A stretch of DNA of 64,000 nt from assembly GCA_038087875.1 (NCBI GenBank), contig CM075994.1, positions 248,001 through 312,000 on the forward strand, given 5' to 3'. Source of the DNA: Malacoraja senta. Its lineage: Eukaryota. Shown here one piece after another: positions 1-64,000 of this stretch. Each line of letters begins with the position of its first letter. The stretch's first letter is position 1. The position numbers and the translations under genes are program-made. The notes under the pieces are model-generated. The model saw nothing but the letters and a program-made list of their open reading frames with translations. It did not search any database and was not told the origin of the DNA.

Positions 1-317
1 GTCATAGAGAGTCATAGTGTGATACAGTGTGGAGACAGCCCCTTCAGCCAAACTTGCCCACACCGGCCAAAATGTCCCAGCTACACTGGTCCCACCTGCC
101 AACATTTAGTCCATATCCCTCCAAATCCCTCATATCCATGTACCTGTCTAACTGCTTCTTAAATATTGGGATAGTCGCTGCCTCAACCACCTCCTCTGGC
201 AGCTCGTTCCATACATCCACCACCCTTTGTGTGAGAAAGTTACCCCTCAGATTCCTATTAATTCTTTTTCCCTTCACGGGTCCTTGACTCACCTACTCTG
301 GGCAAGACTCTGTGCAT

Positions 318-1499
318 GTGAACAAGTTTGAAACAAGTTTATTCATGGATAACCCCTTGAGATGGACAGTCATCTCGTTTTCGAGGGGGTCCAACATAGA
401 CCATACAGCACAAGACATAACATACATAGAGGCTCTCATTGACCCACCTACCCACACACCAATCCCAAAACCCCTCCATCCCCACTTGTTATAGTTTATA
501 ACAATTGTTAATTAACTTTACAAATCCAATAATAACAAAAGTTATGTGTTACAGCATAATGTTAGTGCATAATACCATATACCACCTATCATACATCGTA
601 CGTTAATACATACTATCAACATTATTACATAAAAGTTTGAGCTGACTGCGTTTCAAAGGAGTTTTCTTAGTTATGGCTTAATAACGGAAAAAAAATTAAT
701 ACTGAAATTTTGGAAAAATGCTCCTACGCCAACAATAAAAATGTGGACTTCTAATATGTCGGAATTGATACATCTAGAAGATATGAGATTCCTCCTAGCA
801 GGTAAACAAGACCAATTCCAAAAGATTTGGTCTCCATATATCAACTTATTACAAACATAGGGTGCAACAAAATGATGATAATAAATGGTTTTAGGTCCTG
901 GCGAGGGGTGAGTAAAGATATGAAGTAGGTGCATCCCTTTCATACAATCCTATCTTATTTTCTTTTTTCTCTTTTTTTTCTTTCTCTTTTCTTCTTTAAC
1001 TACTTCATGTGGTTTAGGTTCACATGTGTGTTCCTGGGCCACTTTTCATTCACTCACTGACAGTCTTTGCTAGCTCTTTCTATCCTTTTTTTCTATTAAA
1101 GTTGAAAAACAGAAGTGGTACAAGAACTGTATAAATTTATGTTATTGCAGATTACTGTAATGTAAAATACTTCTCATAAATAAAAAAATTTTAAAAAAAT
1201 TAAAAAAAACATTACATAATATATTATTTCATGATATTGTGACATAATACAATATAAGACCTTGTTACACTATGCAGTACAATAATACATAAGTGTAATG
1301 GCCATGCATATACAATAGTTATGCCAAATGATCACACTCAGAGCAAGCTAGATAAAGGAGCTCGAAGACTCTAATACTAGAAACAGGTACATGGTTTTAT
1401 AAGGAAAGGTAAAAGTGTATTTTTAAATAGACGAAATGAGCTAATAGTTCTTATGGTACTAGGCAGAGTGTTCCAGTCAGAAGGAGCTTTGTATTTAAA
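318..1499 (-). mobile_element. L2-group LINE 3' end
   Basis: AFKYKAPSDWNTLPSTIRTISSFRLFK C-terminal motif (1377-1500), AATAAA and short tandem tail near 320-345. Confidence 0.6.
633..1210 (+). mobile_element. L1-clade LINE 3' fragment
   Basis: YGLITEKKLILKFWKNAPTPTIKMW...LLQT* (672-860), homologous to 44514-45017. A-rich tail and TSD ATTACATAA at 624-632 and 1211-1219. Confidence 0.8.
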
Positions 1500-1839
1500 T
1501 GCATCTACTCTATCAATGCCTCTCATCATCTTATAAGCCTCTACAAGATCACCCCTCAACCTCCTGTGCTCCACAGAATAGAGTCACAGCCTACTCAATC
1601 TATGCCTATAGCTCAGACCCTCCAGCCCTGGCAACATCCTTGTAAAATTTAGTTTAGAGATACAGCGCGGTAACAGGCCCTTCGGCGCACCGTCCTCACC
1701 AACTAGTGATCCACATACATTAACACTATCCTACACTAGGGACAATTTTTACATTTATACCAAGCCAATTCACCTGCAAACCTGTACGTCTTTGGAGTGT
1801 GGGAGGAAACCAATGTTCACAGAGAAAACCCATGCAGGG

Positions 1840-2075
1840 AATGGGAAACGAGAGATATAGACAGTGATGTGGAGAGATAAAGAACAATGAATGAAAGATA
1901 TGCAAAAAAGTAATGATAAAGGAAACAGGCCATTGTTAGCTGTTTGTACGGTGAAAACGAGAAGCTGGTGCGACGGGTGCGGGAGGGATGGAGAGAGAGG
2001 GAATGCCAGGGCTACCTGAAGTGAGAGAAATCAATGTTCATACCACTCGGCTCTAAGCTGCCCAAGCGAAATATA
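1840..2075 (-). mobile_element. Penelope-like element 3' end
   Basis: Reverse strand gives IFRLGSLEPSGMNIDFSHFR*. Same repeat at 36740-36975 and 57455-57750. Confidence 0.7.
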
Positions 2076-2399
2076 TTTATTCTGAATAAAATTGATTCCA
2101 TCTGGACATTAGGATTAATTCAACATTCTCATAGAACTGAACCCACAAACAATAGCAATCTTTGAACTCATGCCGTTTTTTTTCCCTTTTTTTACATACA
2201 AATCAAAATCACTCATTTGCCACACCTCATACAATATGCTGAATTACACAGATATTCACACATTTCAAATATGTTTTTACCCCACATATACAAGGGTGCC
2301 TAATATAAGGATATTTCTGTGAACACTACGATACGACGCTAATGAATGTATGCTCAGCCTCTGAGAATGTCAGAAGAAATTTCGCACTGTTCTTGTTTT

Positions 2400-2875
2400 C
2401 ATAAGGTCCTAAAGTCATAATTGAGAGGAGTAGACTTAGGCCATTCTGCCCATCAAGTCTACTCTGCCATTCAATCATGGCTGATCCATCTCTCCCTCCT
2501 AACCCCATTCTCCTACCTACTCCCCATTACCTCTGACACCTGTACTAATCGAAAATCTATCTATTTCTGCCTTAGAAATATCCACTGACTTGGCCACAGC
2601 TTTCTGTGGCCAAGAATTCCACAGATTCACCACCCTCTAAAAAAGTGTCTCCTCATCTCCTTCCTAAAAGAATGTACTTTAATTCTGAGGTTATGACCTC
2701 TGGTCCTAGACTCTCCCACTGGTGGAAATATCCTCTCCACATCCACTCTATCCAAGCCTTTCACTACTCTGTATGTTTCAATGAGGTCGCCCCTCATACT
2801 TCTAAACTCCAGCGAATACAGGGCCATGCCGACAAACATCACAGGTTAACTTGCACATTCCTGGGATCATTCTTT
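2400..2875 (-). mobile_element. CR1 LINE 3' fragment
   Basis: LYSLEFRSMRGDLIETY...SRTRGHNL motif and (ATAAGGTC)-like tail. Confidence 0.85.
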
Positions 2876-3024
2876 TCTATTTATTTGTTCTGCTGAATAA
2901 AGTTGATTTTGGTTTTTAAATAATCTATATTTACTAAAGCAAAATGCAGGAAAATTATCAATAAAGTCTTTATGTATCTGGATTGGCAGCCTATTATACC
3001 TCTCATTTACTTTTCATTATACTT

Positions 3025-3665
3025 CGCAGACACTCAGCATAGGAGAACCGCAAGGCTGTGTACTCTCCCCTCTCCTCCACTCTCTCGTCTACACCAATGA
3101 CTGCACCCCCATTGACTCCTCTGTCAGGCTTCTCAAGTTTGCGGACGACATAACCCTGATTGGACTGATCTAGGATGGGGAGGAATCTGCCTACATACAG
3201 GAAGTGACACAGCTGGCGTCCTGGTGCCATCGCAACAACCTGGAGCTCAAGCTTTGTGTCTCTCCCTGGTCACCGCCAGAGTCTGAGTCACGGGTTGGTG
3301 CGGGGTAAAGTAGTCACAGACAGCGTCAGTGAAAATGTTCAACCCCTCAAGCTTCAGGACAAGGGCACTGATCTATTTGCCCGGTATGCAAAATGCAGGG
3401 GGTCCAGCAGGGGGTTTGTGATATTTTTGGGCCAGCACGTCTTTCAAGGGTCTTCATGATTACAGAGGTCAGTGCGACAGGCCTGTAGTCATTAAGACCA
3501 GTAATCCTTGGCTTTTTGGGTAGGGGAACAATAGTGGAGACTTTGAAGCAGGCAGGGACAGTGCAGGTTTGCAGGGACCTATTGAAAATATCTGTGTAGA
3601 CTGGTGCCAGTTGTTCGGCACAGAGCTTGAGGGTAGAGGGGGAAACATTGTGCGGTCCTGGGCCC
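3025..3665. mobile_element. Rex1/Babar-type LINE RT fragments in opposite orientations
   Basis: Plus 3025-3255: PQGCVLSP..KFADDITL. Minus 3260-3665: [25 protein letters not shown]. Confidence 0.75.
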
Positions 3666-4410
3666 AAAACTGCTCACAATGCGATCATACTAGCACCTTT
3701 TAAAGCCTGAGCATTACATCCTTGTTTTTATATTCTAGTCCTCTCGAAATAAATGTTAACATTGCGCTCACTACCGATTGAACTTGCAAATTAACCTTTT
3801 GGGAATTCTTCACCAGCACTCCCAAGTCCCTTTGCACCTCCGATTTCTGAATCCAATCCCCATTTAGAAAAAAGTCTACGCCTTTATGTCTACCTTTAAA
3901 ATGCACAACTGCACAATTTGCTACATTGTTTTCCATGAGCCTTCAAGATGAGAGGCTCCGATTTCTGCACTCGTACATTGAACAAGGTGCACATTTGAGC
4001 AATGGAGAGACAGATATTAGAGAATTGACAGTGCACCTCTCTGATCTGTAGATGTTTCCCTGTGAATGAGCTATTATGAATGAATACTTTACTGTCACAG
4101 GTATGCAAATAGTCGACTGTCAAGGGCGCTTACAAAGTTACAAAGTACACCTTCGCCAGGTCCCCTCTTGCTCTCCCCCCTCCCCCATGGCAGTCCCCCC
4201 ACGCCAGCTCCTTTGTTCCGTTCCTCGGCAATGGTGTCCTCACTTCCACGTGGTCCATCCTCGTCTGTCGGTCAGCGCCATCATCGCCGGCTGCACGGAC
4301 CTCTCCACTATTGCTGCTGGGTCCTCTCCGGACGTCTCCGTGGCACCGACCCACAGCCGTTAGCAGGATCTGACAGTACACTTATCGTTCATAAGTGATA
4401 TGAGCAGAAT

Positions 4411-4620
4411 TGTGCAGGTAGGAACTTCAGATGCTGGTTTACACTGGAGGTAGACGCAAAATGCTAGAATAACTCAGCGGGACAGGCAGCATCTCTGGAG
4501 AGAAGGAATGGGTGAGGTTTCGGGTCTGAAGAAGTGGCTAGACCTGAAACGTCACCCATTCGTTTCATCCAGAGATGCTGCCTGTCCCGCTGAGTTACTC
4601 CAGCATTTTGTGTCTACCTA
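4411..4620. repeat. Palindromic Penelope-terminal-repeat-derived element with central hammerhead-like core
   Basis: Inverted arms of ~78 bp (4448-4525 and 4541-4619), CTGAAGA at 4526, GAAACGTC downstream. Confidence 0.75.
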
Positions 4621-5249
4621 CACATAATACACACATAGGTACACACGCACGTGGCACGCATGCACACAAAACACACATAAGTATGTGCACGGCATGCATG
4701 GACACACATAAATACACACACAAGGCGCACACAGATACACATAAAAATACACACACTCATCAGTCTGAAGAAGGGTCTCGACCGAAAAATGTCACCCATT
4801 CCTTCTCTCCAGAGATATTGCCTGTCCTGCTGAGTTACTTCAGCATTTTGCTTCTATCTTAAATACACACAGATACAGGTGGGGAATTCCTTCACGTTTC
4901 GGGTCGAGACCCATCTTCAGAAGAACTCAATGGCCTGCAATGACCAGTATACCGCTGAGTTACTCCAGCATTTTGTGTCTATCGTACGAGCAGATTTAGG
5001 CCATTCAGCCCAGCAAGTCTACTCTGACATTCAATCAATCATTCCATCTAAACGCCATCTCCTGCCTTCTCCCCATAACCTCTGACACATGTACTAATGA
5101 GGAATCTATCTATCTCTGCTTTAGAAAATATCCATTGACATAACATCCACAGTCATCTGTGGCAATGAATCCCACAGAATCACCACCCTCTGACTGACTC
5201 TACACCACCACATACAAGGACACGGTTTTACCAGAGAATGAATACTCAC

Positions 5250-5343
5250 CATGTACCAACAGAGCGCTAAACACGAGAACCGCTGTGATCACTAAGATAG
5301 CGGCTGGGTATAATCCAACCCGAGCTCTGGGATTGAGCATGAT
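5250..5343 (-). CDS. Transmembrane-like exon (..RARVGLYPAAILVITAVLVFSALLVH), out of phase with the C2 exon
   Basis: TTTTGTTGTAG acceptor, GTGAGT donor, 94 nt. Hydrophobic helix reads only with phase-0 entry; phase-1 entry reaches TAG at 5269-5267. Confidence 0.65.
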
Positions 5344-5547
5344 CTACAACAAAATAAATCACCTTTGGTTACATCTTGTAGATATCAATTTAAATGTCCA
5401 TGATGCAGAGAAGACTTCCCTTTGTATCTATCATGTTTTTGATTCAATTCAATGATTGAGTGATATTTTATTGTCACGTATCTAGGTATATTAAAGTTCT
5501 TTGATTTTGGTGTACAGTCCATAATCACACAGCAGACTTCTCCTCGA

Positions 5548-5850
5548 CAGCGGTAGAGTTGCTGCCTTACAGCGCTGGAGACCCGGGTTCAATCCTGACT
5601 ACGGGTGCTGTCTGTATGGAGTTTGCACGTTCTCCCCGTGACCTGCGTGGGATTTCTCCGAGATCTTCTTTCCTCCCACACTCCAAAGGCGTACAGGTAT
5701 GTAGGTTAATTGGCTTAGTATAAGTGTAAATTGTCACTAGTGTGTGGAGGATAGTGTTAATATGCGGGGATCGCTGATTGGTACGGACTCGGTGGGCAGA
5801 AGAGCCTGTTTCCATGATGTATCTCTAAACATAACAAAACTAAACCAAAC
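5548..5850 (+). mobile_element. tRNA-derived V-SINE (HE1-like)
   Basis: B-box GGTTCAATCC, V-domain GGAGTTTGCACGTTCTCCCCGTG...TTTCCTCCCAC, CR1-like tail ending in (CTAAA)n. Confidence 0.85.
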
Positions 5851-6099
5851 GTGGACAACCCGAGTCTCGCAGAAAACCTGGGTCTCTGGCGCTGTAAGCG
5901 TTGGAAGGCTGCAACTCTAACGCTGCGCTGCCATGCCGCCTTGTTGGACAATTGTTCCTATCTTGCTTCCCCACGATGCATTCTCTTGGGTTAAATGGAT
6001 TAAAAACTACTTATCTTCCTTATAATTTTCAAAATTTCCTACATCACGTCTGGAGAGATATTTATCCACACAGGGAAAGCAGAATGAGAAATCATGTGA

Positions 6100-6560
6100 A
6101 TTATAGGAAATATGTTGTCAAGCTGGAAAGGACTGAAGATTTACAAGGATGTTAACAGGGGTAGAGGGTCTGAGGTGCAGGGAGAGGGTGTAGGTTGTGA
6201 CTCTAATCTTTGGAGCAGCAGGATGAAAAAAATCATGAGAGGAATAGAGACTCTTGCTCAGAGTAAGTGAATCGTGGACCAAAGGACGTAGTTTTAAGGT
6301 GAAGGAGAAAAGATTTAAGAGGAATCTGAGTGGTAACTTTTTCACACAAAGGGTGGTGGGTGTATGGAACAAGCTGCCAGAGGAGGTAGTTGAGGCAGGG
6401 ACTATCCCAACATTTAAGAGACAGTTGGACAGGTACATGATAGCACAAGTTTGGAGGGATATGGACCAAACGTAGGCAGGTGGGACGAGTGTAGCTGGGA
6501 CAGGTGGCCAAGATGGGCCGAAGGGCCTATTTCCACACTGTATCACTCTATGACACTAAG
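6100..6560 (+). mobile_element. CR1 LINE 3' fragment
   Basis: RFKRNLSGNFFTQRVVGVWNKLPEEVVEA. Confidence 0.85.
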
Positions 6561-6743
6561 GATAAGATGGTCATCCAATTCAATTAGAATTCAGGGGGAT
6601 GTTATATGTCTGGAGAGTACTTGGAGTGTAGAGTGACATACGCTGATAAGGACAGATAACAAGTGCGGAGAGGGGCTCTTGTGTCGCACAAACATCAACA
6701 TGGGACAAATGGCCAGCATCTGTGCAATAGACCTTTACAACTT

Positions 6744-7045
6744 GGGTTGCACGATAGTGCAGTGGTTGAGTTGCTGCCTTACAGTGCCAGAGACCCTGAG
6801 TTCAGTCATGACTACGGGTCCTTGTCTGCACGGAGTTTGTATGTTCTCCCAGTGACCTGCGTGGGTTTTCTCCCACACTCCAAAGAAGTGCCGGTTTGTA
6901 GGTTAATTGACTTTGGTATAATTGTAAATTGTCCCTCGTGTGTAGGATAGTGTTAGTGTGCGGGGATGCCTGGTCGGACTCGATGGACAGAAGCACATGT
7001 TTCCGTGTTGAATCTCTGTACCTATAAACTAGACTAGAAGTTAAA
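6744..7045 (+). mobile_element. V-SINE (HE1-like); an opposite-strand copy follows at 7115-7330
   Basis: tRNA-like head, V-domain, tail. Confidence 0.8.
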
Positions 7046-7618
7046 CACACCAGGGAGAACGGAGTGATATCTTATGCTGATAAGGTCAAATAACAAGAGT
7101 GGGGAGGAGTTCTTTAGTTTTATTTAGTTTGGTTTGGATATACTATGCAGAAACAGGCTCTTCGGCCCATCGAGTTCGCACCGACCACCGATCCCTGCAC
7201 ATTAACACAATCGTACAGTAGAGATATTTTTAAAAACTTTGATACCAATCCAATCAACCTACAAACATGTACATCTTGAGTGTAGGAGGAAATCCTTGCA
7301 GGTCACGGGGAGAACGTATAAACTCCGTACAGATGATTAAGGAACGTCTTTCCCGACTCTCAGTCTGAGGAAGTGTCTCTACCCGAATCGTCAACTATTC
7401 CTTTTCTCCAGAGATGCTGTCAGACCCGCTGAGTTACTCCAGCTTTTTGTGTCTATCATGTATTATTTAAAACAGCCCGTAGCCAGGATCATACCTGGGT
7501 CTCTGACGCCGTACGAGCTGTGAGGCAGCAACTCTACCACTGCACCACTGTGCCACTTCTTGCGTAACATAAACATTGTGGGTCAAATAGACCTTTGCCA
7601 ATACCGTGACAGACTTAC

Positions 7619-7888
7619 CCTCGATGACCAGCTGGTAGGTGCTGTTGTTTCGATTGACTTGGTTTTCCATGCTGCATGTGTAATAGCCAGAGTCTGATTT
7701 CTCTGCGTTCCAAATGGTAAATGTTACATTCCCATCAGACAGGGACTGCCGTGGGCTCACTGGGAGGACAACTCCTTCTCTGCTCCACAGAATGGAAGTA
7801 GCTCTCCCTCTGTGCACCTTGTAGTTCAGCACAGCCGTGTGGTTCTCAGGGTTGTAATCACAGGAGATGGATGGTGTGGAGAGAGGAT
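7619..7888 (-). CDS. C2/I-type Ig domain exon
   Basis: 270-nt phase 1-1 exon, TTCTCCAG acceptor and GTAAGT donor. Peptide DPLSTPSISCDYNPENHTAVLNYKV..ILWSREG..LSDGNVTFTI..DSGYYTCSMENQVNRNNSTYQLVIE with several NxS/T sequons. Confidence 0.9.
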
Positions 7889-8427
7889 CTGGAGAACAAC
7901 AGAGTCAATGAGCCAAGACACAAACTCCCTTTTTTAGACCTTAAGTATACAAAGGTAAATCCAGATTTATTAAAGGGATCTACAAGAGTCACTGCCTCAA
8001 AAATGCAGCCAGCATCATCAGAGACCCACACCACCGTGGCCACGCTCCTTTGCATTTTGAGGAGGTAGAGGTGTTGGCCTGCTTTCCTGACCATTGCTGT
8101 GATATGGGTGGTCCAGGACGAGACACTGGTGATGTTTACTCCTCTGAACCTAAAATGTTCAACCATCTCTACTTCGACCCCATATTTGCATACTCGGGTA
8201 TGTGAACCGCTTCCTTTCTGAACTCGTTCACTACCTCCAAGGTTGTTGTCATGTCTCGAGGTCCTCACCCCCATCTCTCTCACACCCCATTTAGGACTAT
8301 GCCCTCTAGGTTAGGTGGACACTTCTCAAACATCTCCCACAATATAATGATTCACATTTCTCACCCACCATCTGCCATCAGCCTGATTATATACCACCAG
8401 GTATATAATCAGCTGATAATACCACCA

Positions 8428-9140
8428 GGGGCGCTGCATGATTGGCAGCCTCACAAAAAGTTTGTCTGTCTTTTCGTCAATTTTGTGTTATTTTTAGTGT
8501 GTTTTAAAGTTTGTGTAAATGTTCTCCGGTTTGTTTTATGGGTGGGGGAGGGGGTCCGGGGAAATTGTTTTTCAGTCTCTTACCTTGCCGGAGATGCGAT
8601 TGTTTTCCGGGTCGTATCTCCGGTTGCTCTGCGGCCTAACATCGTGGAGCTGGAGGCCTTGCTCGGGACTGACTTTGAGCCCTACCACGGGGCATGGACT
8701 CACCATCGGAGCCTACGGACTTTAACATCAAGGACTCGCAGTCTGGGGAGAGACCGAGTCAGGAGCTCCAATGACGCAGAAAGTTCGTCAGACCCGACCC
8801 GGGGTCCGATCGCTTGGCGCGGGGGAGCTGATATCCCCCCCGATACAGGTGCTGGATCGCCCCGACGAGGAAGGCCTGCCGCCGGCTACGGGAGTAAGAT
8901 CGTCCCGTCAACAGAAGGCTCGAGGCTCCCAACCACGGGAGAACAAAGAAGGGAAGAGATTGAACTTTTTTTTTCGCCTTCCATCGCAGTGAGGAATGTG
9001 GAGGAGTCACTGTGGTGGATGTTTATGTTAAAATGTATTTTGTGTGTTCTGTTGCTTTTTATTTGTACGACTGACTCGGCAAATGAAATTCCTCGTATGC
9101 TGTAAAACATACTTGGCTAATAAAGTATTATTGTATTGTA
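8428..9140 (+). mobile_element. Non-autonomous GC-rich retroposon with LINE-like 3' tail
   Basis: Shares the CCATC(G/A)CAGTGAGGA...TCACTGTGGTGGATGTTTA block with 37465-38170(-) and 43785-44123(+). Ends in AATAAA plus (ATTGT)n. Confidence 0.6.
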
Positions 9141-9949
9141 TATTCTTTTCATGTCTATTAATTACATTCCATTGAGTCGATCTACACCACGTTGCCTCGG
9201 CAAGGCCACCAGCATCTTCAAAGACGAGGCTAATCCTTGACACTCCTTCTCACATCAGAAATGATACACAGAATTGTGAAACACCTATCTCCAGATTCAG
9301 GGACAGTTTCTTCCCAGCTGTTATCAAGCAACTGAACCATCCTATCACCACCGAGAGTGGTCCTGAGCTACCATATACCTCATTGGAGAGCCACAGAATG
9401 TATTTATTCAGACTTTACTAGACATTATCTTGCACTAAACGTTATTTCATTTATCCTGTAAGTGTACACTGCAGACAGCTTGATTGTAATCATGTATAGT
9501 CTTTTGGCTGACTGGATAGCACGCAACAAAAAGCTTTTCACTGTACCTCGGTACATATGACAATAAACTAAACAAAAGTAAATTAAACTTCCCAGATCAA
9601 TGCTTCTAGGTTTGCTCATTTTCTGATTATATGGATTACATCATATAAACTTAAATCCCAATTATTTAAATGTGTTCAAGAAAATAGTAATCCTAGCAGG
9701 TTAGTCATCTAAAATTGGAGAATACATTAGCTTGTAAGATCCTGTCAACTCCAATAATCAACCGTTCACGATGCCACTTGGGTATCTTAGAACCCAATAG
9801 TATGAACATTAAATTCTCCAATTTCAAATAATAACCCCCATACCTACCTTCCCCTTCCCTGTGACACACCCCTCCCCTCACCCTTGTCATGCCCATTTTA
9901 CTCACTAACTTCCATCCTCCCAGTCACCGTAATCTCCTCGCTGACACCC

Positions 9950-10730
9950 CATATCCCTCCAAACCTGTCCCATCCATGTACCTGTCTAATTGTTTCTTAA
10001 ATGTTCCAATAGTCCCAGCCTAAACTACTTCCTCTGGAATATCGTTCCATACCCCTACCAGCCTTTGTGTGAAAAAGTCACCCCTCAGACTTCTATTAAA
10101 TCTTTCCCCCTTCACTTTAAACCCAGTCCCTATTCCCCCACTTTGGGCAAGAGACTCTGTGTCCACCCAATCTACTCATCTCATGATTTTATACACCTCC
10201 ATAAGATCACCCCTCCTCCTGTACTCCAAGGAATAGAGTTCCAGCCTGCTAAACCTCTCCCTATAGCTCATATCCTCGAGTCTTGGCAACATTCTCGTAC
10301 AACCTCTCTGTACTCTTTCCAACTTGACAACATCTTTCCTGTAACATGGTGCCCAGAACTGAACACAATAGTCTAAAATGCAGCCTCACCAATGCAACTG
10401 CAGCATGACCTCCCAACTTCTATACTCAATACTCTGACTGATGAAGGACAATGTGCCAAAAGCCTTTTTGACCTGCTTATCTATCTGTGACTCCACCTTC
10501 AATGAACTATGTACCTGCTCTCCTTGACCTCTCTGCTCTACAATACTCTCCAGAGCCCTACCATTCACTGTGTAGGTCCTGCCCATGTTGGACTTTCCAC
10601 AATGCAACAATTCACATTTCTCTGTTAAATTCCATCAACAGTTCCTCAGACCACCTGGCCCACCGATCAAGATTCTGTTGCCATTTTTGACATCCGTCTT
10701 CACTATCTGCAAAACCACCCACCTTTGTAT
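9950..10730 (-). mobile_element. CR1 LINE fragment
   Basis: VHSSLKVESQIDKQVKKAFGTLSFISQSIEYRSWEVMLQL. Confidence 0.8.
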
Positions 10731-10994
10731 CCTCCACAAACTTGTAAAGTCTATTCATTTATTTAGCTTAACAAAATTTATACAAAGACCTGTGGATATG
10801 GCTGCCTTCAATATGTGTATAATGCATAAATAGTGGAGACCATCTTAAAGATAAAATCCTTAGTTCAGAGTAATTTAGTGACCTTTTCAAAAAGAAAATC
10901 CTCACCTGCGCTTTCTACCATGGAGTAGAAAAAATCAAATCGATATTGCAGATAGACATAAGTGACTCAGCGGGTCAGACAGCATCTCTATCTG

Positions 10995-11505
10995 GATGCA
11001 TCACAGCTTGATTTGGGATCAGCTACACGAGGAACGCATGCAAATTGTGGACGCAGCCCAGACCATCACACAAACCAACCTCCCTTCCATTGACCACATT
11101 TATAAATCATGCTGCCTCGGCAAGGCCAGCAGCATAATCAAAGATGAATCGCACCTTGGCCACTACCTCTTCTCCCCTCAGGGAAAAAGGTACAGAAGTG
11201 TGAAAACGCACACCTCCAGATTCAGGGAGTTTCTACCCAACTGTTATCAGGCAACTGAATCATCCTACCACAACAAGAGAGCAGTGCTGAACTACTATCT
11301 ACCTCGTGGTGACCCTCGGACTAGCTCTGATTGGATTTTACGGACTTTACCTTACACTAAACATTATTCCCTTATCATGTATCTGTACACTGTGGATGGC
11401 TGGATTGTAATTATGTATTGTCTTTCCACTGACTGGTTAGCATGCAACAAAAGCTTTTCACTGTACCTCAGTACATATGACGATAAACTAAACTGAACTG
11501 AACTG
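10995..11505 (+). mobile_element. Rex1/Babar-type LINE 3' end (related copies at 9175-9580 and 50140-50540)
   Basis: AQTITQTNLPSIDHIY..CLGKASSIIKDESH..GKRYRSVKTHTSRF, (AACTG)n tail. Confidence 0.75.
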
Positions 11506-11659
11506 GATGCTGAGTTGGTGTGAGAAAAGAGGGCAAATTTGAGAGTGGGAATGCGTGGTGAGGAGAAAGCAAGGCATACCCACAGATATTTGGGATCAAG
11601 CACAAACATTTATTACATTTTGTTTTGTTGTCACCTGCAACATTGCTTCAGATCAGGAA

Positions 11660-11957
11660 GGGCGGTACGGTGGCGCAGCGGTAGAGCTGCTGCCTTACTG
11701 CGCCAGAGACCAGGGTTTGATCGTGACTGTGGGTGCTAGTTCTCCCCGTGACCTGCGTGAGTTTTCTCAGAGATCTTCGGTTTCCTCCCACATACCAGAG
11801 ACGTACAGGATTATATGTGATTTGTTTTGGCGTAAATGTAAAAATGTAAAATTGTCCCTAGTGTGTGCAGCGTTGTGTTAATGGGATCACTGGTCGGTGT
11901 GGACTCGGTGGGCCAAAGTGCCTATTTCTATGATGTATCTCTGAACTAAACTCAACT
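11660..11957 (+). mobile_element. V-SINE (HE1-like)
   Basis: GGGCGGTACGGTGGCGCAGCGGTAGAG head and V-domain. Confidence 0.85.
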
Positions 11958-12069
11958 TAATTGAGCTTCAAGGCAATTAATACAGGAAAAGAAATCATGC
12001 TTGGAAAATGTCGACTCAGCACACTGTCACCATCTCATTTAAATAATTACAAACCCTCTGGCTACTTAC

Positions 12070-12369
12070 CAATGACTTCAAGAGTTAGAATTCTGGTCCT
12101 CTGTGAGTCTAAGTCCACCGTCATTTTATAGTGGCCACTGTCTGCTTTACCAACATCTTTTAATTGAAAGGACCCATCTGAACTGTTAACTTTAATTCGA
12201 TTCTCGTAGTTTTCAAATGTGATGATATTTCCTTCATGCACATTGGTAATGATGAGCTTCCGGCTGGAATCTGAGAAGCCCCAGTGGACAATTTTGAATT
12301 TCTTATCAGTTCCGGGGAATGTAATAGAGGAGCCTGTGGCAGCCAGCATGCTGTCTCTTGTCCAATGAG
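12070..12369 (-). CDS. V-set Ig domain exon without cysteines (CD2/SLAM/CEACAM/HEPACAM-like N domain)
   Basis: 300-nt phase 1-1 exon, TTGCAG acceptor and GTAAGT donor. Peptide AHWTRDSMLAATGSSITFPG..IVHW..YENRI..DGSFQLKDVGKADSGHYKM..LTLEVI has the C-strand W and DSGxY motif but no Cys. Confidence 0.9.
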
Positions 12370-12412
12370 CTGCAAGACAAATGAATTAATTCAAACAGTA
12401 TCACACCTGAGA

Positions 12413-12650
12413 TATGTAGGAAGGAACTGCAGATGCTGGTTTAAACCAAAGATTGACACAAAAAGCTGGAGTAACTCAGTGAGTCAGACAGCATCTCTGG
12501 AGAAAAGGAATAGGTGACATTTCGGGTTGAGACCCTTCTTCAGACTCCTGAAGACTCCAGTCTGAATAAGGGTCTCAACCCGAAACATCACCTGTTCCTT
12601 TTCCCCAGAGATGCCGTCTGAGCCGTTGAGTTACTCCAGGTTTTTGTGCC
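12413..12650. repeat. Palindromic Penelope-terminal-repeat-derived element
   Basis: Inverted arms ~12456-12546 and 12559-12648, each with a CTGAA(G/T)AAGGGTCTC..CCCGAAA core. Confidence 0.75.
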
Positions 12651-13486
12651 ACATCTGAGGTAGATGAACACACACACGTAGATGTTCAGTGTTTACCTTA
12701 GCTACCACACAGCTACTAACTGTAAAGAAAGTGTATAGTATGCTTCCACATTGGTTAGGGCATTGAGTATAAGAGTCATGAAGTCAGTTTGCAGCTTTAT
12801 AAAACCATTGTTAGGCCACATTTGGAGTATTGCATGCAGTTCTAGTTGCACCTTGTACAGGAAGATTATGGAGGTTTTCGAGGGAGTGCAGAAGAGATTT
12901 ACCACACTGGTGCCTGGATTACAGTGTATTAGCTATCAGACGAGATTGGACAAACTTGGATTATTTTCTATGGTGCGTCAGAGGCTTGTGAGAGACTTTA
13001 TTGAAGTATTTAAAATAGTGAGAGGCATTGATAGGGTAGACAGTCAGAACCTTTTCCCACAGGGTGGAAATGTCAAAGACCAGAGGACATCGCTTTAAGG
13101 TGAGGGGGGAACAACGTTTAAAAGAGATTTGGGGGGCATGGGTTTTGAAAAACATCCTCTCCCTCAGGGTTAACAAGGAAATGGAGCTAGTTATTGACTT
13201 CAGGAAGTACATGCCCAATCAGCTACAAGTCAATGAATTAATTTAAACAGTATCACACCTGAGATATGTAGGAAGTAACTGCAGATGCTGGTCAGCAAGT
13301 CCGACAGCATCTCTTGAGAAACGGATTAGGTGACATTTCGGGTCGAGACCCTTCTTCAGACTCCTGAAGACTCGAGTCGGAAGAAGGGTTTCGGCCTGAA
13401 ACGTCACCTATTCCTGAGTACATGCCCAATCAGCATCAATGGCGCTGAAGTGGAAATGGTTGAAACTTCATCTTCCTGGGTGTAAA

Positions 13487-13758
13487 GGGCAGCAGGATGG
13501 CACAGTGGTAGATTTGCTGCCTTACAGCGCCAGAGACCATGTACGATCCTGACTATGGATGCTGTCTGTACGGCGCATGTACATTCTCCCCATGGGTTTT
13601 CTCCAAGAACTTCAGTTTCCCCTCACACTCCAAAGACTTACAGGTTTGTAGGTTAATTGGCTTGCTATAAATGTAAATTGTCCCTAGTTTGTGTCGGAAA
13701 GTGTTAATGCGAGGGGATCGCTGGTCGTGCTGTATCTCTAAACTAAACTAAAACTAAA
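13487..13758 (+). mobile_element. V-SINE (HE1-like)
   Basis: Head, V-domain, (CTAAA)n tail. Confidence 0.8.
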
Positions 13759-13819
13759 AATCTCCACCAATTTTTCCTGGACTAACCAATCACATTGAAG
13801 ATTGTAGATGTTGATTAAA

Positions 13820-15412
13820 ATGAAAATTAACCGGGAAGTGGTGTTAGGTAAATTGAATGGATTAAAGGCCAATAAATCCCCAGGGCCAGATAGGCTGCAT
13901 CCCAGAGTACTTAAGGAAGTAGCCCCAGAAATAGTGGATGCATTAGTGATAATTTTTCAGAACTCCTTAGATTCTGGAGTAGTTCCTGAGGATTGGAGGG
14001 TAGCAAACGTAACCCCACTTTTTAAAAAGGGAGGGAGAGAGAAAACGGGGAATTACAGACCAGTTAGTTTAACATCGGTAGTGGGGAAACTGCTAGAGTC
14101 AGTTATTAAAGATGGGATAGCAGCACATTTGGAAAGTGGTGAAATCATTGGACAAAGTCAGCATGGATTTATGAAAGGTAAATCATGTCTGACGAATCTT
14201 ATAGAATTTTTCGAGGATGTAACTAGTAGAGTGAATAAAGGAGAACCAGTGGATGTGTTATATCTGGACTTTCAGAAGGCTTTCGACAAGGTCCCAGATA
14301 AGAGATTAGTATACAAACTCAAAGCACACGGTATTGGGGGTTCAGTATAGATGTGGATAGACAACTGGCTGGCAAACAGGAAGCAAAGAGTAGGAGTAAA
14401 CGGGTCCTTTTCAGAATGGCAGGCAGTGACTAGTGGGGTACCGCAAGGCTCAGTGCTGGGACCCCAGGTATTTACAATATATATTAATGATTTGGACGAG
14501 GGAACTGAATGCAACATCTCCAAGTTTGCGGATGACACGAAGCTGGGGGGCAGTGTTAGCTGTGAGGAGGATGCTAGGAGGCTGCAAAGTGACTTGGATG
14601 GGCTGGGTGAGTGGGCAAATGCATGGGAGATGCAGTATAATGTGGATAAATGTGAGGTTATCCACTTTGGGGGCAAAAACAGGATAGTAGACTATTATCT
14701 AAATGGTGGCCGATTAGGAAAAGGGGAGATGCAACGAGACCTGGGTGTCATGGTACACCAGTCATTGAAAGTAGGCATGCAGGTGCAGCAGGCAGTGAAG
14801 TATCGGAGCAGGGAGGTTCTACTGCAGTTGTACAGGGTCTTGGTGAGACCACACCTGGAGTATTGCGTACAGTTTTGGTCTCCAAATCGGAGGAAAGACA
14901 TTCTTGCCATAGAGGGAGTACAGAGAAGGTTCACCAGACTGATTCCTGGGATGTCAGGACTTTCATATGAAGAAAGACTGGATGGACTCGGCTTGTACTC
15001 GCTAGAATTTAGAAGATTGAGGGGGAATCTTATAGAAACTTACAAAATTCTTAAGGGGTTGGACAGGCTAGATGCAGAAAGATTGTTCCCGATGTTGGGG
15101 AAGTCCAGGACAAGGGGTCACAGTTTAAGGATAAAGGGGAAATCCTTTAGGACCGAGATGAGAAAAACATTTTTCACACAGAGAGTGGTGAATCTCTGGA
15201 ACTTTCTGCCACAGAAGGTAGTTGAGGCCAGTTCATTGGCTATATTTAAGAGGGAGTTAGATGTGGCCCTTGTGGCTAAAGGGATCAGGGGGTATGGAGA
15301 GAAGGCAGGTACAGGATACTGAGTTGGATGATCAGCCATGATCATATTGAATGGCGGTGCAGGCTCGAAGCGCCGAATGGCCTACTCCTGCATCTATTTT
15401 CTATGTTTCTAT
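13820..15412 (+). mobile_element. 5'-truncated CR1 LINE, ORF2 reverse transcriptase
   Basis: [43 protein letters not shown]. One stop at 14348-14350, a 14-codon in-frame deletion versus the 30065-31135 copy, TTCTATGT-type tail. Confidence 0.95.
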
Positions 15413-15846
15413 GAAAATGAAAGTTGAAGATGGAAGAACAAAGTAGCACATCATCACCTCCACTTCTTCAAGAGACAAAGGACAAGTCCAGTATATCTCC
15501 AATAACTCTTATCAAGTCTACAGATGCACAGTAGAAAGCATACTATCAGGTAATAAATTAGTCATCAGCAGCTGAGGGAATACCTGATAGAAGTTGGTAA
15601 AATTGTGAAAGGCATACAGTGCCCTCCATAATGTTTGGGACAAAGTCACATCATTTATTTATTTGCCTCTGTACTTCACAATTTGAGATCGGTAATAGAA
15701 AAATCACATGTGGTTAAAGTGCATATTATCAGATTTTAATAAAGGCCATTTTTATACATTTTGGTTTCAACATGTAGAAATTACAACAGTGTTTATACAT
15801 AGTCCCCCCCATTTCAGGGCACCATAATGTTTGGTACACAGGAATG

Positions 15847-18627
15847 CAGGGCTCTCACTTAACTTTTTTTCCCTGTTGCCAGTCGGGCAACCTCGGCAGG
15901 TTGTTAGGTTGTCAAATTACAGTTTAGGTGGTCATTTAAGACGGCTTGCATGATGCGTGCAATAATGTGCTCGGACGAAGTGCGTAGTTACCAGTCGGAA
16001 TTATGGTCAATGAAGCATTCACATATTATTTCTGCTTCAAATAAATTCACAAACTAAACATATTCACCTATCAAGACATGATCTATACCACAATGACATG
16101 CAGCAAAATTACAATACAGTATCTCATCTCTTTTTACACGTTGCAATGAATGCAATTTCTATTATTTCTTTCCACTTCCAAACAAAAATCTGGTTGGATT
16201 ATTCAGCGCATGATCAACCTCGGTGATCGCTTCGCCCAACACCTCCATTCAGTTCGCCATAACTAACCTGATCTCCTGGTGGCTCAGCACTTCAACTCCC
16301 CCTCCCAATCCGAATCCGACCTTTCTGTCCTGGTCCTCCTCCATGGCCAGAGTGACGCCCACCATAAATTGGAGAAGCAGCGCCTCATATTTCGCTTGGG
16401 CAGCTTACACCCCAGCGGTATGAACCTCCAATTTCAAGTAGTCCCTGCATTCTCCTCCGCTTCCCAGCTCTCCCTCAGCCCACTGTCTCCGCCTCTTCCT
16501 TTCTTCTTCCCGCTCGCTACCCCCCCCCCCCTCACCTCACCTCACATCAGTCTGAAAAAGGGTCTCGACCCTAAACGTCACCTATTTTCTTCGCTCCATA
16601 GATGCTGCCTCACCCGCTGAGTTTCTCCAGCATTTATGTCTCCCCATTCACACAAGTTCTGTTATCCCACTTTCCTCACCCACTCCCACATTAGGGGCAA
16701 TTTTACAGAGACAAGTTAACCTACAAAACCAATGCGTCTTTGGGATGTGGGAGGAAACCCACACGCTTACTGGGAGAATGTACAAATTCAACACAGACAG
16801 TGCCCGAGGACAGGATCGAACACAGATCTCTGGCGTGTGAGGCAGCAAGTCCACCAGCTGTGCCACTATATTTTATTTTCCAACACACAAAAAATTATAC
16901 GTTGATAACTTTGGTTACTAAAAAAAAGAAGCTATACATTTTCAGTTTTAAATATCGAAGTGACGCTATGTCCCCCTTTACAGCTACTGTACGTTTTAAT
17001 TCAGTTCAAGGCTATGCAGCAGTAGATTGGCCATAAAGTTGCCGCCTAAAATTGCCAGAGACCCGGAATTGATCCTGAATATGGGTGCTGTCCATCTGGA
17101 GTTTGCTCCTTTTCCCTTTGATCGCATGGGTTTTCCTCCGGGTGCTCTTGTTTCCTTCCACATTCCAAAGGTGTGCAGGAACCTTTTTCAGACCCAACCC
17201 AAAACGTAATATTTTCTTTTTGTCCAGAGATTCTGTCTGACCTGTGAGTTACTCCAGCTTTTTGTGTCTATCTTCAGTTTATACCAGCATCTGCAGTTCC
17301 TTCCTACACACATGATACTATACGATGGAACTTTATTAATCCCAGGAGGGAAATTGTGTGTGTGTGTGTATATTATGCACACACACACACACGCATGTAT
17401 ATATAGCTATATCTACTAATATAGTTACATATTCATATATAAGTACTATGTTTACATATTCTGTTGTGCTGCTGCAAGTAAGGATTATATTGTTCTAACT
17501 GGGACGTGAGAGAATAAAACACTCTTGACTTATGTCGGTAATGTGTGGGATAGAACTAGTCTACGGGTGGTCGGCGTGGACTCGGTGGGCCGAAGGGCCT
17601 GTTTCCACGCTATATCTTTAAATTAAACTAAAAACACTAAAACCAGAGGGAGTCTAAAGAAGGGTCTCTACCCGAAACGTCACCCAATTACTTCTATCCA
17701 GAGATGCTGGCTGCTCCATGGAGCTCCCCCGCACAATTAAAGCATGGAATAGTCTTCACCCTACCATAGTCACCCAACCAGACGCAACTAAATTTAATGT
17801 CGCTCTTGTTTCCCCCAAGAACCCTTTTTTGCTTTAGTCCAAGTCAAGAGTCAAGAGAGTTTTGTTGTCATGTATCCCAGATAGGACAATGAAATTCTTG
17901 CTTGCTGCAGCACAACAGAATATGTAAACATAATACAGAACAGGAGATAAAAGTCCAGTGTGTTTATATACCATAGACCATATATATACACAATAAATAA
18001 ACAGATACAATGCAATAGGCTGTTATTTTTTCAGTGTTTGGAGTTTGGTGGTGGTGAGTCCATGACAGTTTAAATTCCATTTGGAATATATTTGGATAAC
18101 GAGGAAACCAAGAAGCAAGAGTTACTCCAGGGAGTTACTCCAGCTCCAGGGAGTGATTCTGTGTTGGTTTTCAGCGGTTGTGGCGAGGCGGCAACCGGAC
18201 AGCAATGGTGGCCAGATCTCCCACAATGCAAAGGGACGGAGAAAGTGCCCGACGACGACCAGTTGCCGTGGCAGTGCGCATGTGCAGGGCGGCACATGCG
18301 CACAACCACGGTCGATGATGTGCTGGCCGTGGTTGTGCGCATGTGCAGGGGGAGGATGTGCAGGCCGTGGCAGTGCGCATGTGCAAGGCGGCCGGCCGTG
18401 CCGGCGGATGAGAAGCGAGCGGAGAGCGGACACCCGGACAGGGATACGGTCGGCGTGCGGAGACGGAGAGTGACAGACAAGAGAGATAGTGAGGGGGGCC
18501 CGCTCAGAATTAAACAATAGGTGTCCCGCGTGCTTGCCAAGCCGGGCAATATTACACGAGTTTTAGGTTGCCCGGCGGGACGTTTGGTCGCCATTGGCAC
18601 CTGGGCAACTGCTAATTTCGAGCCCTG
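15847..18627. mobile_element. hAT-like non-autonomous element nested in Tc1
   Basis: TIR CAGGGCTC...GAGCCCTG, flanks GAATG/CAATG (5-bp TSD, one mismatch), repeated TTGCC..GGCAA subterminal motifs. Confidence 0.7.
16220..16625 (+). mobile_element. Penelope-like element 3' fragment with terminal repeat
   Basis: AQHFNSPSQSESDLSV..KLEKQRLIFRLGSLHPSGMN. Confidence 0.85.
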
Positions 18628-19579
18628 CAATGCCATGTAAATGAAAGTAGTCATGTTCAGTATTTTGTTGCATACCCTTTGCATGCAATGACTGCTTGAA
18701 GTCTGTGATTCATGGACATCACCAGTTGCTGGGTCTCTTCTCTGCTGATCCTCTGTCAGGCCTGTATTGCAGCCATCTTCAGCTTATGCTTGTTTTGGGG
18801 GCTTGTCCCCTTCAGCATATAACAGACATGCTCAATTGGGTTCAGATCGAATGATTGACTTGGCCACTCAAGAATTGACCATATTTTAGCTTTGAAGTAC
18901 TCCTTTGATGCTTTAACAGCATATTTGGGATCATTGTCTTGCTGCAGAATGAACCGCTGGCCAATGAGGTTTGAGGCATTTGTTTGAACATGAGCAGATA
19001 GGATGTGTGTATACACTTCAGAATTCATTCTTAATGATGTTCTTCTTAATGATGTTCCAAACCATGGATTTTGGGAAGCCTAAGGTTTGGCTGATGTCTC
19101 TGACAGTTTTATTCTTGTTTCTCAGTCTCATAATGCCTTCTTTGACTTTCATTGGCACAACTTTGGTCCTCATGTTGATAAACAGCAATAAATGTTTCCA
19201 AAGGTGATGGAAAGACTGGAGGAAAGACTAGGTGCTGAGAGCTCTCTTACACCTGCATTAAGGAGGCATTTGAACACACCTGAGCTATTACAAACACCTG
19301 TGAAACCATGTGTCCCAAACATTATGCTGCCCTGTAATGGGGGGACTATGTATAAACACAGCTGTAATTTCTACATGGTGAAAGCAAAATGTATTAAAAT
19401 ACCTTTTAATAAAATCTGATAATGTGCACTGTAACCACATGTTATTTTTTTCTATTACAAATCTCAAATTGTAGAGTACAGAGGCAAATAAATAAATGAT
19501 GGGTCTTTGTCCCAAATATTATGGAGGAAACTGTAAGTAGACAGACAGAACCTTTATTCCTAGGGTGCAAATGTCAAAG

Positions 19580-20186
19580 ACGAGTAAACATGACTGGTCC
19601 AGTAACGCTGAGGGCCCTGTACAAGAAGGGACAGAGCCGGCTGTACTTTTTGAGAAGTCTCTGCTCCTTCAACGTCTGCACTAACATGCTGCAGATGTTA
19701 TACAAATTGGTGGTGGCCAGTGCCATCTTCTTTGTTGCCATATGCTGGGTCAGCAGGGCACGGCCACGGACGGCAACAGGTTTAACAAGCTCATCAGGAA
19801 GGCTGGCTCCATCCTGGGCATGGACGTGGATTCATGGGATGAGGTCTTGGAGGGAAGGATGCTCCTCAAACTGTGGAGCATCTTGGACAATACAGCTCAT
19901 CCTCTCCATGACACACTGGGCAACCTGAGGAGCACCTTCAGCAACAGACAGGTTCCACCAAGATACAGTACAGAATGCCACAGGACATTTCTTTCCTGTG
20001 GCTATCAAACTGTACAACTCTTCCCCCTTCTGTCGTGAGCTAGACTGACTCTCCTCCCACCCCCAATCTTTCCACATCCCCAATCCTTTCCACTTCACCT
20101 TAATTTCATGTTTCATGTATCTTGTGTTTTATGACTGTTGGCAGATCAATTTCCCTCCTGGGATAAATAAAGATATATCGTATCGC
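19580..20186 (+). mobile_element. Rex1/Babar LINE 3' fragment
   Basis: LYKKGQSRLYFLRSLCSFNVC..VVASAIFF..CW, (TATCG)n tail. Confidence 0.8.
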
Positions 20187-20421
20187 AGAGGACTGAGTGT
20201 GAAGGTCAGATGGGGGTAGTTTCACGAAGAAAGGATTAGTATAATTTGGGATCATGTTTGACACAGACATCAGGCCCTAACATCAAGGACCTGTTCCTAT
20301 GCTCTACTGTTCAATTTAGAATTATATTTCTGCAAATGCATTTTCTTTTTTTCCCAACTTGAACAGTCTTGAGCCAGATTGCAGTCACCGCCTGCTTACA
20401 GAGACTCAGAAGTAATTTTAC

Positions 20422-20482
20422 CTGAAATTCTGTTGCTGAGAAGTTGCAGAAGGCAGAGGATAGAACAGCCGAAGGTCATCAT
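20422..20482 (-). CDS. Signal-peptide exon of IgSF gene (MMTFGCSILCLLQLLSNRIS)
   Basis: ATG at 20482, hydrophobic 20-aa leader, phase-1 donor CAG|GTAAAA at 20421. Upstream acceptor (CCTTTTCCTTCTCTCAG) at 20564-20565 implies a 5'UTR part and a further upstream exon. Joins in frame to the V exon. Confidence 0.75.
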
Positions 20483-22204
20483 TATGTAGAGGAGCTGGTG
20501 CTATCAGCTTATTCAAATAACGGAATTGGGTCACGAAGGTAGCCTGGTAACTTCATCTGAGAACTGAGAGAAGGAAAAGGAGCAATATATCATACATAGC
20601 ACACATTATAATTTATATTTAGATGAGAGGAACTCAGAGGGTCAGGCATATGTGGAGGGAGTGGGGAGATGGTGTTTTGGGTGGGACTGTTTTATTGATG
20701 AGGGCAGTGTTGCTGATATGATTTTCACGGGCTTCTGCAAGGCCTTCAACAAGGACCCACACACGGAAGACTGGTTGAAAAGATTAGAGCCCTTAAGATA
20801 CGGCAAGTCATCATTTTCAATCAAAATACTAGTGCGGTAAAGGAGACAAAGGATAAAGGTGGTGATGCAAGAACTACATCTCCATCTGCAACAACTGCAT
20901 CTGAACAAAACCATGCTGACTATCCCTAATCAGCCCTTGTCCATGTAAATGCATGTGTATCCTATCCCTCAGAATACTCTCCAGTAACTTTCCAACTACA
21001 GATGTTATTTGTGGCCCATGGCTCTTTACTTTTGACCAGAGCCTCAATTTACCTCATCATCCAAAATTCCTTCTGCTCACCTGCCTTGCCCTTAACTCCA
21101 ACAGGAATGTGCAAGCCCTGGACTCCTGTCAGCACACTTATAAAAACATCCCACTTTCCTGACATTCCTTTTCTTTCAAACAACCTACTCCAATCAACTT
21201 GAGCGGGTCCCTCTCTCAGACCTCAAAGTTGGCCTTACCACAATTTAGCATTTAACATGTGGGCCCTCTCTGTCCCTATCCATAACTATCTTGAACTTAA
21301 TTGAACAGTGGTCACTGATCCCAAAAATCTCATCCATGAACACTTCATCAACTTGCCCCTCCCAATTTCCCAAGACTAGATCAAGCATTGCCCTCTCCTG
21401 TGTGGGGCCCTCTACATATTGCTGGAGAAAACTCTCCTAAACATTTTGACAAATTCCACCCTGTCTAAACGTTTCATACTAGAATATTCCCATTCAATAT
21501 TGGGAAAGGTTCCAGTTCTCCTCTGGGCAATATCAATTTTGATACTTTGAAGTAATTATTTTAATATAATTTGAACTGCAATGACTGAAATAAATAAAAG
21601 ATAAAGAGACACAATAGAAACTGCAGATGCTTGAATGTTCCACAAAAAAGAAAGTGCTGGAGTAACTCAGCAGGTCAATCACCATCTATAGAGGAAATAG
21701 ACTGGTAATGTTCAGGCCAGGACCCTTCTTCAGATTGAAGAAAGTTAAATTAGAGATAATATTTTAATATTGAATACAGATTTAGAAGGCAGTCTACAGG
21801 AGACAAATCTTAACATTTACATCTGATGAGGGAAATAATTGGCTTAAGTCATGCCATATGAAGAAGGCATCAATGGGGCCAAGTACATTAAAATTAAATT
21901 AAAACTAAACTGAAGATTCTGGAATGTAAAATTAAAAAAAAAATGTGGTGACACTCAGCGGGTCAGGTAGAGAAACAGTTCAAGTTAATGACTTCATTCG
22001 GACTGGGAAAAGAGAAAAATGGGAGAGAGGAGACGCAAAGTAAAAACAGAAGATGATGGAAATACTCAGTAGATCAGACTGCATTTGTGTGAAGAGAAAC
22101 AGAGTTAAAGGTGTTGGAGGATTGACGGTACAAAGTAATATCAGTTATAGAGAGAGGCAGGGCTGCTTTAGGATGAACTGTAGAGATCCTACAGTGGATT
22201 ATAG

Positions 22205-23915
22205 TCGCACAGCTGGGAAATGTCCGTCTTGGATCCGTCTTCACTAAGGAAGACACAAACAATCTCCCTGATGTACTAGTGGCCAGAGGATCTAGTGTGA
22301 CGGATGAACTGAAGGAAATCCACATTAGGCGGGAAATGGTGTTGGGTAGACGGATGGGAATTAAGGCTAATAAATCCCCAGGGCCTGATGGTCTGCATCC
22401 CAGGGTACTTAAGGAAGTGGCTCTAGAATTGGTAGATGCATTGGTGATAATTTTCCAATGTTCAATAGATTCATGATCAGTTCCTGTGGATTGGAGGGTA
22501 GCTAATGTTATCCCACTTTTTAAAGAGAGGTGGGAGAGAAAAAACAGGGAATTATAGACCAGTTAGCCTGACAATGGTGGTGGGGAAGATGCTGGAGTCA
22601 ATTATAAAATATGAAATAGCGGTACATTTGGATAGCAGCAACAGGATCGGTTCAAGTCAGCATGGATTTACGAAGGGGAAATCATGCTTGACTAATCTTC
22701 TGAAATGTTTTGAGGATGTAACTGGGGAAATGGACAAGGGAGAGCCAGTGGATGTGGTGTACCTGGACTTCCAGAAAGCATTTGAGAATAGTGGGCAAAA
22801 TTAGAGCACATGGTATTGGGGATAGGGTGCTGACATGGATAGAACATTTTTGAGACAGGAAACAAAGATTAGGGATTAATGGATCCCTTTCAGAATGGCA
22901 GGCAGTGACTAGTGGGGTACTGCAAGGCTCAGTGCTGGGACTGCAGCTATTTACAATATATATTAATGATTTAGATGAAGGGATTAAAAGTAACATTAGC
23001 AAATTTGTAGATGACACGAAGCTGCGTGGCAGTGTGAACTGTGAGGAGGATGCTCTGAGAATGCAGGGTGACTTGGACAGGTTGGGTGAGTGGGCAGATG
23101 CATGGCAGATGCAGTTAATCTGGATAAATGCGGTTATCCACTTTTGGGGCAAAAAAATATCAGATTTGTGCCAAGTTGGGAAAAGGGGATGTACAACGAG
23201 ATCTGGGGGTCCTTGTTCATCAGACACTGAAAGTAAGCATGCAGGTACAGTAGGTATTGAAGAAAGTGAATGTCATGTTGGCCTTCATAACAAGAGGAGT
23301 TGAGTATTGGAGCAAAGAGGTCCTTCTGCAGTTGTACAGGGCCCTAGTGAGACCACACCTGGAGTATTGTGTGCAGTTTTGGTTTCCAAATTTGAGGACG
23401 GACATTCTTGCTATTGAGGGAGTGCAGCGAAGGTTCAGCAGGTTAATCCCCGGGATGGCGGGACTGTCATATGTTGATAGAATGGAGCGGCTGGACTCGT
23501 ATACTCTGGAATTTAGAAGGATGAGAGGATATCTCATTGAAACATTTAAGATTATTTAGGGTTTGGACACCCTAGAGGCAGGAAACGTGTTCACTATGTG
23601 GTGATAGTACAGAACCAGGGGCCTCAGTTTAAGAAAAAGGGGTAAGCCATTTAGAACGGAGATGAGGAAACACTTTTTCACACAGAGGGTTGTGAATCTG
23701 TGGAATTTTCTGCCTCGGAAGGCAGTGGAGGCCAATTCTCTAGATTCGTTCAAGAGAGATTTAGATAGAGCTCTTACAGATAGCAGAGTCAGGGGATATG
23801 GGGAGAAGGCAGGAACGGGGTACTGATTGTGGATGATCAGCCATGATCATAGTGAATGGCGGTGCTGGCTCGAAGAGCCGAATAGCCTACTCCTGCACCT
23901 ATTGTCTATTGTCTA
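22205..23915 (+). mobile_element. Degenerate CR1 LINE ORF2
   Basis: Frameshifted RT motifs (SVFTKED, KSPGPDG, QHGF, KFVDDT, RPHLEYC) and CR1 tail. Confidence 0.9.
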
Positions 23916-24113
23916 AATAACTCCAGCCCAACTTGCCCTTTACGGGGATGGTGCCGGAACTTTTAAGAGGATGTTGCCAGAACTAGAGGGTATGCGCTAT
24001 AGGTAGAGGTTGAGTAGGCTGGGACTCTATTCCTTGGAGAGCAGGAGGATGAGGGGTGATCTTGTAGAGACGTATAAAATCATGAGAGGAACAGATCGGG
24101 TAGATGTGCTGAG

Positions 24114-26123
24114 CAGGGGCGGATCTACTATGAAACTAATGAAGCTTAAGCTTCACGGCCCCTAATCCCAGTGGGGCCCCGGAGGCAACTTTAGTCCAGA
24201 TATTCTTCCGATTTAAATCGGAATTCCGATTTTTGTTTTCCAAGAAATGAATCTGATTTTTCACCTCGAGCCTCGACTGAACTTCACCTCACACTTAAAC
24301 CTCAACTCACTAAACCTCGCCTCGACTAAACCTCCCACCTCACACATAATCTCAACCTCGACTAATCGCCGCCTCTCCCCCGCCCCTGCGGGTCTCTGGC
24401 TCGACATCAATGTCCGCGTGCGTGCGCCCCTCCCCACCCCTCCCACCGGCTCTCTCGGGCAATACGCCTGCGCCGCTCTCCGCCCCGCCCCCCTGTTGGA
24501 GCCGTTCCGCTCACGTGAGGTACCGCCAATGGCCGGGGGGGGGGCTATAAATAGCGGGAGTAGAAACGAGGCGGCGATTGGTCGAGGCACAGATTGGGTG
24601 TGAGGTGAGAGATTTAGTTGTGAGGTGGGAGGTTTAGTTGTGAGGTGGGAGGTTCAGTTACGTTGAGGTGTGGTTAAGATGTGAGGTGAGGTGTGAGGTT
24701 TATTTGAGGGGCGAGGTTTAGTGAGGTACGGTTTAGTCGAGGCGAGGTTCAGGTGTGAGAACTTTGTCGGTGAGGTATCGGCGAGGGGTTTAGTGAGGCA
24801 AGGGGATTAGTCGAGGTGTTGGTGTGTAGTTGAGGGGAAATGAGCGTAGGTGAGGTGAAGAGAAGTGGGTGTCTGAGCTTTGGAAGGGAGACCGAGGTGT
24901 AGCTGAAGGAGACGAGACTACTGCATTCTGTGGCAGAGAATTCCACAAATTCACAACTCTGGGTGAAAAAGTGTATTCTTATCTCAGTGCTGGGCAAAGA
25001 GACATTTCAGGTATCATTTTTTTGGAAAGATTCTATTAGCTGTATGAGGCCATTTATTGAAACATAAGGTTATTAAGGGGTTGGACACACTAGAGCAGGG
25101 GTCGGCAACCTTGTTCGGCATAGAGGCCGGGACGCATGTCTGTGAGCGGATGGCGGGCCACATCTATCACATCTACACATGGATCCCGCCCCGGATATCA
25201 GGCATCAAATCATGTGTTCACAGAACGTGGACAAAAATGCTGGAGAAACTCAGCAGGTGAGGCAGCCTCATGCAATCCTTGCATTTCTCACCTGCTGAGT
25301 TTCTCCAGCATTTTTGTCACCTTCAATTTTTCCAGCAACTGCAGTTCTTTCTTAAACATGTTCACAGATGGAGCGCGACCATGCCAGTGGCTTGCGCAGG
25401 ATGCAGTACAGCCAGAGCTCGGCCACTGCTCGGGGCGCTCGGCCGCTGCTCGGGTTGGCCGAATGATTACGGGGATAAACATCCGCTTGCGGGCCGGATA
25501 ATTTTGGTTTATGGGCCGCATTTGGTCCAGGGGCCGTAGATTGTCGACCCCTGTGCTAGGGGAAATGTAGGAGCTCCTCCATGAAAATGCAGGAGCTTCA
25601 GGGGGCGTTGACCCGTGATCCGCCACCGGGGCGCTGCCCCTGGTCCATGCCGGGGGCCTAGCCAGCCTCCTGGACCCCCGACCAATACTTCCTATTCTGG
25701 AGGTGAATATCATGCTCAGTCCACATTACCTAAAAGTGTTGGGTCTACTGTATGAGAAAAAATAATAATATTTTATTAAAATATTAAAAATATCTTTAAA
25801 AAATATTTTAAAATATTTTTTAAAAATAATAATATCAATACAAAATAATAGTTAAAATAAAAATTAAAAGGTTATTAAAGTATCATGTAGGCTAGCCGTA
25901 AATGAAAAAAACATTCAAATTAAGGATGTTTCATTCTAAATGTAATATCAAATAATTATTAATAATTGAAAACACTATTAACACTTATGACAGAAATTAA
26001 AATTTGTGGTGATCTGTTGTGGAACATCCCATTGAAGTGGTTACCCAGACCTCATTGCTGGTTGCGAAGAGGCCCCCATAACAGTTCAAGCTTCAGGGCC
26101 CCAAAAATGTAGGTCCGCCACTG
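24114..26123. mobile_element. hAT non-autonomous transposon inserted in a CR1 fragment
   Basis: TIRs CAGGGGCGGATCTAC and GTAGGTCCGCCACTG. Perfect 8-bp TSD GTGCTGAG at 24106-24113 and 26124-26131. Confidence 0.9.
25096..25553. mobile_element. hAT-Charlie-type MITE nested in the hAT element
   Basis: CAGGGGTCGGCAACC...GATTGTCGACCCCTG. Flanks CACTAGAG/TGCTAGGG fit a decayed CGCTAGAG TSD. Confidence 0.75.
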
Positions 26124-26628
26124 GTGCTGAGTCTCTTGCCCAAAGAGGGTGAATCGAGGACCAGAGGACATGGGTTTAAGGTGAAGGGAAAAAGATTTAA
26201 TAGGAATCTGAGGGGTAACATTTTCACGCAAAGGGCGGTGGGTGTGTGGAACAAGCTGCCAGAGGTTACAGTTGAGGAAGGATTTATCCCAACTTTTAAG
26301 AAGCAGTTAGATAGGTACAAGTTTGGAGCGATATGGGCAAACGCCTGCTCCAAAATAGGAATTCAACAGAAACACACGAAAACAGCCAGATTGTTAACGC
26401 AACAACATTTGTGAAACCACTGTAAGAAGGGCGTTAAACTCACTTTTCCTTACCCTCGGGGGTGAAATTCTATTACGTTTTGCATTTGTTAAACGCTGAA
26501 TCATTAAAGATAGATGATGAAAGCCGTTTACATAATTCACACTGCGACTTCAGATTCCCAAACAACAAAACTCACCACGATATTTGTTCACCAGATTCGA
26601 TGCCTCTGGAGTCTTGGTCGCTGCTCAC

Positions 26629-26810
26629 CTTTACATCCGGTTGTCCAGCTCGCTGGCGAGGAAGTCTAGTCCGTGAGATCGAGTTGGACGGGTGTCCGGC
26701 CAGTAAAAGCAGATCGCCACTTGAAATATCCAGCCACTCGGCGACAGGAGACGGACGGCTACTCTGATGTGAAGTTTATCCAGATACCAGAACCCAGCGT
26801 CTCCGCTCGG
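26629..26810 (-). other. Candidate non-coding first exon of the IgSF gene
   Basis: Non-repeat-looking, CpG-containing stretch ending in AAAG|GTGAGC. The signal-peptide exon has an acceptor, so an upstream exon is expected. Unverified. Confidence 0.25.
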
Positions 26811-27240
26811 CGACACAGCGGTAGAGTTGCTGCCTTGCAGGGCCAGAGACCCGCGGGTATGGGTGCTCGTCTGCACGGCCGGGTTCAATCCTGGACTATG
26901 AGTGGTCTTCTGTACGGTGCATTTACACTTGGTGTGAGTGTAAATTGTCCCGTGTGTCCGTGTGGGCGCGGAGACGGCTTCAGCAAAGCAATCCTAGTCC
27001 CACCACCTTAAAAAACAAACGTCCTTTAATTTCTCCTGAGAAATGAGCCGCACTCCTCGACAATGTGAACCCTCCGGCCATGTTTTAAGAGGTGGTGGAC
27101 ATTCCCCCCCCCCCCCCCAAGGTTTTGTCATCCGGATTTTAAAATCTCCGCTTTCCGCGAGACAGTGGAGGTGGGATTGCTGATCGAGGGCGCTGATTGG
27201 ACGAGAGAGACGTCGGTCAGCAGGGACATGATGATTCAGC

Positions 27241-27450
27241 GCGATGATTGGAGGAGGGAGGAGTGGGGGTGGGACTGAGGATAGAGCGCGGTGATTGGAG
27301 GAAGGAGGAGTGGGGTGCGAATGAGGATAGACGCGGTGATTGGAGGAGGGAGGAGTGGGGTGGAGGTGGGACTGAGGATAGAGCACGGTGATTGGAGGAG
27401 GGAGGAGTGGGGGTGGACTGAGGATAGAGCGCGGTGATTGGAGGAGGGAG
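27241..27450. repeat. Minisatellite, ~45-52 bp unit, ~4.4 copies
   Basis: Unit GCGGTGATTGGAGGAGGGAGGAGTGGGG..GACTGAGGATAGAGC. Confidence 0.9.
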
Positions 27451-27591
27451 ACGTGGCACAGACCTGTAGGTACGTTACAAAACTTACCTTCAGCAGCGCT
27501 GCGGTTCTGCCACTGGCCGTGTGCGGGACTTTGGCGCCTTTGAGGTAGGGAGGGAAGGGGGGGAGGGGGTTAAGATGCGGTTGTCTACTTT

Positions 27592-28858
27592 GACTGCTTT
27601 GGTGCCACCTCCTGCAACCACACACAACTGACTGACTTCAACCACTTCACCACCAACTTCCATCCGGCACTCAAATACACCTGGACCATTTCCGACACTT
27701 CCCTACCATTCCTTGACCTCACTATCTCCATCGCAGGTGATAGACTTCTGACCGACTTCCACTACAAACCTACCGACTCCCATGGCTATCTGGACTACAC
27801 TTCTTCCCACCCTGCTTCCTGTAAGGACTCCATCCCCCACTCCCAATTCCTCCGTCTACGCCGCATCTGCTCCCAGGATGAGGCGTTCCACACCAGGGCA
27901 TCTGAAATGTCCTCATTCTTCAGGGAACGGGGGTTCCCCTCCTCCACCATAGATGAGGCTCGCACCAGGGTCTCTGCCATACCCCGCAACACTGCTCTCT
28001 CTCCCCATCCCCCCACTCACAACAAAGGCAGAGTCCCCCTAGTCCTCACCTTTCACCCCACCAGCCGTCACATACAACAAGTGATCCTCCGTCAGTTTCG
28101 CCACCTCCAACGTGACCCCACCACTCGCCACATCTTCCCATCTCCCCCTATGTCTGCCTTCCGCAAAGACCGCTCCCTCCGTAACTCCCTTGTCAATTCT
28201 TCCCTTCCCTCCCATACCACCCCCTCCCCTGGTACTTTCCCTTGCAACCGCAAGAGATGCAACACTTGTCCCTTCACTTCCCCCCTCCACTCCATTCCAG
28301 GACCCAAGCAGTCGTTCCAGGTGCGACAGAGGTTCACCTGCATCTCCTCCAACCTCATCTATTGCATTCGCTGCTCTAGATGCCAGCTGATCTACATCGG
28401 TGAGACCAAGCGGAGGCTTGGCGATCGTTTCGCCGAACACCTCCGGTCGGTCCGCAATAACCAACCTGAACTCCCGGTGGCTCAGCACTTCAACTCCCCC
28501 TCCCATTCCGTATCTGACCTCTCTGTCCTGGGTCTCCTCCATGGCCACAGCGAGCAACACCGTAAATTGGAGGAAATGCACCTCATATTCCGCTTGGGCA
28601 GTCTACACCCTGGTGGCCTGAACGTTGAATTCTCCCAATTCTGCTAGCCCTGGCTGTCCCCTCCCCTTCATCAGCCATCTGGTTGTCTCCTCCCCTCCCC
28701 CAACCCTCGGGCTCCTCCTCCTCCTTTTCCTTTTTTCCTTTCTTCTCCCCACCCCCTATCAGTCTGAAGAAGGGTTTCGGCCCGAAACGTTACCTATTTC
28801 CTTCGCTCCATAGATGCTGCTGCACCCGCTGAGTTTCTCCAGCATTTTTGTGTACCTT
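27592..28858 (+). mobile_element. Penelope-like element copy 1 (RT C-terminus, GIY-YIG endonuclease, terminal repeat)
   Basis: Open frame 27592-28647: DCFG..LPFLDL..YKPTD..NLIYCIRCSRCQLIYIGETKRRLGDRFAEH. Confidence 0.95.
28761..28794 (+). ncRNA. Minimal type I hammerhead ribozyme motif in Penelope terminal repeat (second copy near 29836-29870)
   Basis: CUGAAGA+A, stem II GGGU-UUCG-GCCC, GAA, palindromic ACGU, cleavage triplet GUU. Confidence 0.65.
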
Positions 28859-29967
28859 CACTATAAACCTACTGACTCCCATGGCCATCTGGACTACACT
28901 TCTTCCCACCCTGCTTCCTGTAAGGACTTCATCCCCTATTCCCAATTCCTCCGTCTACGCCGCATCTGCTCCCAGGATGAGGCGTTCCACACCATGGCAT
29001 CTGAAATGTCCTCATTCTTCAGGGATCGGGGGTTCCCCTCCTCCACCATAGATGAGGCTCGCACCAGGGTCTCTTCCATACCCCGCAACAATGCTCTCTC
29101 TCCCCAACCCCCCACTTGCAACAAGGGCAGAGTCCCCCTAGTCCTCACCTTTCACCCCACCAGTCGTCACATACAACAAGTAATCCTTTGTCAGTTTCGC
29201 CACCTCCAACGTGACCCCAACCACTCACCACATCTGCCCATCTCCCCCCATGTCTGCCTTCCACAAACACCGCTCCCTTCGTAACTCCCTTGTCAATTCT
29301 TCCCTTCCCTCCCATACTACCCCCTCCCCGGGCACTTTCCCTTGCAACCGCAAGAGATGCTACACTTGTCCCTTTACCTCCCCCACTCGACTCCACTTAA
29401 GGACCCAAGCTGTCCTTCCAGATGCGACAGAGGTTCACTTGCATCTCCTCCAACCTCATCTATTGCATCCGCTGCTCTAGATCTCAGCTGATCTACATCG
29501 GTGAGACCAAGCAGAGGCTTGGCGATCGTTTCGCCGAACACCTCCGCTCGGTCCGCAATATCCAACCTGACCTCCCGGTGGCTCAGCACTTCAACTCCAC
29601 CTCCCATTCCGTATCCGACCTCTCTGTCCTGGGTCTCCTCCATGGCCAGAGCGAGCAACACCGGAAATTGGAGGAACAGCACCTCATATTCCACTTGGGG
29701 AGTCTGCATCCTGGGGCATGAACATTGAATTCTCCCTATTTTGTTAGCCCCTGCTGTCTCCTTCCCTTCCTATCTCTCCCTCAGCCCTCAGGCTCCTCCT
29801 TTTTCCTTTCTTCTCCCCGCCCCCCACCCCCTATCAGTCTGAAGAAGGGTTTTGGACCGAAACGTTGCCTATTTCCTTCGCTCCACAGATGCTGCTGCAC
29901 CCGCTGAGTTTCTCTAGCATTTTTGTGTACTTTCGATTTTCCAGCATCTGCAGTTCCTTCTTAAACA
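28855..29967 (+). mobile_element. Penelope-like element copy 2 (tandem, frameshifted)
   Basis: Near-identical to copy 1 and starts directly after its terminal repeat. GIY-YIG at 29422-29721. Confidence 0.95.
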
Positions 29968-30064
29968 TAGACCAGAGCAAGATGCGTCACTGAGCGAAAA
30001 AAGCGTAGTATGACGTGTGTGATTGTCGACGCCATTTCACAGGACTGCCCCCACACTGTCATAC

Positions 30065-31135
30065 ATAGAAACATAGAAACATAGAAAATAGGTGCAGGAG
30101 TAGGCCATTCGGCCCTTCGAGCCAGCACCGCCATTCAATATGATCATGGCTGATCATCCAACTCAGTATCCTGTACCTGCCTTCTCTCCATACCCCATGA
30201 TCCCTTTAGCCACAAGGGCCACATCTAACTCCCTCTTAAATATAGCCAATGAACTGGCCTCAACTACCTTCTGTGGCAGAGAATTCCACAGATTCACCAC
30301 TCTCTGTGTGAAAAATGTTTTTCTCATCTCGGTCCTAAAAGATTTCCCCCTTATCCTTAAAACTGTGACCCCTTGTTCTGGACTTCCCCAACATCGGGAA
30401 CAATCTTCCTGCATCTAGCCTGTCCAACCCCTTAAGAATTTTGTAAGTTTCTATAAGATCCCCCCTCAATCTTCTAAATTCTAGCGAGTACAAGCCGAGT
30501 CTATCCAGTCTTTCTTCATATGAACGTCCTGACATCCCAGGAATCAGTCTGGTGAACCTTCTCTGTACTCCCTCTATGGCCAGAATGTCTTTCCTCAGAT
30601 TTGGAGACCAAAACTGTACGCAATACTCCAGGTGTGGTCTCACCAAGACCCTGTACAACTGCAGTAGAACCTCCCTGCTCCTATACTCAAATCCTTTTGC
30701 TATGAATGCTAACATACCATTCGCTTTCTTCACTGCCTGCTGCACCTGCATGCCTACTTTCAATGACTGGTGTACCATGACACCCAGGTCTCGTTGCATC
30801 TCCCCTTTTCCTAATCGTCCACCATTCAGATAATTGTCTACTTTCCTGTTTTTGCCACCAAAGTGGATAACCTCACATTTATCCACATTATACTGCATCT
30901 GCCATGCATTTGCCCACTCACCCGGCCTATCCAAGTCACCTAGCAGCCTCCTTGCATCCTCCTCACAGCTAACACTGCCCCCAGCTTCGTGTCATCCGCA
31001 AACTTGGAGATGTTGCATTCAATTCCCTCGTCCAAATCATTAATATATATTGTAAATAGCTGGGGTCCCAGCACTGAGCCTTGCGGTACCCCACTAGTCA
31101 CTGCCTGCCATTCTGAAAAGGACCCGTTTACTACT
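30065..31135 (-). mobile_element. CR1 LINE 3' part
   Basis: WQMQYNVDKCEVIHFG..RPHLEYC..FFTQRVVNLWN, (CATAGAAA)n tail. Confidence 0.95.
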
Positions 31136-31147
31136 CTTTACGTCACG

Positions 31148-31846
31148 ACGTCCACATCTACAGCTCGGTGTAAATTTCTCTTATCGCCGATGTTGACAAC
31201 TCAACCTGTCTTTCTTCAGGTTCCCCAACAACAAAGAAAGGTGAGGAAATATTATTGTTTTCTGTCGACATTATTCTGTCCTGAAAATATTATTTTTTGT
31301 TCCCCTATCAACACTCATTGGGAAACTAGGGTTGTTGGTACATTAGAAAGTTACTAGATTTTTTTTTAATAGATCTAAACTTACCACAATAATACAGTAA
31401 GACGTTTTAAATAAGCTCTTTCTACATTGAAGGTAAATTGACATATTAGTGGCAAAATGCATCTTCAATATACAGGTCTCTCCCCACAACTGAACAATTG
31501 CACTTAAATGATATATCATCCATTCTGCAGATATGTAGTTATAACTACATTTTTTTCCTTTCTTAGTTAATCCTATATGAGATTTGCTGTAATTTCAGAT
31601 GTCGACAGCGGGTCCAGAATACTCGTCGACAAGATCTCCACCACCAAACTCTGGTGTACTTGTCAACCACCTGCCGTCTTTGTTCTGAACACTGAACTTG
31701 ACTAGTTTTCCAACAGGCAGACCAATAACAGGCTAAATTGCAATGCAGTTCCAACGCTATTTAACATCCCGAACACGCCGAAACGTCTGTTTTCCCAACG
31801 CCGGTTACTCAAGAGGAAGAATGAGAACCTCCCGTTATCCACACAA
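31148..31846 (+). pseudogene. Decayed two-exon THAP zinc-finger domain (THAP12/PRKRIR-like)
   Basis: Exon A ..LNLSFFRFPNNKER, then intron 31241-31598 (GTGAG..TTTCAG), then exon B CRQRVQNTRRQDL..CRLCSEH..RLNCNAVPTLFNIPNTPKR. Contains stops and a frameshift. Confidence 0.8.
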
Positions 31847-32332
31847 AATTGTGCAAATGACGATTTATTTATTGTTGTATATAAGTTGGAAATTTTGTTC
31901 TTTGGGGTAAGCAAGGGGTGGGGCTATCATTGTCTGAAATATGTTGAATTTTACATCACTTTCAAAACACTGCATCCCCCTGTATATGTTGAGCACAAAA
32001 TGATGTGAATTATGTAAATATTACCATAAATGACGGAATTAAAAAGTGTTTTCCTTGTTTATAAAGTTCAATTTAGAGTTATTTGAAATTGTGGGGGTTG
32101 GTGCAATATACGGCTGACCCACAAATGTGTCGTTATCAGACATTCACATTTTAAAAATCCATGTCTCAAAAAAAAGCAAGAAGGTCCCCATATTATTTGA
32201 CCAACTTATCGACTGAATTTAAACATGTAGGGATGTATGCACTACATTGTGTTACGCTAATATAGAATGAAAGAATGGAAAATATTTTGACATTGTGTTC
32301 ATGGATATTTTATTCAGAATATTAGGATTTCG

Positions 32333-32341
32333 TATATATTT

Positions 32342-32398
<57 letters not shown>

Positions 32399-32520
32399 GT
32401 ATACATACAAATATGTATGTGTATATATATGTGTATACACATATATTGTAATATATATTGTGTATATTTTGTATATTTTGTATATATATATTGTGATATA
32501 TATATATATATATGTATATA
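32333..32520. repeat. (TA)n/(TG)n compound microsatellite
   Basis: Direct inspection. Confidence 0.95.
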
Positions 32521-34421
32521 GTGCGGGGCTGGTCCCGACATCCAAAAATCTTGCACTGTCCGAAAATCCCACATGCCAACAGCCTGTCGGCCTGCAGGCG
32601 CATTGAGGGCGTACGCAGCGTCTCGACGGGCGTACGCAGCATCTTGACGTCGTGCAGCGTCTTGATGTCGTAAGCAGCATCTTGACGCCGTACGCCTAGC
32701 GCGTGGCGTTGTGCGATGACGTCACCGCCCGGCGTGCCAACTCTCCACGCCTCCGCGCTTCGAAGTGGGACCGTCCCCGCTGTTAATCTTTTCTTAAGAA
32801 ATGGATAGATGTTTAGATCTAGTAATTGAATTTTGCAATTAGCTACAATTGGGTAACTAACTAACTATATGCTTTAATTTCAGGTCATCCAAGTAAGATT
32901 GTTTCATATTTGTTTCAGAATGCTTCAATCTATAATAACTGAAATTTTCTCTCAGTTCTCTTAATTTTTAAGAAAATTATGGGCTTTTGACTGTCCTTGA
33001 TCACAGCTTTTGTGTTAGGCAATGGAAGAGCAATAGGGAACAAGATGCTAATTTCCGAGTATGAAAATGGCCATAACTTTTTTAATACTGAAGATATGAA
33101 AGTGAATTAGGTGTGAAATTAAACTTTTTATGCTTTATCTGATGGGATAAATTGCAGACTTGATTTTTTTAGTCTCAAAATTTTGTAACATTGCTAAGAC
33201 CTGCGCCTCATCCGCAGCCAGGATCGATCCCGGCCGGCTCTCCGGCGCTGTCCCGTCCGGCTCTCTGGCGCTGTCCCGTCCCCACCCAAGTGCCCCCCCC
33301 CCACGGGTGGCCAGAGAGGTCGGGAGTCAGATGGGAGCTGTACCCCCAGGCCCACAGCCAGCACAGAGAAGCAGCGCTAAACCCAGCTCAACTCTGCCTG
33401 TCCTGCCAGGTTAACCTGCCTGGGCTTGCGGGAAATATGGCCAGCGCGGAGAAGCAGCGCTGGTGTCCCGTCAGTCCAGGCAGGGCTGTAGATTAACCCG
33501 GCGAGACAGGCAGAGTTGAGCTGCATTTAGCGCTGGATTGAGCCTCCGAAGCCTCGCATGTGTGTGTGTGAGTGTGCGCATGCGCGGGCGGCCGCCAAAA
33601 AATTGTGTCCCCCCTGTCCCCCCGGTCCCCTCCATATTTTGATAGCGATTTCCGGGTGGGGGGAGGATGAGGTCGGCGTGTCGGTGCAGCGCGGTCAGTG
33701 ACTCTGGGTGGGCGGAGGAAGCAGACCGTCCCCAACTTTGCTGCAGCTGACATTGCCCGGTGCCTCGGCCCCGCTTCACCCAGCCCCGTTCCCGGCCCCG
33801 CGCCACTCGGCCCCGTGTGTGGGCGCTACCGACCCACAGCCCCTGACAGTGCGGCCCACAGGGGGAGACGGGGCGGAGGGCGGCCGTGGCCGGTCAGCGC
33901 TGACCCCGGGGGGAGGGGGGAGAGTGGGGGCTGTCCCGAGGGATGCGATCCTTCTGCCGCTTACACCTTGGTGCTCGGGTTCAGAGCAAAGATACTAGAG
34001 CATTTGGCTCAGAGCGCTCAGTCACCCCAAAAAATAACCCCACAATATTGCAATCAAGTTGCTCTAACTTTGAGTTCACTTTATTTAGTGAAGGCTTATT
34101 GAGGTGGTGCTGTCTCTCTGGACACGACAATGAATGTGGCTATTAGTCGCGGATTGTAAAAGACGCTACACCATGAGATAACACCAGTTTAAACACGATA
34201 CCTTCCTGCTTTCAATGACAGCACCCACAATTATTTACGGTGCAAAAAATGATCGTTTTGGCGTTTTTTAACAGGAAAGAAAGTACGCGTTTCGTGTGTT
34301 AACAGTGTGTACGAGGCCGCCATGTCCTCCACATGGATTGAGCTGCTCCGTGTGTCACACCCTTTGACCCGATGACCTTACGTGCAACCCACCTATAAGA
34401 GTTTGGTGAGGCTGCATTTTA

Positions 34422-35720
34422 AGGGCCTGTCCCACTTGGGCCACATTTTCGGCGACAGCCTGAAAAGAGTTTGTCGCGGCGTGGTCGGGGCGTGACGCGA
34501 GGTGAAGCTTGTAGTGACGCGCAGTGTCTCCCTGCCGCCCCTGGATTTTAGAAAGTTCAAAATCTTCAGGCGACATCTGGGTGTCTCATCATGTCGTGCG
34601 CCTTGTCACACGCTGATGTATGCTGTCCTGCGGGTGACGCCCGGTTAGGTATAAGGCTTGGGTTAGGGCTAGGTGCTAGGGTCTAGGGTTAGGGTTAGGG
34701 TTAGGGTTAGGGTTTCCTCCTGCACTCCAAAGGCGCACAAGTTTGTGGGTTGATAGGATTGGTATAAGTATATATTGTCCCTAGTGTGTGTGGGATAATG
34801 TTAGTGTGCGGGGATCGCTGGTCGGTGTGGACTCGGTGGGCCAAAGGGCACAGTATCGCTAAACTAAAAGTGACACAGGGGCCCCAGGCATTGGACTCAA
34901 ACCCCTAATGTTCTGCCTACTCCTCATGGGAACTAAACTGTTGGCCACGAGTTGTTCCAGAGGCAGATCTCTCTTCCAATGGTCTCTCCAAACCCCAAGA
35001 GACAGCGGGCTTTTCAACTGGGTACAGGCAATGTTGTCAATGTACCAGTGCCACCCACCTGCTCCGGCCACTAAATACCCATCACCCATTTTGAAGCAAG
35101 GCAAGGGGGCGGCGGGGGAAGGGGGGGGGGAGTTTGGAGAATGGGAGAAGGGAGGGAGAGAGGGAGAAGGGGATGTGAGCAGAGGGGAGGTGTGGAGAAG
35201 GGGAGAAGAGTGGAGCGGGGAGAAGGGAGGAAGGGAAGAAGGGGGGAGAGGGGAGGGGAGAAGGGTAGGGGGGGAGTGGAGAAGGAGGGATGGGGGAAGA
35301 GGGGGGTGGGGGGGAGAGAGGAGTTCAGTCTGCACTCACTGAATCCATCCCTGTGTGAAAGTTAGAGACAGTGATTGGATCTGGAAGCGGACCAATACAT
35401 CTGTAAATAAAATTGAACGACTCAGACATCTTTTCATTTTCACAATTGATTTTATTGTATTAATTTCAAAATATTAATGTTTTAAATCCATACATTGAAG
35501 GAAGACTAAGTTACAGCCCATCTGTGGTCCCTAACCCTAACCCTCGCCCTACCTCTAACCCTAGCCCTGACCCTAACCCTAACCCTAACTGGGCGTCACC
35601 CGCAGGACAGCATACGTCAGCGTGTATGTTGTACAACCTGGCGTTTTTTCGGGCGACTACGGCCATCAGTCACTGACGCTCACAGTCGCCGAAATAAAAT
35701 CGCAAAGTGGGACAGGCCCT
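34422..35720. mobile_element. PIF/Harbinger-type MITE with long inverted arms
   Basis: TTA|AGGGCCTGTCCCACTT...AAGTGGGACAGGCCCT|TTA (3-bp TTA TSD). Confidence 0.85.
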
Positions 35721-35723
35721 TTA

Positions 35724-36545
35724 GAGTATTGTGTTCAGTTCTGGGCACCATGTTACAGGAATAATGTTGTCAAGCTGGAAAGGGTACAGAGAACATTTAT
35801 TGCGATGTTGCCAGGACTAGAGGGTCTGAGCTATAGGTTTAGTAGGCTGGGACTATATCCCTTGGAGCACAGGAGGATGAGGGGTGATCTTATAGAGGTG
35901 TATAAAATCATGAGAGGAATAGAGTCTCTTGCCCAGAGTAGATGACTCGAAGACCACAGGATATAGGTTTAAGGTTAAGGGGGAAATATTTAATAGTAAT
36001 CTGAGCGGTAACTTTTTCACACAAAATGTGGTTGGTGGATAGAACAAGCTGCCAGAGGAGGTAGTTGCAGCAGGGACTATCCCAACGTTTAAGATACAGT
36101 TGGACAGGTACATGGATAGGACAGGTTTGCAGGAATATGGACCAAATGCAAACAGGTGGGACCAGTGTTGCTGGGCATATTGGCCTGTAGTTAAGTTGGG
36201 CTGACAGGCATGTTTCCATGCTGTATCACTCTATGACTCTGTGACAAAGAGAGGAGAAGAATGTTCATTTACTCGTGGGAACAACAATCACGAGGAAATA
36301 TGGGTGCAGGAGGGGAATTACCAGGGTTGCCATATCTGTGGAATTCTCTGCCACAGAAGGCAGTGGAGGCCAATTCACTGGATGTATTCAAGAGAGAGTT
36401 GGATATAGCTCTAAGGGCTAACGGAATCAAGCGATATGGGGAGAAAGCAGGAACAGGTTACTGATTCTGGATGATCAGCCATGATCATATTGAATGGCGG
36501 TGCTGGATGGAAGTTATTCCTGCAACTATTTTCTATGTTTCTATA
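35724..36545 (+). mobile_element. Two CR1 3' fragments
   Basis: LEYCVQFWAP..RRMRGDLIEVYKIM and LWNSLPQKAVEANSL. Confidence 0.85.
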
Positions 36546-36789
36546 TCCAGAAATGAAAAACAGTCCCATAATTTAGTTTCTCCAAACGGTACACAAACAG
36601 CGCCTAAGGCAGAGCAGGAGTGGTACACAGGTCTGGGGTAATATACAATTAATGTACATTGTGGACTTACTTGGGCACTGACCTCATATGTAATGGTTTG
36701 AAGATTACCTTGAAGATGATAGAAAATAGCATAAGAAATCGGACACAAAATGCTGGAGTAACAGGCAGCATCTCTGGAGAGAAAGAATG

Positions 36790-36823
36790 GGTGACGTTTC
36801 GGGTCGAGACCCTTCTTCAGACC
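36790..36823 (-). ncRNA. Best-preserved minimal hammerhead ribozyme motif
   Basis: Minus strand GGU-CUGAAGA-A-GGGUCUCGACCC-GAA-AC-GUC-ACC: stem I GGU/ACC, stem II GGGU/ACCC, GUC cleavage triplet. Confidence 0.7.
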
Positions 36824-37081
36824 AGTTAACGAAAAGAGAGGTATAAATGAGGGTGTTGAGAGATAGAGAACAATGAATGAAAGATACGCAAAAAAGTAAT
36901 GATCATCAAGGGGAACAGGCCATTGTTAGCTGTTGGTTAGGTGAAAACGAGAAGCTAGTGCGACTTGGTTGGGGGAAACATAGAAACATAGAAAATAGGT
37001 GCAGGAGGAGGCCATTCGGCCCTTCGAGCTAGCATCGCCATTCATTGTGATCATGGCTGATCGTCTCCAATCAAATTTCTA

Positions 37082-37460
37082 GGGCATTGGAACCAGTTCT
37101 GGGGGAGGTGGGACCAGTACAAACAGGATGGTCTGCACCTGGGCTGGAATGGAATCAATGTCCTTGGGGGAGTGTTTGCTAGTGCTGTCCGGGAGGATTT
37201 AAACTAATGTGGTAGGGGGAATGGGAGCATGAGCAGAGAGACAGAGGGGTGTAAAATGAGGGTAGAAGCAATAGGTAGCAAGGTGAAAAGTAAAAGTGGC
37301 AGGCAGAAAAATCCAGGGCGAAAATCAACAAGGGCCACTTTTCAACATAATTGTATAAGGGGTAAGAGTGTTGTAAAAACAAGCCAGAAGGCTTTGTGTC
37401 TCAATGCAAGGAGCATTCGTAATAAGGTGGATGAGTTGAATGTGCAGATAGTTATTAATG
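37082..37460 (+). mobile_element. CR1 ORF1 end (SGNH esterase) and ORF2 start (APE)
   Basis: GHWNQFWGRWDQYKQDGLHL..REDLN*, then LCLNARSIRNKVDEL. Confidence 0.8.
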
Positions 37461-38259
37461 ACAGTTTACATAAACATTCATCACAGTGAATCTCCAACAT
37501 CTCCTCACTGTGATGGAAGGCAAAGTCTTATCTCTTCCCTTTGTTCTTCTCCCGCGGTCCAGCAGTCCAACTGCAGCATCGAGGCGAACTGGGGCTCCCG
37601 ATCTTAAAGACGCCGGCGGGCGATGGTAAGCCTGTGGCCGTTTAAGCCACGCCGGGCGATGTTAGGCCCCGCTCGGAGTCCTTTCAACCCCGCGATTCCA
37701 GCGGGAGAAGTTGCCGTTGCGGGAGCCCCGAAAAGCGGTCTCCCACCAGGGACCTGCGAGCTCCTGATGTTCCTGTCCACCGGGCCTGTGGCCGGAGCCT
37801 CCGAAGCTCCGAAGTCGGGTCGCAGCCGCGCGCCACCACAGCTCTTCCCGTTCCGAAGTCGGCCAGCTCCGCGATGTCAGGTCCGCAGGCTCCGCGACTG
37901 GAGCCCTCAGGTTGGTCCCGGCCAGAGGCCGCTGCCGGCTCCACGATGGTAGGCCCAACGACATCGGAGACCCGACAGAGAAAAAGTCGGGTCAACATAC
38001 AGGGAAGAGATTAACGGTTTCCCCCACCCCCCCCCCCCACGCCCACCCCCACATATACACAGCTAAATAAAAATAATAAAAACTAGAATCAAGACATACA
38101 TTTAATGAGACAACATTTTAAAAAAGACAGATGGACTGTAGTCGAGCCGCTGCTGATAGGCGCCGCCACACCACACTAGTAGGCTCAAGCTGAGCAAGTC
38201 ACCAGGATCTGATGGTTATACGGCAGTATGGTACAAGGAATTTAAAGATGAATTAACAC

Positions 38260-41200
38260 CTATTTTATATTGAAGTCTCGTGAGAGACTACATGAAGAAC
38301 CCGCCAGCCCACATGCGGGTCAATACGTCGACGCATGGCGTGGGATTTGGAGCATTTCGAAAATGCTCCGGCAGGTAAGGCAGATTTCTTTTCAGGAACG
38401 GCCTGCTGCTCCGAAACTGGATGCAGCAGGCCCGGAGAGGCTGACAGGCCCAGCCTGTAGAGCTACCGCCTTTGAGGCTCCGGAAGAGAGCAGGCGGCTA
38501 GACTCAGAGTCACTGGCAGGCGCGACCTGTTCAGTGAGCTCCGTCAAGGCTTTGAAGGAGCAGAAGGCCCCGAAGGATCAGCCTGCTGAACCAGGCTCGG
38601 AGTACTGGCAGGCGTGACCTGTACCGTGAGCTTTGCCAAGGCTCCAAAGGAGCATAAGGGCCCGAAGGAGCAGCCTATCACACAAAGCTCGGAGTAACTG
38701 GCAGGCGCGACCTGTATAGTAAGCTCCAACAAGGCTCTGAAGGAGCAGCTTGTCGAACCAGGCTGGGAGTAACTGGCAGGCGCAACCTGTACAGTAAGCT
38801 CCAGCAAGGCTCCAAAGAGGCAGAAGGCCCCGAAGGAGCAGTCTGCCCCACCTGGCTCAGAGATGCTGGCAGGCGCGCCCTGCACAGCAATGTCTGTTTA
38901 AAGCTCTGAAAGGGAGCAGTTTGGCAAGCGTGGGGCTGAGGATGTGAGGCTCGGCCTGCGAAGGAACTTCGCTGAAGCTCCAACAAGGAGGTCGACCTGG
39001 GCTCGGAGACGCTGGCAGGTAAGGTCTGTTTACTAACCTGCGTAAAAGCTCCGAAATGGAGCAGCCTGTCGACCCGGGCTTGGAAATACTGACAGCATAG
39101 TCTGTCTAGTGTCCTTCACTGCCTCTGGGAAAGAGCAGGTTGGTGCAGAGACGCTGGCAGAGTGCCCTGCACGGCAACCTCTGTAAGTTCCAAAAAGGAC
39201 CAACTTGAAACTGGCTGTCCAAATGGATCATATTGGCCAGGGAAGCACTGCCTCAACATTTATGATTGAGCTTATCAGGCTGCCCAGTAGAGTGAGGTAG
39301 TTTGAGGATTCCCTCATCACATGCTAAATTCTTTCAGCTCGGCTAAAAAGAGTTGCCAGCACACTGGAACATCATTTGCCATCCTCTCGGGGATAGCTAA
39401 ACAAACTAGCAAAAGGCCGATCTGGCATGTAGCATTTTTTACCTGACTTGCAGGTTCATGTTGTAAAAATTAAAAAAATATATATATATATATATATAAA
39501 TAAATAATAAAAGCAAAAGCTCCGTAAAGGAGCGGTTTGGCGATCCAAGTTCAGGGTAGGCCAAGGCCAAAACGGCAAAATGTCTAATAGGACAATATTG
39601 AGCAAGAAGGTACTGTCTTAACATCCATTGAGGATATCATCTGTAGGCTCTCAATACTGGAAATCCTGATTGAGAGGCTGGTCGAAGAGAATGTGTTGCG
39701 CACGCTAGCGACCGAGACAGGTAGTTCCAGTTAGAGGACTGCGGCAGCAATACCTGGTTTAGGGTTGCATTATGATATCTTCCACTCTGAGGAGGGGTGT
39801 TTTGAGGATTATTCGTGGTGACTCTCTCTGTGAGGTAGTTGACAGTGAACTCGAATTCCCACATCGTGGATGATATGCTTCAACTCAAGTCTCATAATGA
39901 TCTGCTGACACTTGTGACTAAATTTGCCATCCCTTCGGGGATACGAGAACCGTTAGAGATAGAACTGGCAAGTAGCATTGGTTATTTGACTTTTCATCAG
40001 TTGAAAAGATCATGCAGGACACTGCTGGATACTATGTAAGTCCTGATTTCTCCCAGACACTGGAGGTTCGTAGGTTAATGCCACCAGTTGAGGCTATCTG
40101 AAGGGCAAAACAAAGTCAAAAGGCTTTAAACCCCAGCGAGTTCAGAGATTTCTCAGTGAAGGATTACGGTATTTGCAAGGTCAGTAGAGGAAATTCAGCT
40201 GTCTGAATTGCAATAGACGTCTTAGCAATTTTGTGTAATGCACAGTCTAAACTCAATTGTGTTAGGATGGTATAGGCCTGAGGCCAACCCAATTTATGCT
40301 AATTTTGGGCAAGGCTAGTATGTGGATTCTGCGAGTATATTTTTGGAGAAGACTTGGGCTAGCAAGTTAAGACTCGCAAGAGAATTTCAAGGCTGCGGTG
40401 GGTGTGGTAAATACACACTTTGTGAGTAAGACTCCCGTTTACCTGCATGCATATCATCTCTACCAAATGAGTGGCAGATACCGCTGCACTGAGGCTGGTT
40501 GAAGTGATGTCAGTCTCAGGGATTGCTGGATCTTGGTGGCGGGGGGGTGATAATCACCTTTTGTCTATTATTTTATTGGCAGCCTTGGTGGTTTTTATAG
40601 CGTCCTTTCTCAGAAACTGCCTTGATCACATCTCCAGTCACCATCTGTCTTGTCATGGACAGCAAAGCGACAATGAGGTGGAGCCTGTTGAGGTATGCGA
40701 ATGTTATTTCATCAGTTGCATGAGATGTGCTGTTGATATTCAAGTCGGCGATAGGTTAAGACGGTTCAACAACAGGTGGGGAAAGATAACCTCTGATTTT
40801 TCCATTTTACAAATCATAAACGGTTATAAGATTCAGTTTCTGGCTGATTCATTTCCTCCGCGGCAAGAGAAGCCAAGATTTCCGTACCTCTGGTCAAAAG
40901 AGGAAACTATGGCTATCCAAGTTGAAATAGAGACATCTCACAAAGGATGAGAAATCTGCCCAAGAACAAGAGGGGAATATTTCTAATATTTTCTCAAGGT
41001 TGAAGAAAAGTGGAGGATGCCAAATAAGTATAGGATTTGGCTAGTCTGATCATGTGCTTGGTATAACCAGTTTAAGATGGATAATTGTCATTCAGCAAAT
41101 TAGCTGATTACAGAGGATTTAGGGCCTCAATCGATCTTGAAGATGCATACTTTTCCATATCAATACACGAGAGGCACAGGATATATCTGGTGTTTATATG

Positions 41201-42920
41201 GCAAGGCCGGTGGTGGAAATTTTAGGCTCTACCCAAGGGGTTGACTTCAGCCCTAGGCTATTGACAAAGATTCTAAAGTTAATGCAGCCCTACTCAGATC
41301 TAAAGGGAATTTTGTCATGGAGTTTATAGAGGACATGCTTATTGTAGGGAAGAGATCAGGTGTCACAGAGTTAGCTGTTTCAGCAACCAAGGCTCTCCTA
41401 GAATTTCAAGGGTTTGTTATTCATCCAGTAAAGTCCATACTGGAGCCAGCATTATCTATTACATATTTAGGTTTATCATAAACTCTGCAGATATGTCTCG
41501 GACCCTACCCACAGATAAGACTCAGGGTATTTATCAGTGGATGCCTCCTAAGATAATTCAAGACGAGGCAACATCAATTATAATAGTGCAATATTGGCCT
41601 ACTCAACCAGGGCTTCCATTGTAAATAAGTCCGCTGAAAGAAGCTCCTATATTTGGTCGAAGACACGAGCGGTGGCTAGTTCAGCCTATTTCTCGTTCAT
41701 CTACCACTGCATGGTTGTATGGAAAGTTTTGTGAAGAGGCACATGTGAGCTACTTTTAAACAGAGTAGCAGAGGTTTGTGGTTTCTTTCAGTTTGGGTTA
41801 AAGAGAAGCGACTATGTTATAGCGCAATTAACGCTGCTCGTGCTGCTTTGTCGTTGTATCTAGTACTATAAGTGGGACAATAAATGACTGGTTATTCACC
41901 CACTGTTGACTAAGGTTACGGAAGGTGTCTTTGATATGAACATTCTAAAGCCTAGATACAAAGTAGTGTGGAATGTGTAATCAGTATAAATTATTATGCA
42001 GATTATCATCAGCTGTATTCCTAATGTTGCAGCAGTATCTTTTAAGTTAGTCATGCTTATGACACTGATTTCAGCATGAAGAGCACAGCCTTTACACAAT
42101 CTCCGTCAGAATCTCTCTGTCATATCTGACATAATGGTAGCATTTTATGGGAATGAACTCATAAAGCAAAGCAGGCACGGTTGGGTACAAGTTGGAGTTG
42201 ACAGCACACCCACCAGATTGGAGATTGGGTGTGTTTATTATGTAAAAAGGTACACTGAGGTTACTAAGAACCTATGAGATGAAGGAAACGTTTCTTCATA
42301 GTTATATAATAGTTTCACAAGAGATTGTTGATGCAGACTATTTCAAGATGGATAGAGGGTAAGCAGCTGAAAGCAGGAGTGAATTCAAATCATTTCAAGT
42401 CTCATAGTACCAGGGCGGCTGGCTCGTCAGCAGCAAATAGAATGGATATTCCCCTTTGATCACCTTCTTGTAACAGCAGGAGGCTCAGATAAGCGCACTT
42501 TCAGAAGTTATAAAATTTAGTTGAACATGTCTGGACGGTTGCAGATAGAATTCTGAACAGTGTTGCATGAGCTATTGTCTAACCCAAAGGCAATTGGGAC
42601 TGTGGTCCAATTAAGGGTGATGTACATGTATGTAAAGTTAGCATCATGTTATTAATGGCCCATGTCTTTTCTACCATTTATGGTTTATCTGTTTAGTGTT
42701 TTCAATACAGATTGGTTTACTGCATGAAACCATAGAGATTTGAAGGCTTCACCTAGTTTCTCATGAGACTTCGATATAAAATAGAAAGATTAAACGAGCT
42801 TACCATTTGAAGTTTGATCTTTATTTTATGAGAAGTTGGAGTGAGAGACTACGTGCCCTCCACTCCCAACCCTGAATCTCATAAAGATCATTCGGTAAGT
42901 CAAGCGTTATTAATCTTTCT
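38260..42920 (+). mobile_element. Degenerate DIRS-type tyrosine-recombinase retrotransposon
   Basis: Gag-like PLEIELASSI, RT start VGDRLRRFNNRW..IINGYKIQF, recombinase HFKSHSTRAA near 42390-42420, ICR 42747-42804 complementary to both termini. Confidence 0.85.
38512..38960 (+). repeat. Coding minisatellite (92/93/75/93-nt units) in the DIRS 5' ORF
   Basis: CTGGCAGGCG(C/T)(G/A)ACCTGT-type unit starts at 38512, 38604, 38697, 38772, ~38865. Confidence 0.85.
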
Positions 42921-44123
42921 CTCAGTATGAAGAAGGATTTTGACCCGAAACGTCACCCATTCCTTCTCTCCAGAGATGCTGCCTGTCCCGCTGAGTTACT
43001 CCAGTTTTTTTGTGTCTACCTATTCCTTTTCTATAGAGATGCTGTCTGACCCGCTGAGCTCCTCCAGCTTTTTGTGTCTATCGACAGGAAAATTAATATG
43101 TATCTGGATTAGCAGCCTATTATACACCTCATTTGTATTTCACAAGGGAATTGTGTGGAGATTGATATCCACATGATATGATCATTGTAACTATTGAGTT
43201 GAATCACCTTTGCTCCTACAGCCTTCCCAGCTGCTTTCATGCAGCACAAGTATTGAACAACAACCAAATTGCTTCGTGACCACATTTCCGGTAACATTCT
43301 GTGCAGGAAGGAACTGCAGAGAAATAACATCATTAAAATTATAACACAGCTGTCCTTTGTTTACACTGAAGATAGGCATAAAAGCTGGAGTAACGCAGCG
43401 GGTCAGATAGCATCTCTGGATGGAAGGAATGGGTGACGTTTCGGGTCTGAAGAAGGGTCTCGACATGAAACGTCACCTATTCTTTTTCTCCAGTGATGCT
43501 GCCTGTCCCACTGAGTTACTCCAGCATTTTGTATCCATCTACACATAATGCACACATTGGTACACACATGTGGCACGCACACACACAGAACACACATAAA
43601 CATATACAAGGCATGCTCAGATACACATAAATACACAAACCAGGCACACACAGATACATATATAAATTCACAAACAGACAAGCAGGGACCTGAGTTGAAA
43701 GCCTTTAACTTCCTCATTTTGAAGCAGGTCATAAATTTAGAAATTTAGAAAGTTCTTTATATAAATTTAGAAAGTTCTTTAGTCTGCGGGATCCGGAGCT
43801 GATGCTGTGGCGACCCGTCTCGGAGCGGAGACGGCGTTCCAGCTTTCGGCGGCGGCGACATCACCACGGTGGTCCGCTGGCTGGAGGGCGGCATCTTCGG
43901 CCTGGATCGATCGCCTCAGCGCAGAGGGGGAACAAGCAGGGAAGAGACGGAGACTAAGACTTTGCCTCCATCACAGTGAGGATGTGCTTGGTGAACTCAC
44001 TGTGGTGGATGTTTAATTTGTGTTTATTGTCTGTTTTGTTATTATTGGTTCTGTGTATGACTGCAGGCATCACAATTTCGTTCAGACCGAAAGGTCTGAA
44101 TGACAATAAAGGAAATCTTGAAT

Positions 44124-45070
44124 CTTTTTTTTTTTTTTTAATTTTTTATTTATTAGAAGTACATTACATTACAACCACATACATTAGAACTCGTCACTTA
44201 TGTCTTCTTACAATTAATGTACTCCATTTATTTTTTACACTAGAAAAGGAAAAGATTGAATGAAAGAAGAAAGTGAAGGATAAAGTGAGAGTGTAGAAAA
44301 TGTGACAACAAAAAAGGACGAAGACCCTATAAGAACAAAATTAAAAACAAAAGAAAAAGAGTTAAGAAATAGACCCTAGAAAAGAAAAAGAGAAAGAGGA
44401 AAAAGAGAGAAACAAATATTTTTATGAGCATTACGCAAATGGGACATACCAACTCTTCAACTAGCATCCCCCCTTACCTGACCTCAATTTTTTTTTTAAG
44501 GTACCTTTGCACCCTATATTTGTAATAATTCTATAAATGCAGACCACATCAGGTGGAAGTGATCTGGTTTACCTGCTAGGAGGAGTCTTATCTCTTCTAG
44601 GTGTAATGTTTCGAACATATTTGAAATCCACATGTTTATAGTTGGTATTGGAGCCTTCTTCCAAAATTTTAGAATTAGCTTTTTTCCAGTTATTAACCCA
44701 TAGTCTATTAGTTTCTTTTGAAACACATTTAGTTCTGGACCATCTTCCGTTATTCCGAAGATAATCCATTCTGCTTTGGGTATCAGTCTTATTTTAAATA
44801 ATTTTGTAAAGATTTTGAAAATTTCATTCCAAAATTTTTGAATTTTTGTACAGAAAACGAATGAGTGCGCTATAGTAGCTTCTTGGGATTGACATTTATC
44901 ACAAATAGATGATACATTTGGGAAAATTTTATGAATTTTAGTTTTCGAATAATATAATCTATGTAAAATTTTAAATTGTATTAAAGTGTGTCTTACATTA
45001 ATCGAACATTTATGCACGTTTAATAAGTGTTCATTCCAACTTTCCTTTGAAATTTTAATAGCTAAATCTT
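44124..45070 (-). mobile_element. L1-clade LINE 3' fragment with poly(A)
   Basis: IQFKILHRLYY..CDKC..TIAHSFVFC..FW (CCHC-like), poly-T at 44124-44139. Confidence 0.9.
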
Positions 45071-46629
45071 GAATCTTGAATCTCTTGAATCTTGAACCTT
45101 ATAGAGCCTGGAATTACATCCTTGTTTTTGTATTCTAGTCCTCTTGAAATAAATGCTAACATTGCATTTGCCTTCTTCTTCTTTATTTAGAATTTAAGGT
45201 AACAACTTAGCAGCACAAATTTAACAGCATAGTCAGAAGTTTAATGAAAGGGGAAAAGAATGATGGCTTCAAAATGCTGGAGTAACTCAGTGGGACAGGC
45301 AGCATCTTTAGAGAGAAGGAATGGGTGAGATTTTGGGTTGAGACCCTTCTTCAGACTCTTGAGTAAGATATCAACCCAAAACGTCACCTATTCCTGCTCT
45401 CCAGAGATGCTGCCTGTCCTGCTGAGTTACATTTCGTGTCTATCTGCGGTTTAAACCAGCATCTGTAGTTCCTTCCTACACAATAGGAATGATGGCCTGT
45501 CTTTTTGTGGGATAACTTAAAACGGTCAGATTTTCAGTTTCTCTTTTAGACACATTCACGTTGTGTAACTTGCAGCAGTTTTGAAGAGGCACAAGAGACT
45601 GCAGATTCTGGAATCCCGAGCAAAGTGCACAGTGCTCTGGAACTCAGCGGGTCAGGCAGCGTCTGTGGAGGGAATGGACAGACGGGACCGTTTATCAGGC
45701 TGATTGAAGTGGGGGAGGGGGGAGAAAATTGGAAAGGAGGAGTGGGGTCAGGACAAAGTCTGGCAAGTAATAGGTGGAGGAAGGAACTGCAGATGCTGGT
45801 TTAAACCGAAGATGGACACAAAAAGCCGGAGTAACTCAGCGGGTCACACAGACCGAGGGGTCTCAACCCCAAACGTCACCTGCTCCTTTTCTCCAGAGAT
45901 GCTGTCTGACCTGCTGAGTTACTCCAGCTTCTTGTGTCTATCTTAAGTAATTGGTGGATACAGGTGAAGGGAGATGGGGAGGTTAATTGGCAAATAGGTA
46001 GAAAAGGCAACAAAGACTGGGGTGAAAGACAATGGATATTTTTAATGCAGAGATTGACAAATTCTCGATTTAAGGGTGTCAGAGGTTATGGGGCGAAGGC
46101 AGGAGAATGGGGTTGAGAGGGAAAGATAGATCAGCCATGATTGAATGGCGTAGTAGACGTGAGGGGCCGAATGGCATTATTCTGAGAACTTATGAAGTTA
46201 TGACATGATCAACTATCACAGTGCAACATCATCATCATTTGCATTTTAACAGGCGTGTACTGAACTTCAAGCACTTACATAATTGCATGAAGGGGTGAAA
46301 TGTAAAGCTGGAGGAAGGGGTATAGGTGGAAGGGGACAGGGGGGAAAATGGGATATAAGAAGGAAATGGGAGACTCAGGAGTTGGGAGATAAGGGACAGA
46401 AAGGGAATGAGGAGGAATGTCATCAGCCAGAGGATGGTGAATCTGTGGAATTAATTGCCACAAACATCTGTGGAGGACGTTATTGGGTAACTTTAAGGTG
46501 GAGATTGATAGAGTCTTGATGAGTACAATTGTCAGCGGTTATGGGGAGAAGGCAGGAGAATGGGTTCAAGAGGGAAAGAATGACGGAGTAGACTCCATGG
46601 GCCGAATGGTCTAATTCTCGCATGACTTA

Positions 46630-47580
46630 GCAATTCTCGCATAACCAATCAAATCTGTTTAACCTTACCCACTGCCTCGAGGATATAAAGTGTTGGATGG
46701 CCCAGAACTTCCTCCAACTAAACGAGAGTAAGTCTGAGGTCATCCTTCTCGGCCCCTCGGACTCAATCAAAATGATAGCAGGCAGCCTTGGAAGCCTTAG
46801 CCCACTACTCAAACCTCACGTCAAAAACCTTGGCGTGATATTTGACTCAGCACTGAAATTTGACAAACAAGTCAATGCCGTGGTAAAAGCTAGCTTCTTT
46901 CAGCTTCGGACGATAGCTAAAATAAAACAATTCCTCCAGTTTGATGACCTGGAAAAGATCATCCACACATTCATCTCCTCCCGCCTAGATTACTGCAACT
47001 CCCTTTACACTGGCATCAGCCAATCTTCCCTGTCCCGCCTGCAACTGGTCCAAAACGCCGCAGCGAGACTCCTGACGGGCACCCGAAAAAGGGACCGCAT
47101 CACCCCGATCCTGGCCTCTCTCCACTGGCTCCCTGTGCGGTTCCGTATAAACTTCAAGATCCTCCTCCATGTCTACAAAGCCCTCAATGGGCTTGCCCCC
47201 ACCTACATAAAAAGTCTTCTCACCCACCACTCCACCTCCAGGTCCCTCAGATCCACCGACTTGGGGTTGCTGAATATCCCACGGGCTAGGCATAAGCTCA
47301 GGGGTGACCGCGCCTTTGCGGTTGCAGCCCCTAGACTGTGGAACAGCATCCCCTTTCCCATCAGAACTGCCCCCTCCATCGACTCTTTTAAGTCAAGGCT
47401 AAATACTTATCTATACTCCCAAGCCTTTCCTGACGTCCTCTGAGTGAGCGCTACATGTATATATGTATGTAGTTTGTTTTGTTTGTGCTATTCTTATAAC
47501 AAATGTAAAGCAATTTGGCCAACGAGAGTTGTTTTTTAAATGTGTTATATAAATAAATGTGACTTGACTTGACTTGACTT
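46630..47580 (+). mobile_element. L2 LINE 3' part
   Basis: ORF 46697-47443: LQLNESKSE..SRLDYCNSL..LQLVQNAAAR..LHWLPV..APRLWN, (TGACT)n tail. Confidence 0.95.
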
Positions 47581-47824
47581 ATGAACATGAAATGCAGGAA
47601 GGAGGGGGTAGGAGCAGAGTGACCAAGGGGGAGGGATAAGGTGGGAGGTATGCATGGGAGTGGGGACGGGGAAATATGGGATGATTGGAGGAGGTGCTAT
47701 TTGAATTTTGAAAATTCAATGTTCGTACCATTGTCTTGCAAGCCAAGGAGTTTTGTGCATGCATTTGTGAAATTGCAAAACCATTGGTGATTTACAGTGG
47801 GGGTACAAGTAATTTTCTTTGAAG

Positions 47825-48735
47825 TTAGACACAAAATGCTGGAGTAAGTCAGCGGGGACGGGCTGCATATCTGGAGAGAAGGAATGGGTGACATTTCGGG
47901 TCGACACCCTCCTTCAGCCTGTCAGCAGAGAGGGAGACACAGAGGTAATGAAGTATAAGGTGTGAAAACGAGAGATCAAATGGGACAAAGCTCAAGGAAA
48001 ATGTGGAATGGATCATTGTTAGCAGAGGGGAAGGTGACAAAGAGGCATACAATGTCAAATTTATCCAGGGGACAGTGAAGAATTGGGGGAGAAATGGAGA
48101 GAGAGGGAAAGCAAGGGTTACTTGAAGATAGACATAAAATGCTGGCGTAACTCAGCGGGACAGGCAGCATCTCTAGATAGAAGGAAAGGTAATGTTTGGG
48201 TCGAGACCCTTCTTCAGTATAAAGAAGTATCTCGACCCAAAATGTCACCCATTCCTTCTATCCAGTAATGCCTCTTCAGACCAAAGGGTCTCGACCCGAA
48301 ATGTCGCCTTCCTTCTATCCTTAGATGCTGCCTGCCCCGCTGAGTTACTGCAGCATTTTGTGTCCATCATCGGTGTGAACCAGCATCTGCAGTTCCTTCC
48401 TACACAAGGGTTACTTGAAGTTAGAGAAATCAATGTTCATACCGCTGGGGTGTAAGCTGCCCAAGCGAAATATGAGATGCTGTACCTCCAATTAGCGCTG
48501 GGCCTCACTCTGACAGTGGAGGAGGCCCAGGACGGAAAGGTCAATGTGAGAATGGGAAGGGGGAGTTAAAGTGTTTCGCAACTGAGAGATCAGGTAGATT
48601 TGAGCGAAGGTGTTCAGCAAAACGATCGCCGAGCCTGCGCTTGGTCTCACCGATATACAGAATTCCACACCTGGAACGGCGAATACAGTAGATGAGATTG
48701 GAGGAGGTGCAAGTGAACCTCTGCCTCACCTGTAA
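47825..48735 (-). mobile_element. Penelope-like fragments with nested palindromic terminal-repeat copies
   Basis: QVRQRFTCTSSNLIYCIR..YIGETKRRLGDRFAEH at 48600-48735. Confidence 0.8.
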
Positions 48736-48834
48736 GGCAGGGAGTTCTGAGCGTGTATGCATGAAATTGCAAAGCCATTGCTGGTGTTTTGCCAAGGGGT
48801 TGCAAGTTATTTTCTGTTCCTGGGCCTCTTAACA

Positions 48835-49410
48835 TAGAAAATGGTGGCTGTTCGAGCCAGCACCACCATTCAATATGACCATGGCTGATCATCCAAAATC
48901 AATTCTCCCCATATCCTGCTTTCTCCCCATATCCCTTGATTCCGTTAGCCCTAAGAGCTAAATCTAACTCTTGAATACACCCAGTGAATTGGCCTCCACT
49001 GCCTTCTGTGGTAGAGAACTCCACAGATTGACAACTCTCTGGGTGAAAACGTTTTTCCTCATCTCAATCCTAAATGGCCTACCCCTTATTTTTAAAACAG
49101 TGACCCCTGGATCTGGAATCCCCCAACATCTGGAACATTTTTCCTGCATTTAGCCTGTCCAATCCGTTAAGAATTGAATATATTTCTATGATCTCCTCTC
49201 ATCCTTCTGAATTCCAGTGAATATACTGTAAACCCAGTCGATCCGTTCTTTCATCATATGTCAGTCCTGCCATCCCGGAATTTAGCCTGGTGAACCTATG
49301 CTGCATCCGGGAATTTAGCCTGGTGAACCTATGCTGCACTTCAATAGCAAGAATGCCCTTCCTTGTAATTAGGAGGCCAAAACTACACACAATACTCCAA
49401 TTGTGGTCTT
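48835..49410 (-). mobile_element. CR1 3' fragment
   Basis: EMRKNVFTQRVVNLWSSLPQKAVEA. Confidence 0.8.
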
Positions 49411-50815
49411 ATGGGCCTCGGTGTGGGAAAGTGAGCAAACCCTATATTTGCATTTCACCCTACACTTGTGAACTTAGCATCGACACTGGGCGGCACGGTG
49501 GAGGTTATTGGTTTCAAAGCACTTTAAAAAATTGAACTATCTTTTCAAACTGTTTTAATCTTTTAAAAAACAGGGTCTTTTTAAGCCTTAACTTGTTTGT
49601 TTATTTTGCATATGTTGTGTCAAAGCCATTAAAATGACCTGCGCTGTTATAAAAGCTCTTTGAGTATATTTGAATATATGCAAATATTTGCAGGGTTTTT
49701 CTGGGTGTGGAGGAATATCTCAGATGACTCTCAGTCTGAAGTAGGGTCTTGACCCAAAACACCGCCTATTCCTTTTCGCCAGAGATGCTGCCTGTTCCGC
49801 TGAGTTACTCCAGCATTTTGTCTATCTTCCATGTAAACAAAAGACAGCTGTGGTATCATTTTACTGACATTAGTTTTATGAAAATACCTCATCCTAGGCA
49901 GGCTCTCTTGTTAGAAACCTGGAGAATTCTCTGGTCAGAGCCTGATTATGAGAGACTGCTACTTCACAGAAAGACATTGAGTTATATTGAAGGTTATTAG
50001 GGGTGGAAACACAACTGACAAACTAAAACATGATGATCATCTGATTTCCCATTGTGTGCCTTCTTGTTACTTGCTTGCATTCTGTTTTGTTCCATGGCTG
50101 TACAATCTCACTTTAATCAGCATTGAAAATGCTGTATCAGCATCAAAAATTATTGGCTTACCCCTACCATCCCTTGAATCACTTTATCACAAACGGTCAC
50201 TGCACAGAGCCCGCAAGATCATCTCTGATCCTACCCACCCTGCACACTATGCCTTTCAGCTACTGCCCTCTGGGAGGCGTTACAGGTCAATTGCCTCCAA
50301 AACAAGCCGCCTCAAAAACAGTTTCATTCCCACTGCAATTAACATTTTAAACTCTGTACGGTGAGGAATAAGAATAAGCATGGCACTTATGTATTATGTA
50401 ATGTGTCTGTCTGTATGTACATCTATGTTATAAGTTTAATGTTGATGAAATGTTGGAACCTGTACCGAGCTGTACTGATAACAAATTCCACCAGCCTGGC
50501 TGTGTGGTCATTAAAATATACAATACAATACAATACAATCTTAATTTTCAAGTTCAGTCAAAATGGTCTTTATTAATGTAGGTCTTGTGATACCGATACA
50601 CCATTGTTTCTTTTTAGCATTTTGTGAGTCAACCAGTTAACATAACAAAGCAATTTATTAGTAAAATATATATAGATAGGCAGTGCTTTTATACCCTGTG
50701 TGCTATTCACATGAAGCAGCTTCATCCACCACAATATAGTAAGTATATGGAGAGACTGGTAGGTAATGGGGCAGAATTCCTAAAGAAACATGCATTCCAA
50801 TATTACATAAGCCAA

Positions 50816-51120
50816 GGGCGGCACGGTGGTGCAGCAGTAGAGTTGCTGCCTCACAGCACCAGAGACCTGAGTTCGATCCTGACTACGGGTGCTGTCTGTG
50901 CGGAGTTTGTACGTTCACCCCATGATCTGCGTGGCTTTTCTCTGAGATCTTCAGTTTCCTCCCACACTCCAAAGATGTACAGGTTTGTAGGTTAATTGGC
51001 TTGGTATAAATGTAAATGATCCCTAGTGTGTGTAGGATAGCATTAGCGTGCAGTGATCGCTGCACGGCACGGACACGGTGGGCCGAAGGGCCCTTTTCCA
51101 CACTGTATCTCTAAACTAAA
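50816..51120 (+). mobile_element. Full-length V-SINE (HE1-like)
   Basis: A-box TGGTGCAGCAG, B-box AGTTCGATCC, V-domain, (CTAAA)n tail. Confidence 0.9.
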
Positions 51121-51985
51121 CAATATATTACATTTTACTCAGCGATTAAGAAACTACTAGTAGAGATACGCATTTCATGCAGCTTGTTCCAAGGAATAGT
51201 CAAGTCAAGTCAAGTCAAGTGAGTTTATTGTCATGTGTCCCTGATAGGACAATGAAATTCTTGCTTTGCTTCAGCACAACAGAACATAGTAGGCATTGAC
51301 TACAAGGCATTCTATAAATATATACACACATGAATCAATATACTGATAAAGTGCAAATAACAGTATTGGCTAATAAAGTTCAGTGTTATGTCCGAGCCAG
51401 GTTTAATAGCCTGATGGCTGTGGGGAAGTAGCTATTCCTGAACCTCGTCGTTGCAGTCTTCAGGCTCCTGTACCTTCTACCTGAAGGTAGTAGGGAGATG
51501 AGTGTGTGGCCAGGATGGTGTGGGTCCTTGATGATACTGCCAGCCTTTTTGAGGCAGCGACTGTGATAGATCCCCTCGACGGAAGGGAGGTCAGAGCCGA
51601 TGATGGACTGGGCAGTGTTTACTACTTTTTGTAGTCTTTTCCTCTCCAGGGCGCTCAAGCTCGGAGCCGAGCGGTACCAGGCCGGGCCGGTGTGTGTGTG
51701 TGAGAGAGACAGACTAGCCAGCCGAGAGCAAGCCCGGGCTTGCCGGGCGCTACCAGGCCGGGCCGGTGCGACAACCGCGGCGGGAGAGAGAGGGAGAGAG
51801 AGAGAGAGAGAGAGAGGCGACCCGAGAGCCCGGGAACAGGCAACAGGCAACAGGCAACAGGCAACAGGCGGCGGGCCGGGCCGTGCGGTGGCGGCGGCGG
51901 CAGCAGTTTATGGAGAGAAATGACGTGAACAGTCAAATGGGAGACTGTCAGAATTAAGTGTTAAGAGTTAAGAATTAAGCAGGAG

Positions 51986-52063
51986 ATGGCGGCGGCCGAG
52001 CACGAGCGCATCCTGCAGGAGATCGAGAGCACAGAGTCGGCTTGCATCGGGCCCACGCTCCGT
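51986..52063 (+). pseudogene. EXOC6B: Captured N-terminal coding fragment of exocyst complex component 6B/6 within the LINE leader
   Basis: Translates MAAAEHERILQEIESTESACIGPTLR, matching the vertebrate EXOC6B/EXOC6 N-terminal motif as I recall it (EHERILxEIESTDTACxGPTLR). A MER start lies upstream at 51910. Paralog assignment (6B versus 6) is tentative. Confidence 0.85.
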
Positions 52064-52162
52064 CTAAGGAGAGCGATTATCCGAAGCTGAAAGAAGTTGA
52101 AGGCTGAAGGCTGTGTCGTCGCTGCGGACAGACGGACGGACGGACGGAGCTGAGCAGTCAAA

Positions 52163-52808
52163 ATGCCACCAAAGAAGAACGAGGAAATTGAGGATATAAA
52201 GAAGGCGCTTGATTTTCTGTCTGAGGAGATGGCTACTGTCTCTAAGCAACAGAAAATGATAATTAATTTGATGAGTGAAATTAAAGAACTGAAAAAACAA
52301 AATGAGGAGAAGGATAAGAGGATCGCCAGCCTAAAATGCCATGTAACAGACCTGGAGCAGTACACCCGCATGAATGACATTATTGTCAGTGGACTGGAGA
52401 CCAGGCCCCGGTCCTACGCCAGGGCGGTAACAGCAATGGCCGATGGGGAGCCCACCGCTCCAGACATGGACTCCGTGGAGCAACAGGTAACTGCTTTCTT
52501 TCATAGCAAAGGCATATCCATATCCAACACAGACATTGAAGCATGTCATCCTTTACCTCGAAAAAACCAAAGTGTCAAACCAGCCATAATAATTCTTTTT
52601 ACGAACAGAAAACACAAAAATGCATTGCTCAGACAAGGGAAAAAGCTCATGGGATCTGATGTTTATGTGAATGAGCACCTTACAAAAAAAATGCAGATAT
52701 CGTCAGAAGCGCACGCATCCTAAGGTGTTCATAAAGCTAAACGGATCAGCAGAGGAGGCTAAAGTGCTGACCATAAGATACATCGAGGAGCTGGACAAGT
52801 ACCAGTGA
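52163..52808 (+). CDS. LINE ORF1 (coiled coil plus RRM-like), frameshifted near the C-terminus
   Basis: DLEQYTRMNDIIVSGL..DIEACHPL..VYVNEHLT. A-run slip near 52690, then KVFIKLNG..EELDKYQ* in a shifted frame. Confidence 0.85.
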
Positions 52809-52861
52809 CTCCAGAACAGTGACTGTGTCTATCAGTGGGATTGACTTGAACTATTACGATC

Positions 52862-55800
52862 ATGGACTCTTGTGAAGAGTTTGACTGTTTAAACTTGATA
52901 ACAGCTGGAAATGAAAGGGACAATGATGACTGTGATGGTTGGAACTTTAAATCATTTAAATTCACTGATCATAATATGCATGATTTTGAACAAGATATTG
53001 ACCCTGAAAATAATTTTCTTAACAATATAAACAATAACTGCTGTTATTACTCTGAAGATCAATTCAACATGAACATAAAATCAGATCATGGAATGTCAAT
53101 AATTCATTTCAATAGCAGAGGTTTATATGCAAATTTTCACAACATCAAGGATTACTTAAGTCATCTAAACAAACCATTCAATGTGATAGCCATATCTGAG
53201 ACCTGGCTTAGTACTGAAAAGGGTGTGGATTTTGAGTTAAATGGATATGAACTGAATTACATAAATAGGAAAAATAAAAAAGGAGGAGGGGTGGCTTTGT
53301 ATGTAGATAAAAGATTAAATTATAAAATAGTGGAAAATATGACAACTAATATTGATGATGTGATGAAGATTATTACTGTAGTAATCTACCTGAAAAAAAA
53401 GAAAAATGTACTTGTAAGTTGTGTATACAGAGCACCTGGTTCCAATATTGAAATATTTAAGAATAGTATGGAAAGATTGTTTGCCAAGAAAGATCACAGA
53501 GTTGTGTTCATTTGTGGGGATTTTAATTTAGATCTCTTAAATCCCAACAAGCACAGACAGACTGATGAATTTATCGATGTATTGTTCAGTATGAGTTTTT
53601 TTCCACTTATCACCAAACCAAGTAGAATAACATCTCACTGTGCAACTCTAATAGACAACATATTTACAAACAGTATGGACAACAACATAAAGAGTGGGTT
53701 ACTATTAAATGACATCAGTGACCATCTACCGGTTTTTGTAATGTTTGTTTGTGATTCTGTTAAGTGTAAGGATGTTAATAAGATTAGATACAGGAGAGTA
53801 AGAACAGAAGAATCTATAAATAAATTTAGAAATGTATCACTGACCCAAAATTGGAAACATGTGTTTAAAGAGGCTGATACCAACAAAGCGTATGAAACAT
53901 TCCTGATAATATTTAAATCATTATATGATGAACACTGTCCTTTGAAACTACACAACAAGAAGCAAAAATATATAGATAGGCCATAGATGACAAAAGGACT
54001 ACAAAATGCATGCAAAAAAAAGAATATCTTGTATAAAGAATTCATAAAATTCAGAACTATAGAAGCAGAAATTAAATACAAAAGATATAAAAACAAATTG
54101 ACTAGTATTATGAGGACATGTAAGAAAGATTATTATAATAAAATATTAAACGATAATAAAAATAATATCAAGGGCATATGGAATGTGTTAAATAATATTA
54201 TCAGGAATGGATCAATGAATATAAACTACCCTCAGTATTTTGAAGACAATGATACAACAGTAAGCGATATGAATGATGTGGTTAATGGGTTTAACAAATT
54301 TTTTGTAAGTGTGGGACCAAAACTGGCAGAAGAAATCGATAATCCACAGTCAGAAGAAGGAGAGGGGAAGGTTGTGGATTTGTTAAACAGCAACCCAAAC
54401 TCAATGTTTTTGAAAGCAGCTGATGAAAAGGAGATTATTTACATTGTTAGTAATTGTAAGAATAAAAGGTCTACAGACTGGAATGACATTGATATGGCTT
54501 TAATCAAGGTAGTCATTGGTGTAATTGTAAAACCCTTAACTTATATTTGCAATTTATCTTTCAAAACTGGTGTATTTCCATGTAAAATGAAAACTGCCAA
54601 AGTCATCCCACTATACCAAGCTGGAGACAGAAATCAATTTACAAATTACAGGCCGGTGTCGTTACTCTCTCAGTTCTCAAAAATATTAGAAAAACTGTAT
54701 GTAAGTAGATTAGATAACTTTATCGAGAAGCACGAATTGCTAGTTGATAGTCAATATGGATTCAGGTCAAACAGATCGACATCCATGGCATTAATGGAGT
54801 TAATTGAAGACATTACCAGTTCTATAGATAACAAGAAATATGCAGTGGGTGTATTTATAGATTTGAAAAAAGCATTCGATACGATTGATCATCATTTGCT
54901 AATCAAAAAACAGGAAAAGTATGGAATCAGAGGGGTTGTACTAGAGTGGATGAGAAGCTACATAAGTAAAAGACATCAGTTTGTGCAAATAGGGGACTGC
55001 AAATCAGCATGCTTAGAAATAACTTGTGGAGTCCCACAGGGGTCGGTTTTGGGCCCCAAATTATTTATTTTGTATATTAATGATATATGTAGGGTGTCAA
55101 ACCTCTTGAAATTTGTGTTATTTGCAGATGACACTAATATTTTCTGTGATGGGGACAATTTGCAGCAGCTTTTGGAGGTGGTCACAGCAGAAATGAGTAA
55201 ACTAAAAACATGGTTTGATTTGAATAAATTATCATTAAATTTAAACAAAACCAAACTTATGCTGTTTGGAAAATGCAAAATAAATACACAAGTAAAAGTA
55301 ATGATAAATAATGTTGAAATAGAAAGAGTGTATGAAAATAAATTTCTGGGTGTGATTCTTGATCACAAAATCTGCTGGAAACCCCATATAAAACATGTGA
55401 GAGCAAAAGTAGCACGGAGTATTGGAGTGATGGGGAAAGCAAGGCATGTTTTGAATGAGAGAGCACTGTATATTCTGTACAGCTCACTTGTGTTACCGTA
55501 TTTAAATTACTGTGTGGAAGTATGGGGCAACACCTACAAAACCACCGTACAATCACTAAGCACACTACAAAAAAGAGCTATTCGTATAGTAAACAATGTA
55601 GGATATCATGAACACACCAATATACTGTATTTAAAATTACACACCTTAAAGATTAAGGATCTGGTAGAATTTAAGACTACACAAATAATTTATAAAGCAA
55701 AAAATAAACTGCTACCTGTAAACATACAAAAACTGTTCAGAGACAGAGAGGGGGGTTATAACTTTAGAGGGAAACTAAACTTGAAACAGCATTATGCTCG

Positions 55801-55972
55801 GACCAATTTAAAAAGTATGTGTATTTCCATTTGTGGGGTGGTTTTGTGGAATGGTCTTGACAAAACGATTAAACAAAGTATGAATATAATGCAATTTAAA
55901 AAAATGTACAAAAGATATATCTTTGAAAAGTACAGTAATGAGGAAGGAGAATGTAAATCTCACAGATGTTAA
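52862..55972 (+). CDS. LINE ORF2 (AP endonuclease plus reverse transcriptase) with a single nonsense codon
   Basis: ISETWL, GGGVALY, GDFN, SDHLPV, then [23 protein letters not shown] at 53984-53986 where PW is expected. Confidence 0.95.
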
Positions 55973-57014
55973 TGGTGCTTGTTCTTTTTGTTCTTTTCTT
56001 TTTTTGTTCTTTTTTTCTTAATTGCTTGATTGGAGTAGTTTTATTTGAATTGTCTGTTTAGTTTATTTTATTGAATTTTGCATTTGTTAATGGTGAAGAA
56101 TGGGGGTAGGACTTGACAAGCATAGGCTTCTTCCTATCCCTTTTCGAACGAGTCTAATGTGTATTATGTTGAAATTGCCTTTTGATTTTTTAATTTATGT
56201 ATGTACATATATGTTATGTATATGTGCATGTGTGTATATGTGTATATGTATGTATGTATATATGTACATGTATATGTATGTATGTGTGTATGTATTTATG
56301 TATATATATATGTATATATATAATTTTCCTTTATTTATTATTCATTTTCATCTTTTCTTTTCTTCTTTTTTTTAATCGTTTGAAAAAAACACAAAAAAAC
56401 AACAACAACAAAAAAAGAAAGTTGCCGAACCAAGCCACGATGCAACCGGTCAGCATTCTCTCTACTGTGCACCTGTAGAGAGAGTCCTCCTTGACAAAAT
56501 AGTTTACATTGATAACATTTGCTTTGTCTGTCTGAATAGTTAGCAGGGCTATTTTGCTTTTATTGCATTTACAGTATTTGCATCTGACGAATAGCAGGAC
56601 CAAGCATATTTCTCACTCCAGTGATGTCAAGCAGCTGAGCTAATAATTGTTTTTTTCTTCCCCCAAGTGTGATTTTCCAGTTGTTGCAGGGTGTGGGATG
56701 CAGAGCAAGATGTAGTCACAAATCCATACAAAGGCGTGGGTTTTCTCCGAGTGCTCCTGTTTCCTCCCACACTACAAAGGAAGAAGGGTTTCGGCCTGAA
56801 ACGTTGCCTATTTCCTTCGCTCCATAGATGCTGCTGCACCCGCTGAGTTTCTCCAGCATTTTTGTGTACCAAAGGATATATATAACCTGTTTCCGCCCTG
56901 TATCTCTAAACTAAACTAAACTAAACTAAAGCTCATGACATCAGTCCGGGCTCACCCTCCAGTAATTGGCCCTGAGTTGGTTAATGGTTTATTTATTGTC
57001 TTTTGGACCAACCC

Positions 57015-57282
57015 CTTTTCCGGGGTTACGTCCGTGCATGGGTGGTACTGGAGAGGGACTACACGCAGTCTACGGGCACCCTGGGGAATTTTCGGGACTG
57101 TTGGGCACCGCAGTGGGTGGAATGCATCCTTGACATCGATTGCAATATAGTTGTGTAATACTCCGTATATTTGATATTTAAGAAGATCTGTTTTACTTAC
57201 ACGAAAGTGGTGGGTTTGTTTGAATTGTTTAGTATTGTAAATAATTCAATAAATCAAATTTTGGTTTAAATTAAAAAAAAAA
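57015..57282 (+). mobile_element. Tx1-like LINE 3' end (second copy 58465-58730)
   Basis: The 58465 copy reads RGNVRARVVLERDYALSTGTL..DRW. The two copies are mutually homologous and A-tailed. Confidence 0.65.
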
Positions 57283-57899
57283 CAGAGCCAACCTTCTACG
57301 AATACCCTTAACGTACATAATGCCACTTAGAAAATAACATTTGGTATTATCTTTAAAAATGTCTGTGTCCTCAGACTGAGCTCAGACTGGCTCATAGAAA
57401 GTGGAAAAGTATGTTTTGGTACGCGAAAGAAGAAATGGCACTTACAATAAAATGAAGATACACACAAAAAGCTGGAGTAAGTCAGCGGGACATCTCTGGA
57501 GAGAGGGAATGGGTGACGTTTTAGGTCGAGACCCTTCTTCAGACTGGTTAGGGATAGGGGAAACGAGAGATACAGGCGATGGTGTAGAGATATAAAGATC
57601 AATAAATGAAATATATGCAAAAAAGTAACGATGATAAAGGAAACAGGCCATTGTTGGCTGTTTGATAGGAGAAAACGAGAAGCTGGTGCGACTTGGGTGG
57701 GGGAGGGATAGAGAGAGGGAATGCCGGGGCTACCTGAAGTAAGAGAAATCATGAAACTAGATCTAAAGGGTAACATCTGCCTCACTGTCACTGGGTGCGA
57801 TTGAAATGCATTTGCTAATCTGTATCTTCCTGAGGTGCCTGATCTATGATTATCGTTGGACCATCTGCAAAGGTTAAAGGCTCGATGGCCTGCAGGAAA

Positions 57900-58424
57900 G
57901 GTAATCACGGGCAGGCGGTTACTGGCTTTCGTTACCGGAAGCGGGGACCGTGCGGCTACCGCGGGAGCGCCACGCGGATTTGTCCCACGAGCATGTGGTA
58001 AGTTCAATCTTACCGGAAGCTGTTGTCGCGCGGATTCCGGGTGGTCACCGCACGGCCTGTCCCACGGGCCGACTGGAATGGATGTCGCGCGGCGGCGGCT
58101 GAAGATGTCATCGCGCAACGCAATGCGCTACGTGATGACGTCGAGACGGCTCGCGGCACACTGGCGGTGCTCGCGGTGCTCGTGGCACACTGGCGGTGCT
58201 GTGGCGGTGCTCGTGGCGCACTGGCGGCGGCTGTGCGGTAGGCCAACATTTTTGAACGGTGTCGACTTTTTGTGAGCACCGCGTGGTGTTGAGACCAACT
58301 ACATACGGTCCCGGCGGTGTACGTGGGACCGACCCCGCGGGCCATGCGCGGTCTCTGGTGGTCCACGAGCGTTCCTAACTTCCTGCTACACTGCCAGTAA
58401 CCGCATACCCGTGGGACAGGCCTT
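57900..58424. mobile_element. Harbinger-type MITE, left end degraded
   Basis: Right end GTGGGACAGGCCTTTAA. Inverted CACGGG..GCGGTTACTGGC at 57906 and 58394-58413. Confidence 0.6.
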
Positions 58425-59349
58425 TAAGGGACACCATGCACATCAAAGGGAGATTCTGTGCCACTTTGCCGGGGTAATGTCCGAGCCCGGGTGGTACTAG
58501 AGAGGGACTACGCACTGTCCACGGGCACTCTGTGGGATTTCTGGGACCGCTGGGGACCGCGGGGATGGAATGTATCCACAATAAGAATTGTATTATAGTT
58601 ATTTGATTAATTTAGTGCATAAGATAATTTGGTGATTTTGTATTATGGTGGTGGGTGGATGTGTTACCACGGTTTTAGTTTGTAAATATTATTTTGTATC
58701 GTAACAGAATACATTATTTTTGATTTAAAAAAGTGAGATTCTGTATAAAGTATCCTATGTATACAATGTCCTAGATTGCTCCGAGTGGTCACTGCATTTG
58801 ACACTCTTAAATCCACAACATGCTGGAGTAAATCAGCGGGAGAGGCAGCATCCCTTGCGAGAAGGAATGGGTGGCGTTTTGGGTCGACACCCTTCTGTAG
58901 CTTTCCCCTCACTCTGCAGCGTTCAGCCCTTGGTACAAATTGCCTTTGGTATAAATGTAAATTGTCCCTAGTGTGTGGCGCATATTAGTGTGCGGGGATC
59001 GTTGGTCAGGACCAGTTTCCGCGTTGTATGATCTAAACTAAACTAAACTAAACTGAAGTTTGCAACTATGTATTTCTCATGGCCTTACACCTGATTCTAT
59101 CTTTAGCCTGAGTCCAACACTCTGGCTATCAGGGAACCCCCTCGTCTGAGGTCATCTTTTGCCGGCCATGTTTACTCCGATCCTTCACTCTTCCAGCTTT
59201 CAGTCCTGCTCCCACCTCTGAAATGTCACCAACCCATTTCCTCCTGAGATGCTCCCTGACCCGCTGAGTAACTCCAGCATTTTGTGTATATCTCTGGTAT
59301 ACAGGGGAATGCAGGCCATTGAGTTCAGTATACATTGATGTATACATTT

Positions 59350-59643
59350 GGGCAGCACAGTGGCATAGCGGTAGAGTTGCTTCCATAATGCGGCAGAGAC
59401 CCGGGTTCGATCCTGACTATGGGTGCTGTCTGTATGGAGTTTGCAGTTCTCCCCGTGACCTGCGTGGGTTTATAGCAGGTGCTCCGGTTATCTCCCACAC
59501 GCAAAAGACATGCAGGTCTGTAGGTTTATTGGCTATGGTAAAAAAGTAAAATTGCCTGCAGAATATTGTTAGCGTATGCGGTAATCGCTGGTCGACTCGG
59601 TAGGCTAAAGGGCCAATATACGCACTGTATCTCTAAAGTCTAA
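59350..59643 (+). mobile_element. V-SINE (HE1-like)
   Basis: Head with GGTTCGATCC and V-domain. Confidence 0.85.
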
Positions 59644-60017
59644 CCATCATCACCATTGTTCTGGTGTCCATCTTACCCTTAAATATCCAACGTTCCCATT
59701 TCTAAGGAATATCTACCCCTTTAAGAATTTGTTCCAGTGAAAAAGCAATGTTTATGCTATCTCTGCTGCCTGCACAGCAGTGTTTACTGTAAATATATCG
59801 TGCTCTGTGTATATAAATTATTATATATAAATATGTGCCGTTGCCAAACCTGCCTAGGTTCCACTGAAGAAGGATCTCGCCCTGAATCGTCACCCATTCC
59901 TTCTCTCCAGAGATGCTGCCTGTCCCGCTGAGTTACTCCAGCTAATGTGTCGATCTTAGGTTCCACTCTTCTCCCTCCCAGATCATGAACATCAATGAAC
60001 AGTAAAGAATCAATTAT

Positions 60018-60323
60018 GGGCGGCATGGTGGCGCAGCAATAGAGCTACTGCCTTGCAGCGCCAGAGACCAGGATTCAATCCCGACTACGGGTGCTGTCTG
60101 TAAATTCTTCCCGTTACCTGCGTGGGTTTTCTCCGAGAACTTCAGTTTCCTCCTACACTCCAGAGACGTGCAGGTTTGTAAGCTAATTTGCTTGGTATAA
60201 AATGTAAAATGGATAGAAATTGTGTGTAGGGTGGCGTTAATGTGTGGGAATCGCTGGTCGGTGTGGACTCGGTGGGCCGAAGGGCCTGCTTCCATGCTGA
60301 ATCTCGAAACTAAACTATACTAA
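60018..60323 (+). mobile_element. V-SINE (HE1-like)
   Basis: Head, V-domain, tail. Confidence 0.85.
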
Positions 60324-60684
60324 GCTGATCTTGGGGCAATCCACGACTTGCATCTTTTCAGCCTGAGAAAGACCAGTTTCTTCTGTTTTTATAACCCGTC
60401 ATCAAGCCATGCTAACGCACTTTCCCAGATACCGTGACTTCTTATCTTGTGCAGGAAGGAACTGCAGATGCTGGTTCACAGCGAAGATAGACACAAAAGG
60501 GTGGAGTAACTCTACGGGACAGACAGCATCTCTGGATAGAAGGAATGGGTGACGTTTTGGGGCAAGACCCTTATTCGGATCTTGATCCATCTTGTTCACC
60601 AGGCTTGTCACATCCCTTCAGAAAATGGTCCATCTTCTCTCGGGATCCCCTGTTTCCAGTTGGAATAACTTTCCGCGGAGTTTA

Positions 60685-61225
60685 GGTATTCAAAGAGGAA
60701 AACATTAGTTAAGACCAAAGTTGGATCCGTGAAGACTGAAAAGAGTGAATTTATTATGGGGAACAAGAAAATGGCAGATGAGTTGAACAGGTACTTCGGA
60801 TCTGTCTTCACTAAGGAGGACACAAACAATCTTCCTGATGTTCAAGTGGGCAGAGGATCTGGGGTGACGGAGGAACTGAAGGAAATTCATATTAGGCAGG
60901 AAATGGTGTTGGGTAGACTGATGGGATTGAAGGCTGATAAGTTTAGGGGTAACATTAGGGGGAACTTCTTTACTCAGAGAGTGGTAGCTGTGTGGAATGA
61001 GCTTCCAGTGGAAGTGGTGGAGGCTGGTTCGATTTTATCCTTTAAAAATAGATTGGATGGGTATATGGACGTGAAAGGAATGGAGGGTTATGGTCTGAGT
61101 GCAGGTAGATGGGACTAGGGAGAAGTATTTATTAAAAAAAAATAAAAAAAATTAAAAAATTGTTCGGCACGGACTTGAAGGGCCGAGATGGCCTGTTTCC
61201 GTGCTGTAATGGTTATATGGTTATA
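60685..61225 (+). mobile_element. CR1 fragments joined across a large internal gap
   Basis: ..GRLMGLKADK joined directly to FRGNIRGNFFTQRVV. Confidence 0.75.
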
Positions 61226-64000
61226 TGGACACACCATTGCCAGATTTTGTTGACCAAATTGTCACATATCGATTTTATTCCGCCCATATGGTTAATATAG
61301 GCCACCACCGTGGTATTATCAATTTGTAAACGAACATGCAAATGGTGCATATCCGTAGAATATGCTTTTAAACCATAAAACGCACCCAACATTTCCAAGT
61401 AATTTATGCCCAGTGTTTGTAGTAAAGATGATTCTAGGTTAGTCCATCTACCACCTGTGCTGGATATGGTATTAGTTGCTCCCCAGCCTTGAGCACTGGC
61501 ATCTGTTTGTATAATTAATGTTGGGTTATTGATGATGATAGGGCTGGAACTATGCCAAATGTGTTCCATCCACCATTGTAACTCTGATATTGCTTCAATG
61601 GGTAATTTCATGGTTCGGTCAAAGTGACCTGCATGTTGTTTCAACGGCTATACGTTTGCCCTTTGTAGGTTCTGATAGTGCCGGGGTCCAAATTGTGTAG
61701 CTGGAAATGCTGCTACCATTTTGCCAATTACTCTTGCCACTTGTCGGATGGTTGGTCGATTGCTAACCATTAAATTGTTGCACGTCTGTGCCAATTCGGC
61801 TGCTTTACCTTTTGGCAACGTTACAGACATGTGGACTGAGTTAATTGTGAATCCCAGATAGTCCATAGTTGTGGATGGCGTCAACTTAGATTTATCTGGA
61901 TGTATGACAAATCCCAGGGTTTCAAACAATTGTTTGGTAGCTAATACAGCTGATTTTTACTCCATGGTGTTGCCTACTATTAGGATATCATCAACGTATG
62001 CCATGACAATATGTCTTTGTTTTCTTAATGTTGCCAAGGCTGGTTTTAATATCTTGGTAAATAGTCTAGGGGCTGATGTTAACCCATTAGGCAACGCTTT
62101 ATACTGCCATAGTTGCCCCATCCAGGTAAATTTCAGGTATCTGCGATGACCCTTATGAATGGGTACTGAATAGTAGGCATCTTTTAAATCAATGCTTGCC
62201 ATAAAGTATCCTTTGGAAATCAGTTGTTTGGCAGTTACAAATGTTTCCATTTTGAAATGTGCATACTTAACAAAGGTATTTAGTGAGGTTAAGTCAATGA
62301 TGATGCGACATCCACCATCTTTTTTGGTTTTGGTAAATATATTTGAGACAAATTCCAAAGGTTCATGTTTGGATTTCTCAATGACACCCTTTGTAAGAAA
62401 CCTCACCAGTTCTGCTTGAGCCTCTAGTTCTTCTTTAACTGAGAGGGTAAAGACCCTTTGGGGTACGTGCTGAACTGGTGGCATGTTTTCTTGAATGAAC
62501 TCTATTTTGTATCCCCGAATACTGTTAAGTATATAACTATCATTCGTGAGAGACCTCCATGCTTCAATGAACAGGTGTAATCTCCCCCCTGTTAGTACAG
62601 TCCCCCCACTTTTTATATGCTGTTAGGAACCAGACCCACTTACCTCCATAGTTATGGGAGTGTTCATTGCTTCTGTTTCTTCATCCGCCGTTGTACTGCT
62701 GGATGTCCTGTTGGTTGGGGGTGGCGCATTTTCCATGGGGTCCGCTCTGGGCCCTGGCCTAAAAAAGGCTTTCGGGGATGGAATGCGGACCCCGAGCTTT
62801 CACCAGTCCTGAATGTTTGTTGTCGACTGGTGGACGCGGTGGGGTACTGCCATCTGGGTTGTGTGGGTCTGCTCGTTCCGGGGCCTGCCCTCATGAGGCC
62901 AAATGCTTTGGCCTCTTCCTCCAGGTCTTTTACTTGTTTTGTTAAGTCTTTCCCGAATAACAGGATCTGTGGCTCTGAGGCCGGTGTTTTACACAGTCCT
63001 GCATACCTGGGATTGAGGGCAGGTCTGATTATCTCCTTGCGGAGGTTGTTGATCTCGTATTGGGTGTTGCACAGCAGAGCCAGAGTGTCTTGCTGGTTTG
63101 TGGTCATATCCAACCCATCCACGGAACGAGCATAGGATGTTATCCCTGTTGTCAGGAGCTTGAGGATGCATTGTAATTTTAGCTCCTGGCTCCGGATACT
63201 CTGTCCAACATACGCCCAGATTTGGCTGTTAACGGCCGGTACATTAAGCGAACTGCAGTTCTCCGGAGGCGAGTAGATTTCTAATGCCTCATTAAGTACC
63301 TGATCTTGTAGGGGTTTGAGGAACAGGTGGTTAATGCTGGCCGCCAGTTTTGTCTCCAATGGCCGCCCTGCTCGTGGTATAGCCACGTAGCGATTCACCA
63401 CACCCAGCAGCTCTTCCTGGTCCTGTACCCCAAGCGTACTCCCGATATCTTCAGCCAATCACCCCTGTTCCTGACCAGCCCAGTCCTGGTCGCCAATGCT
63501 GCCCTCGGCTGAGGGGGAAGCAATGGCCAGTGCATTGTAAGGCATTGCTGTGGGAGTGCCTGAACCCCCTTTGCGAGACTGCTCCAGCTCCCGAAGCAAG
63601 TCTCGCTGGAGCAGTTGCTCCATGAGCCTTTCAATTCGGCTCAGGCGGCTACCCCTTCTGCTCTCAGGCGGAGCCTTCTCATCGGAGTCAGACATAACCG
63701 GCCGGTCTGTTTTTTGTCTTGATTTGCCTCCAGCCCGCTGCTGCTCCTCAGGCTGCGCTAGCGGTACTGGGCTCGGCTCGGTCTCGATGAGGGTGGACCG
63801 CAGCATGTGCGGTTCAGGTGCCGCCTCTCGCCCCCCACTGATGGGACCCTCCGGTTCTGTTGAAGTCGAACGGGCGGCGGTTTTCTTTGCTTGCCGTGCT
63901 TTACTCATTTTCCCAGTTTTACCTGGAATTACAGAGCAGAGGAAGCTTGCTATTACGACCTCAGAGTAAGTACTTACCTGATGGTCCGCTTTTTAAACTT
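61226..64000 (-). mobile_element. Younger DIRS-type retrotransposon: gag, RT, RNase H; 3'-truncated, 5' end beyond the window
   Basis: Gag-like 63908-62664 with one in-frame stop. RT (HFKMET, IDLKDAY, LPNGL..APR.FTK, YVDD) and RNase H (TDASAQGWGA, INYLEM, IDNTTVVAYINHMGG) in one frame with in-frame stops. Confidence 0.92.

Follow-up and report, generated by a model that had tools for sequence, protein, structure and literature searches.

Host exon sequence from two loci, probably captured in succession, heads a LINE in Malacoraja senta

The sudden gain of new 5′ UTRs and promoters by LINE families is an open question, and a LINE of Malacoraja senta whose leader resembles the 5′ end of a host gene poses it in a concrete form: from where was the leader taken, how was it joined to the element, and did it spread? 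The window analysed here is a stretch of 64,000 nucleotides, C18:248001-312000, of a 1.94-Gb assembly in 6,182 contigs. The original prediction held that a master copy of the LINE had acquired the 5′ end of EXOC6B or EXOC6 and that the chimera had multiplied, possibly with the leader as an internal promoter. The history that we favour, with a probability of about 80%, is one of two nested captures, the EXOC6B piece being the second, followed by duplication as DNA.

The limits of the element are set, as predicted, by the older LINE that it interrupts, which we take to be Rex1-like. The left part of this target, recognised from its frame and the empty site, occupies 51386..51659 on the minus strand and ends in a 3-nt target duplication, AAG (51657-51659); comparison with the empty site places the second AAG copy and the rest of the target at 56419..56455, also on the minus strand. 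Because the uninterrupted target sequence recurs 5,109 times in the genome, the insert can be confined to 51660-56418 with a duplication of at most 3 nt (AAG). The clean empty site and the A-rich tail mark the whole chimera as one inserted unit, with a duplication of 3 nt only, and its retrotransposition as a unit is borne out for one event. No host gene is evident in the window among open reading frames of at least 170 aa.

The LINE body lies on the plus strand. It consists of the element's own 5′ UTR (52082..52162; copy L013 begins exactly at 52082), an ORF1 of 186 aa with a coiled-coil N-terminus (52163..52723), an ORF2 encoding an AP endonuclease and a reverse transcriptase (52862..55972), both assigned from frames and domain search, and a 3′ UTR with an A-rich tail (55973..56418), delimited by comparison with siblings. 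ORF2 is interrupted by a premature stop at 53984-53986, which recurs in one of two further chimeric copies on C18, the 129k copy. AATAAA, present in 13/13 other insertions examined, and the terminal ATATC, present in 12 of these 13, are both missing, and at 56390-56418 the A-rich tail replaces the short-repeat tail of the family; mRNA-like processing or priming slippage may account for it. In the other chimeric copy, the 67k copy (L051, C18:71.3 kb), a deletion has removed the 3′ end, and about 190 nt of other sequence now occupy its place. Many 5′-truncated relatives share 95-98% identity with the element (40 of 2,672 candidates were scored), and automatic calling of target duplications gave a clear result for one of 13 insertions, L013. 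In another relative (L058, C3:27464750-27465500), an inverted piece of its own ORF2 precedes the 5′ UTR, by inversion or as a nested antisense copy. The ORF2 reverse transcriptase falls in unnamed RVT_1 clusters only. The element is presumably of the Crack/Daphne type within the CR1 group; it has in common with that type an ORF2 with both enzymes, a short-repeat tail and a skate-like host. Crack/Daphne elements are present in the little skate according to the accessible text of PMC13343379.

The leader contains an upstream open reading frame (uORF) of 34 codons at 51986..52090 on the plus strand, which translates as claimed and whose start does resemble EXOC6B/EXOC6, EXOC6B being the closer. 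In a tblastn search against the 64-kb window with filters off, 26 of 31 aligned positions were identical to EXOC6B of the skate Leucoraja erinacea (E 2.9e-9), and over 51979-52062 the differences are T to M, the loss of one EH and R to Q. The first 26 residues of the uORF are identical to tetrapod EXOC6B at 20-23 positions and to EXOC6 at 19 (two sequences). A protein search with the uORF frame returned nine matches among 14 candidates, eight of them EXOC6B and one a hypothetical protein with an EXOC6 N-terminal domain; the 34-aa peptide gave no match in PDB or Pfam. We therefore assign 51979..52062 (plus strand) to the 3′ part of EXOC6B exon 1, up to its phase-2 splice donor, on the evidence of the protein match, sequencing reads and host exon 2. 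The host gene is located on C1 and C3455, and on C1 its exon 2 begins in phase 2 directly after AG; 24/24 residues of this exon equal the Leucoraja erinacea protein up to a frameshift. The gene is fragmented in the assembly (C1:395.75-396.00 Mb and C3455): besides the frameshift of exon 2, one exon is oriented the other way and the middle exons are on an unplaced contig.

DNA, protein and two degenerate-pattern searches of the assembly for the true exon 1 returned the three C18 copies only. Two of 14 additional matches outside C18 were checked and are not EXOC6 exons; the other 12 share a near-identical 20-mer. The reads supply what the assembly lacks, including the start of intron 1. In read run X1, a contig tracks the leader up to 52062 and then continues with GT, and the X1 contig that matches from 51979 carries a 6-nt insertion and an A-to-G difference at 52017 which restore the EH repeat and the Arg seen in skate EXOC6B. 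A third X1 contig shows nine differences and has a GC donor; it probably represents the paralogue EXOC6, which a Pfam search did not find in the assembly. The GT after 52062 and the phase-2 start of exon 2 show that exon 1 was captured up to its last base, just where the similarity had been predicted to stop.

On the other side of the join, the remaining LINE copies have AG directly before position 52063, and this holds for 9/9 copies with the leader type that we call N1. The junction coincides exactly with a donor on one side and an acceptor on the other, which supports splicing as the route and favours it among the two mechanisms originally offered; template switching is unlikely. Non-splice joins do occur in the same element, at a 72-nt insert flanked by GCAG microhomologies and at the LINE boundary described below, so that an origin by template switching, or by DNA repair at a G present on both sides, has some precedent. 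However, the EXOC6B join coincides at once with the last base of the exon and with the base after AG while only 1 nt is common to both sides, and we regard such a non-splice origin as improbable. Mis-assembly at 52062/52063 is harder still to credit. The true exon 1 is missing from the assembly and no contig among those listed bridges the junction (contigs of this kind show presence, not absence), yet the same join recurs in three copies that differ by 0.3-3%, its splice geometry is exact, the exon departs from the true gene at three places, and an X1 contig covers the join between insert and exon (51924-52047) with one difference. Over the 10 kb at the end of EXOC6B intron 1, the part examined, no copy of this LINE was found. 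The search of sequencing runs for the leader gave no RNA run among the matches listed. In RNA run X22, from another organism and about 6% read, four reads fell on the LINE body and none on the leader; run X2 has no record on the leader, and neither run carries weight either way.

As predicted, the leader contrasts sharply in composition with the coding part of the element: 51660-52062 has 64% GC and a CpG observed/expected ratio of 0.95, against 32% and 0.26 for ORF2. Its first part, 51660-51906, has 71% GC and a ratio of 0.88. The segment 51660..51882 (plus strand), with (GT)n, (GA)n and 7-mer repeats, would by continuity with what follows be the 5′ UTR of EXOC6B exon 1; the assembly offers no parent for it beyond the three C18 copies. 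Next comes what appears to be the decayed EXOC6B start region with its Met codon lost (51883..51906, plus strand): the skate protein begins with Met and six Ala, the window has poly-Ala codons at 51886-51906, and the 67k copy retains six Ala. Most likely, then, 51660-51906 represents the EXOC6B 5′ UTR and first codons, an assignment that rests on protein similarity because the true exon 1 and the intron start are missing from the assembly. No joint between the true-exon contig and 51875-51906 was reported among the read contigs.

The exon is broken by a foreign insert of 72 nt (51907..51978, plus strand), which comparison with the skate protein shows to lie between AGCAG repeats in place of about seven exon 1 codons. 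It is made up of about 54 nt from another locus and short re-primed TTAAG repeats. Contigs from runs X1 and X8 match it up to 51960 (51902-51960 in X8) and then diverge, indicating a separate locus in the runs of two organisms; its parent is absent from the assembly. A CR1 origin was considered and set aside as weak: its continuation matches a decayed CR1-like remnant with two mismatches, and the insert itself matches neither the locus of this remnant nor another CR1 copy.

Two ATG codons had been offered as traces of the host reading frame, and neither is likely to be the host start. The ATG at 51910, read as the start of a peptide MER, lies within the foreign insert and, being 76 nt upstream of the uORF, is out of frame with it; none of the cartilaginous-fish EXOC6B proteins among the matches listed starts with MER. 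The ATG of the uORF is ACG in the 67k copy and corresponds to a Thr in skate EXOC6B, 15 residues after the Met, and is probably a Thr codon altered by CpG decay. The undecayed EXOC6B frame would run for about 50 codons and stop 72 nt before ORF1, an arrangement expected to hinder ORF1 translation, and this may explain why a single EXOC6B event is seen.

Spread of the EXOC6B leader from a master copy is not upheld. The full leader occurs three times in the genome, always on C18. All three copies occupy the same insertion site within some 24 kb of common flank (about 36000 to 60000) at 97-99.7% identity, the 67k copy matching in pieces over window positions 36000-60000 at 97-99% and the 129k copy having been compared over 50160-60000. 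They differ by 0.3-3%, carry the same join, and form one clade with support of 100/99 in a tree of 11 rows over about 1.45 kb from which six shorter rows were left out; a first, short tree was unresolved. A common site and common flank imply one retrotransposition followed by segmental duplication. The duplicated block, repeat-rich and at least 24 kb long, lies in three copies near the start of C18 (C18:49000-312000), at 97-99.7% identity. The original prediction had allowed that a leader confined to one copy would make a one-off chimera, and the count of LINE copies with this leader indeed comes to one site. We conclude that the EXOC6B chimera is a one-off event and not a family trait.

It could still be argued that the EXOC6B leader is the portable promoter of a spreading subfamily, since it resembles a CpG island, begins at the first base of the insert and is present in three copies. 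We consider this very unlikely. The three copies share one site and about 24 kb of flank, ORF1 ends out of frame in 3/3 of them (it reaches 207 aa in L013), and the leader is absent from the other 17 of 20 places at which the ORF1-start motif was found. These 20 comprise three chimeric copies, eight with the N1 leader, four with a third leader, N2, and five that are truncated or inverted; the motif missed L012, an N1 copy, and L013. The X1 contig with the window-type leader has a depth of 17.9, against 31-37 for the listed host-locus contigs; depth is not a copy number, and the difference hints at fewer leader copies in the sequenced sample. The leader would be a passenger of host-driven transcription, and any promoter role is putative.

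The idea that a captured leader spread does hold for N1, at four independent sites. A search with the N1 leader identified nine LINE copies and one locus on C3, of CpG-island character, at which CCAAT and GC boxes can be recognised by eye and the CpG ratio is 0.93. The N1 match to this locus ends exactly at a GTAAGT donor (C3:80033763), and the next 36 nt of N1 lie 668 nt downstream on C3, directly after AG, defining a GT-AG intron; the exon 2 match scored 61, whereas 200 shuffles reached no more than 26. In 9/9 N1 copies the two C3 exons abut without a gap, and this loss of the intron implies an RNA intermediate. The 5′ ends of the nine copies fall within 15 nt (C3:80033707-80033722), their 5′ flanks form four distinct, unrelated groups indicating four independent sites, and they have common differences from the C3 locus. 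Of the full-length leaders found in this family, this spliced host 5′ end is the commonest and stands on the majority of copies. All nine copies are on unplaced contigs, and one N1 insertion, in a Gypsy-like reverse transcriptase region, occurs four times with the same ORF1 cut (L004-L006 and L010; C5419, C5414, C750 and C2794). The gene at C3 received no identity from an exon scan, open reading frame lists or Rfam over about 52 kb. A match to a putative third exon proved to be a chance one inside an L2-like repeat, and a sigma-70 scan was set aside as having no bearing on a promoter of this type.

Comparison of the chimera with N1 and C3 shows that the LINE proper does not start at 52063, as had been supposed. 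Positions 52063..52081 (plus strand) are a piece of the C3 host exon 2 (exon from C3:80034432), with entry through a cryptic AG acceptor within it. Because these 19 nt are the remainder of C3 exon 2, EXOC6B was spliced into an earlier capture. The C3-to-LINE join, 52081/52082, is of another kind: it lies in the middle of exon 2 and has no GT donor.

These observations suggest the following history. A LINE whose own 5′ end lay near 52082 would first have been fused to C3 exon 1 and 36 nt of exon 2, a join that is directly visible. The most likely route is insertion of the LINE into C3 exon 2 on an unassembled allele, with transcription driven by the host promoter; a template switch by reverse transcriptase is the somewhat less probable one. 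Insertion is favoured because the join is mid-exon without a donor and because L013, which has a 7-nt target duplication, starts at 52082; truncation at a 5-nt microhomology could also account for that start. In the assembly C3 exon 2 carries no LINE, and no family copy lies within 30 kb downstream. The N1 form would then have retrotransposed at least four times. In a second step, EXOC6B exon 1 would have been spliced to the cryptic AG in the captured C3 exon, as the geometry of the join demonstrates, the splicing being in cis if an N1 copy lay in intron 1 and in trans otherwise, and the chimeric RNA would have inserted once, into the older LINE on C18. The third step is evident from the copies: the exon was broken by the 72-nt insert, and duplication of the block at the DNA level gave three copies, in all of which ORF1 is now broken.

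The part played by the C3 promoter may be viewed differently. The C3-derived leader of about 85 nt could itself be an internal promoter, making N1 a self-propagating subfamily and not the offspring of one host-driven source; this would be compatible with splicing of EXOC6B into N1. The 5′ ends of N1 at its four independent sites fall within 15 nt, the copies have common differences from the C3 locus, and the EXOC6B chimera required an N1-type RNA. Against this, the captured part begins downstream of the CCAAT and GC boxes, a single host-promoter source predicts clustered 5′ ends equally well, and the star-like family tree resolves no sub-branches within N1. We think self-sufficiency of N1 possible, with a probability of about one in four, and retain the host-driven source as our reading.

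Chimeras of a comparable kind are known. The accessible text of Law and Burns (2026; PMC13174262) describes 17 human mRNA/L1 5′ chimeras, six of which end at splice donors, with the source element not found at 15/17 loci; one, RAP1GDS1-L1PA2, is represented by two independent insertions and by segmental-duplication copies, and the authors offer, as speculation, that LINEs exchange their 5′ UTRs through such chimeras. So far as that text goes, the likeness is close. These chimeras join one or more sense first exons, up to a splice donor, to a near full-length LINE, their source is usually missing, and RAP1GDS1-L1PA2 likewise gained extra copies through segmental duplication. With its sense first exon, donor end, AG acceptor and insertion as a single unit, the EXOC6B join fits a spliced mRNA/LINE 5′ chimera. 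They differ in being mammalian L1 elements, whereas the window element is a fish LINE of a short-repeat-tail family, and in that the acceptor here lies inside an earlier captured host exon; the C3 capture gave four independent insertions and the EXOC6B derivative, compared with two insertions for RAP1GDS1.

The SVA elements provide a second comparison, again from the accessible parts of the sources. SVA_F1 carries MAST2 exon 1 and the chimpanzee pt_SVA_D6 carries STK40 exon 1 (Damert 2018, PMC6139936; reviewed in PMC4859970), with 84 and 94 copies, respectively, and reported promoter activity for SVA_F1 (PMC6139936, PMC4859970); pt_SVA_D6 adds further exons of eight genes on top (PMC6139936). 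In both, as here, a GC-rich first exon is spliced to a cryptic acceptor near the 5′ end of the element. SVAs, however, are non-autonomous and form multi-copy subfamilies, whereas the EXOC6B chimera is a single event. Measured against spread of the SVA_F1 type, the EXOC6B leader occupies one site with three duplicates and the C3/N1 leader has nine copies at four sites; unlike SVA_F1, the C3/N1 leader is joined to the LINE in the middle of exon 2 and not at a splice donor. Nested capture is thus already known in SVAs, and taken by itself the EXOC6B chimera is an ordinary one-off 5′ transduction. Among the top literature matches, most subscription journals being outside their coverage, none described EXOC6B fused to a LINE, a CR1-group LINE that had captured a host exon, or a non-L1 autonomous LINE with a spliced host 5′ end as its commonest full-length leader.

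What this genome adds is the parent locus of one swap, its lost intron and several independent daughters side by side, in a non-L1 element whose copies are about 2% apart. The origin of LINE 5′ UTRs from chimeras thereby becomes directly testable, by setting promoter activity of the 85-nt leader against a host-driven source allele. More tentatively, and in our estimate a little less probable even than self-sufficiency of N1, the lineage may renew its 5′ end by serial capture of host transcript starts, the C3 leader serving both as a working portable promoter and as the next acceptor. The stages would then be the element's own end, C3, EXOC6B added to C3, and a leader exchanged with another LINE; if this were true, the genome would hold successive stages of promoter replacement in one young family.

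The exchanged leader is N2, of about 190 nt. It stands at the start of members of the window LINE's family at three independent sites and at the start of a different LINE family, with a 6-nt microhomology at the join. That other family is presumably Rex1-like. We conclude that N2 is a 5′ UTR swap between two LINE families. Its copies have a diagnostic base that is found in none of the N1, chimeric or truncated copies. A second cryptic acceptor, at 52110, was dropped as a candidate, the copies concerned bearing the leader common to another LINE. N2 was seen at C7:20705630, C18:9.33/9.34 Mb and C259:226129 (L052-L054 and L062), and also in L061, L063 and L064. Elsewhere in the window there are two further groups of retroelement frames: broken frames with stops at 61213-63992 on the minus strand (gag-like, reverse transcriptase and RNase H), which we take to be DIRS-like, and a frame of 357 aa at 27574-28647 on the plus strand, comprising the end of a reverse transcriptase and a GIY-YIG domain, which is presumably Penelope-like.
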